Below, one piece after another: positions 1 to 64,000 of a stretch of 64,000 nucleotides of DNA (position 1 is its first letter; each line of letters starts with the position of its first letter). Position numbers and translations under genes: made by a program. The notes under the pieces are model-generated. The model made no database searches, was not told the DNA's origin, and was given only the letters and a program-made list of their open reading frames with translations. Origin of the DNA: Haliotis cracherodii (taxonomy: Eukaryota); assembly GCF_022045235.1 (NCBI RefSeq), contig NW_027266341.1, forward strand, positions 40,114,001 through 40,178,000. The letters run 5' to 3'.

Positions 1-82
1 TTCTACAATCATGGAAAGAATTTGTGCGGCATGTTTACCTGGTTACAATATGTAAATATATGCAATAATATCTGGAACTCAC

Positions 83-129
83 TTGATGCAAGTTTTGGTT
101 TGTTTGCTTGATACACTGCCACCACCATG
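83..129 (-). CDS. TERF2IP: Telomeric repeat-binding factor 2-interacting protein 1 (RAP1), coding exon 2; gene continues off the left edge
   Basis: Acceptor ttcattacAG, exon HGGGSVSSKQTKTCI, donor GTGAGT. Spliced to exon 1 it gives ...LKPMIE-HGGG, matching the RAP1 BRCT motif (human ...LSTLILHGGG). Confidence 0.85.
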
Positions 130-636
130 CTGTAATGAAAGATATTCATACATATTGACAACTTCACCAAATGATACATAAATGATTTGATTACAGAGAA
201 ATTCTGCTTATCCATAGAGTAAAGTTCAAAGTTAAAGCATCTGGATTGTGTGTTAATGTCACGACAATCTATTAAAAATTACTAATATGTATAACCCAAA
301 GATTTATTTAACATTGAAACAGTCTGTGCCAAAACTTTTTGTGAATCAACTAGCCTGAACTTATCCTTCTGCATCCCTTCCAGATTTCATATCTTATGTA
401 TGGGCTGGCATTGGCTATGCTTACTGGAACGAAGGACACTCAGCTATTTTCAAAAATTGATTAAAAACTGAACAGATTTCGGAAAGACTTCCGCCCGTAT
501 CCAACCACCAAAAGTTGTATGTGTATGCATTGCTGCTCAATCCTTTTAGTTAAATATATTTTTTTTTGCTGGGATATGAGTAGAAGTCTTCCAGATTTCC
601 TCAAATGACATTGTACTTATTTGATAGATAGGCCAC

Positions 637-920
637 ATATAAGCCTGAGGATCGATAAGGGGTTCCTCGGCCAACCCAACCGATCACAAAGGGGTGTTTG
701 ATCGGCAAGATGTGTCCGACCCTCAGGATCGTGAAGGGTAGATCTATTCGATCAGAAAGAGGTACCTAACTCTTATCGTCGTAAGGGGGATTCAGCGGGT
801 ATGGGAAGAATCTACTCCAATCCTAAAAATCGAAGAGGCACGCGATATCCGTGAAGCGAGTGTCACAGCCGTCAGACCTAACGCTTAATAAGATGAACCG
901 GGTAAACTGCAATGTTGCCG
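637..920. repeat. Unclassified interspersed repeat with internal short repeats, in TERF2IP intron 1
   Basis: Recurring aggatcg/aaagggg units and the block atcgaagaggcac..gtgaag.gag are shared with 26785-26925 and 32505-32805. Confidence 0.6.
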
Positions 921-1172
921 CTTTTGACAGTTGAATTCGTGCAAGGAACCTTTGACTAAGACATTGTGACTGGTGCATGCACAGACGAAACTATATTTTT
1001 TTAGCCTACATGTTACCCAAGAGCCGCAATGTGGTCAGACAATGTGGACCCTAACCCTACATTGTGACTTGACTGTCGGGACCAAATCGCGGCTCTCGGC
1101 TGACATGTAGGCTAAACAAATATAAGTATCGTCTGTGGTGAAATCATAATAACACAGGCGCGTTTCCATTAC

Positions 1173-1289
1173 TTCTATCATTGGCTTCAACCTTTTTCTT
1201 TCGGAACATGGTCGCATATAAAACGTGACTGGGTGACCATTCTCTGATATGAACAAAGTGCGACTGAATTTGAAGTTTACTGCCGCCAT
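1173..1289 (-). CDS. TERF2IP: RAP1 coding exon 1 (N-terminal BRCT domain)
   Basis: ATG at 1289; MAAVNFKFSRTLFISENGHPVTFYMRPCSERKRLKPMIE resembles human STLFVRDDGSSMSFYVRPSPAKRRL; GT donor at 1172, phase 0. Confidence 0.88.
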
Positions 1290-1807
1290 ATCTGAGAAGG
1301 GGTACTTAAAAAGTATTCCCAGAAACACGAACACATGTTCTCTCTATCCTGGTCTTAAGACAGATTGCACATAATGAAGTGAGCACTTGTAAATTACAAA
1401 ATTCTGTATTTCGGCTCTTAGAATATTCAAAGTAAGGCTTATATGCTTAATAGATTAAAAGCTATGATTATTTCATTTCGTTCATTAGTTCGTATATTGT
1501 AACATTGACATTTTAACAAACTCTGTGCATTGCGCTTTGCTTTTGATGAAGACAGATTTAATGTTTTCAGTAATAGTTGGATTGTAGAGGGAATACCACC
1601 TTGTAGCAATTGAACGGCAAAAATCCTTACTGTTATGCAAATCCACGCACATGCACAGTAGTAGTATTACATAGTCAATATCTATGTGTGGAGCTTCTGT
1701 CAAGTTCAGCCGGAAGTTGAGGAGGTCACGCTGACCTATCGGGCTGAAACGAGAAGCCGACCGAAATATAGCACTGTGTTTTCTGGTCTGAAGTGTGTTG
1801 TTCAAAG
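1290..1807. promoter_or_regulatory. Putative bidirectional promoter between TERF2IP and TIMM8
   Basis: Divergent ATGs ~520 bp apart; ETS-like CCGGAAGT at ~1710. Confidence 0.6.
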
Positions 1808-2059
1808 ATGGGCGAGTCGATGGGAGATCCAAGAATGCGACACTTCGTCGAACAAGAGACCCAGAAACAACGATTCCAGCAACTTGTTCATGGCTTGACA
1901 GACAAATGTTTTGAAATGTGTGTTGACAAACCCGGACAGAAACTGGACTCCAGAACAGAAACATGTATGGTTAACTGTGTTGAGAGGTTCATAGATACAA
2001 CTAACTATGTTGTAAACAGACTTGAAAACACAAGGAGCTCAACGGGAGATTTGAACTGA
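1808..2059 (+). CDS. TIMM8: Mitochondrial small Tim chaperone Tim8 (83 aa, intronless CDS)
   Basis: [26 protein letters not shown]...[12 protein letters not shown]: twin CX3C motif and Tim8 signature; AATAAA at 2260-2265. Confidence 0.96.
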
Positions 2060-3659
2060 TGATTATACGGGGATGTGACGAATTTGGTGGTCGTATCTGT
2101 CTGTTAATGTCATCTTACATGATGCATCGGACAGTAATTTAGAGAGACATATGGTCTCTGTCTACAAATAGACAATCTACCAATTATGCAAGATGGTCAT
2201 AATCTGAAATGAACCCCTGTCTGTAAACACCATATCTTGTTCATAATCTTTTGTCATAGAATAAAACCTTATGAGTGTATGACTTTGTTGTTTGTATCCT
2301 TATGTTTTAGATATAGGCCTAGGACAAATGTTAAATTAAGCTCTGTAGCATGATGCAGTTTCTCGTGTCCGGCATGTCAGAGGCTAAATTTTTCCAATAT
2401 TTATAAATAATTTGAGAAGTTCCAAATCAGAATGACCGAATGTCTGTATACATGGTATAATGTTATGAATATGTAGCTGTTGAAAAGTATCTGCTTTGTG
2501 AATTTTCTGCAGGCCTCAATACTGGCTACCAGTATTTTTTATCATGTAGCCAGTGGTAAAATCAACAAGACAAGCCCAAATGTAAGGTAGCCAAATAGTT
2601 TTGAAATTATCTTTTATCAAATAACTATTATAATATGTACAAGATGACGGACTAGACTAGATGGCATAGGTATATCCTTGCTTATCCAGTGAGCATTGTC
2701 AACTAAAATAAAATGGTAATTACATTATAATTATGTATTTCTGACATTGTCGACTTTAGGAGGAATTATTCGCAAGTATGGTTATTATTAGCAGACATGT
2801 TTTCCACGATCTGCTGTTCTTTTCATTGGCATGCAGGAGACAGGAATCTGTCATTAACAGATTTCTATATAGGTCTTCGACAATGTGTTTAGATCATAAC
2901 TTAATATATACGAAGTGTTAGACATTAAAAGCCAAAACCGTTCTTGTAAATGGTGTTACCATTTCATTATGCAATTAATATTTTTCCAGGTTCACTCTTT
3001 TGTTAAATTAGCAACATTAAAATAATTTATTTCCCGCAAAAGGTGCTCCGCAACATGAAGAAATACCTCCATTTTTTAAATTTTGTATGAATAACTCGTT
3101 CATTGAAGACTGTCATATGAGACACCGCTAGACAGCTTGTTTTTTCACCAACACGGTTGTAACATCACCTTCAGTCTTTTCGTATCTGTAAGAATACTAA
3201 AATGGAATTTTATTGGATAAAAGTTGGTTTCTAATGTCTAAGTATGAAGCAATGGAATTTAGTCGCCACAAGATATTTTTCAAGGTAGCCATTTGACGAC
3301 CTCTGCATTTTTAGTCAGAAAACAAATTGAAGTTTAGGTCGCAGCCACTGAAAACATTTAGTGTTAGGGATATTTTGGTTTTTTTTGCCTGGCTTTGACA
3401 GCAGTTGCACTTATGTACAAATGGGCGCCATTATGTGTTCGAAGCAGAACTTGTAAACCATGCAATATTTCTTCATGAAGTGTATACAATTCAGGCATGG
3501 ACTGAACTTGAGCCTTTTGTTATTCCAAAAATTTTGTATTTTCTATCTTTTGCATTTTCAGTGCAGCAAGTTGGATTTAAATGAGGGTAGTGTTTGTGTC
3601 CGGAGCATTACTTATTATCTGTACAATATTTCTTTCTGAAATAAGGTATGCTCGTCAGT

Positions 3660-3765
3660 CAGCCTCGGTAGTCTGTGGGATAGGGTGGATGTCTGGAGAG
3701 AGGAAAGTTGATGGTTCGATCCCAGCCATGTCATCCAGAAGATGTGAAAAGATGGTACTTGTTAG
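3660..3765 (+). mobile_element. Degenerate tRNA-derived SINE head
   Basis: B-box-like GGTTCGATCCC followed by ...gatggtacttgtt, as in the SINE at 56545-56823. Confidence 0.45.
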
Positions 3766-3864
3766 GCGAACAAAAATAAGTCTTGGTTCTCAGGCACCAC
3801 CGCCTGCATCATCATTAAATGTGCTGCACATTTTGTTTTTATTTCTTTTTAAAAACATAAATAA

Positions 3865-4347
3865 AACAAGAGGCCCAAAGGGTCTGTATCGCTCACCTGG
3901 ATATTTACACAATCATGACAAATATACATTTGCATTGTGCATGTACATAATGCTGCAAATATTTCGTAATTTTGACTCGGACAGCATTTAAAATGGGTGC
4001 ATGGCAAATCTGACTGCATGTATGTGTATTTCTCTTGATACAAATGTAGCATAAAGATCTGAACCGTTTCCATGTTATGATCCAGGATAAATCATGGTAC
4101 CTAGGGATGCTTCCAACCAATGTGGTTGATATCTATCTCTTTGTTCCAGAGAAGAAGTCGTTTAAAGCAATATAGCCAAATTACCCCTACCAGGTATTTG
4201 GCCCTGCCCCTAAGCCCCTTAAGGGGTTAGCCCCACCATTTGTACAATTTGTAATCTTCACCACCGGAGAATGCTTCCAACCAAATATGGTTGATATCTA
4301 TCTCTTAGTGCCAGAGAAGAAGTATTTTATAGCAATATAGCCAAATG
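3865..4347 (+). mobile_element. Non-autonomous Helentron-like (HINE-type) fragment with ~165-bp internal repeat
   Basis: aacaagaggccc...gctcacctg end motif; atgcttccaacc...gcaatatagccaaat occurs twice (4107, 4271). A related opposite end (gacggacaaac...gtgagctcaaaa) lies at ~22790-23048. Confidence 0.5.
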
Positions 4348-4419
4348 ATGATATCAGTTGGTTATTTCAGGATAAAAATATAAGTTTGAGTCCCTAGATG
4401 ACACCCATAATTCAAAGGT

Positions 4420-4800
4420 TTAGTGGAAAGTAAACCCTCCACATGCCCGGATAACAGCCTCCACGCTGAGTTTCATCCTTCCAGTCAGAATTTGTGCATA
4501 CTGAAGGGGCAATTGCAGCCATTCGGGATGCAAAGCTGTTTCCAATTCATGCAGGTTCTATACAGGAGGCTTCAGTGCCTGAAAACAGCTCCAAAGGATG
4601 TCCCAGTGGATTCAGATCGAGGAGGTTGTCACAGCTGAGGAACGATGGGATTTGGCGTTATCATCCATGAACTAAGGCCTTGTGGAGAGTGGGTGGTTGT
4701 CAAAATGAGTGACAACTGGTTCAAGGACATATTTACTGATTCTGTGTGAGGTTGCTCTGTGTGGTGACCAGGTATGGCTTGCAATCATGTGAGATACAAA
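4420..4800 (-). pseudogene. Tc1 transposase C-terminal remnant
   Basis: Minus-strand translation gives FMDDNAKSH...DLNP...LHELETALHPEW...VEAVIRACGGFT with stops, frameshifts and a deletion. Confidence 0.75.
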
Positions 4801-5370
4801 TCCAAAACATTACCAAGTCATACTAATAGAAACAATGCCCTGTTGTTACACTGTCACGTCACATATCCAGACCGTGGAAAGGCTTTCACAGCATTGGTTT
4901 GACCATGCTTTCTCACCAATCGGCTGATTACTGAGTAATGGTAGCCCAGTTGATGCCCAATACCTTGAAGGACAAACCAGTGGATTCTTTACCCCACTGA
5001 TATCCTCTATTGTGCCATGTTCACAGGGAATGAATTTACATTTAAATGCCCACATTTTAGGCCTGAACATAATGCATTTTGTAGAATGCTGCATGCACAT
5101 GCCACAAGTATTCTGACATCAATGTCAAACATTAACAGTCCCATCCTTACAAAAACACTATTCTCGTCATAGTCACTACTGTCATTACAGTTAACATAAA
5201 TGGTGATGTTATTGTTGTCTCAGTTATACTTTCCAGGTGTATAAAATAATATATCTGAGAGTTAAGTGTAGACCAGAATCTCTTATTTATGGACAGGCAT
5301 ATATGCTGATGCCCATTTTGGTGCCCCGTCATACATATGTATACAAATAATATAAAATATATGCAGAAGA

Positions 5371-5913
5371 AATCTTCCCGAGGCAACAGAGTAAAGTTGC
5401 TGTAAAAGTCCAGTTTCCACCCTTGCTGAACTAGGCTGGTAATATGGAGTTACATTTTGGCTGGACTAAAGAGTCTATGCATAGTCCAATCAAAATCGCG
5501 CACTGAAATCGAAATCCAGTTCGTAAACTGTCGTGCAGATTTTGATCGATTGCAGTATTTGCAAAGAATGTGCACCGCCAACTCGTCAGCAGATATAATT
5601 CCAAATCTTTTCATGGTTTTAATCACGGTGCTCATGTGATTTGATGCATTTCGCGATGTAAGACCCGTTTTATCACAATATAGATCTTGATTATCGATCA
5701 AATCGTCCTGACCGGGCGCCACCATTTAGTGTGATGCAAACGCAAGTGATACGAGAGGTGGCATCTGATTGGTCCATAGGAGAGGCTTAGAAGGGTCATA
5801 ACTGGTAATAGCCACTGGTGGCGCTACGATCGAGCCCAATAATTCCAGCCTAGTTCGGCAAAGGTGGAAACTGGACTTTTAAAGCCAGTTAACTCTCTTG
5901 TCCCTGGAAGATG
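5371..5913 (-). mobile_element. MITE with CATCTTCCC-type termini, copy 1
   Basis: ~65-bp TIRs; flanking duplication gcagaaga (5363-5370, 5914-5921); body homologous to 54496-55036 in the opposite orientation. Confidence 0.85.
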
Positions 5914-6405
5914 GCAGAAGACAGCAAACAACTTTTTGGAAGACCTTTATTGTGATCTTGATCTTATAAGTAGGGCACTCATGATCTGTTGAGACCTTGG
6001 TCCCACCCTACTGAAGACCTGTAACAAGTTTCATTAAGGCTATGACATCTAGGATTACCTTGACAGGACCCATCACCAAAGTGTCAAAGAAATTGCTCAA
6101 TGCTATTATGAAGATATGGAAACGAATATGCCACGCAAAATTATTGGATGATTTGAAATAGATATGGAAAGGTTTGTGTAAAGATGCATGAAAAGTATAA
6201 AAGTACTTACATGAAGGAACATATTAATAGCCCTAAGGGAGACAATGGTACTTACAAGTAGATAATTGCTGGGTACAATTATTACCTGGAACTTCAACAA
6301 ATCTGATTATGAGCACTTTGCTAACTTGTCTCCAGTGACCTGTGATGTTGCTTTGACAGGACAGATCAGTAGGGATGTTGGGACAGTGTGAAGTACTAAA
6401 TACAA

Positions 6406-6888
6406 CAATCTCATTAAAATCATATCTCAGTTCTCGCTGCCGCTAAACAAAGATCTGAGGACATCCCATAACGGGTCACGTCAGACCGACCTTACGCGAA
6501 CTCTGACCGACCAATGGAAATACTGACAAGAAGTCGACATTAGCCAATCAGAAGGCAGCTTTCTCGTGCTTTACGGCACTAATTTCAAATTCGCGACTAC
6601 ACTTCAAAATTTTGAAACCTGATCAAAAGAACATTCTTGAATGGCTAATATATGGTCTAGAATGTATAGATTTAGTCGTTAAACCCATAACTATCATTCG
6701 AAATACTTTGTTTTAAAGTTTTTGAGGCTGCATGATTAGAATTCACATTCCGACTGTCACTTTCATGATCTTGTAAGCGACGCTCTGAGTGGTCGGACGA
6801 AAGGTCATTCTGACGTGATCCCTAATGGGATGTCCTCAGACCTTTGTTGAGCGGTAGCGAGAACTAAGATCTGATTTTAATGAGATTG
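6406..6888. mobile_element. MITE with ~85-bp TIRs and 9-bp TSD (Mutator-like)
   Basis: caatctcattaaaatc... / ...gattttaatgagattg; TSD taaatacaa at 6397-6405 and 6889-6897. Confidence 0.88.
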
Positions 6889-9800
6889 TAAATACAACAA
6901 AACAGGATTCTTCAGACAAGATGGAAAATTTATTTCTGCTCATCCATTATGCTGTGGTGAAATCAATATTTGCTTTAAAAATCAGGTTATGATCACAGAT
7001 GAAAACAAAAACAAAAGTAAATAATATAAACAGAGTCGGCAACAACAAATACCTTTGTATTTCATGAAGTTGAAGAGTGGTAATAATGTCCAAGTGTTTA
7101 CATATATATATGTGTGGCAAAGCAAGATGTGACTACAGTAAGGATAACTAAATCCCATTCATAGACACAGATGCAAAGTCGTCAATAATCTACCAGATTC
7201 TGCATTACAATATACTGGTAAGCTTTACGAGACAATACTATGGACTCAACCTTATAATAGCAAGCCATACCCCTCTGAAGATGCCAATATACAAGCAGCT
7301 GTTGCATTGTAAGGTACTAAAGTCATCCCAGCTAACTCTTCTGACTATGATGGTTTATGAGCATAACTAATGAGATACGAAGAATTAGTTTATCTTTCCC
7401 ATTCACTGGAATTGTCTCAGGATATCTCATTCCCAACCACCTTCGAAATCATAAGCAGCTGTTACTAAAAAACAGATGTATCCCTACACAACAAACCGTA
7501 AACAAGCGGCCTTGTCATGACTCATGTGATAGTGTTAAATAGCTCACTATTACCATTCAAATTTAGTATACTTGTTTCGCTTGCACTTAGACAAAAGGAT
7601 GAAAAATGTAAGAAACGTGTTATTGCAATTAATTAATCAACTTTAACAAACGTAAGCTGACAATTATATAAGTCAACATTGGCGAGTGAGAGAATTCATA
7701 ATGTTGGTCACAAGTGTTGACATAACGTTACAGTGGCTCAGTAAGAACATCTTAAAGTTTGAACAAGTTGATGGATGTATAGGGAATATTGATCAAGTTG
7801 CAGTCATAGAATCAGAATCAGAATCCAGAATATGCGATGTCTCATTCCATATCAGCATGTTAAGGATAGACTGAAAGAATGAATGATGAAAAGTAGAACT
7901 GGCAACAAATGAAAGGCAGAGCTATTTATAAAAACAAACTAATTCCTCAGATCATTACAGAACATTTAATACCCTCTATCTGGCTTACCTCATGGGTCAG
8001 AAAGATCCTTATCACACACAAGGTTATGTCCATGTGTGCCTGAGACGACATATCACTCAAAGACAATGATGCACTGTTTTCAAACTGAATGTTACTCATA
8101 CAATGTTGACAGTAATTCACAGTGACCATAGGAATACATGTTTACTATACATTATTTGGGTTTCATATTTTACAGCTACTATCAAACAAAATATTAAAAC
8201 ATATCTATAACCAGGCACATCTAAAAGCAAACAAAATAAATACTCTAAATGTCCTAAATTCCACCTTTTCTATGCTGGCAGTACACTGGATCAAGGCGTA
8301 TGCCATCAACAGTCATACGTAATAGTTTTAGGCTGTAAAAAGTTGTCTGATGGTTGACATTTTTTGTGCAACAGCAACTATGTGAAGGTTTGGTTACAAT
8401 CACTCACAAATATATCTACTGGTATCACCTCACCTACAGTCAGTCAACTGCTTTGTCATAAAAGAAACAAAATCCAGTTAAGTCATAACTTAATTCTGAT
8501 TATCTAGAATTTTACAACTACCATACAAACTTGGGAAGAAAACACAATGTGATACTGTATTCATTATGTTAACACAAACAGATAAAATATCAAAATTGTA
8601 AAACAAATCTGTTTTCTTGAAACATATAATTATTTATTTAATAACTTTTCTTTATCCTTTTGAGAGGTCTTAACAGAGGTTTATGAAAACTGGCCATTCA
8701 GTTTGTCCATCACACACATGTAGCTAATAAGACCAGTTACTACAGAAATCAGATTGATACATGAGGGCACTACCCAAATATAAACAAAGCATGTAATAGG
8801 ACTACTGTAGCAATGTTTCACATCATATCAAACTGGATTTCATAATGAGCAAACACCTGCACTGCACAATTACTACATATAATGTGATGATGAACGATCT
8901 TTTTATGCAGTCTTTTAATGCACAACACTGAATTCAGGGTTGCAAAAACACAAATAAAAAAAATCATTGTGTGGAAGCAAACAACACAAACAGTTGGAAG
9001 GTAACACTGGAAACCATAATATGTTCATAAAATTTTGGGACTTAAATATATGTTTGAAATGTACGCAAAACTACTTAGCGAAAAACCGATAAAAGGTCAA
9101 AGCACAAAGTGAACTAACTACAGCATGTTATACTTTGGGTACCAGGCAATCCACTGCCATGATATCAACAGATTAACCATGACCCTCCCCCTTAGACACT
9201 GGGACATACCATGTTCTTAAACAAATCAAACAATACAATCATGCATAAGAAACAGAGAAGTTTGCTCAACTAATGTCTGGGAAAAAAACATACATCTATA
9301 ACTGAAACTAATATGATTGGGTTTAATGTGAAGGCCAAGTTGCAATTTAGAATAAGATAAATTTAAAACATTTTTATCTAGATCAACAGCCTACAACTCA
9401 GGTGCATATGTCTTGTGATTATTAGCTACCATAAAACATGTAAACATTTTCAAACTGCTGTCCACTTATGGTCTGGTGATGTTGAATTTCATCATGTTGA
9501 TTATACTGAGGAGCTGTCATCCATTCAGTCATTCATTAGTACCCACACTGACGTGATGCTGAACAATAGGAAAGGAAATGGTACTAAAACTAGGATTCCC
9601 ATACAAAGATATTTACAAACTTACACCATTAGGAGTGTAAAAATGAGCAATGCATTATATGCTATGTACAGTTACAGGCAATGACAACAGATGGTATATA
9701 CAACGCAGATAATGCTAATAGTGATTGAAATGTACATCTTTGTGTCAATTTCAATCAAAAGCAAAATTTACAATTTATTTTTACATTGCTGCCACCAAGT

Positions 9801-11249
9801 CATGGCAAGTCACACAGAAGCTAAAGCCACTGAGGGTCACTTGCTTCACATAGGTAGAGTCAGTGAAGGGAATTACTTTTGTAGGACATGCAAGATTAAA
9901 ACCATTAACACAATGAATAACTTCTGTATCAGTATAAAGTCTGGCCCCCAGTGAATTCACCATGTGATAAAGAAGCATAAATACAGTTAACTGACTAGAG
10001 TTTACATGTTCTAGTTGATGTCATAGTCTTTTTTATACCCAAAACTGATCCACCAAGGATTTGTTCCCTTCTGTATTATTATGAAATGTGAAACATGCTC
10101 TTTAGATAGTAGGAGTAGTAGTAGTAGTAGTAGTAAACTCCATTACTAACTGAGGATTGGCATATCATTTTATCAGCGACAGGGCACATCATCATCTACA
10201 CAATTTGGACCAGTATTACCGAAGTAGGGTTAAAGTAACCTGGAAGTTCAATGCAAACAGTAAAAAACAGAGTGCTCATAGGAAATGTATGCTAAAGTAT
10301 GGTGAATTTCTTTGAGTACAAATAATGTACTTACAAAAGGCTTAGTGCAATGACAAGCACTACCCAACAATAACCAATGAAGTCACAATGTTACCTGGTG
10401 AAACATGTCATAAATACTTCTCTTTGAAATACCACAGATTTTACTTCCTTTCATATTCATTCTCAAATGAAACAAGGAGCAAACAGATACCCATTTCATA
10501 CATTACATTGTAATAACTATAATCATCAGTACACCAAGAGCATGGAGAGTAGGAACATCTATAAACAAACAGAAGGTTCAATCCACTTCCCACACTACCA
10601 TGAGTAGTGTTGGTGTACAGCGGTATGTGACACTGCCACCGTTAACCAAGTCACAGACTGATGATAGTACCACAGGAAGCAAGGTGTGCGAGTGTTTGCT
10701 GGATCAGGAATAACAAACATAAGGTTTCTCTCTGCAAAATGCTGTGTGCAATATGCTGCATATTATGAGAGGACCAGTAATGTAAATAGTTATTTCTTTT
10801 ATTTGCTAAATGACATGTGTCCAACACGATGAATAACCCTTTCTATATTCAACATATACTTAATGCCATTATTATTCATGAAAAACAGTCATTTGAGTTT
10901 ACTTTCTCAAAATTCTCCCAACTAGGTTGTTTGATGTTGTGGAGGAAAATGACTTCAGAGATTGTTGATATTATTTTATTCCAAGTGACACAGTAGCATT
11001 TTGTCGCCAGTCACTAAAACAAAACAACTCATCAATCACTACTGACTTGGGAGGAGGAAACAATGGCACATGCCACTGTGCAAGAAAATAATGAAAGTAT
11101 TCTCAAAACACAATAATGATTGAAAGGAACTACAAGATATTTTAAATAATGAGAGGAAATTGGTTTAATGCTGCTTTGAACAGTATTTTAGTTCGATAGG
11201 TTTATAAAGGGAAACACCAGTTCTACAAACACACTGATCCAGCCTTGGC

Positions 11250-11850
11250 AGGAGAGTGCACACACCAGTATAGAGAGAGCTCACCTCAGTATAGAGAGAG
11301 CACACACCAGCATGGAGAAAGTAAGCACACACCAGCATGGAAAGAGTAAGCACACAACAGCATGGAAAGAGTAAGCACACACCAGCATGGACAGAGTAAG
11401 CACACAACAGCATGGAGAGAGTAAGCACACCAGCATGGAGAGAGTGCACACACCAGCATGGGAAGAGTAAGCACACAACAGCATGGAGAGAGTAAGCACA
11501 CAACTGCATGGAGAGAGTAAGCACACAACAGCATGGAGAGAGTGCACACACCAGCATGGAGAGAGTGCACACACCAGCATGGAGAAAGTAAGCACACACC
11601 AACATGGACAGAGTAAGCACACACCAACATGGACAGAGTAAGCACACACCAACATGGAGAGAGTAAGCACACACCAACATGGACAGAGTAAGCATACACC
11701 AACATGGACAGAATAAGCAAAAATGAGCATAGAGAGAAAGTAAGCACATATCAGCATGGACAGAGTAAGCACACACCAGCTTGGAGAGAGAGTGCACACA
11801 CCAAGACAACCCAAACACCAGTATGGAAAGAGTGGACACACCAGCATAGG
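11250..11850. repeat. ~25-bp minisatellite (ccagcatggagagagtaagcacaca) in the probable ARFIP 3' UTR
   Basis: About 24 directly visible tandem units of 23-25 bp. Confidence 0.95.
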
Positions 11851-12115
11851 CACAACATATCAATAGCCATCTAATGGCTGTAAATCCTTACATCACAATT
11901 TGATGAACTCAGTACATCATAAACGTTTTCCCTCAGTCAGCAAATAATACATGTTATCATACTCATATCTGTAAAGGATCTACAGTGCTTGATACAAACA
12001 TTCATCCACAATGTACGTGTACATTATTAGAGATTCAGTTCATTAAACAAATGTCTGATGTGTGTAAAGCACCTTACAATAAAGTCTAGTATTAGCCAAG
12101 GTATCTCCTGCATGT

Positions 12116-12268
12116 TTACTGTTCTATCCATGATGGCTTCTCAGCATTTGGACGTTTAAGTTTGATGTTAAACTGCTTCAGTGTCGTGTCCAGCATAGCC
12201 TCGTTTCCCGAGAAGTAGGCAGACACAGCGTTATGGAACAGCAGCAGCTGTTTGTGCATCACCTTCAC
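12116..12268 (-). CDS. ARFIP2: Arfaptin, last coding exon
   Basis: AG acceptor at 12269-70; [22 protein letters not shown]...KPSWIEQ*, the canonical arfaptin C-terminus. Confidence 0.95.
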
Positions 12269-13214
12269 CTGAAACAAGGACCACAACCATCAACACAACC
12301 ACAAGACAAATGGCAACAGTACTTACGAGTAAAACAGTAACCTTTTGTTATGCCATTACTGATGATTGTTAGTGTTCACAGACTGAAACGCTCATAAAAT
12401 GTTGAATATGGTGGCCCACAGTGATACTCCCATGGCAGCTGGTACATTGGAGTGATCTCCCTTAGTTGTCCAAGTTGCGCCCAGTGCTTGACACCTTCAT
12501 TACCTTACAAGTACAGAGAGCTCCACTGTGAGGAGCTTGTTTACAGTAGTTGATTCACTTCCAAGACATACTGTATATCGCCGTCCATAAAGCGATCCCC
12601 CTGTAAAAGCCTTTGAAATTGATGCTAATTTATATACCCCATATGTAAAGTGAATCGGAATGAAGCACATCACCACCGCATACACAACGCCTACATTTGT
12701 AGCCCTTCAGCGAATTCAGTTAAATGAATAGGTGATAAATAGTAGACAACATGATTTACCGATTAAATTGTATTTCCTTTTCTGCTAGGAATTGTTTCAT
12801 ATGCAGAGATTAAGATTTCTGTGTGTAATGTTTTGTAAACTAAACCGGAAGAAGCTATCAGCTGTACACGTTTTCTGGTTGATACAGTTAAAAATTACCT
12901 AATAACATAATAATATAATGATTGGGAGATTTGTATCTGAAACTATTATTTTATCAGGAAAAATATATTCCATTATCATGTTATTTTAGTTGTAGCTTTT
13001 CTATATGACTATCGTCAGATCTTTTTTTGTATTGAACAGTTTGACCAATCACCGTCGATGCTGCTGCACTCGCGAAAACTTTATATATTGACACATGATA
13101 TGACTTTCAACAAGTCAAAATGTGGCAGTTATGATACATATATCCATTCTCTGTCCATGAAAGTTTGTTTCAAGGCGACAATAACAGTAATATGATCGTG
13201 GTTGCTGTAAATAC

Positions 13215-16200
13215 TAGCAAAATCTAAATATTTTTGTATACTTATCCTGCATTACACCTTAATGCATTCACTGCTTACTTTACAACAAAAGACGATACAG
13301 CGCAACGACGATGGTCCTGAGTGAAGAAATAAAATACTGTTGCTCATAGTCCCACTCAACATACTGTTGAGGTCTTGAAGCCAAAGTGGGGAGGCAAGTC
13401 TGCGACAGGTGGGCCTCAAACGTAGTAATGCAGGATAAGTATACAAATGTAAAAAATATTTAGATTTTACTATTTTTTTTACTCATCCTGCATTACTCCT
13501 TAATGCATCTGTATCGGACAGTTTGGAGGTGGGAAACCCTCAAAATACAGAAACCTCAATAATTCACACCCTGAAGAAATGACATCAGAAGTCGATAAAC
13601 TGTGATGCGGAAAAGTTCAGAAAAATGCCATCAGGGTCAGGGTATTTCAATGTGAAAAAAACATGAACTAAAGAATAGCTCCCTATACACCATAGCAATA
13701 AAATGAAATTGGCTTACCAGCTAGGTCTTACTTAGAGCCCTTGTAGACAACCAATTGTCTAATATTCTTCCACTGGCAAAATCTAAGCGACTGCACCGAA
13801 AATGGAATGGCTCTGTATAGCGCGAGTTCATTATTTGTACCGGAGGTTGGTAACCTGCTGGGCTACAACCAACGTTCCAAAACTTCATACGACTTAGACG
13901 TGCTCAAGAAAATAATGACTGGCGAAAACTGTGTCAGAATCCTTCCATGAGTGTTTTAATCGAGCAATTGCTGTGCAACACCATGGTAGAGGCTATTGCC
14001 CTGATCTCGTGAGGATTATTTGCTCTTGCTGGATCCAGATTGGCGATCTCGTAGGCCTGAAGGATGACTGTGCGTAACCATAGAGATATGGAGTAACTTC
14101 GGTCATGGACATAGGAGAAACAGGTATAAATAACCGCTTCATTGAACCACGCCTAGTCTTGGAACGGCAGATGAAAACTCGTAATGCCCACAAGGGGCAT
14201 AGCGGAAGTTCACCCTCATCTTCGCTTCCTTAGTCATCTTGTGATTTTCCGGAATGGCCAACACTGAGTTAAGTGCAACAAAGTACGTAGTTGGTTGGTG
14301 GGTTTGTTGTTTAATGCTGCACTCAGCAATATTCCAGCTATATGATGGTGGTCTGTAAAAAAAAATCGATTCTGGACCAAACATTCCAGTGATTAATATC
14401 ATGAGCATCGATCCATGCAATTGGAATCAATGACATGCATCAACCAAGTCAGCGAGTCTGACCACCCGATCAACCAGGGTGTGACCAAAGTCAGAGGAAG
14501 ACTCCTTGTCTCTTTGATCTTTTACAGTACCCTGAGAAGTAAAACTGGTGGCGGAAAAGCGTTTGCTTTTACGCCTTCCCAAGGAATGCTGAACATGTCC
14601 ACCGCCAAAGCCTGCGGATCTGGTAACGGGAGAAATACGTCATGAGATAGTAATTTTGACAAGTTGCAAACAGGTCGATGTTTGGTTGCCCAAAATTCTG
14701 AAGCAGTAACTGGAATGCTTCTAAGTGAAGTTTCCACTTGGTTTGGACCACCCTGTCTGGACGCAATAAAGCATGGATAAAGCATGTTTAGACATACTGG
14801 GATGTGTTGAACTATGAACTTTAGTTGCAACCAATTCCACTAGATGAAAAAACATGAATGTCTGTTGAAGCAGGGAGTGGGAGTGTGCTGATTGCGCAGG
14901 CACCACACCACAGTGCTGTTGTCTGTGGATATTGCAAGTTGGGCTGAATGTAGTTGATTCTGCCAATGTGATACGGCCAGAATTAACGCTTCCAACTACA
15001 TGTTGTTTATGTGCTTTTGATGAGCGCCGGACCATAGCCCTGAGGCTGTCAGGCCTTACAGGTGAGCACCCGTCCCCTGAAGGGAGGCGTCTACGAACAG
15101 GTGTAGATTCAGGGATAACCCGGATGAAGAGACTCCTAAGACATTCGACTCTACCGTCCACCAATTGAGGTAAGGCCTTAGTTGAGCTGGTAGAGTAATG
15201 GCCTTGAGTGGATCCTGACGCCTGATGTAAGGATTCAGGAATTGTTGAATTCCACGAAAGGAGTCCTGCGTCTGGCCTTCCTTGAGAGACTTGCATCTAG
15301 GCTTATAATTGCCTGACCTGCCGGGAAACTGTGAGAAACGTGCTCCAAAGCTCTGTGCCGTCTCATCCCTAGCGTAACTGGAAACTTTGGCGTGTGTGTT
15401 CGTAATCTGTTCATTAAACAGAGATGTGGAAGACAAAGGATGACGTAGCAGCCTACGCTTAAACTCTAATGTGGATAGGGCTAAATAGCCAAGCCTCCGT
15501 GAGACAGTTATTTCTGCCAATGCAGCTTTAAGGTGATTTCTAGTGGTCAACATGACGCTGTTGAAAATCGACTATAGTTTGGAGATGATCTGGTCGGTTT
15601 GGGTTCTCCTCAGACAGATGCTGCTCCATACATGTAGACGGTGCTAGAGCTGATAAAGGTTTTAATACCTGTCGAATTTCTGTTTCAATTAATGCAAATC
15701 TTGTTTTCCTGAACCTTAAGAGTTGAAGGCCTTGACGAGCCTGTGATTCTCTGTATAACCTCATCCAAACTATGTGCCTGGTCTGCTATCTCAAAAGCAT
15801 GGATAGGAAATTCATCCTACCTAAACTTGGGTGGCTTAAACAACGGCGTAAGCGTCAGCCTGGAAAAGCCCTCATTCATAAGTCTAATCTAATCTGTCCT
15901 CATCGGGCCGACCGGATCGATTTAGGATGTGTCCATAGTGTGTCCTTTTTATCCAGCCTGTTACCTGGAGAAGGCACTGAAATGAGGCGATCCTCTTCCC
16001 AATCAGGTACCTGTGCCAGACTGAGATGAGTATTCCATTCTGTTGAAGAATCTTTCTCTTCACCATTAAAATGTTGACGTGAACGTCTAGATGGTGAACG
16101 ACTTGTACTCCTATGTGTAGTGCTACCTCTGACCGAGGGCTTAGATGATCCGTCTGGTGAATAGGAATCATGCGTCAATGTCCAAGTATGTGCAGGTGCA

Positions 16201-17604
16201 CTGGCACGATTCAACGATGAATGTGCTGTATTATGACGTACAATGGGGGCATTATATACGTTAGGCGCTGGCGTAGGTGCTAAGACCTGTGCCGTAGATG
16301 TAACCGACGCAGGCGTCTGATACATAGGCGTAGGCATGGGCGCAGGATACAAATGCGTCATGGACTGCTGCCACATGGACTTGCATCAAATCAGTGTTCC
16401 ATAACAGTGTTGGCGCCTGAGCGTGTATCTGCTGTGCTGGATATGTTGGTAAGCTGATCATGCGTTGCCTGAATAGCATTGTACACGGATAGCCCTGGGG
16501 CTGATGTCATTGTCGATGTGCTTGGATAGTAGGTGTTGGCTGGAATGTGGCTTGGGTTTTGGGCTACCCCCATCAAAGCGTCTTGAGATCTCACAGATCT
16601 AGCAGAACTAGATGTCTCAGACGGCTGAAAATTAGGGTCAGTTATGATACTCACAAAATCCCCTGGATTGAGGTTTTCGGCGAAACATGCACTTTAGCAG
16701 TGACAGTAACGGCCGACATATAACCCGCCGAAGATAATGGTTGTGTAGTAATGACCGAACCATGTGCCTCGCTATTCAGCGATTGTGACATCTTCTCACG
16801 ACGGGATTGCTGCAAAATATGTTTGTGAGTGACCTGCCTATAAATTGCAGAACTCGTCGGAGAGAGATTTACACAAAAGACACATTTAGAGTTTGGTGCA
16901 CAAATTTGCATGCATGTCAAACAACGTGGATGAAGATCCTTGGCAGATTTTTTTCCACGACAATTAGTACAACACGCAAGCATAAGTTACACAAATAAAG
17001 ACTTTTTGATGATGCAGAACTAGAAGAGTGTAATCGAATTGAATTAATCCGGTAAAAATATTGTAGCGAGTTGAGGGTGTAGTCATTAATTTGTATATAC
17101 GCGACTCATTGTAACACCAAAGCTAGTAGTATTTAAGAACACATAAATATGTTATACATAAGTAGCTGAGAATTGTAAACAAATTAACTACCCTTGCAGG
17201 CAAACATTTGTAACACAATTCAAAATGGCGGTGAACAAACAGCATGTGGTGGGGAAAAAATGCCTAAATAAATCATATGAAACTGCACAACATGGTGAGA
17301 GTGTTATGAAAAGAATACATCACCCGTCGCAGATCAATTGTAGACAAAAACTGAAGGTCTAAATTAATCCAAAGTGAAAGCTCAGCTGGTAGACGTCCGT
17401 GCTGTAGCACGAGAGGCAGTGATGTGAAGAGGTGACCTCGGGTCATCGAGGTCACAGGACAGCTGTGATGGTCTTGAAAAGTGGGACCACAAACAACAGT
17501 ATTGTATTTCTTCACCCAGGGACAGGACCATTGTGCTGTCCAGTCTTTGGTTGTAAGGTAAGCAGTGAATGCATTGAGGAGTATTGCGGGATAAGTAAAA
17601 AATT
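13215..17604 (-). mobile_element. DIRS1-type tyrosine-recombinase retrotransposon, degenerate, RT core deleted
   Basis: Inverted terminal repeats (13240-13350 vs 17480-17604) and an internal complementary region at 13425-13507. Coding remnants: Cys-rich gag start (16983, CTNC..DLHPRCLTC), RNase H (LFVDASLQGTGAHL), methyltransferase-like (IDLFAT..DPQALAVDMFSIPW..AFPP) and YR (WALRVFICRS..KRLFIP). Confidence 0.9.
14290..14472 (-). mobile_element. SINE 3' fragment inserted in the DIRS element
   Basis: gcactcagcaatattccagctatatg...accaagtcagcgag, the reverse complement of the SINE at 23732-23945. Confidence 0.85.
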
Positions 17605-18014
17605 TGGTGAGTTGTGCGATCTACCGATCACTTCACACAATTTCGCCAAAATGAAGTGGGAACAAACTTGAATGAAATTTTGAATAAAATAGATTACAAA
17701 CCTAAGTCCAATAATACAATGAACACTTCAGTATGGATTTGATTACATGGTATTTCTGGTGTTGTGTGCTCACGATAATGTCTTTGTGTTGGAGGAATAA
17801 AAAATATCAAAACTCTTCAACCCTGTGTATAGGGCGGTCCCCCTATTTCTAGGTAAGAAAACCAATATACACACCAATATACGGTACCTCATTTGAGAAG
17901 CTTTACCAGCCATAGTTTCTAGACTGGTTGTACCTATTTGTAAGTGAGACAAGGGCGATACGATGCCTCCTACGATCTGACCAGAGACTTATCCCCATGC
18001 CCAGTGTGGATGGG

Positions 18015-18082
18015 ATAGTTCGGCAAGATAGGAAACTGGACTTATTAATATAATCAGTTAACTCCCTTGCCTCGGGAAGATG
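18015..18082. mobile_element. Solitary TIR of the CATCTTCCC MITE family
   Basis: agttcggcaag..ggaaactggactt...gttaactcccttgcctcgggaagatg matches the TIRs ending at 5913 and 55036. Confidence 0.7.
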
Positions 18083-18315
18083 TTATATTGCTTGCAAAAT
18101 AGCCAGTGCATCACTACTTTACAGTTGCATGAAGATATTTAAAATTTGTTGACTTATTGGAAACAAGAAAAAAAATTGATTCCACAGAATTGTAAACAAG
18201 AAAAATAATTGATTCAACAGAAGTGAAAACAAGAAACAGTTCGGCTTTGGTATGACTGGGAATAACATTATTTAACTAAATTATACAGAATTAACATCAT
18301 GTCATTAAAGCAAAC

Positions 18316-18490
18316 CTTGTTTTCTTCAAGGAACTTTAGCTTGATGGAGACATCTCCTCGTAATCTCTCAAACTTGACCTTGTGATCTTCAAACTTCCGT
18401 TTGGATTCATCAAGTCTCTGGGCGGTTGTAGAATCTTTCGGACCAAGACTCAAAGTCTCCATATCATTACGATACGCATCAAATTCAAGC
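18316..18490 (-). CDS. ARFIP2: Arfaptin coding exon 4
   Basis: RLEFDAYRND...KFERLRGDVSIKLKFLEENK; AG/GT boundaries with compatible phases. Confidence 0.95.
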
Positions 18491-18632
18491 CTGAAACAAA
18501 GACCATTCAGTATGATGTGGGACACAACAAGGAGAATGTGATATGTACACAAATTATATGTTAAAACGTACTTAACATTTGAGAAAGAAAATTCAAACGC
18601 AAGGAAATATAAGGTATGAAGTTGTCCCTTAC

Positions 18633-18726
18633 CTTGCTGTTTCATACAGCTTGACAGTGAGAAGTGTGTCCTCCATGGTCTTGTTACACAACGTGTTGAC
18701 AGAGGAGGTAAAGAAGTTCAGGGCAC
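18633..18726 (-). CDS. ARFIP2: Arfaptin coding exon 3
   Basis: [32 protein letters not shown]; AG/GT boundaries. Confidence 0.95.
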
Positions 18727-18817
18727 CTGCAACGTTACACCATATGTTACTGATTAGCTGTTTCCAGTATTATACATCAGAACTATACCCATTCCTTCTT
18801 GAATCATAACATATGTA

Positions 18818-19238
18818 CAGGGATGTGAGCAGGTTTTCCCGAAAAAAGAGGAAAAGTCTAGGGGGGGTAAATTTTTTAAACATTTGATTGCATTTTAAGC
18901 AATTTCGTGCAGTTTGAACAACATTCACACCAAGAAATGTAATAAGTCAATGGAAAAGTCAATAAGTCAAGTAAACAAGTTAAATCAGTACTTTTAAACC
19001 CCACGTTATAGTGCAAGTATTCTTGATAGAAAACGTATGATGTCCGAAAACCTATGCTGGTGAAAGCTCTGATCGAAAACAGGACAATCCGCGATGGTTG
19101 TCCGGTTTTCGATCATATTTTTCCCATTTTTTTTAAAAAAAAATAATTAAATTTTTACGCTGAAGATGATTTTTTCCGAGGACTGCTGTTTTAAAAAAAA
19201 GCGATTTTCCGCGTTTCCGCAGAGATTTCACATCCCTG
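18818..19238. mobile_element. hAT-like MITE
   Basis: TIR cagggatgtga / tcacatccctg; flanking duplication tatgta (6 bp). Confidence 0.75.
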
Positions 19239-19263
19239 TATGTAACATATGAATACTGACATT

Positions 19264-19440
19264 AGGTGAGTGAGTGAGTGAGTGAGTATGGTTTTATGCC
19301 GCTTTTGGCAATATTCCAGCAATATCACGGCGGGGGACAGCAGAAATGGGCTTCACACATTGTACCCATGTCGGGAATCAAACCCGGTTCTTTGGCGTGA
19401 CGAGCTAACGCTTTAACCACTAGGCCACCCGACCGCCCCT
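19264..19440 (-). mobile_element. Full-length short tRNA-derived SINE
   Basis: tRNA-like head with A/B boxes, (ACTC)n tail, 11-bp TSD atactgacatt (19253-63, 19441-51). Confidence 0.92.
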
Positions 19441-19895
19441 ATACTGACATTGGAACCTAACTGCATATCATATACAAATACTAAGAAAACTATCAAATAG
19501 TGAAGACCAAAATTGGTACTTGTACAAAATCTTTGTAATGCCTAGTCTACTTCACTTCGCAGCAAGAAATATCCAAGATGTGCAGCTGTAAGATACAAGA
19601 ATCTTGCATCATAAAGTAACCCGTACTAGCATCAGTGTCAATGTGCATCACTTCCTGGTACGGTTTCAGTGGAAACTATCAGCATCGCCATGTCAAGCTA
19701 CATCCCACTGCATGAACATTAAGGACACCACCATTTTGGCAACAAGAATAAACACAGACATTTCGTATTTTGTAAATACATGTACATTAAACAAATCATA
19801 ATTGAAATTTCTTTTCCTAAATGCTTTCCAAATGTGTGTGATTTCCAATGAGTGGTATGCAAATTATATTTTAAACTATTTTGTCAAATTCTAAC

Positions 19896-20300
19896 CTAAC
19901 AGGGTTTCTCCATTCTTGACCAAGGACCTCTGTGTCTCACAGTTGTATGTAAACTCCTCATGCAACTCTGGAGCCTTCTGTGCAAGATCAGAGAAAGACT
20001 CTCCCAGTGCTCTCTGGGTCTGTACCACATAGAAGAAGTGGTTTGTCAGAGCCCTGGCAAGACGAAGCACACTGGCGTACTTGCGCTGGGTGTCTCGCAG
20101 AATTTCTATCTGAGCCTCTAGTTCAAGATCCACTGTCTTAGAGCTCTTGCCAAACCTCTCTGACAGCATCTGCTTGGTGCACTTGAATGTGTTGATACTC
20201 CATTCTCGCAGTGACTCCAGCTTGGTTGCAGCCTGAGTGATTGACTTGGGTACAAAGTCACCATTTGTCTGTGGTGAGGACAGCGGCACATTGCTGGTGG
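19896..20300 (-). CDS. ARFIP2: Arfaptin coding exon 2 (AH/BAR domain)
   Basis: [49 protein letters not shown]...KNGETLLG. Confidence 0.96.
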
Positions 20301-20698
20301 CTGCACAAACAAAACATGTGGTTAACAAGGGCAGACATGAAACACAATTGTCACTACATTTCATTCTAGACAAAAAGTATCATCATAACTTTCTTGAATA
20401 CATCATTAGAACAACATTTTGATTACAGGGAGTATTATGGAAGATCCTATATCAATCTGACAATGCAATGTCAATAGTGACCATGTCAGAAATCAGGACA
20501 CCAAGCATAAACGTAATAAAACTGTATTGGTACATCATCATGCTTTCATTGGGTTAGTTAAGAAATTGGCAAACAGTTAAAACTTGATCCACCTCTAGAA
20601 TATTATCAATGAATTAACTTGATCATATACCATCAGCAGTGCTCAGGTCAGCTTGTCACCTTTAATGAAATGTATATTACATGTTGCAATTAGATTCT

Positions 20699-22290
20699 GA
20701 GCGAGTGAGTTCGGTATTTCATTTTCAGTTATATCATGACATGCCAGCTTGTTGCTGGTGGAAAATCCGAAGTGATGCAGGTCTTAGTTATTTACCACTT
20801 TTGTCAAACCCACACGCAATGGTGTGGTGCCGGCAAACCTGAAAACAGGGCTCGAATCTTGTAAACTCAACTTGTCCTGCAGGGCTAGTAGATATTATTT
20901 TGTACTGCAATATTTTCACTTGCCAGTTTATATTTGATAATTTTATGTTCTCAGTTATTATTACATTTTTTTTCTGTAACTGAAGTAAATTTCCTTTTTA
21001 GCCCTGTTTGATAATCAAATCACGTTTTTTCTCATCAAACACTATTGTCCTTGATCAAAAACTTGTACATCAACCATTGCCCTTACAAGTGTTTTCACTT
21101 TCGCTTTGACATTATTGTGAGCATGTAACACTGGAAATACCATGTCAACAAATCTGTACTGAAGTACACCATTTAATCTTGTAATTACACAGTCTGGCTA
21201 TGAAGAGTGTTCATTGTACATGTGGACTTATGTCTGTAATCTATTTTATTGATTCTATTCAAAATTTCATTCTATATTGTCGGTGATCAGTGATTGGTAG
21301 ATTGCACAACTCAGCATTATTTACAGCAATCACAACTCAGCATTATTTACAGCAACCACTGTCAGATTACCTCTGCTGATGCCTTGAAACAAATCTTAGT
21401 TGACAGTGAATGGATACATATACATAAATGTCATACTTTGACTCGCTAAAAGCCATATTTGTTGTAGTATGACTATAAAATGTCAACATAAAGTTATCGC
21501 AATCACCTCGACCGTGACTGGTCAAAATGTTCCATACAATAACAAATATCCAGCAATAGCAATCAGTTGTACCAAAATTCTATGGTTATTGTAATCAGAA
21601 ATATATATAAACAACCTGCAACTAAAATAACACAATATTTTCAGATATATAAAAAAATATTTTCAGATGCACTTCTTCTGATCATTGCATCAAAATTCTT
21701 TGAAGTTATATTATTGGGTGATTTTTAACCAATTCACCAGTAGATTGGAAGAAAAAGTGTGTACAGCTGATTGCTGTTTCTGGTTTAGTTTGTGAGATAT
21801 ACACACTTAATCATAATTTCTGCATGTAAAACAATGCCTAGCAGAGCAGGAAATATAATTTAAAGGATAAATAAACACGTCTAGTGATGTTATATCTCAA
21901 ATCTCAAAGTGACTGAGTTTGTTTTCACCCTTTCATTTACCTGAATACACTGAAGGGATACGATGTAATTTATTTCTGCACATAATAGATAATGCTATTC
22001 ATTTCTTTAACAGAAAGTTGTCAAGTTTGCTGGCTATTTATGATATGAGTGACATGTATTTTGTTGTTACTGCTGAAAACGTGCGAGAGATTATTTTAGG
22101 TTCGAAATTATTTTGCATATTATATTGAAAACGATAAGCGATGAATTGACATGACTGAAATATGTACTCGTCCAGTGGGATGAGCACATGCTGCCACTGA
22201 TCAATACGAGCGGACAAGTGGATTTTTCGAGCCCTGAGGAAACATTATCAGGGCCAACCAAGATTCAAACCCAAGATCATACACATGCAT
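20699..22290 (-). mobile_element. SINE (same family as 45976-46185) split by the hAT-like insertion
   Basis: gaagtgatgcaggtcttag...caaacct at 20770-20840 resumes as aggaaacatt..gattcaaaccc after 22237. Confidence 0.7.
20846..22236. mobile_element. Non-autonomous hAT-like DNA transposon
   Basis: TIR cagggctcgaa / ttcgagccctg with subterminal cttgtcc/ggacaag; no clear TSD. Confidence 0.7.
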
Positions 22291-23731
22291 AATGGTGAGC
22301 ATTGTGTCAGAATTGGTTTTCTTATTTACATATTCAGGCAAAAGAGCTACTGGTTATCAAAGCAAGACAAGCAGCGTTTTATCAAGAATATGTGTAATCT
22401 AAGAATGCTTATTTTTAAAATGTTCTGTAGACACATGTTTTACTCATCATGCTTTATATAAAACAGAAATAAGGAAGCCAAATCATACCCCGTATATAGT
22501 GCTTACAAAATAGTGTCACAGCACTGTAGCTCACCTACATGTTGTCAACAGTTCAAAAACAAACACAGCCACAGAACAAAAGTAACTGTCACCACTGATT
22601 TTCACATTTTTCAAGCATAAATACCAGTAATGAACAGGAAAATCTAATGTCATCATAAGGGAAAACAAACAGTTCAGCTCCCCCATTCTGGCAATTTCAG
22701 AAGGAAAGAAGTTCATAGAGACAAATATGCATTATTGTGAAAATGTATAAAATAACAACATGTTTGTTCAGCCCCACTAGTAACCAAACATGTACCCAAT
22801 ATTGTTATATATGAGTAATGGTCATAAATATATTCAAAATTCAATTGTGGGGGGGTCATACTGAACATTTGAATCAAACCTCTTGAACAAATTGGGGCGT
22901 CATCATTGCTAGGAACAAGTATGGGAAGTTTCAGCTTCATTGGTCCAGTGGTTCCTAAGCATGCTGAGGAGAAGATGTTTATGGAGGAAGACGGACAAAC
23001 AGGCCATGACATAAGCTCACTTGACAAAATGTCCGGTGAGCTCAAAATAGACAATGGGTGTTTAAACATTAATGCAAGGGATGCATTCTTAAATATTCCC
23101 CTTTGACTGAGTCAGGATTTTATTTACCCCCTAAACCTTTGAAACGTGTAAGTTACCCCATGGATACTAAATTGTTTTAAAAAACTTGTAAATGCTCAGC
23201 ATAATTATGTCATTGCAAGCCTTCCCCTAAAAGGTAGGTCAAAATCGTCTAATAACAGTAATTGTGATGACAATATGTCTTTCAGATGTCAGTGTGATTA
23301 TTGTCTCTTGACTCACAGGCAAACATTATGCAAGCCAGACAGAGAACCAGGGGTGATAGCAATGATTAAATAATACCTACTTTCTTTCATAGTAACGTTG
23401 TACGAGGGCAAATACAGATACATGAGATGTGACGCTGATGGTTTGCTTGTGGGAGCTGGTTTATGCATGGGAAATATGCAGTATTCCTGCCTAATGGAAA
23501 TCCTTGAAAACCCCTGTTCATGTTTAATGCCATCAGTCATGTGCAAAACAGACAGTGTCAGCTGCTACAGTTATCTCCATAATCAGTTAGAATCTACACT
23601 CACTTCATCTACATACATTTCATTTCCAGTTGTCACTGACTACAGTAGAATTACACCTTAGCTAAAAGGTTTTCAACAAGAAAAATGACAGTAAAGCCAT
23701 TGAAGGAGTCCTTGTAAGAGTAGGAAGCACA

Positions 23732-23945
23732 GGCGACTGCTTGTTGTAAGAGGCGACTAACGGGATCGGTTGGTCAGGCTCGCTGACTTGGTTGATGCTT
23801 GTCATCGATCCCAAATGCGTGGATCGAATATCATGATATCAATCACTGGATTGTCTGGTCTAGACTTTATTATTTACAGACCGCCGTCATATAGCTGGAA
23901 TATTGCTGAGTGCGCCATAAAAAAACAAAAAAAACAACTAAAAAA
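23732..23945 (+). mobile_element. SINE-like element with probable RTE-5'UTR-derived head
   Basis: gcttgttgtaagaggcgactaacgggatc...gctggaatattgctgag with an A-rich tail; related copies at 14290, 40493 and 55630. Confidence 0.85.
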
Positions 23946-25161
23946 CAATTAATTGCAGAAATTGCAAATTTCTCCTCTCTAATCCTTAACATGCTCAACA
24001 GCAACTCTCAGTAAATACTGCTTAATAAATATGCCTGGTCACATGCCTTTCTCTTCTGAAATTTTACTAAAATATAGAGTTGACTAAGGTGACCATGTGT
24101 GACAGAAATCAGATGTAATTCCATATATTGTCAAAGGCATATAAACATGAATTAAAGCCATGTAGTGAAAAATAGTAGAATAGTATAACTACATCTTTTT
24201 ATCAAGCATGAAGGGGAAGGTAATGTTTACAGCAATGGTTTGTTAAGTAAGCATGAGCTGAGGAAAGGTAACATGGTTAGGTAGAGTGTGCAAAACATTA
24301 CCAGTGCATGTATTTCTGTTTACGAAGTACTTATATTCAGAATATATAATAAAAAACTGATTTCTGTTTAAAAAAACCAATTTCATTTCGTCAGAGGTGA
24401 AACTATGAAACAATGCTAAAGAAATTTACACTGATTATATTGCTCATAGCCTACATCTCAGCATCAACATGATCAGGTAATATCAAAACTAGGGATGCCA
24501 TCGTATATTGTGTAAAACTGATGTATTGGTACAATTTTAATACTTATTCTCTATCTATACAAATGTATGACTTTTAAATTTATATGTACCATAAGCACGA
24601 TAGAAAGGCAAAAATATTTATTTGAAACTGTCAATTAAATGGATCAGCCTTCTTCATATTTAACATAAAGTTGATTATTTACAGGTTCTTATACTTGATA
24701 TAGGATGTTTTCATCTGTATCCATAAAATAACTAATTTTGTTATTCAATAATATATGGTGCCATATTTGAGTCGATATATGGATACTATTCAAATTCCAA
24801 GCATTGACACCCCAAATCAAAAACAATCATTCAAAATGATCATTCTTCAAACCAACTGGACATCATCTGAACTCTCTGAACTTTCGTGAGAGCAATTGTA
24901 AGAGTACAAAGATTAAACAAACATGTTATCAACAATCCTTGTTCATCCACGGTATTATTTCTCCTTTAATAACCTTGCACTCTTAGCTTCCTCCAAATCA
25001 TGTTGGTATGATTCTGTTAAGTACTAGAACTTCATTTAGACAGATGATAAGGTGCTTTAGCTTGGATAACTATAAGGTAATTAATTCATTGCGAGGCAAT
25101 GTTATAACACCTCTAACAAGGTTATGAAGTCAGAAGCAAGGAAAGCAGAGAGAAGACACAC

Positions 25162-25417
25162 CAGGAGGCATGGTGTAGGAGCGAGTTAATCGGGCTTGGG
25201 GTGACGCACTTCTCGTTGCTGGAGACTCAAATGATGAACTCAAGGCTGTACTTCCTGCATAGGATGCGGTCATTCTGGTCGGTGTCCCACCTTGAACATT
25301 TGAACTAGCATCATTCAAATTTGGCCCATCATCTAACATCTCTTTCAAGTCTCTTTCAAATGTGTCTTCTTCCCCTTCCATTCCATTTGGTATTGCTTGT
25401 TGCCCTTCTCTAGCCAT
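25162..25417 (-). CDS. ARFIP2: Arfaptin coding exon 1
   Basis: accATG at 25417, acceptor at 25436, phase-1 GT donor joining exon 2 in frame. The five exons total 1083 nt (360 aa). Confidence 0.85.
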
Positions 25418-25689
25418 GGTGACTATTTACATTGCCTTGTAAACAAAACAAAAGAAATACAGGTTTATACACAGAACTTACATTTTGTACAATATTGTAT
25501 ATATTAGAAATGAACTAAATTTTTTATCAGCTTCCATTTTTCTCAATATTTGATCAGTAAAACATTTAAAATATTAACTTTAAAAACTTGATAACTATTT
25601 ATCCTCAGGGTTCTATGTTTTGACTTTGGCGGAACTTACAAGTTAAAATTCACTTCAGCAAATGAAATTTTAATAGCCATAGTCACATG

Positions 25690-27460
25690 ACTGTTAGATC
25701 TAAAGTGTAAATCAATCGGCCTACCTATAGAATACAGTACCACAAAGTTTTCATATATGGCACAATACTCTGTGATGTAAGGGGACATCGAGTGTCCATA
25801 AGCTCCTATCAGTGATCTATCATCTCTAAACAAATCTCAAACGTATTTGAATTAACAGGATGAAGTAGTTTCATGTCAAAGATTTTGACTTCAGCAAACT
25901 GTCATTTTGAATTTCTCCTACCCAAGCCACTTTCACTTGCTACATTTCTTCACTAATTATTCAAAAGCCAACAACCTAGTGACGGCAGTAGCCATGCCTA
26001 TGACTTTGTAGTTCCTTACTATGATTCGAGTTGTCCTTACAGTGTTCTGACGGAGTCTCACAAAAAATAGTTGCTGGTCACTTGAAGACATGTGACCCAG
26101 GACAGAGATCATCCTCAGGAGACATTGTGATAATGCATTCGACAGGTGCTAATTCTAAATGTTCAACCTTAATATAGTTTGCCTGACAGCCAACAGACTG
26201 AGCTACTTCCAGTCCACATTGTTAAATTTACCTAGTCATGTCTAAGACGTTAGGATCTGAACGAGAAGGGTCGAATATGTGACACACTCTTAGTTGGCTT
26301 TGTGTCACATGACTTTAGTCTACGGACACTTACGAGTGATCCTGCTGCCATTTGGAACACTGGTCCCATTCTGTAATCTACAAGATACCAAGTGGTGAGG
26401 AATGAGCCAATATGGCACGAACTGAAAATGGCTCCAGGATTCGTATTCACAGGTACATGATATGAATAACATGATATTTAATCATTTGTTGGGTGATTTT
26501 GTGTCAGAAAAATGTGGGAGGGATCACTGTAAGGAAAATGTGGATCGTAGTGAGGAAGGAGGATGTCAAGGAAGGCATAAGCATGGCTGGTGATGCCACA
26601 AGGTTGAGTCTGCTTTTGAATCATTACTGAACAAATGTAGCAGGTGAAAGTGGCTTATGTGGATGTTCCAAGACAGTTTCCAGTAACGGAAATATTCGAC
26701 ACTAAACCATTTCATCCTGCTTTCTCAACTTTTTTATGTGAAGAATATTAGGAGTTGCTATAGAATCTACCGGTAATAGCCACTAAACAGGTACCTAACT
26801 CGTAAAGGGGCGATCCATCATAAAGGGGATCCAAGGGCTAAGGATTTTGGGGTAACCTGCCCAACACAATTAACTAACCCTCAGGATAGACGATCAGTGA
26901 AGCCAGAGACACAGCCACAAGAAATATGGAGTCTACAAACCTAATTGATTTAGTGAAAAAGATGTTCCAAGGTAAATCAGCTGGCGACATTTGGATGTGT
27001 GCAGCATCAAAATAACATACCTAATAAACTGCATTCCCATGCATAATAATGAAAATTAATGAATAAAAAAATGAAATATGTATACTGTATACATAATATA
27101 TCCCTTTAGCCACATTAATTAAGTTGAAATCGAAATATAAAATCTATTTAAAAAAATGTGCATTTCATAAACTATAGAACTTGCTATAATATGCGCTGTC
27201 ACAGGCAATATTTCATAAACAAATATTCAAAACTGTGAACATTGCTGGGCTTATTCAATGATACAGAGATGATAGATCACTGAGAGGAGCTTATACACAC
27301 TAGACGACCCCAGCAACTCTGTTGCTAGGCTGGCCACACAGGGCATTGTTTTGCAGGTGTCTTTTGCAACAAAATTTCACAAATTCCGTCATAGGGTATT
27401 GTGTTTGTTAACTTTCGTGGTGCTGAATTCTTATGGTAGGTCGATTCTCCAGTTAAGTGA
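25690..27460. repeat. Two oppositely oriented fragments of one repeat (25690-25827, 27265-27460)
   Basis: agagatgatagatcactga.aggagcttat and downstream gtattgtg..actt..gtggt.ctg are shared. Confidence 0.7.
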
Positions 27461-28284
27461 TATGTTAGTTTTGAAAGTATTTAAGAACCTTCGTTGAATT
27501 TATATTACCCTACCCGGGTACCTGTTGTAGGTCTCAAGAGATGGGTACAAAATATCCAACTGGGATTAGTTTGACCGTAGCCTTGGCAAAATGTAATTAG
27601 ATACACATATAGAAAGATTTTGTCATGCAAACACTGAAGTTGACTGAAGCCTTATCTTTTTTCAAACATATGAAAGTCAGAAGGAATGTGTGTATAGTCA
27701 GAAAGAAATGCAAACATTAGTGACTTGTAGTGTAAACATGGAGTTTTGGAATGTTTTTGTCATTAAACTATGTGACTAACCACTTGTAGTCCTGTGGATA
27801 TACGGGTCCTACTCAGAATCCATCCGATCCGAGTTACCCGTCCAAGCCCTTATATGTATGTTTCGCACAATCACAGTAAACAATAGTCAATGGGACTAAT
27901 GGCTATACTGAGAAGTTGACGTTGTCTGAAGAGCAATGGATATCATACAAAATTTCTATCGTGTTCAATTTAATATGAACGGGAAGCATAAAATGGACAG
28001 CATCAAAGGAGTTCAAGAAAAGTTTACAAACATAGTTTGACGAACGAGTCACCTGACGAACAAATGAAATTGTGTGCACTAGTGATCACATTCTGAGAGT
28101 GACCGCTGCATCGACTAGTTTCCAACCGATTTCCTTATTTCTCAAACAATGGCCACCCTATAAGTCAGCAGGACAATGCATTCACCGCGGGAATATAATC
28201 AGTAGTTACTAAAATACAAAAGCCCTTTACGCTAAGTAAATAAGAAATAAATCAGTACTAGTTTTATATTGTGGTAATACTCAC

Positions 28285-28330
28285 CTGCCGAAATGTCTGT
28301 GTGTCCATCGACGTGTTGGCTAATGACGTC
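28285..28330 (-). other. ARFIP2: Putative non-coding first exon of arfaptin
   Basis: Consensus donor CAG|GTGAGT at 28285 inside a CpG-richer patch; the upstream boundary is approximate. Confidence 0.6.
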
Positions 28331-29017
28331 ATCTCGCGATAAATCCCGTTATTTTGTTATGGAAGTGCTTCTCCTACAACTACTAATGTATTTTGCTTGT
28401 GGCATTCAGATGGAGATGGAGATGCACTCACCGAGTTCATTTCCAATGTTCCGTCGACTGTGTTTGATGAAGTGAAATTATAGAAAAGCGTGATGACGTT
28501 TTTAAAACAAATTTGATGAAGTGATGACTACAAAAAGAATACAGCACCAAAAAATTGAGCAGTGATCAAATTACCTCTTTAAATATCATGATGGTGGGTG
28601 GAGCAAAATCATCGTATCAACGATATAAAAAACGGGAATGAAATTATACGGGAGAGTATCCAAATCTAGGAATTTGTAGCTACACACAAACAAAACTATT
28701 TTTTGTACAGTTCCCTATCCTTTGAAGATGCAAAAGCCACTGTCTCACACATGAATTCCCATGTATGTACATGCTTAAGACATTACATTTTATTCCGAAG
28801 AAGGGATAGATAAAAAACGTAGGATATATATATATCAATAATTATCAACTTTACTATGTTGTTACGAAGGTTGTATCTTATGTTTGTTGTCAACTCAGGG
28901 CAAAGCAGAAAGCACATGTGTGACTTACAAGCTAAGAAGGCCTGCGTTTCACTGACATCGGGACTGTCCCAATAAGTAAAAAATCATTTTCTTGATACAG
29001 TGGCCATATTGAACAGA
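28320..29017. promoter_or_regulatory. Bidirectional promoter region of ARFIP2/TIMM10B
   Basis: CRE TGACGTCA (28324-31) abutting TCTCGCGATA (28332-41); GGAAGTG at 28361. Confidence 0.65.
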
Positions 29018-29050
29018 ATGAATTTAGCAGACGAAGGGCAACAAAGAAAC
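29018..29050 (+). CDS. TIMM10B: Tim10B (Tim9B/FXC1) coding exon 1
   Basis: MNLADEGQQRN|GTTAGT; joined to exon 2 it gives QRNLKDFLLLYN (human LRNLRDFLLVYN). Confidence 0.85.
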
Positions 29051-30758
29051 GTTAGTAATGTGAATAGTATGTGTTATTATCTTAGGCATGGGAAAGCCAC
29101 TTGACCACCGATAGTGGCGATACTGGCGATATTTACATTTACCGTAACGTACCAGTACCGAACATCACATTCTGTGTTTGAGTACAGCACTTACCAAGGT
29201 CAACCGAAGTTAGCACATTTCTGGAAACCAGGGTTGACAAAATTTAACCTGAGTTAACCAGTGTTAATTGTGGGTAACTCAGCGTAGTACCGAAATAAAA
29301 GATAAAACCTAAGATGTGTTCACCATACAAAATGGTTGCTCGGAGAAACATAAGTCTGACAAGAGCCATGTGAAATAAACATTGTGTAGTGTAATACAGT
29401 ATAGTTTTGCCCAGAACTATTATTGTTATATCAGACAATCTTATATAATGTTATATCAGGAACAATTTCACTGATCAATAATTGGTGTCGATGCACAATC
29501 TTGATAAACAGGAAGCACAGTATTACCAAGGATACATAAGATCGAACAAGTGTGAGAGATTAACAACATTAAGCGTTTTATTGCTTGACATAGGGCCAAT
29601 AAGTCGACTGTTCTGAAGAATATTTTTGCAAGCAGTAGCTGATAACTCCCCAATCCCTTGTTCTGCGATAGAAGTTTCTGCTCCAGTGACCACAGCATGG
29701 GAATGGCATATCACGTGGCCTGACCTTTTTCTTGTTTGTAAACAAATGCGCTTGTTGTGAAATATGAACAGGCAGGCCTAATGGAAGCCTTTCTTTGCTT
29801 TTTACATATTATTTTCATAATAATATTGATATGCTACTACAACTGCTACAGTGAACATGATAATATAGCTTTACACATTTCAGTGACTGTATTGCTATTT
29901 CACTGTAGGGCTTCGATGACAGCATGTGGAGCCATACAACCAATGTAAACATGTGCAGATGTAAATAGTTTATTGTAATGTTTATTGTAAAAAAGAGTCT
30001 CTACAAACATGTGTCTACAGCTAGCTTTTCTTTTTCAAGCTGCTCAGAATTAATTATAGTCAAGAAGTTTCATGGTGTAAAAATGCTTGTCACAGTACAT
30101 ATCGTATCATGACCTATGTATCATTTCATACCTAGATTATATACAAAATACTAATTGCCAGCTTGATAGGATTAGAAGCCAGTGTTTATCAAAGTCTATA
30201 TTACAATAGAAATGCCTCGGTCATGTGAAGCCGATTATGTTCAAGATATTGCACATGGCTTTCTTCTGTTATTGAAGAGTCTACACACTTAGGAAATCAT
30301 GTCATGAAACATTTAACTTCCATTGAGAAAAAATCCTAAAACATGAATATTTTGCGCTATTTGACTGAAAAAAATGTTTGAGGTTGTTAAACTAGAAGTA
30401 TGTAATATATTTCACCAAGTGTAATTATACAGGAAAAATGTATCGTGCATGAAAACTCACGATGCTACAATGTATCATTTCACCCCTAATATTCTTTTGA
30501 GAAATGAATCGTCCGTGAACAAACAGTGTGACGTCACACTCAGACATTATTTCATGCATGATTTGAAAGCACCTAGAACCGTTGGCGTACTGGTCCTCTA
30601 ATTCTTGTTAAGTGACAAGAAGGTTCGGAATAACTTGGAACATAAAACAGAGATGCAAATTCATCAACATAGTTGAGTTATTAATGTATAGTATCAATAC
30701 CTAATTAATTATAATTGTTAAATGTTTTTATTTGGGATTGAATCACTAAATGAAACTA

Positions 30759-32241
30759 TACTCACACTCAAAAGATACGCAAGTGGTTTTATAAATTGAT
30801 ATGAGTTTTAGCATGTAGTGAAGCCTGATGGTGTTATCAATATTTTTGGTTGCATTTTGGAAGCCCTGAGTAAAAATGCAACATAAAAAAACGAATCGCC
30901 AAAACGCACTATTTCAATGAATATGTGGGTATCATGCACCCATTTCTCGCGAAATCGAAAATGCATGAACTGTCACGAACTGTAGTGGGTATAAAACTGT
31001 GGCCGATTTTTGGACCTACCACTCCTTTGTCAACAATGCCACGCCTAACATAAACTCAAATTCAGAGAAACCAGGCTATCGGACGTTTGGAAGCTGGAGA
31101 GTCTGTCCAAGATGTTGCCCTTCATTTCAACGTTAACATAACCACAATTTACCGTCTCCTGCATCGATACAATGCTACACAGACCACAGATGACCTTCCT
31201 CGGTGTAGGGTCACCACACCTCGACAAGATCGGCAGATTACCCGTCAACTGAAAGTGAAAGTGCTCGACAGACCATAGGAACACATAATCGACACATTAG
31301 CCAGGACACTCCGTTCCAACAACCTCAGATGTCGCCGACCAGCACGTCGCCCTGTTCTCCAACCATGGCATTGACAAGCACGACTTCAGTGGGCACAGGG
31401 TCATCGCAATTGGCGTCATCGTGAGTGGAGGTGTGTCATCTTCTCTGATGAAAGTCGCTTTTGTGTCTCCCATGCCGACGGAAGAGTCAGAATTTGATGG
31501 CGTTGAAGTGATCGTTTCGCTGACAGAAACGTTGTGGAAAGGGATCCATGGGGTAGACCTAGCGTCATGATATGGGCAGGGATTGGACCTAATGTGAGAC
31601 TTGGACCCATGTACTTTCTGAATGTTGGTCAAGGTAGGGGACACGGCGTCACTGCTCAGCGGTATATCGAGACCAAGTGATCAGACCCCACGTTATTCCA
31701 TTTTTTGCACAACATCAACAACACATTTTCCAGCAGGACAACGCTTGTCCCCATGTTGCCAGAGATACCATGGCCTTTCTGCAACAACACAACATCCGTG
31801 TTCTACCGTGGCCAGCCCTCTGCCCTGATCTGAACCCCATTAAACACTTGTGGGATGAGGTTCAAAGGCGTCTGCACAATGTGCGCCCAGTCCCTACAAC
31901 TGCTGATGAACTACGCACAGCTGCTCTGGATGTGTGCAAGAGGATCCCTAGGGCCTTCACAAATTGTCTGATCCACTCAATGTACAGGAGATGTGTGGCA
32001 GTGATCAATGTTAATGGTGGTCACACCAGGTATTGACTGACATTTTGGGTATTGACCCGAAACTGTGTAAGCCCTTTACATTTGAAAAAAACAATTATGT
32101 CATCTGCCTTTTAATCCATTAAACTGTCTTCAGTCACATTTTTTGTCAATTTTGCCCTATTAGTATTTCTTGTCTTTACTGTTGAAAATAAATAACATGG
32201 TATACTGCATACTCGACTAGCGTTTCTTTTGCATGTGAGTA
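30759..32241 (+). mobile_element. Tc1 element with disrupted transposase (31036-32036)
   Basis: TIR tactcacactcaaaagatacgc / gcgtttcttttgcatgtgagta, TA TSD; motifs FSDESRF, QQDNACPH, PDLNPIKHLW, GGHTRY. Confidence 0.93.
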
Positions 32242-32935
32242 TAGTTTTCATTAACAATGACATCACTTGGAGGCTGCTTTACGGAGTACTGCAGCCAAGG
32301 GGTTCATTAGGTCTAGGCAAGTATGGTCAGCCCAAGTATGGTGTAAATCAGGTAACGTGCTAAGATTCGTCAACTTTTACCATGAAGCACATGCTGAGTA
32401 GCCATTTTTCTCTGTGCAGTGCAAAACTATAAAGATTTACAAATTTTCCTCAAATTACAAAATAGATGAGATAGCCCATCCCCTCATCCAACTCACAACT
32501 CATCACAAGGATTGTTAAAGGGGTACTTTGCCCAAGGAAACGTAAAGGGGTGTTTGATTGGCAAGGGTACCCATTTCTAAGGATTGCAAAGGGATATTTG
32601 ATAGAAGGGGGTACTTACCCAAATAATTGCAATGGGGTACTTGATTGGAAAGGAACTCAGGCCTAAGGAAAGAATTGGGGGTAACCTACCCTAAGCCAAC
32701 TAACCATGAGGATCGAAGAGGCACAGCAAACTCAGTGAAGTGAGAGCCATACCCAGAGCCAAGAAGCGCTCTAAGCTGCACCCGGTTAAATTCAGTCTTG
32801 CCTTGGTGAAACCTAAAAAGTGAGCACAGTATTCTGTGGTACATAGTGATCCCACCCGAATATTACAGACCCACCCTCGAATCTGTGATCATTATATTGA
32901 TGCTTGTATGGCAGTTATTAGGATGCCTCCAGACA

Positions 32936-34428
32936 CATCCTGCACTGCTGCTGTTTTCTGAGAGAAAGACGAACTGTGTGAGATCCAGCTGCTGAAGAAA
33001 AGTTGTTCCAACCAGTAGAGGCAGCACCCTCTCAAAGTCGGCACGTGACCTGGAAGTTATGACATCACATCAAAACACATAACTGCTTTGTCACCTCCAC
33101 GGATGGACGTACTTTGTATCCTTGTGGAAATTAAAGCTCTTTATACTTTGCATGTTTCTACATTCATCATTAGCTGCTATAGTGTTACCTGTTTATGGTT
33201 TGTTACCTTTGGGGTCTTCCCTTTTGTAATTGGTAATGTTTATCGTTCGTTTGTGACTCTAGTCACAGTTATTTAGGGGCGTATTGTTGTTTCCCGCCAT
33301 TTTTGCGATTGAACCCCGTGGCCACATACTTTCGTGGTTTGCGTTTTGAATTCTTTATTTGGCTTGAGTATCACACTAAATTTATTTATTTTGTGTTGGC
33401 TAGTTTAAAGCCTTGCTTTTTCACTACCTTTTTGTTTGCTCTTATAAACTTTTTATAACATGAAAGGTTTTTGAGTTACATTATGCTTAAATTCCAAACT
33501 TAATGCCTTGTTCCTCTTACTGCTGCGGGAACTGTGGGAACACCCGCTGCCTTGATTGTACGACTCCCTGTACCATCACGGTGCAGTGCCGATACGGCAG
33601 TCCCTTGTTGCTGTGTTCCTTCAACTCTTACCTGCAAGTATCCAGAAAACGTCTCACTCAACATGCTCATTGAGACCCTGACATGGCTTACAACTCGGAG
33701 ACTCTCTGACCGACGACCTTTTACGCCTCCCTTGCACACACCTTTATCGACAACATCTTCCCAGGTGACACCTGTAACAGTGTTACAGGACCAGGTTTTC
33801 CATCTCCTCTACCATCTCTGTTGACCACAGCAGCACCGGCACCCTTGACTTGCATGACTTCGGCGGTGCCACTGGCGCCTGGTTATCTCAACTCTTACTT
33901 GCCCATTGTGGGTGTGGACGTTTAGCTCTTTTTATGCCCAGTTAGGGCAATGAAGGTTTTTCTACGATGGTCTAAACCCTGGTCAAGTCTAGGAAGCGCC
34001 TTTTCCTGCTGGTCTCCCCCTTGTCACGGCTGAAGGTCAGCTGGAATACTATTTCCCAGTGGCTCTGGGCGGTCATCCTCCAAGCTGTGACGTCTGATAA
34101 AGATCAGAGTAATGCAGGATAAGTTAAAAAATTAAGTAAAATCTTAATATATTTTACACTTGTATACCTATCCTGCATTACGACGTATAAGTACCCTCCC
34201 TTCGCTATGCTGCCTCCCCACGAAGTTTCAGATGTTGCATTTCAAGCAGTTATGTGTCTAGAAGTGATGTCATAACTTCTGGTTCACGTGCCGACTGTGC
34301 GAGGGTGCTGCCTCTAATGGTTGGAACAACTCACACTGTTCGTCTTTCTGTCGGAAAACAGCAGTACATGCATTAAGGAGTAATGCAGGATAAGTATACA
34401 AATGTAAAATATATTTAGATTTTACTAA
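32936..34428 (+). mobile_element. Miniature non-autonomous DIRS element
   Basis: ITRs 32945-33068 / 34262-34428, ICR 34108-34181 (gtaatgcaggataagt...tcctgcattac), YR relic ISQWLWAVILQA at ~34050. Confidence 0.85.
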
Positions 34429-34628
34429 GTTTATAGTATTATTAGTTATTAAGTATTCATTCTTTTTGCTTTTATTTCATCTCATAGCTGTGCAACATAT
34501 GAAGAAGGGCATGAATTATGAGTTTATGACTGTAAAATACTTACTCAATGCCTTGAATTGTCACATAAGTCGACCATGTCGTATCACACTGTGCATACAA
34601 TGTTTGAATGTATCCTTGTTTGTTTCAG

Positions 34629-34724
34629 TTGAAAGATTTTTTGTTGCTGTACAACAAATTAACAGAGCAGTGTTTTGAGAGATGTGTATACAACCTGAAC
34701 AATGTTGGTGTGTCCAAGGCAGAG
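34629..34724 (+). CDS. TIMM10B: Tim10B coding exon 2
   Basis: LKDFLLLYNKLTEQCFERCVYNLNNVGVSKAE with the first CX3C; AG/GT boundaries. Confidence 0.95.
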
Positions 34725-35550
34725 GTGGGTGTCAAGCTATGGACAAGAGTTAACAAGCCATTACCAGTTGAAGTGAATGAAGTTTACCAAACATTTGGTA
34801 ATGTCTGTTGTAGCAGTCTCACACCACCCTGGATAATGAGTTATTTTTCTGATGCACATTTTTGCAAGTGCCCAATTAGCACCCCTTCTGATTGATCAAT
34901 GTACACAAGACGTGTATATAATATGTGTGTTATATATGCATCCTTGATTATGGGCAATTCAGTTCTGGAAAATATAAGAATATATCTGTGGTGTACGCAC
35001 AGACTTTTCTTTTGTATCATTACAGGCTGTCAGTATAAACCACGAAATTTACGATCTTTCAATTATTTCCAAAATTTTATTCTAATAAGTGCCCCCTATT
35101 TCTAATTTTGAGAGCGCCCTGGGAGCTTATTAAATCGAATACGGTAATTCATTTTAGTCAATCTGTCTACAATTCAGTCTCCTTTGCAGGCAGTACTTAT
35201 ATTGACTGAAAATTTTAGTCAATATGTGCATTGCCTGAGTGAATCAGTCAATATACACCTGACCTTCAACTCTGAGAAATGACCAAATATGTACAACAAT
35301 GTTGTAAAAACAGCGTGTTCACTGAGAGCAGTATGTAGGATTTCAGGGATCATATATACATACATAAATGTCTCATGCAAGTATTCAGAAACAATCTGAC
35401 AATCTGCATTTTGTTTTTATGTTTTCTGTTGTAATTAATAAGACATGCAGATAAATACAGTTGTTGTGCATAATTTTGGGTCATTCATGGAGCCAGATAG
35501 GAGGGAAACTTTGACAGTTTGTTTTGTATTTACTAAATCATCATAATGTA

Positions 35551-35723
35551 TAGTCAAACACGGTTGTGTCGAAGTTGAAGGGACTTACGTAAAAACTTCA
35601 AGTTATCCAAGGCTTGCCAAAACCAAAACTGATGAATAAAGAAGGAATACGCAGGGACCAAGCTTTTACTTTGAGACAAGCGTTAGTTTGACACATCAAA
35701 GTCGACACAACCATGTCAAACTG
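35551..35723. mobile_element. Short Tc1/mariner/pogo-type MITE
   Basis: TA-flanked imperfect TIR tagtcaaacacggttgtgtcga / tcgacacaaccatgtcaaactg. Confidence 0.65.
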
Positions 35724-36222
35724 TATCTTTTTCTAATTCCCTCATTCTTTCTATACTACTCTTCCAATGCATATGCTCACAAAATGGAGCCAATGTATGC
35801 AAAGAAGAAATGAATAGGTCTCTAGAAATAGGAGAAAATGCTACACGTATAAAATTATAATTTCTCATTTTTTTTCTAAAATGTATGCATAATTCAGGGA
35901 TATATGTATCACAGCGGAGTGCGAAACATATGTGATGTAATAGGCGTATCATGGTACATAGATAGATACAGGAATATCCTAGTGCTTATGTGCATAATGA
36001 CAAGCTGTACAGAGAATAATGAGCAGAGAAAAAACAATGCACTGGCTGATTCACAAGATATGTCCGACTGATGACAAGATGTGCAGATGATCAACTTCTT
36101 CATAACAGTTGTGGTATTTTGTGTGTGTAGATTCTATTTCTAACGCCATAATGAAGCAAGTTATGTATCCAACTTCCAACTGTTTCTCAAAGATGAACAT
36201 AAATCCAGTGTTTATGTTTTAG

Positions 36223-36396
36223 ACTGACTGTGTCGGTGTGTGTACAGACCGCTATGTCACCTACAACCAGAAGCTGATGATGAAGTTCATGGAGCACCAG
36301 AACTTGAGACAGCAGGCAGCAGCACGAGAAACGGAGGCAGCAGCCCAGCAGGGCGGAGTCGCTCCCAGCTCGGTGGGGGACACTCCCAACTCCTAA
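36223..36396 (+). CDS. TIMM10B: Tim10B coding exon 3
   Basis: TDCVGVCTDRYVTYNQKLMMKF...* with the second CX3C; total protein 100 aa. Confidence 0.93.
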   Translation, partial: TDCVGVCTDRYVTYNQKLMMKFMEHQNLRQQAAARETEAAAQQGGVAPSSVGDTPNS

Positions 36397-37738
36397 AAGG
36401 CCACAGTCTTGGCCTTCACCTCTAATACCTATTAACCATGGAGTAGAGGTTACAATACTACAGTACTACTAGATCGGGGACACAAGTGTTGTGGAGTGTT
36501 ACAAGACCCAGCATGCAGCAGTCACTGGCTGTTGGTGCACGAACCTGGATAATCATGTGACTGTTCAGGATGGTAGCAAGGCTTGCAGGAGTGGCAGATT
36601 GAATATATAATGCACAAGTTATTTATCATAAAGAATGTTCAAGCCACCCTGAAAGTTGTCTTGTGTTTTATTCGGGGGGATGAAACTATTCAGTAATGCA
36701 CTCACTGTCAGAATGATACTTGACACACATGATGGCTGATTGTACATACACACACCACGCACAGTGATATGAGGAACATCTTCAAAAGGCATTTGCTGTT
36801 TTGCTTTTCTTAGATGTTTGTCAATAGAGCTGAGTGCGTATCACGATACAGGCTGATGATGCCACTGGTATCACGCTACACCAACAAATAGGAAACACTA
36901 TGAAATCACTGAAATATACCTCTAAAACCTCGGGATTCATACATTTACTTATTATTATCTCAAAAACAAAAACAATAACCCAACAGACACTACTATAAAT
37001 CGGCATCATTCCGGACTATACTAGTACAAGCAGCCACACACATATACGTGCATGCACGTCGCTATATAAGTGCAATAATCTTGGACGCGATGTTAAACCC
37101 CATTTCACCTCACCCAACAGACACTTACTATTAACCAACAGACACATACTGTAACCCAACAGACAACAAAAACTTGTTAAAAAAAGAAGAAAGTTTCAGA
37201 TGAAGGGATGGTTTAATAGTTTAGTAGCATGCACATCCTCCATTACCACATCCTTTGAAGTTGCGCTATGCTACTTCTGCCATTACGGGAGTTGACTTTA
37301 TCTGTTCTGTTCTATTTATAGCATATGGTCTCACGGCGATTCAGGTATTGTCTGTACCTTAGTATCGATGATATCGTACATATCAGTGATCCATTAGAGC
37401 CCAATTTATCAATGAGTACAATCAATTCTGTTATATTCTAGCTAATCAATCTCAGTTTTATTCAGTCTTCCACTTACAAGTTAGCAGTCTTTACACATTT
37501 GTCTATAAAGTGATTGACCTCAATTGTAAGAATGGCTACAGAGTATATGAACAGCTATATTTTAAAAATCAAATCCTTTGAAAGCTCAAGGATAGGCATC
37601 ATGTTTAAGAACAGTGGAGTGTCAGGAGGATGGCCTCCATACAGGGACATCTTTCATTTTCAAGGATCTATTTTTTTCCCCAGGAGAGTTCAATACCTTG
37701 GTACAGGAACAAATATGCCATATGTAATGGTTTCAGAT

Positions 37739-40402
37739 GAATGTGGCTTGTATACTCTATTCTGTAACAGTGCGAGAATGTGGCTTGTATACTCTATTCT
37801 GTAACAGTGCTAGAATATGGCTTGTATCCTCTATTCTGTAACAGTGCTAGAATGTGGCTTGTATACTCTATTCTGTAACAGTGCGAGAATGTGGCTTGTA
37901 TACTCTATTCTGTAACAGTGCGAGAATGTGGCTTGTATGCTCTATTCTGTAATAGTACTAAAATGTGGCTTGTATACTCTGTTCTGTAACAGTGCTAGAA
38001 TGTGGCTTGTATACTCTATTCTGTAACAGTGCTAGAATGTGGCTTGTATCCTCTATTCCGTAACAGTGCTAGAATGTGGCTTGTATACTCTATTCTGTAA
38101 CAGTGCTAGAATGTGGCTTGTATACTCTATTCTGTAACAGTGCTAGAATGTGGCTTGTATCCTCTATTCTGTAACAGTGCGAGAATGTGGCTTGTATACT
38201 CTATTCTGTAACAGTACTAGAATGTGGCTTGTATCCTCTATTCTGTAACAGTACTAGAATGTGGCTTGTATCCTCTATTCTGTAACAGTACTAGAATGTG
38301 GCTTGTATACTCTATTCTGTAACAGTGCGAGAATGTGGCTTGTATCCTCTATTCTGTAACAGTGCTAGAATGTGGCATGTAGCCTCTATTCTGTAACAGT
38401 GCTAGAATGTGGCTTGTATCTTCTATTCTGTAACAGTGCGAGAATGTGGCTTGTATCCTCTATTCTGTAACAGTGCTAGAGTGTGGCTTGTATCCTCTAT
38501 TCTGTAACAGTGCGAGAATGTGGCTTGTATCCTCTATTCTGTAACAGTGCTAGAATGTGGCTTGTATCCTCTATTCTGTAACAGTGCTAGAATGTGGCTT
38601 GTATCCTCTATTCTGTAACAGTGCTAGAATGTGGCTTGTATCCTCTATTCTGTAACAGTGCTAGAATGTGGCTTGTATCCTCTATTCTGTAACAGTGCTA
38701 GAATGTGGCTTGTATCCTCTATTCTGTAACAGTGCTAGAATGTGGCTTGTATCCTCTATTCTGTAACAGTGCTAGAATGTGGCTTGTATACTCTATTCTG
38801 TAACAGTGCTAGAATATGGCTTGTATCCTCTATTCTGTATCAGTGCTAGAATGTGGCTTGTATACTCTATTCTGTAACAGTGCGAGAATGTGGCTTGTAT
38901 ACTCTATTCTGTAATAGTACTAGAATGTGGCTTGTATACTCTGTTCTGTAACAGTGCTAGAATGTGGCTTGTATACTCTATTCCGTAACAGTGCTAGAAT
39001 GTGGCTTGTATACTCTATTCCGTAACAGTGCTAGAATGTGGCTTGTATCCTCTATTCCGTAACAGTGCTAGAATGTGGCTTGTATACTCTATTCTGTAAC
39101 AGTGCTAGAATGTGGCTTGTATACTCTATTCTGTAACAGTGCGAGAATGTGGCTTGTATCCTCTATTCTGTAACAGTGCGAGAATGTGGCTTGTATACTC
39201 TATTCTGTAACAGTACTAGAATGTGGCTTGTATCCTCTATTCTGTAACAGTACTAGAATGTGGCTTGTATCCTCTATTCTGTAACAGTACTAGAATGTGG
39301 CTTGTATCCTCTCTTCTGTAACAGTGCTAGAATGTGGCTTGTATCCTCTGTTCTGTAACAGTGCTAGAATGTGGCTTGTATCCTCTGTTCTGTAACAGTG
39401 CTAGAATGTGGCTTGTATCCTCTATTCTGTAACAGTGCTAGAATGTGGCTTGTATCCTCTATTCTGTAACAGTGCTAGAATGTGGCATGTAGCCTCTATT
39501 CTGTAACAGTGCTAGAATGTGGCTTGTATACTCTATTCTGTAACAGTGCTAGAATGTGGCTTGTATCCTCTATTCTGTAACAGTGCTAGAATGTGGCTTG
39601 TATACTCTATTCTGTAACAGTGCTAGAATGTGGCATGTAGCCTCTATTCTGTAACAGTGCTAGAATGTGGCTTGTATACTCTATTCTGTAACAGTGCTAG
39701 AATGTGGCTTGTATCCTCTATTCTGTAACAGTGCGAGGATGTGGCTTGTATACTCTATTCTGTAACAGTGCTAGAAAGTGGCTTGTATCCTCTATTCTGT
39801 AACAGTACTAGAATGTGGCTTGTATCCTCTATTCTGTAACAGTACTAGAATGTGGCTTGTATCCTCTCTTCTGTAACAGTGCTAGAATGTGGCTTGTATC
39901 CTCTGTTCTGTAACAGTGCTAGAATGTGGCTTGTATCCTCTATTCTGTAACAGTGCTAGAATGTGGCTTGTATCCTCTATTCTGTAACAGTACTAGAATG
40001 TGGCTTGTATCCTCTATTCTGTAACAGTACTAGAATGTGGCTTGTGTCCTCTATTCTGTAACAGTGCTAGAATGTGGCTTGTATCCTCTATTCTGTAACA
40101 GTACTAGAATGTGGCTTGTATCCTCTATTCTGTAACAGTGCTAGAATGTGGCTTGTATCCTCTATTCTGTAACAGTGCGAGAATGTGGCTTGTATCCTCT
40201 CTTCTGTAACAGTGCTAGAATGTGGCTTGTATCCTCTATTCTGTAACAGTACTAGAATGTGGCTTGTATCCTCTCTTCTGTAACAGTACTAGAATGTGGC
40301 TTGTATCCTCTATTCTGTAATAGTACTAGAATGTGGCTTGTATCCTCTGTTCTGTAACAGTACTAGAATGTGGCTTATATCCTCTATTCTGTAACAGTGC
40401 TA
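37739..40402. repeat. 37-bp tandem satellite, ~72 units
   Basis: Unit gaatgtggcttgtat(a/c)ctctattctgtaacagtgcta, contiguous with no spacers. Confidence 0.98.
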
Positions 40403-40492
40403 ATGTTTTAAAATACATTCAAAATGCTGACTCTCCAACACATGCCAGTGAATACCTTTCTATATCAAGCCTATGATATACTATATAAGCTG

Positions 40493-40990
40493 GACCAGTG
40501 AAGTTCTGGGGTAAAATAGGTCTTCAGCAACCCATGCTTGCTGTAAAAGGTGGCTATGCTTGTCATAAGAGGCGACCAAGGGGATCGGGTGGTCAGGCTG
40601 GCTGACTTGGATGATGCATGTCATGGTGAGATTGTTGAGTAGGTACTGAGTAGGACATGGGTACTCACAGGACTACCCCTAACTGTAGTTACACAAGTAA
40701 TTGATTTTGCATTTCTTTCTGACTATTGAAAGTTTGAATAAAGATAAAGCTTCAGTCAACTTCAGTGTACGCATTACCAGATCATTTAATACATGTATCT
40801 AAATAGGGCTCTAGTAAAACCATTCCCAATTGGACATTTTGTACCAATACTTGAGATATACAGCGGTAGGGTCGGGTAATAGGGAATGTAACCAGGTAGT
40901 AAATTTTGTCTTGTCCCAGCCCCATGCTCATGATGTCACTCGCTGGATTGTCTGGTCCAGACTCGATTAATATTGCTGGGTTCGGTGTAG
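40493..40990 (+). mobile_element. SINE-like element (RTE-type head) interrupted by a ~295-bp insertion
   Basis: Head at 40493-40625; body resumes at atgctcatgatgtcactc..ctggtccagactcg (~40923). Confidence 0.75.
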
Positions 40991-41063
40991 AACCAAAAAT
41001 TTATATATAACCATGACCTGGCTGGTAGAAATAATTGGTTCGAATCCCAGTTGCCCCCAAATA

Positions 41064-42504
41064 CACTTTAAAAAAACAAACGCACAGGTAGATTTTTAGT
41101 AAATTTATTGCACCTTTAAAAGTCGATATATTTAAGTTAATATCATAGATAGAAATTTGGCAGCACAATAGTCACATGTTCTTGTTGTACAAAGGCATAG
41201 AACACTGTTCATTGTTATGACACACAAGACCACATGATAGCGCTGAACTCAGTATCTCGTGTGACCGCCCCGGGCAGCAATCCTGTCTCTGCATCTCCTC
41301 GGCACTAAGTATACGAATTCTGTCACGCCATTCTCCTTGTAATGCTTTGGCCAGTTGTGGGAGTGTCTACGGTGTGTTCTGACGACGTGCACATCGATCG
41401 AGTTCATCAAAGAGGTGTTTGATTGGATTGAGATCTGGAGATCTTGATGGCCAGGGCAGGAAGTTGATGTTGGCATTATGAAGGTAGTCTACCTTGACAC
41501 AAACTGGCGGTCAGTGATTGAAAGTAGGTGAGAATGAAGAATTTGATTCATGTAGCGATTTGCTGTCAAATTGCCCTGAACCACAACCAAGTCAGATCTC
41601 GTGGTGTAGGATATAACCCCCACACCATGACACTACCGCCCCCGAAATTGTCGAATTCACATACACAATGTGGGGCAAAACGCTCATTTTGACGACGATA
41701 AACACGTTAGTGAAGAAGAAAATGTGATTCAAAGCTAAACCACACTCTAACCAGTTTCTCAAATTCCAACTTGAAGGCTGAAAGGTATGGCACCAACGCA
41801 AGTGTCGCTGTCGATGGATCTGTTGCAAAATAGGGACGATAACTGGTCTTCTAGGTCAGATTCTGGCGAAGATGGTTCCTGAAAGTCTGGACCGATATCC
41901 TCCTCAAACCAGGGATGCGTCCTGCAGTTTCCGCAGCTGTGGCATTGCGATGACATAGGTGGAACAGTCAAATGTAGCTATCCTGTGCAGTGGTGGTAAC
42001 TCTTGGTCGGCCGGTTCTCGGATGGTCTGCAGTGGAATTGATCTGTGTGTATCGGTCTCAAAGACGGCAAATGGTGCTGTGGTGGACGTTGAAGTGGCGT
42101 GCAACAGAAGACTGTGATACCCCTCTTTGAACAGCCCAATGGCGATGTTCTGATCGGCAGCGCTGAGTCTCGGCATTTTCGAATTTGAAAAATGTTGACA
42201 GTTGAATGACAAATTATTGGCGTATGGTTACCTTTTTATAGCCACTACCACGAGTAATGAATACCATAACATGCACGTGCATTTGCTTTACTGTTTTCCT
42301 CCATGACATTTTTGAACAAGTGTGAAAACAATGCTGTTTAATACATTGCAAATCGGCAATAGCTGCATTTCGACTCACCGTTTGTCGAATATCAGGCCAA
42401 CAACATTTTCCAATTAACATATATCCAATTTATATACCAGATTTTTTGTGTAGTCAGGTTCAATGAACACCATACTATCTGTGCGTTTCTTTTTTGGAAG
42501 AGGG
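41064..42504 (-). mobile_element. Tc1 element with decayed transposase, inserted in a SINE
   Basis: TA-flanked TIRs (aaacgcacag / ctgtgcgttt); MPRLSAADQNIAIG...GGHTRY; the host SINE runs 41030-41063 and 42505-42655. Confidence 0.9.
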
Positions 42505-43168
42505 TATGTTCCTAGGTTTGTCAGCACCATACCTGTGTTTGTCGGTGTCACCAAAGTGGTAATCGTCTGAAACCTGCATCACTTAGGGCTTTCCTCCCAC
42601 ATCAAGCTGACACGCCATGATATAACTGGAATATTGTTAAGAGCGGCGTTGACCCAAAAGAATTCACATACTGAAGGTTTGTTTGTTTGTTGTTTAATGC
42701 TGCACTCAGCAATATTCCAGCTACACTCATTTAAGGTCATGGGGGACATTTGACCAATGGATTTAATTGATGTTCAGTCTGCAGATAATGGATGGTGGGG
42801 GTGACCTTTACCTTATTTATGAAGGCACTGGACATTCATTCTCAGCTAAATGGTAAATTACACAATTGTGCGTTAAACTTGGTTAATATCCTAGCTGAAA
42901 ATATATTTTCTGTTACAAATCTTATAATGCAAGCTGAACGGATAAATGAATACACACGTTGATGTACTTCGTTCAGTTTGTATCTTCACCAGTCTATATT
43001 GTAGCTTATAAATTCGTTCTCAGCCTTGTCTCCGTGCTCAGTGTGTGACTTTTCGACTGAATAATTAAATATTAAGCACATGATATAACACGTTACTTTT
43101 TCTTTTCATGCATAATGATCATACATCATCATTACCAGCAGTTTTCAAGCAATGGTTCTGATAAAATA

Positions 43169-44544
43169 TACTGAACAACAAAAGTTCCTGTGATATTGAA
43201 TAAGATTTAATGCAAATTTGTGTTTTTTACCAAATCTGAAACAATTTCGGCTTGCAACAGATAAAAGACTCCTGTAAGTGTTCAAATGGTTTAACTTGCC
43301 ATACTGACCTCAGAAAATGCGTGATTTCATATAAAAAAAACCACGAACATGCCAAAATGTCAATTTACATATCAATAGCGTGTGTGTCCACCTCTGGTTG
43401 CGAGGCAAGCAACACATCTTCGTCTCATGGAATGGACCAGGCGTCGCACAAAGTCCTGTGGGATATCTGTCCTCATCTGCTGGAGCATGTTTCGAAGTTC
43501 CTGGAGTGTCTGTGGAACACGTGGTTGACGTCGAAGGCGCCGATCCATCTCATCCCACATGTGCTCGATTGGTGAGAGATCAGGGGATCATGACGACGCA
43601 AAAAACGGTAGAACAACAGGGCCGATGACCTCGTCGCGGTAGTGCTGTCCATTGAGATTTCCCTCTATCACTATCAAACGGGCCCTCTCCCACCACATAC
43701 CATAATGCTGCCGCCCCCGAACCGGTCTTCTTTCATGACACAATGATTGACGTAACGTTCACCTTGACGTCGGTACACTCAAATCCGTCCACCGATGTGG
43801 CTGAGGTGAAAACGAGACTCGTCAGTGAATAGAACTTGTCCCCCCTGCATGACCGTCCAGCGTAGACGCTGTCTGGACCACTGTAGACGTGCTTGGCGGT
43901 GATTTCCTGTCAAAATGGGACGCCTGGCGGGTCTTCTGGCGACAAGCCCTGCACATCTGAGGCGACGACGTACAGTTTGTGAAGATATTCGTCGAAGGCC
44001 AGGGATGCTTCTTGCAGTCACTGTTGCTGGCTGGAATCGATTTCGTAGGTGTGTTGTTCGAATCCAGTTGTCTTGTCGATTATTGGTTACGCGTGGCCTG
44101 CCACTCCGAGGATGGTCTCTGACTGCATTCGTCTGTTACCAACGTTGCCATAAACACCAAATGGTGTTTCTGTGGACGTTAAATTTTCTTGCAACATCAC
44201 GTTGTCTCGATCCTGCTTCAAGCATACCAATAACTCGCAGACGCTCATTTTCGGACAGGCGGGGCATTTTGTAATGTCGAATAATTGCGTAATTTTGTTG
44301 TTTTTCTGAGTGGTTGTTGTCAGCACGATGCTAGACAATGCATATGGAATCCCGTTAACGCACATGTTTTTATTACCCATTCTTGGGTAGTGAAACGCAT
44401 GGGGCTTGCATATAAGTAAACTTTTGCGTGGAATGCATGATTTTCTGTAGCAGTTGCGTTTTTGTGACTTGATTCCATACATGTACTACAATATTGAAAA
44501 CCAAACTTTAAAATTGGTGTCACAGGAACTTTTGTTGTTGAGTA
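43169..44544 (-). mobile_element. Tc1 element with decayed transposase (nested)
   Basis: TIR tactgaacaacaaaagttcctgtga / tcacaggaacttttgttgttgagta; MPRLSENERL, FTDESRF, GGHTRY; second-Asp region deleted. Confidence 0.92.
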
Positions 44545-45975
44545 TTATTCTATTGTCCCCGATTTTACCAACAGATACGTTGGTCACTTTTGTGTGAAGA
44601 AGTCACACACCAACTAAATAAACATTATAACACAATGTGTCAGATATGATTTGTTCAAGTGTAGTCTTAACACATTTTATCATCACAACATGAATCACAA
44701 AATCACAAAATCACAAAATTATACCAGCTGGGTACGATACTTTTCATCAGATACGTTAGCATGATTCATTGCCGCACACGCCTGATAAACTACAATACAT
44801 CATGTTGTGTTTGTTACTTTCATAAAACAACGTGTCGCCTATAGGAAATGTCCATCCCGAACCTTGACATGAGTGTCGCAGCTAACAAAAAGCAAAGCAA
44901 AGTGAATGTGAATTGTTGGAGGGAAAGTACTTAAGAAGTACAGATGTGTGTCGGGTTTGAACAAGGCTACAGGCTTGTCAGGAAGAAGTTTATCTCGGAC
45001 CACCTCTAATGTAATAGAGATTCGAGGAAGAGCCCGTCTCACTCTCGTAAGAGAGCAGATTAAGAGACTAGTTGTGTCATTCATGGAGAGAGATGATATC
45101 AGCGTATGTATGCCAGGCAAAGCAGATTCCAAGAGCCTAAATGGTGTCAAACATCAAACAAGAATAATGAATGATTATCTGTCTGAGGTGTATGCTAAGT
45201 TCAAGATTGAAAACCAGAATATGAAACTGTCATTTGCATCATTCTGTAGGCTACGGCCCAGATACCAACAGACATCAGAATATGGCCGTGAAACTCAAAT
45301 GTATGAGAAGTGTTGGATTACAAGTTCCGAAAACACCGGATATGGCGTATGACAGTGTATCCGTGGACGCAATGGATCAGATGCTGGAAACCATTCATGA
45401 ATGACGTAGAATATGATGAGTGGAAGCGTGTGGATGTTGAGGGAAAAAAGAAAATGAAGGTGGTGAAGACAACAAAGAATGTCACTGACTTCAAGAATTA
45501 TATGCTACTTGAAAATGCTGAGTTCTGTGACCATGAGTCGAAGGATACACCCCAGATGGCCATATCATCATACAAATGGGCTTTGCTGAGAACTATACAT
45601 GTTCCAGGATGGATGAAATCCCAAAGTGCATACTGGAACCCAACAAATGTCATGCTTCACACTGTAGTGGTAAACAACAAGTCGGACAAACTGGAACCCA
45701 ACAAATGTCACGCTTCACCTGTAGTGGTAAACTACAAGTCGGACAAACTGGAACCCAACAAATGTCATGCTTCACCCTGTAGTGGTAAACTACAAGTCGG
45801 ACAAACTGGAACCCAACAAATGTCACGCTTCACCCTGTAGTGGTATACTACAAGTCGGACAAACTGGAACACAAAAACTTTATCTATGTGTCTGAGGTCA
45901 ATCAGCACAACTCGACTGAGGTACTCACAATCCTCAAACTGATGTTACCTGAACTGAAAACCACTTTCCCTTATG

Positions 45976-46185
45976 GGGGCACGTCCCTTGCGCCCTCTTG
46001 CGTCCCTTTGGCACGCAAGAAACCTATGATTGTGGGTTCAAATCCCGGTTCGCCCTAATTATGTGTCTAGGTTTGTCAGCACCATACCCGTGCTCGTGGG
46101 TTTCACCGCAGTGGTAAACGTCTAAGACCTGCATCACTTCGGGCTTTTCTCCCACATTAAGCTGACACACACTCACTCACTCACT
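45976..46185 (+). mobile_element. tRNA-derived SINE inserted in the transposase
   Basis: B box ggttcaaatccc, (ACTC)n tail, 14-bp TSD cacttt(cc/ct)cttatg at 45962 and 46186. Confidence 0.88.
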
Positions 46186-46469
46186 CACTTTCTCTTATGC
46201 AACTCATGTTCACTTTTGCACTGATATCCCGTCATCACAGTACCGAAATCGGTACATGTTTGATGTCATTCTGAAGCATAAGGAGGTGTTTGGGCTTGAG
46301 GCACGTTGGAACTATTTTGAGTGTGGCCACGGGAAAGGTTCCTGTGATGGACTAGGAGGTGCATGTAAATGCCAGGCACCCGACGCAGTAAAACAAGGAA
46401 AAGCAACAATTCAAGATGCCCATGATTTTTATGAGTGGGCGAAACACAATAAAAAATCAATCCGATATA

Positions 46470-47994
46470 TACTAGCCACATAAAGAAACTGTGCACGGAG
46501 AAAATATATTCTGGATTGAAATACAACACAGCAAGAACCAAATGATGCAGACGCTGTAGCAGCTGAATGATCGGACCATAAGAAAATGTCAACGGGACCT
46601 GAACAACATCTGTTACGATGACGTCAGAAGATCAAAATGGAGTAGGGGGTCAAACGACAAAGTCACAAAGTCAATAACGGGTATGACCACCCTGTGCGTG
46701 AATCACATCAATGCATCGGCGACGCATGGAGTCCGCCAAATGGGCATGGAAGGCCTGGAGAATGGCCTGCCATATCTTCCTCAAATCCTTTGCCAAGTCA
46801 CGGACGTTATCTGGAGGTTGTGGAAGACGACGCAGACGGCGCTCCATTTCATCCCACACATGCTCTATTGGGGAGAGATCTGGAGAAATTGCAGGCCATG
46901 GCAGTAACATGACATTGTTATGGTGAAGGAAATCCATTGCGACCCTTGCCGTGTGAGGACGAGCGTTGCCCTGTTGAAATGTCAATCCCGGGCCATGGCG
47001 TTGCAGGAAAGGAATGACCACAGGCCTCAGAATCTGATCCCTGTAGCCAACACCGGTGAGATTGCCCTGAACAACCACCAAAGGGGTTCGGTGCCGTGCT
47101 GTTATCCCACCCCAAATCATCACAGAGCCACCTCCAAAACGATTCCTCTCCACAATACAGTTGCGTGCATAACCTTCTCCCAAACGCCGGTAGACACGTT
47201 GGCGCCCGTCACTGTGGGAAATGTTGAACCTCGATTCATCTGTAAAGACAACATTTCTCCACCATATTCGATGTTGGCGAACATGATTTCGACACCATCT
47301 TAGACGGTTGACTCGATGACGGTGTGTCAGGATGGAACGTATGGCAGGGCGTCGTGGTCGATCGAATCCCGTACTGACGTAAACGATTCCTGACAGTGTT
47401 GGGATGGATACGGCGCAGTCCAGGAATTGTCTGGGACGTCGTTACTGCCGTTTGGAACCTGTGTCGGAGATGTGTAACTCGAATCCATCAGTCCTGTCTT
47501 GGCGTCGTTACTCGGGGACGTTCTGAACGTGTCTGGTCGGCAACGTCATTTGTGTTCTGATAACGCCTCACCAATGCCGATATCGTGTAACGATGGCATT
47601 GGAAATGTGTTGCCACCTGTTGTTGCCTCATTCCCGCTCGGATCATTCCAATGGCTTCATGACGCTGTGCAGCTGTCAATCTTGGCATGATTTGCTTGTG
47701 ATATGCTTGTGTCTGTGCCTGAGAAGTTTTGAATTTTTGAATGACCACAGATCATGCTTTCCAAAGTGACAGCGAATTTTGAGTTGCACATGCTGTGTAC
47801 AGCTGCACAGGATGCACGTGCAGTAACACATTGCACGTCCATAGGCCCCCATCAATGACGTCATATCGCATGGCACGTGCATGAGCGTTTGAATGTCTCC
47901 AATAATTGCTGTGTTCAAACCTATCTTTCATATATGGACGGTGTGCCCTTATATCTATATTTTCTCCGTGCACAGTTTCTTTATGTGGCTAGTA
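46470..47994 (-). mobile_element. Tc1 element with perfect TIRs (nested); transposase 47688-46671 disrupted
   Basis: Identical ~39-bp TIRs tactagccacataaagaaactgtgcacggagaaaatata, TA TSD; MPRLTAAQRHEAIG, stop after PRQD, QQGNARPH (D>G), SPDLSPIEHVW. Confidence 0.95.
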
Positions 47995-49774
47995 TAGATT
48001 CTACTCAACTGCTGAAGTAGAGAAGGCTGCGTAGGACATATCTACTCTAACGCAAAGGTTGTACATGGTACAATGAAGTTGCACGCAGTCATGCAGCAGA
48101 ATGGGGTTCTTTTTTCAGGATCTGTATCATGCTACAGTACAGGTTGTCTGAGCGGCAATGACTTATGTGCTGGTTGGCGGCGTCAACCTGTTGACCAAAC
48201 CATATCCCAGGAAAGGCATGTACTGCAGCCCACACAGGCTTCTGTATTCCCTGTACCTGCTGCAACTGCTGTGCCTGCTGCACCACATGTACCTGCTGCA
48301 CCTGCTGTGCCTGCTGCACCTGCTGTGCCTGCTGCACCACATGTACCTGCTGCACCACACGTACCTGCTGTCCCAGTTGTTAGCAGATTTCTGGCTGCCA
48401 TACATGATGATAACTGGTTCATTGGGAATGTTCTTGAAGTTGACATAGATGACGGCGATACCAAAATAACTTTCATAGAGAAAACACAAGACACAGGCAA
48501 GACTTGTACGTACAAGTGGCCATCTCGTCCTGATGAAATTTGTATAGAATTTGATGATGTGATCTGCTTTATTGATGAACCGGTCGCTATTGGCAAAACA
48601 AAGCGCCGGTACAACGTAGTTGCACATGACGTCGCCCGTATTGAGAAGGCATTCAAATGAACATTCACTTTTTTACAAATTTCCAAGATTTCAACCACAA
48701 TGCCTCAAAAAGCATCAGATACGTTATGTTAGAGTTTGTGCTTAATGTCATATGGAGAAAATATGAACCTCATCTTTCATATAAATGTTTAAACTTCAGA
48801 CGTTTTTGAGCCAAAGATCGGGCACTTTTGTTGTTGATTCAGGTTGCCATCAGATACGTCAGGTTTTGCAGTTGGAGATTATTGCTGTGTTCTCTGTAGA
48901 CCAATTCTTGAAGGCCAGGGAATTGGTGAGTAGTTTGTTCGATATTTGTACAAATGTTTGTTATCAAGTTATTTTTGAAAAATGAACAACCTTTCATAGC
49001 CAATAAGTGTCTGTTATTATTTGCTAATATCTGTAGAAAATGTGTTTCTTGAACAGGTGTCCACGACACTGTCCTATTTTGAGACAAATGATCCTTAGGC
49101 AATGACTTTGTTTGAAAATAATATAATATGTAGTCCTATTCAAATGACAATACACCTTTTTGCAAGTTAATAAATACTGTGCTATATATTTTGATTGCAA
49201 TGATAACATGCAGTCTAACGTATCTGACTATAGGACATTTGACATGATATGTTATTTCCGTTTTCATTAACAACAACTCTGATGTAATTGGGTCCCAATG
49301 ATTGATTCTGAAAGTCTGAATACTGTTTTTTACTGAAAATAAGCTAAGTTTTTCAATATCAAGAAATATATTTATCAACATTTGATATGTGAAATATACC
49401 ATTTAGCTGAGAATCAGTGTGGAAGTATTTCCTTACAGTTATCACGGTTAGAGCAATATCTCAAGACATACTCAACAGATTATATTCATATTAACTGAAA
49501 AAGTTATTTAGGAGATTCTGCAGACACCACTTGATTAAGCAGTTGATTAATATGGCCTTTGTATTTGATTCACTGATAAATTCCACATCTGGGTTTCCCA
49601 GATGGTCCATATTACTCAAAGCAGCGTAAAACCACTCACTCACTCATCTTGGCAACATTAGCAAGTCTTAATTGTGAGCAAGTATGCTTCTCCTAATATG
49701 TCCCATTAGCATTTATGCAAACGTGGCCATAGTTGCTCTTTTGTTGATACAAACTATGACCAAACAGACATATA

Positions 49775-50935
49775 TTATAACCCAACCGACACATACAATA
49801 ACTCAAAAGGAACATACTATAACCCAACAATCACATACTATAACCCTAAAGTCACATACTATAACCCAACAGTCACACACTATAACCCAAAAGGCACATA
49901 CTATAACCCAACAGTCACACACTATAACCCAACTGACACATACAATAACTCAAAAGGAACATACTATAACCCAACAATCACACACTATAACCCAACAGGC
50001 ACATACTGTAACCCAACAGGCACATACTGTAACCCAACAGGAACTTACTATAACCCAACAGGCACATACAGTAACCCAACAGTCACATACTATAACCCAA
50101 CAGGCACATACTGTAACCCAACAGTCACATACTATAACCCAACAGTCACACACTATAACCCAACAGTCACACTCTATAACCCAACAGTCACACACTATAA
50201 CCCAACAGACTCATACTATAACCCAACAGACACATACTGTAACCCAACAGACACATACTGTAACCCAACAGTCACACACTATAACCCAACAGTCATACTC
50301 TATAACCCAACAGACACATACTGTAACCCAACAGACACACACTGTAACCCAACAGTCACACACTATAACCCAACAGTCACATACTATAACCCAGCAGACA
50401 CATACTGTAACCCAACCGACACATACTGTAACCCAACAGACACATACCGGTACTGTAACCCAACAGAAACATACTGTAACCCAACAGACACATACTGTAA
50501 CACAACAGACACATACTATAACCCAACAGACACATACTATAACCCAACAGACACATACCGGTACTGTAACCCAACAGACTCATACTATAACCCAACAGAC
50601 ACATACTGTAACCCAACAGACACATACTGTAACACAACAGTCACACACTATAATCCAACAGACACTACAACCCAACAGTCACACACTATAACCCAACAGA
50701 CACACACTGTAACCCAACAGTCACACACTATAACCCAACAGTCACATACTATAACCCAACAGACACATACTGTAACCCAACCGACACACACTGTAACCCA
50801 ACAGACACATACTGTAACCCAACAGACACATACTGTAACCCAACAGACACATACTGTAACCCAACAGACACATACCGTAACCCAAAAGACACACACTATA
50901 ACCCAACAGACATTATACCCCAATAAACACACACC
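49775..50935. repeat. 21-bp minisatellite (ataacccaacagacacatact)
   Basis: About 55 tandem units; a few units also occur at 36975-37165. Confidence 0.96.
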
Positions 50936-53900
50936 ATAGTAACTAGATAACAACAATTGATGACATGTTTATAAACTTTTAATAACAGTTGTAAATTGAC
51001 GGATGGATATTACAGGAATACTGAAAAACTGATTTAAGTAAATGCATATAAAACAAAATGAGTAACAATGACTGGAAGCACCATGTCTTTCTCCAACCAA
51101 CAAAATGTATTTGGAAGTCAGTGTTGAACAATGCACAACATGTAAAATAATGCACTCATGAGTACTGTACAGGTTGACACTGGTTAGAGGTGTTGATATC
51201 ACAGTAGTGCACAAACTATAAAGTTGTAACAAAAGTTCCTAAAATCATTTATATATGTGAACATCTGTCATCACCAAACCTGCCTCATATCAACAAGTTG
51301 AGGTCATTGTTGTACAGGAAACAGTGTTCGTTGGTAAGATCAGCTAACCTGGAGTCCACCACCTTCAGTATGACCAGTGCTGGTTTCAACACTGGACTGT
51401 GGAAAATGGCGTTATTTCTCCCTGAATGCTTGAGGTGCAGTGATGACACGGTCATGTGACATATTTGATAAATAAGGTCAGGTGATCATGACGAGAGACA
51501 GAGCTGTCTGAATTTGTGGGTTCATATTCTTGAAACATGTACAGTTCTCACTGACACGTATCTACCACATTTGTTTCAGCTACAGTTACTTGGTGCATGA
51601 ATCACAGGATTGTCCTTGATAATATTAGCGGTGTTTTTTCCCATTTAATCTCCATGCTGGTTACAGGTACAAACCTATGATACAACATATGGTGTCTCCA
51701 CCCCATCTCTCATGTACAACACTCATCTTGCTAGCCTGTCTTGGTTACCATGCATGAAGACTGTTGGTACTTGCTGTGTGTCACTGTGGTTGGTTGTCTT
51801 TGATTCATGTACTAACCAACCATTCTAGTCTGTCTATCCAAATCTTTGTTACCATGCATCACCCAACTTGAAGATTATTGGCACAAGTAGAACACTTGTC
51901 AAGTCTGTGTATCCATATGAGAAAAGATGAACTGTTCATCAAATTATTCACTATGTGTTATCATAATAACTTGGTGTTCATTGTATGTAATCTGACATCT
52001 TAGTTCCTTGAAAAGCCACACTGGACAATAACTTGCATGCACTGTATACATGCTGAGAGATTCATCTGGTAATAACCATTGCATAGACTTCACTAAAGGG
52101 AACTGCCATGAAATGTTAGTGGGTAAGAGTATTCACATGTACAGAAATACATAAAGCTGAGACATTCATCAACCACAGGGAATATATAAAATGAATCATA
52201 TTCCCGTTGATTGTTACTATCAACAAATGTATATATAAATAGAAGGATAAAACACCTACCTCCTTAAAAAGTTTTTCAGTTGTTTAACATGACCTGAGCA
52301 GTAGTGTACATCGGCACTCTGGAGGGATTTCCAAGATGGCGGCATGAGGATACCCCAGAAGGGTAAGTGCAACCATCTTGGACACAACGCCCTATCCAAG
52401 CACGATGATGTCATGTCCGGTCACATGACCGGATGTTTCAGCTTTTTGACAAGATCTTGAGGGAAGTGCCGAGATCTCACCGAAAGTGACAGAAAGTGAC
52501 CAAAAATGATGGGATCTCACTGGAAGTGAAGGAATCTCGTTTGACGAGACGAGATATCTTGGGACGGGACAGAAATGAGTTGGGGCGCATGCGTAGAGGA
52601 GAGAAATGAAGAGGAAGGAGGTGGGGCGGGGCAGGTGATGTGAGGGGCGAGCTTGGGCTGGGTGAGGAGGGGCGGAGAGAAGGAGTGGCATGCTGGATGA
52701 AAGATGAAGAACAACAAAACAGACAAAGAAGAATCAGGTAGTTTCGGGCCTGTGCTTCAACCATTCTTTTGAGACGATTGGGGGTGGCCCTGAAAAGGGC
52801 CGTTGGAATGGTGGGAGTCTACTCACGTGGACAGATAGCCTTTGGTCTGACCCATGTGGTGTTGTTGTTGTTGTTGTTGTTGTGGGTTGCAGAAGGCATT
52901 CAAGAGGTCTTCCATGGGTTCCAACAACTGCAAGATATGCTGAAGTTGATTGGATACCTTGGTTACCTTGGCACTCAACAGTGTCAGTAGGAGATTATCT
53001 GCACCCTAGGATTTAGCTACTTTCATGGGAGGCTGGTCTGGCTGGTGGACTGCAGTTGGACCCAGTGCCTTACCAGTTGGAGCAGACCAGCTGAAAAACA
53101 GCTATGAAGTTCCGAACAAGTACCCAATGTTACGAACAACAGTTTACCCGAGCCTGGTTAGAACGTCAACCACCCGATGACCTACCTGAGACCAGTTTGA
53201 TGCTGTGATGAATGACTTGAGAGACGATGTGGGAGACCACGAGGATGACCGATGACCATGTTGTTTTGGCTCTTGAACACCCAGCACTGGATTCAGAGAT
53301 CCGTTCTGGCATATGTTTGAGCTCCATGGTGAAGACATCATGGCTATGGTAGAAGAAAATCAGCAAAGTTACAATGACTAGCTGGTGGATGAAGAAATGA
53401 AGATCGATTTACTTCATGTAGAAGATCAAGACTGAATAGGAGAGGGGCATGGACAACCAAGACATATAGCAGGGTTGACTACCTTCCTAGAAAAGAAAAA
53501 AATGTACAGGCCATGCAACGTGGGATCAATTTAGTCAGCGCTTGCCTCCATACTATCAGCGGAAGGTATTGTCCCAAGATGTACTGAATCATGTATTGTA
53601 CTATCATGATCTCTATTATAATGTCATCATGACCATTCCCGTCTTTACAGGCTGTTTCCAGCACCATTCGACAGTCTATGACAAAAACATCCCAGCACCT
53701 GTTCCACCATTCACACCTGTCATCGATGCTGGGCCAAAGTTAACCTGAAAACAATCCACAGCATAGACAAACACATCTGTGGTATGGGTCAAGACTGCAA
53801 GAGTTTTAAAGAACCTGTGGGCCCTAACCACAAGTCATGTAAGTGATCACCGCAAGCACTGAGGCAATGAAGAAAAAGAACAAAAGCAGCTCAAGTTTTT

Positions 53901-54495
53901 TCTTCTATGACTTTGAGTGCCCCCAATACCAAGGTTCATGTTTCCAACTTGTGTGTGGTGCATCTGAGATGGAGAAAATGGCCTCTGACCAATTGTGTGA
54001 GGACCTTCTGAACAAAGAAGGTAGGGGCTACCTGTGTCAAAGAGTCTTTGAAGAATCTACTACCTTGAATGACATGGGGATTGGTTGATGAGTCGGGCAG
54101 AAAAGATGAAACTGAAGAAGAAATGTAAGACACTCCTGCAGTCAGGCACAGCACCCAAGCAACACTTAATCAGAAGAGGGCAAAGACATCTCACCTATGC
54201 TTCATGATGACATCTTGTTGATTTCTCACAACTACCATGGTTATGATGGACACCTGCTACTACAGTATTAGCTGAAGGGGCTGTCTTTGATCTGGATGAG
54301 GAATTGTTGGCCTACTGTCAGGGTGATGTGGACATTTATGGAACCCCTCAACGCATTCTACAGGGAGCTAATTGCATGCACACCAATATTTCTTAGGAAC
54401 TCGAAACACCACCAAAACGTCTTTCTGTGATACAGTCAATATTATCACATGATCAATTTCATGAATGTGTGGAGTTTTGACAACATGTTTTGGTA

Positions 54496-55036
54496 CATCT
54501 TCCCGAGGCAAGAGAGTTAACTGACTTTAAAAGTTGAGTTTCCACCCTTGCCGAACTAGGCTGGAATTACTGGGCTCGATCGTAGCGCCACCAGTGGCTA
54601 TTACCAGCTATGTCCCTTCTGAGGCTCTCCTATGAACCAATCAGAATCCACCTCTCGGATCACTTCGTTTGCTTCAAACAAAATGGTGGCGCCCAGTCAG
54701 GACGATCTGATCGATAATCAAGATCTATATTGTGATAAAACGGGTCTTACATTGCGAAATGCATCAAATCATGTGAGCACCTTGAGTAAAAACATGATAA
54801 AATTTGGAAAATATCTGCTGACGAGTTGGCGGTGCACATGCTTTGCGAAGCCTGCAATCGATCGAAATCTGCACGACAGTTTACGAACCGGATTTCGATT
54901 TCGGTGCGCGATTTTGATTGGACTATGCATAAACTCATTAGTCCAGCCAAAAGGTAACACCATAATACCAGCCTAGTTTGGCAAGGGTGGAAACTGGACT
55001 TTTATAGTCAGTTAACTCTCTTGCCTTGGGAAGATG
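54496..55036 (+). mobile_element. MITE with CATCTTCCC termini, copy 2
   Basis: TIRs with 9-bp TSD gttttggta (54487-95, 55037-45). Confidence 0.9.
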
Positions 55037-55629
55037 GTTTTGGTATGAATGCAGTGTTTTTGACAACATATTTTTGTCGCCTTGTTAAGATAACAGGAGT
55101 TTGGGGGGCTTGCCACCACACAACAGCTTGAATAAAATGCTTTCATAAGTGATTTATAATCCATAATCATCAAAGTTATTCAACCATGTTTGTTTGAAAT
55201 GTGGCCAAAATTTATGTCACTGATGAGGTTGGTATGGAACTTCTATTTCCAAGTACTTTTTATTATGCCGTTGCCCTTTTTTAAAAATATTGGGATTGAT
55301 AGGTTGAGTCATATTTAACCATACAGATGCAAGCGGAATCTTTTTTTCTGGTCATTTTCAGCTTTATTTTCCTCTCTTCAAAAGAGTAGGGCTTTCGTGT
55401 ACTGCTTTAATACTAGCGTGTACCCATGCTTCACGTATGTATTGCATAATGAAAATGTCTGAGAAGTGAAAACAAGCATCACAGCATGGTCCTGTTAACA
55501 TTGCTCTTTTGCACATGAAATTGAGCTTTTTTACCCCACTGATTACTCCACTGATTACTCCAAAACTTCAATTAGGGTTGGCATCTCTACACCATGCAAG
55601 TGCTGATGGCAGTCGGTACATGTCGGACA

Positions 55630-55860
55630 GAGACCGTGAAGATCTGGGGTAGAATAGGTCTTCAGCAACCCATGCTTGCTGTAAAAGGCGACTGTGCTTG
55701 TTGTAAAAGGCGACTAACTGGATCGGGTGGTCAGACACGCTGACTTGGTTGATGCATGTCATTGATTACAATTGTGTGGATCGATGCTCCTGATATCAAT
55801 CATTGGATTGTCTGGTCCAGACTGATTATTTACACATTAAACAATAAGCAAACAAACCAA
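55630..55860 (+). mobile_element. SINE-like element with RTE-type head
   Basis: gaccgtgaagatctggggtagaataggtcttcagcaacccatgc...ctggtccagact with an (AAAC)-rich tail. Confidence 0.85.
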
Positions 55861-56544
55861 AAGATGAATGAATGCCATCAAGTTGTTGTGAGGCCAAATC
55901 AGATGAAACCTTTCAATATGTAGATGACTGCTCTCTCTAACCTTACATTTGTAAGTATGGTACCTTCCCAGTATGACATCCAGTCATCAAAGATCATCCT
56001 CCAGTGTCCGCACTGTTTTAGCTTCATGGCCTTATCCAATGTCAGGTATTGCCACCCTCTGACCTCCTCCCTACCACGTCCATGACAACATGTTATTCCC
56101 TCTGCGTTGCACTTGTGCTGAAGGACCGCTGGATGGTTCATAACCCTACAGTGATGAATACGTCGGGATGTATGTTGGCAAGGAGCTTCAGTATGCAGTT
56201 CAACAGTGTGGCTATCAGGTGCTTCACATCTACGAGGCTTGTCACTTTGACATGTTATCAACCTACTATCCTGTCACTCAAGGAAGCCTGTTTGCCAACT
56301 ATGTGTACAACTTCTTCAAGATCAAACAAGAGGCAAGTGGTTACCCAAAGAGATGTGAAGACACAAATACCAACGTCAGTGACATTGGGATAGAGGGTAT
56401 GACCTTAGATCCCTCTAATTCCACGAGAACCCTGGACTGCGTGCTTTAGCTAAAGCATGCCTCAACAACCACTAGGGAAAGTTTGATCAATGTCGAGGGT
56501 TTGGAAAAGCAGAGTACATCAGTACACTGCTGAGTTTCTTTGCG

Positions 56545-56823
56545 TGCGTGCGTGTGGCTGCTTGTATAAAGCCGGACTGATGCTGATTTATAGTGCTAGC
56601 TCACTGAGATACCATGCCGCAGTTTAACATAAATACCCCACTCAGACACAGTATAATGACTCCGAGCTGACCAGTACTTCTTTTAGCCTTTTAATGCTGA
56701 GCGCTAGACAGGGTAACAACAAGTACCATCTTTTAACTCCTTTTGTATGATGCGGCCAGGGATCTAACCCCCGACCTTCTGCTCTCCGGGTGGATGCTCA
56801 ACCACTAGACCACGGAGACGGTC
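56545..56823 (-). mobile_element. tRNA-derived SINE inside the Polinton polymerase
   Basis: tRNA-like head on the minus strand; body gatttatagtgctagctcactgag shared with 58917-59165. Confidence 0.85.
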
Positions 56824-57280
56824 CAATTAACTCTGTCTCAACTATGCACCTCAGAGGGATATTTCATGATACATATCCTGCACACAATGTCGACTCAAGC
56901 ACGCCTCAAGCTGTATTCATACCTGTAGCTCTTGGATCAAAGTGTGTTGTACTTTGATACAGACAGCATCATGTACATCCATCGACCACTGACCTGGAAC
57001 CAACCCCAGGATGATACTTTGGGGTATCTCACCTATGAGCTTGGCGGGGGAAACAGCATCCATACCTTTGTCTCTGCAGGTCCCAAACTACTTTACAAAC
57101 AACTTCACTCTCAATCAGATGGCACTAGACCAGCTGAAAAGTCCATGGATTTATCCTCAATTACTGGACCAGTTACCAAGTGAACTTTGACATGGTGAAG
57201 AACCATTTGTCAAAGCTTATCGCCTGGTCTGTATCACATACCGCTGGAGACACAGGCAGACTAAAGTCATTATCATCACC

Positions 57281-57775
57281 ATGGGAAGTCTCGTTCAAGA
57301 CAAGTACATGTTCTTCTATTTGAAACAGTCTCACTTTAGTCAACATGACCCTGTGGCCATGGACATTGATGGCATCATGTTTAATTGTACAGAACAGTAA
57401 TACATGTATCACAAAGCATGCATGTTGGAGATCAAGGGACAGCCAACCATGTGTTATCCTCCTCCTGTAGAACAGAAACGTCTTGGGAAAACAGTCAAGC
57501 AGTTTGCAGTCAAGCAGCAATGTGACGGAGTGACCCCTCATGTCGTGAAGAAAGCCACTCAAGCCAACTTTACACAACATTCCATCTTACAATGTTACCC
57601 GATGTCCGATCCCAAGGTACTTGTTGAAGCTAGTCCTTATGATAGGTGATGGGGCATTGGCTTGGGAGTAGATCATCTATGTCTGACAGAATCAGCATGG
57701 AGAGGTCAGAATCTCCTTGGACAGATTCTCATGGAAGTGAGACATACCCTACTGTTACAATTAAGTGACGTTATC
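57281..57775 (+). pseudogene. NADAR (YbiA-like) hydrolase carried by the Polinton; two in-frame stops
   Basis: One frame from accATG at 57281: FFYLKQSHFSQHDPVAMDIDGIMFNCTEQ*YMYHKA...QKRLGKTV...LVEASPYDR*WGIG...WRGQNLLGQILMEVR. Confidence 0.9.
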
Positions 57776-58099
57776 ATGCTGCTGATCACGTTTGACTGTT
57801 GGACTCAACTACATCAAGAAGTGACCTCATACCAGACATATCCTTCATCATGCTTTTCACCCTGCTCTTCACGTACTGTGGCTACATACATTGAAGAAAG
57901 ACGATTCTTAGAACTGTTTAGACAAGCTGTACAAGACGCTCTTCAGAAGCAACATGACCTCAACGTCATAGCGTGTGCACCTGTGACATCAAAGCTTATG
58001 CATGACCACCTATAAAACACAGGACTGGGCAATGCATGGTATTTAGATGCAGCTCTATCTTGGAACTTAGTACATTGTTTAACACTCCTCCGCTATTTG

Positions 58100-58275
58100 T
58101 TTAAATGCCCATTACATAGTACTGTTTAAAAACTGCAGGGATGCCGCTCAAATTGATCACTTGGCCTTTATTCGGGAAGCCTATGAGGATGCCACCTTGG
58201 CTCCGTATTCCTACTTGTTTTTGGACTTGAAATCCACCATGTTAAAAGAACATCTTGTATGCACCCATCTCTTTT
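58100..58275 (+). pseudogene. Polinton packaging ATPase, C-terminal relic
   Basis: LNAHYIVLFKNCRDAAQIDHLA-FIREAYEDATLAPYSYLFLDLKS. Confidence 0.88.
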
Positions 58276-58359
58276 GCAAACCAACCACCCATTGCCAAGT
58301 AAAAGCATTAATAGAGACCGCCATCTACCTCAGGGTTCAGTTGACGCCTTAATAGCTGT

Positions 58360-59480
58360 CATGGGGCGCAGACAGAAGCAGGTGAAGTCCACCCAGCTTC
58401 AATAGTTTGTCATTGCCATGAGAATTCTTCGAGGAGGACACGTTCCTTTGAAGACTGAGCTTACATCCTGGCGGATAAGACACCAAGATGTGTTGACCAG
58501 GATTGCGAATCCACATCCCTGTGTTGATGAACGTCTGAGTTATGCTACACAGTGGGAGCTGTGCCATAGCTGGTGTTTTGACACACATTTCACTGAACTG
58601 GCAGTCCTACCGGCAACAGCCCCCACCATGTCAGCCTGCACCACCGCGAAAAAAGGCAGCACCAAGTGCTATACTGAACAGAAAACGTGTATAGAAAAGA
58701 AAACAGATGATAATCGCAGCATAAACAGCAGCAGCAGCAACCTTGACACATATGGTGTTACGAAGCTGACCTCATCAGGGGTATTATCCCTACTCTCTCC
58801 ACCTACATGACCATCCAGCCACACCCTTGTCAGTTGATGTTCAACAGCAGTACCATCAACAACAACAACCACAACAAACACCCATCATGTCTCGACGTTG
58901 ACACACCACAAAAATGAGGTGAGGTGAAATTGGGTTTAACGTTGCATTCAAGATTATTGCCCTTATATAGTGCATGCTCTTGTGCATATGCTCGTTCTAT
59001 TTTGGACTAATGCGGATTTAATAGTGCTAGCTCACTGAGGTAGCATGCCACAGTTTAACATGAGTACCCTACTCATACACAGCATACTGACTCCGAGCCG
59101 ACCAGTCCTTGTTTTCACCCCCTCATTGCCGAGGGCCTGGCAGGGTAACAAGTACCCCGGACCAGTTGTACTCCATCACTAGACTTTGGTGGTGGTCCAC
59201 ACCAGAAAGAAACCATTTGTCATGTGTTCACCTCTACAGCCAGGAGACAAGCTATTTTGATACAAGCCCCATCCAATCTGATTCAAGCCATATATGAATG
59301 TGCAGTTAATCTGTATGCAGGCAACACCAACGCCAACATTTACAACAGCATGGCAAACTAATGCATACTTTGATGAAAAGGAAAGTCTCTGTGGCCAAGA
59401 AACGTAAGTTATTGTCTGCACTGGCATATGTGGTTGGTCCATTGTTGTCTGGATTGTTGTGTGGTGGGAGATAGAGGGAG
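58360..59480 (+). pseudogene. Two relics of a small conserved Polinton protein (PW-like) at ~58360-58560 and ~59290-59480
   Basis: ILRGGHVPLKTEL..RHQDVLTRIAN and ECAVNLYAGN...QHGKLMHTLMKRKVSVAKKRKLL. Confidence 0.55.
58917..59165 (-). mobile_element. 5'-truncated SINE
   Basis: (GAGGT)n tail; body homologous to 56580-56730. Confidence 0.8.
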
Positions 59481-59513
59481 CTCCCTTTGTTAGTTGAATA
59501 ACCACCACCCACC

Positions 59514-60030
59514 ATGAAGCATGCACGGAAAATTGCTCTGGTCCCTCAAGACATATGGCAGAGTCTGCAAGAGGAAAAACGCCAACAGCATTTGCTCAAG
59601 TCCAACCTGTTGGAACAGCGGAACGGTTGCACACACTTCATGACATAAATGCCTTAATCCAAGAAATTAGTGTTCCCTTTATGAACAGAGAACAGCAGTA
59701 TAACACTTTACTGCAGCTGACCTTGAATGCCTTTTCAAGACAAAGTAGCACAACAAGCTCCTTTCAAACAACGGACCCCTGAGGCTGGATGATTTGGTTC
59801 AACAACATACTAAAACAGAACCCCCACATGGATGGTAAGTATTTAGCTTCCAGCAATGTGCCTCATGAACAGATTGACAACCCTAAACATTGGTCATGGA
59901 TGATGAAAACCAAAGGACAACCAAACAGTAGTCTGGTGTCAACCACTGCAAAGAAGCGCTGCAGCCACCTATACGACAGTGAATTCAGTTTTGATAAAAG
60001 AGAGAACAGGGCAAGGGTCAGCATGAGATG
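59514..60030 (+). pseudogene. Conserved uncharacterised Polinton ORF relic
   Basis: Starts accATG MKHARKIALVPQD, as I recall for the ORF preceding the integrase in animal Polintons; frameshifted. Confidence 0.5.
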
Positions 60031-60119
60031 AGCTAAGAGAAAGACAGGCAGCACTACCTCCACCGAGGGCTCATCTTCGCTCAAGCAGGTGTCTCCTACA
60101 TAGACACCATGGCTCCAAT

Positions 60120-60335
60120 ACACCTGTTCTGATCCCAAACATCCTGCATGGTATGGAATGGATTGCATTGTGGCCAGCAGCAGGATGCCAAGCCAAAGAT
60201 GCTGGTCCGTCCCCAAGGCCCACACGTCAGATTCGTCAATGGTTGAAAACCCAGGACGAGTATACACTGCACAGCCATGCCTAACGATCGTTTCCCAAGA
60301 ACTGTTACTGTGTTGGGGCATTGATGACTAGCGTT
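60120..60335 (+). pseudogene. Polinton retroviral-like integrase, N-terminal relic
   Basis: DPKHPAWYG...WLKTQDEYTLHSHA*RSFP...GIDD; catalytic core absent. Confidence 0.8.
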
Positions 60336-62994
60336 TGACAAAGGTTATCTCCCAAACTCGACAACCAAATTGTTCCCCTGTTTCACAACATTAGTTGTGT
60401 CTCTGGACAACATGAAGAGTGAACATACACACCACACTACCATTTCCCATCCATGTGAATCCTCAGCAGTGGGGCGTGAGCGAACTTCATTTTCCAATGC
60501 CATGGTACAATGTGACTTACCCCTTCAACTGGTGTGTCCTGAAAGTGAACTCGGAAAAAAATGACCATGATTTATAACTCAGCTGCCCTTGATGCTATAA
60601 TGACAGAAGAGGACCCAGGCCTAGCCAGAGTGACCACCTAAAAGATAATTATTCCAGAAGGGGTTTCTTCCTGATCATATTGCTTCAATAAACCTACACA
60701 CACTTGATGCAGAAATATACAGGAGGTGTTAACAATGTGGATGGTAGAGGTCGTTACACAGTCACTGTGAACAACCCAAAAGACCAACTCTGATCTGACA
60801 TACATGGAAAAACGCATTTGGACTTTCATGCTCGAACCCTAAAAGACCTGTAAGAATTTCAATGATGACCCCTGCAGAACAGCCAACCTGCCTGATCGTG
60901 ATACAATAAAATCAGCATACCGCACCCGACTGATGTTACCAGCTCCCTTGGTACATTGTGGGACACCAGTTTGTCACACACCTCTATGCCACCGGTTTGG
61001 GCAGACAGCAGCGAGGGAAAGGCCTGGCAGTATACTGAGGATGAATCCATCAAATTGCCATGCAGGTGATGGAGATTGTGTATCGATTGGTGTCTCAACC
61101 GAAATGAGCTCAAAATCCCAGTTTCCATATTGCTGTCATAGAATGCAGTAACACCTATCCTCCCCACTTTATATAGTAGGGCTCAGACAATCAAAAAAGA
61201 CATGATGTTATCACATGCTATCTGATGATGTCATCAGTGCATGCACTACCATGATGCCATTGGGTCCTATCTAAGCTGAGGATGCTTGAGGAAGGATATC
61301 AGTCTCACTGACTGTTGACAACATGGATGCAAGAACACCGACCAGTACACAAAACAGCAACCTTACCAACCAATTGTGGAAGGAAACAGTGTCTAAGATG
61401 CAGTCCGTCTCTCAGAAAGGTGTTTCGGGGCCTATTGAAATGCAAGGTAGGAAGCTGGAACAGACTGGCATTGATACAGCTGGAACAGCAGCAGCAGCAA
61501 CACAAGCAGCAGCATCCCCCAAGAGAGAAACATCTGAAACCCAAACCAATTCGACATAGTTTAAGTATTCCCTCAGGATTGGGGGTGCAACATATGCACT
61601 CGGTGCTAAAAAGCAAATCGCTCCAACCTATTTGACTTTGTCCCGGTAGCCACCTTGTATGTCTGCATGTATTGTTTGGGAATAGTTAGAAAGACCCAAC
61701 AAGAATTGCAAGACAGTGTGTGCAGGGGCCAATTTGTTTTCATAAGAATGGATCTTGTGTGCAGTTGTCAATAAAAACTATTTTTCCCTTCCCAGCCATT
61801 TCATGGTCTTCACCAATCATCTCAAGAGAATGCTTGAAACACAGGCTCGTAACTACCTACTTGATATTTGTCGGTTTTGTTTTTGTTTTTCTTCTTGTTC
61901 TTTTATCCACTACTTTTATCCCCCACCCCCCGCCTTCTTCCTCTTCCTCGCTCTCCTCGGCAAGTGCCCTAACCTATTATTCTGTCCTGCCTAGCGAGAT
62001 CACGTCACATCCTGCGAGATCCCGTCACTTACGTGAAACCCTGTCACTTCCGATAGATCTTGTCACTTCATGCGAGATTCCGTCATTACCTGCGAGATCT
62101 CCTCAAGATGGCGACACATCTAGTCATCTGTTGTGACGCCAGTTTGACCGGATGGGGCGTGTTTGTCTGATTCTGTGTATCCCAGCATCCCCATCTTGGA
62201 AATCCCGTCAGAGTGAAGATGTACACTACTTGGGCTAAAATGAAAAAGATTCCATTGGCCATTGCATCTGATTACACAAGAGATATCCCTTCTTGCTGCA
62301 GGGCTGATATCAATGCTTTCCTCACAGCTAGACAATATTTATCACAAACATTATTGCATATGTGTCCTATAATAATATCACAGCCTTCTATGATGATCAT
62401 GATCATTAGGGATTTAAGACTCGTAGATGCTGTTTTTCCTAACTGTTCCCCGTCTTTTCAGGAGCTTCTCAAGTTGTGGAAGATGGGAGTTGCTTGTCTT
62501 TGCTACTGCTCCTTCACCAGTATGTGGGAGGTTGTCAGTATTAGTATCCTGCGGTGACTTTGCACGGCTACATGTGGAATCAATTCTTGTGGAAGCCTTG
62601 CTTGAGTATTGGCAACCTCATCTGTGAAGAAATGCACATACATATAGTCTGGAAGTTAATTTAAGGTACCGACGTTTACTATAATATCTGAAAAACTATT
62701 GGACCTACTCCAGTCAAAGTTGGTTTGAGATTATTAAACAGTCATTCATAACTGGATATTACATTTAAAGACAATCGGTGCATGAATAAAAAATCTGTCT
62801 ATTTAGCTATCACTATATTTCATCAACAACCAGACCTGTTTGGCACGGGTGGAAGGAGCAATTATTGTAACAGCCATCTGCATCATGCTACCCTTGCGTC
62901 ACAGGGCCATATGACACAGTTGAACCAATCAACTCAACTCGAAAGGTTGCACGGGAATCACGCACGCACGAATACGGTGTAAGCATTTGATTTC

Positions 62995-64000
62995 ATGATG
63001 TCTCAGCGCAAGCATCTTTCCGCTGATGCGATAGGTTTCGTTGTTAAAATATTTGAATACTTTAAGGCTGAAAGTGAAAGACGTTCGCCCTTCTTTGACA
63101 TTTCAAAGTACATGAAAAGAACAATTCATGCGTTACAGCTTCCCAAACAAACCGTAGTTAAGATTTTGAATTCTCATAAAAACACATGCTCCCCTGCACA
63201 TCCCTTAGGGGGCATCTCAAAACAGGATAGGAAATTAAAGTTAGATTCCTTTGATAAGAAAGTTGACAGGGACGTGATTCGGCGGTTAACACGAGAAAAT
63301 GAATTTATTTCAACACGAAAACTAAAACAAATTCTCCTTACAGAGCATGACTTAGATATTTCCAAATGGACCATTTGTAAACACCTTTCCATATTTGGAT
63401 ATCAGTACAAAAAGATGAAAGGGTCGAAACTAGCAATGTGTGAATGACCAGATATCATTCGTTTGTATATCAATTATTTGCGCACTATTAAAAAGAAACG
63501 AGAAGAAGGCTATGAGCCTGTCTATTTGGATGAAACCTGGGTTAACGCCTGCCACACAGCGGCTTACTAATGGTCTCACCCAGATACCAGAGAGCCACAG
63601 CGCAAGATCCCCCCTGGTAAAGGGGAGCGCCTGATTGTCCTCCATGCAGGCTCCCACAGAGGTTTCCTCCCTGGGTGTGATCTAGTGTTCAGATCCAGAT
63701 CTACAGATGGCAGAGACTACCATACCGAGATGAATAGTCAGGTTTTCACTGCGTATGTTGGGGAGCAGCTCCTCTTAGCACTGCCTGATAAATCCTTGGT
63801 GGTTATGGACAATGCTCCCTATCACAGTTGTTGAGATCCTATTAACTGTTGTCCAACCTCAAATTCCACCAAAGGTGAGATATATCAGTGGTTGGACAAC
63901 AACCGCATTGCTCGGTCCACGAAAGCCAAAAAAACTGATTACTACCAACTGGTTCTTCAGAACAAACTCCCGCCCTCTTATTTGATTGACAACATGTTGA
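62995..64000 (+). pseudogene. IS630-Tc1-mariner transposase of Sailor/DD82E-like type, with stops; runs off the window
   Basis: VYLDETWVN, GKGERLIVLHAGS, DYHTEMNS and VMDNAPYHS followed by a long insert (KGEIYQWL...YLID). Confidence 0.82.

Follow-up and report, generated by a model that had tools for sequence, protein, structure and literature searches.

The window, a 64,000-nucleotide stretch of the Haliotis cracherodii genome, carries a NADAR (YbiA-type) pseudogene inside a decayed Polinton. With moderate confidence, we see in it a defunct member of a NADAR lineage that has been at home in abalone Polintons for a long time and that likely moved from Beta-polymerase families into an Alpha-polymerase element. 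In working elements, the product of this lineage is predicted to release ADP-ribose from bases in DNA or RNA and would likely undo host marks on viral nucleic acid in this way. The strongest new point is this intron-nested, Polinton-resident lineage, not the gene order of the window.

The element in the window is old. It is a decayed 9.9-kb Alpha-PolB Polinton at 52300-62230, deleted and invaded by host repeats, with the following features.

52300..52798, plus strand: left terminal inverted repeat, beginning AGTAGT; 62% identical to the right arm over about 500 columns and 90% over the terminal 40 nt
53068..57254, plus strand: decayed protein-primed DNA polymerase B, Alpha type, interrupted by host repeats and without its last conserved codons
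54496..55036, no strand: miniature inverted-repeat element inside the polymerase; second copy at 5372-5913
56545..56824, no strand: dispersed host repeat inside the polymerase; related repeat at 58915-59151 and another at 55634-55834
57255..57761, plus strand: NADAR cassette, present in the window and absent from sister elements, in which the polymerase end leads directly to GAGTGACGTCA
57281..57757, plus strand: NADAR (YbiA-type) pseudogene, with stops at 57398 and 57647 and an off-frame stretch at about 57425-57465
57304..57309, plus strand: GT at the splice-donor position of other families (codon 8/9), with no partner gene downstream in the window
57762..57880, plus strand: stretch corresponding by homology to the polymerase stop of the sisters and to a putative promoter region, which in those elements contains TGACGTCA and TATA-like words
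57893..58012, plus strand: remnant of a short unknown frame common to the sisters, 66% identical to C3:33314130; the tail of the frame originally predicted
58095..58280, plus strand: packaging ATPase C-terminal remnant, 59% identical to the ATPase frame in L171 and weakly matching the Pox_A32-positive family-A ATPase
59200..60950, plus strand: further Polinton-frame remnants common to the sisters, with an integrase-like motif at about 60120-60340 and a minor-capsid-like one at about 60440-60950, both by eye
61796..62230, minus strand: right terminal inverted repeat, ending ACTACT and pairing with the left arm

The ends read AGTAGT...ACTACT at 52300 and 62230, AG-type terminal ends being a Polinton hallmark, and the flanks (TGAGC and TGGGC) are alike at four of five positions, which we counted as a target duplication. 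The original prediction had placed the NADAR gene inside the terminal inverted repeats and between polymerase and ATPase; both placements hold in the window, with polymerase remnants at 53068-57200 and the ATPase remnant at 58095-58280. Its description of the gene as co-oriented with all viral genes stands for these two neighbors, both on the plus strand. The integrase-like and minor-capsid-like pieces were recognized by eye from their motifs and have no Pfam match (none was returned for the integrase-like piece). No major capsid or protease remnants were found in this heavily deleted element. The polymerase pieces can be aligned along two polymerases, of 1358 and 1428 aa, whose frames are unbroken at other places in the genome. 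Both of these match PF03175, the type that corresponds to the Alpha class in the available text of PMC8502044, and the window polymerase has no match at E < 1e-3 to the Beta-type polymerase of family A, another Polinton family of this genome. An 11-kb element at C23:3540009-3551132 (L135-L136) has inverted repeats that are 99% identical. Besides an Alpha polymerase frame of 1428 aa without breaks, it carries two genes for BIR (inhibitor of apoptosis) proteins, and no capsid, ATPase or integrase was recognized among its ORFs. The genome holds more than 20 polymerase frames of 1426-1433 aa, which suggests a young, possibly capsid-less family.

A profile search, proposed with the original prediction, verified the NADAR identity of the gene. 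With X at the stops, residues 12-157 match PF08719 (E = 2.2e-26; 93.5 bits, curated cut-off 35.1), and the only matches among PDB sequences are YbiA (2B3W) and an oomycete NADAR (8BAU). The predicted ATG at 57281 (context ATCACCATGG) and both predicted point stops, at 57398 and 57647, were recovered. Other details required correction. The first motif, given as FFY..FS, reads FFYLKQSHFS. No frameshift had been seen; we found about 14 codons at 57425-57465 that align with relatives only in another frame, which indicates a compensating frameshift pair. Against the six of eight comparison proteins that are members of the Polinton clade, this stretch has BLOSUM scores of 14 to 29, compared with -16 to 0 in the main frame. 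The predicted extent, 57281..58015, is right at its start but too long: the NADAR domain stops near 57757, and 57762-58015 is read-through, as DNA from 57762 onward corresponds by homology to what in the sisters is the polymerase stop and a promoter-like region.

The order polymerase-NADAR-ATPase had been taken as ancestral, and comparison with sister elements did not support this. The junction is kept at C3:33.31 Mb, in a tandem array at C3:21.8-22.0 Mb, at C12:7.22 Mb and at C31:0.19 Mb, and in all four places the polymerase end abuts a promoter-like motif resembling GAGTGACGTCA, with no NADAR, the absence that the prediction itself had named as speaking against it. In the window, about 510 bp (57255-57761) occupies the place of the last polymerase codons. 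NADAR was likewise found beside none of 13 further Alpha-type polymerase stretches and in none of 9 further stretches beside sister matches, most of which lack a kept junction, and each of the relatives examined in the range of 70-82% DNA identity is fragmentary. A DNA search of the genome returned no second copy of the window NADAR. Given this and the absence from the sisters, the window order is a single case in the genome. A gain of NADAR would be the simpler, if tentative, reading. An apparent second case of the same order, at L166, proved to be a nested insertion. L171 (C1:59464424-59466712) is a 2.3-kb deletion derivative with AGTAGT ends and ATPase and BIR remnants only, located at the start of another family's NADAR.

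We found 73 NADAR matches in the genome with a protein query and 90 with the profile, and examined 50 loci outside the host cluster described below (six weak matches outside that cluster were left out). ORF210, a gene discussed below, adjoins NADAR in 45 of these loci, an integrase in 29 and a BIR gene in 7; only the window has an Alpha polymerase. Besides the window element, at least five Polinton families (A-E) carry intronless NADARs, dozens in all. Most are in family A, which is young. Four family-A copies contain NADAR, ORF210, integrase-chromodomain, capsid-like, protease-like, ATPase and BIR frames and an opposed polymerase, mostly at 94-100% identity, and the copy at C1:34352641-34367534 is 14.9 kb long, has inverted repeats and shows a target duplication of 6 bp. 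Pfam matches in this family are rve, Chromo, Pox_A32 (below cut-off) and Peptidase_C5 (weak). The frames that we take to be its capsid and Beta polymerase were labeled from motifs and have no Pfam match; the lack of a PF03175 match, or of any significant match to Alpha polymerases, fits the Beta class for this polymerase. The family C polymerase is related to it, and no linked polymerase was established for families B, D and E. The NADAR frame is unbroken in 8 of 15 family-A copies. The L005 NADAR scores 148.8 bits against PF08719 (Pfam E = 2e-43 for the unbroken copy), and the closest protein match to the family-A NADAR is only 57% identical. BIR genes lie beside NADAR or after the ATPase in L002-L004, L019, L025, L029 and family A, and are found repeatedly in both lineages of polymerase. 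At C13:16778735-16788768 (L014, L015 and L017), a deleted family-A unit of 3.3 kb, NADAR included, is present three times in tandem.

We constructed two trees, one of 91 rows (LG+G4) and one of 53 rows (mixture model), in which each row is a single in-frame stretch with X at stops; stretches below 95 residues and near-duplicates were left out. All 16 Polinton rows, including the window gene, form a single clade, starred in both trees (100/99; 99/96). One or two unplaced proteins join this clade, and P0003 and P0186, which come without genomic context, lie inside it. Host NADAR domains fall outside it in both trees. Of the 12 NADAR loci found in IMG/VR (36-48% identity), six were placed in the 91-row tree, and all six lie outside the clade. 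The window gene forms a long branch, lengthened by the off-frame stretch in its row, and an approximately unbiased (AU) test did not reject its grouping with host NADARs (P = 0.2); BLAST ranks and the off-frame stretch both favor the Polinton side. At the protein level, it is 45-49% identical to other Polinton NADARs, 40-42% to host domains and 40-44% to host-type proteins of Haliotis, Batillaria, Bulinus and Liolophura. Its DNA is about 60-61% identical to any family fetched and dS is saturated, so no sampled family is a recent donor. The host NADARs form an intron-bearing tandem cluster at C34:41.51-41.60 Mb (L075-L082), and a host NADAR gene is close to an H. rubra protein. Genes at C34:41505001-41600000 contain many tandem NADAR domains with low-complexity linkers, and Haliotis proteins have up to seven NADAR stretches.

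These data bear on two other accounts of how the gene arrived. Given the intron-bearing, multi-NADAR host cluster and the AU result, the gene might be a processed copy of a host NADAR mRNA. We regard this as very unlikely, and it was already disfavored: the six best matches of the window gene are all Polinton copies, both trees agree on the Polinton placement, and the scores of the off-frame stretch are 14-29 with the Polinton clade but 3 with the host domain. In addition, the DKY motif follows the ATG at a distance of seven codons, as it does in Polinton families, whereas host domains were seen with longer N-termini. A quite possible account, which we place a little short of evenly balanced, is that the window order is accidental, a NADAR piece from another Polinton family having entered a defective Alpha element and never worked there, while the Beta-family NADARs are still real genes. 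It would explain a single-copy arrangement missing from all four sister places, with a cassette that replaces the last polymerase codons and precedes the sisters' stop, and Polintons do nest mutually, as the 2.3-kb Alpha-type derivative inside a NADAR at C1:59464424 illustrates. However, the window gene is complete and co-oriented, with an ATG in good context, no sampled family qualifies as a recent donor, and small deletions occur throughout the element, so the missing polymerase codons may reflect later decay. The position of the cassette where the last polymerase codons belong, as passive capture would leave it, does count against the explanation that we prefer, namely, movement of a resident NADAR lineage from Beta-polymerase families into the Alpha element. 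The direction of that transfer would be from Beta to Alpha.

Between families, dN is 0.22-0.39 and dS ranges from 1.3 to saturated; between the window and the families, dN is 0.45-0.49 and dS is about 3 or saturated. As judged from these rates, Polinton NADARs evolved under purifying selection. Variants within family A show no selection signal (shared variants: 3 silent to 7 replacement, P = 0.34), as is expected for decay after insertion. The equivalents of E43, K50, E125, D130 and W133 of 8BAU, active-site residues as placed in the accessible portion of PMC11543638, are conserved in the window gene and, apart from one change in L002, in unbroken family-A and family-B copies; in the window gene, W89 is changed and R79 is Lys. 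The glutamate at the defining position of the last strand (E125 of 8BAU), together with E43 and K50, identifies the YbiA subfamily. Consistent with this assignment, the model of the unbroken L005 NADAR (pLDDT 96.8) matches only 8BAU and 2B3W (TM 0.84 and 0.78, respectively). The Polinton proteins have neither the aspartate at the defining position nor the N-terminal extension of DarG1, and no transferase was seen among the neighbors; the histidine of phage gp30.3/AdfN is likewise absent, with glutamate in its place. The original proposal that a Polinton ancestor carried an ADP-ribose eraser therefore stands in part. In this host, NADAR is a long-term Polinton gene rather than debris, given its presence in at least five other families, its single clade, dN far below dS and its kept catalytic residues, but the proposal is not supported for the ancestor of the window element with the gene between polymerase and ATPase.

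Elsewhere than in the window element, NADAR stands first or second in the gene order, and its start codon and first seven codons also serve ORF210, the gene that follows. The remainder of NADAR lies within an apparently spliceable phase-2 GT-AG intron of 529 nt in ORF210, so that splicing gives ORF210 and retention would give a 168-aa NADAR. Eight of 11 RefSeq ORF210 models open with the first seven NADAR codons and splice NADAR out, and this nesting may explain why the gene was missed. As read by eye, the donor GT at NADAR codon 8/9 is present in 25 of 28 loci, with codons AAG, AGG and CGG alike, and an in-phase AG precedes ORF210 in all five families, mostly after pyrimidine-rich sequence. 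The window NADAR retains the donor GT without ORF210. None of the listed runs is recorded as RNA; among three that we guessed to be RNA (X1, X2 and X6), the splice joint was found in one, X2, where at L005 it connects 1523 to 2053 with GT..AG ends and skips 529 nt. In X1, separate contigs meet at the acceptor. Unspliced contigs cross NADAR in X1, X2 and X6, contigs being unable to give levels, and the DNA-like run X15 contained no joint. Since the NADAR frame was under selection, the retained form was probably translated in active elements.

ORF210 is identical to Haliotis-labeled proteins and has a 58% relative in H. asinina; a metagenome search with it yielded one weak locus. It has no Pfam, Atlas or fold match, which shows neither novelty nor absence. 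Its model (pLDDT 68) consists of a small beta domain and helices with a C-x-x-C...H-x-C motif, and fold comparisons with this model gave no transferase match (best Z 4.8; none at E < 0.001). The same motif is common to L045:474-1103 (ORF210) and L045:7331-8086 (a frame beside the family-A polymerase), which show weak similarity (E about 5e-5 with family-D copies); the two frames are perhaps distant paralogues. The tight linkage (45 of 50 loci) and the common transcript would be in keeping with NADAR and ORF210 being an antitoxin-toxin pair that makes the element addictive, and NADARs are antitoxins in DarTG1 and YarT-YbiA. Yet ORF210 has no Pfam match, its low-confidence model gave no transferase match, and the window NADAR stands without it. 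With neither a family nor a fold match for ORF210, such a pair is unsupported, and we consider it highly improbable.

The proposed role of the lineage builds on family chemistry. According to the available sections of PMC11543638, PMC11125620 and PMC12945103, ADP-ribose linked to guanine is removed in vitro by every class of NADAR tested, and glutamate-type NADARs also reverse the cytidine marks made by ScARP (PMC12945103). In active elements, an early transcription unit would give ORF210 if spliced and NADAR if unspliced. NADAR is then predicted to remove base-linked ADP-ribose from viral DNA or RNA, presumably on single-stranded replication intermediates or transcripts, and would likely thereby reverse marks set on viral nucleic acid by some host ADP-ribosyltransferase, the putative writer. 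A counter-defense role is suggested by likeness to phage AdfN, phage NADARs being described as counter-defenses in the accessible part of PMC11825919. YbiA-type NADARs were active in vitro yet failed to rescue cells from DarT1 (PMC11125620, as far as its text was available), which makes the originally suggested DarT1 rescue a poor test. We also consider a bolder version, speculative and rather unlikely in our view: Polintons would be real viruses under an undescribed host defense by nucleic-acid ADP-ribosylation, with the eraser held behind a splicing switch. Retention of the first intron, as might happen when infection stresses or shuts down splicing, would give NADAR instead of ORF210 from the same start codon, and the cassette would be valuable enough to have jumped between polymerase lineages.

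Other targets have to be weighed against marks of a host defense. YbiA also accepts riboflavin intermediates, and the possibility of further substrates counts against the preferred explanation. A housekeeping role, possible but doubtful in our estimate, would have NADAR clear single-stranded or end-bearing intermediates of protein-primed replication of the ADP-ribose added by DNA-damage PARPs, or hydrolyze an N-glycoside that is a small molecule. The host genome has many PARP-family loci (43 matches), stand-alone NADARs may have other targets (PMC11543638, available text), and, within the accessible text of PMC12945103, cytidine ADP-ribose made by PARP1 is cited from a preprint and glutamate-type enzymes remove the cytidine marks of ScARP. 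On the other hand, most Alpha-type polymerases here replicate without a NADAR neighbor, and a BIR gene within the fetched stretch in 7 of 50 loci suggests a host-control block. The original prediction was narrower, a guanine-specific eraser acting against a CARP-1/pierisin-type host toxin. ScARP, whose marks NADARs reverse, is a pierisin-family enzyme, and CARP-1 homologues also occur in some non-bivalve animals (PMC12945103, in the part available). We nevertheless find this version unlikely and its link to guanine and CARP-1 weak. Abalone is a gastropod, CARP-1 homologues are mainly bivalve and guanine specificity is not expected of glutamate-type enzymes (both from the same portion of PMC12945103), activity was reported from six clams (PMC11209040, available text) and the reversal of marks made by CARP-1 is described as unconfirmed. 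A search of the host for Scabin-like PF22596 proteins was blank, with its control also silent.

The closest known proteins are E. coli YbiA (2B3W) and the Phytophthora NADAR (8BAU), which share with the Polinton copies PF08719, the fold, the catalytic glutamate and the phosphate-binding lysine. Unlike these, the Polinton NADARs are element-borne and mostly intron-nested, with Ser or Thr at the Arg93 equivalent, and they do not have a DarG1-type N-terminal extension. Phage orphan NADARs (T4 gp30.3/AdfN; PMC11825919, accessible text) are similarly stand-alone viral genes without a cognate toxin but have histidine at the family-defining position, whereas the Polinton proteins have glutamate. Host mollusc NADARs are of the same YbiA-type family; they differ in having domains spread over three exons, often several in a row within a long protein, and in falling outside the Polinton clade. 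In the available text of PMC9503650 and PMC11848433, NADARs are reported from giant viruses, iridoviruses, ascoviruses, nidoviruses and annelid or bivalve picornaviruses, and are proposed, as here, to be accessory viral genes directed against host ADP-ribosylation. The abalone carrier differs in being a 10-15 kb integrating element with the gene controlled by an intron, and the words Polinton and adintovirus do not occur in the searchable part of that survey. The elements share inverted repeats, pPolB, integrase, ATPase, capsid and protease with described Polintons/Mavericks (adintoviruses; PMC8502044 and PMC10748475, available portions), in which IAP accessory genes and exchange of Alpha and Beta modules are already known. 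NADAR is not named in the main texts of these two papers or in the searchable supplement of PMC8502044, figure labels lying outside the text search. As the original prediction had supposed, no earlier description of a Polinton NADAR was found in the literature searched.

Only in phages are NADARs proven counter-defenses; for animal viruses, their role is predicted. That small integrating viruses of a farmed mollusc have a conserved NADAR lineage points to base-linked ADP-ribosylation as a gastropod antiviral tool and supports the view of an infectious, host-fighting Polinton phase. Unbroken natural copies exist, which makes the chemistry directly testable.

Elsewhere in the window, a Tc1/mariner-type element occupies 46465-47999. 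Its inverted repeats are 44 nt long, and its DDE_3 frame is on the minus strand at 46671-47441. It is inserted in a longer stretch of decayed coding sequence, at about 44900-48660, for which Pfam gave no clear match. The start of a decayed DDE_3 transposase at 62983-64000 runs off the window. Tandem arrays are located at 37739-40402 (72 x 37 nt), 49749-50912 (55 x 21 nt) and 11252-11803 (20 x 25 nt).
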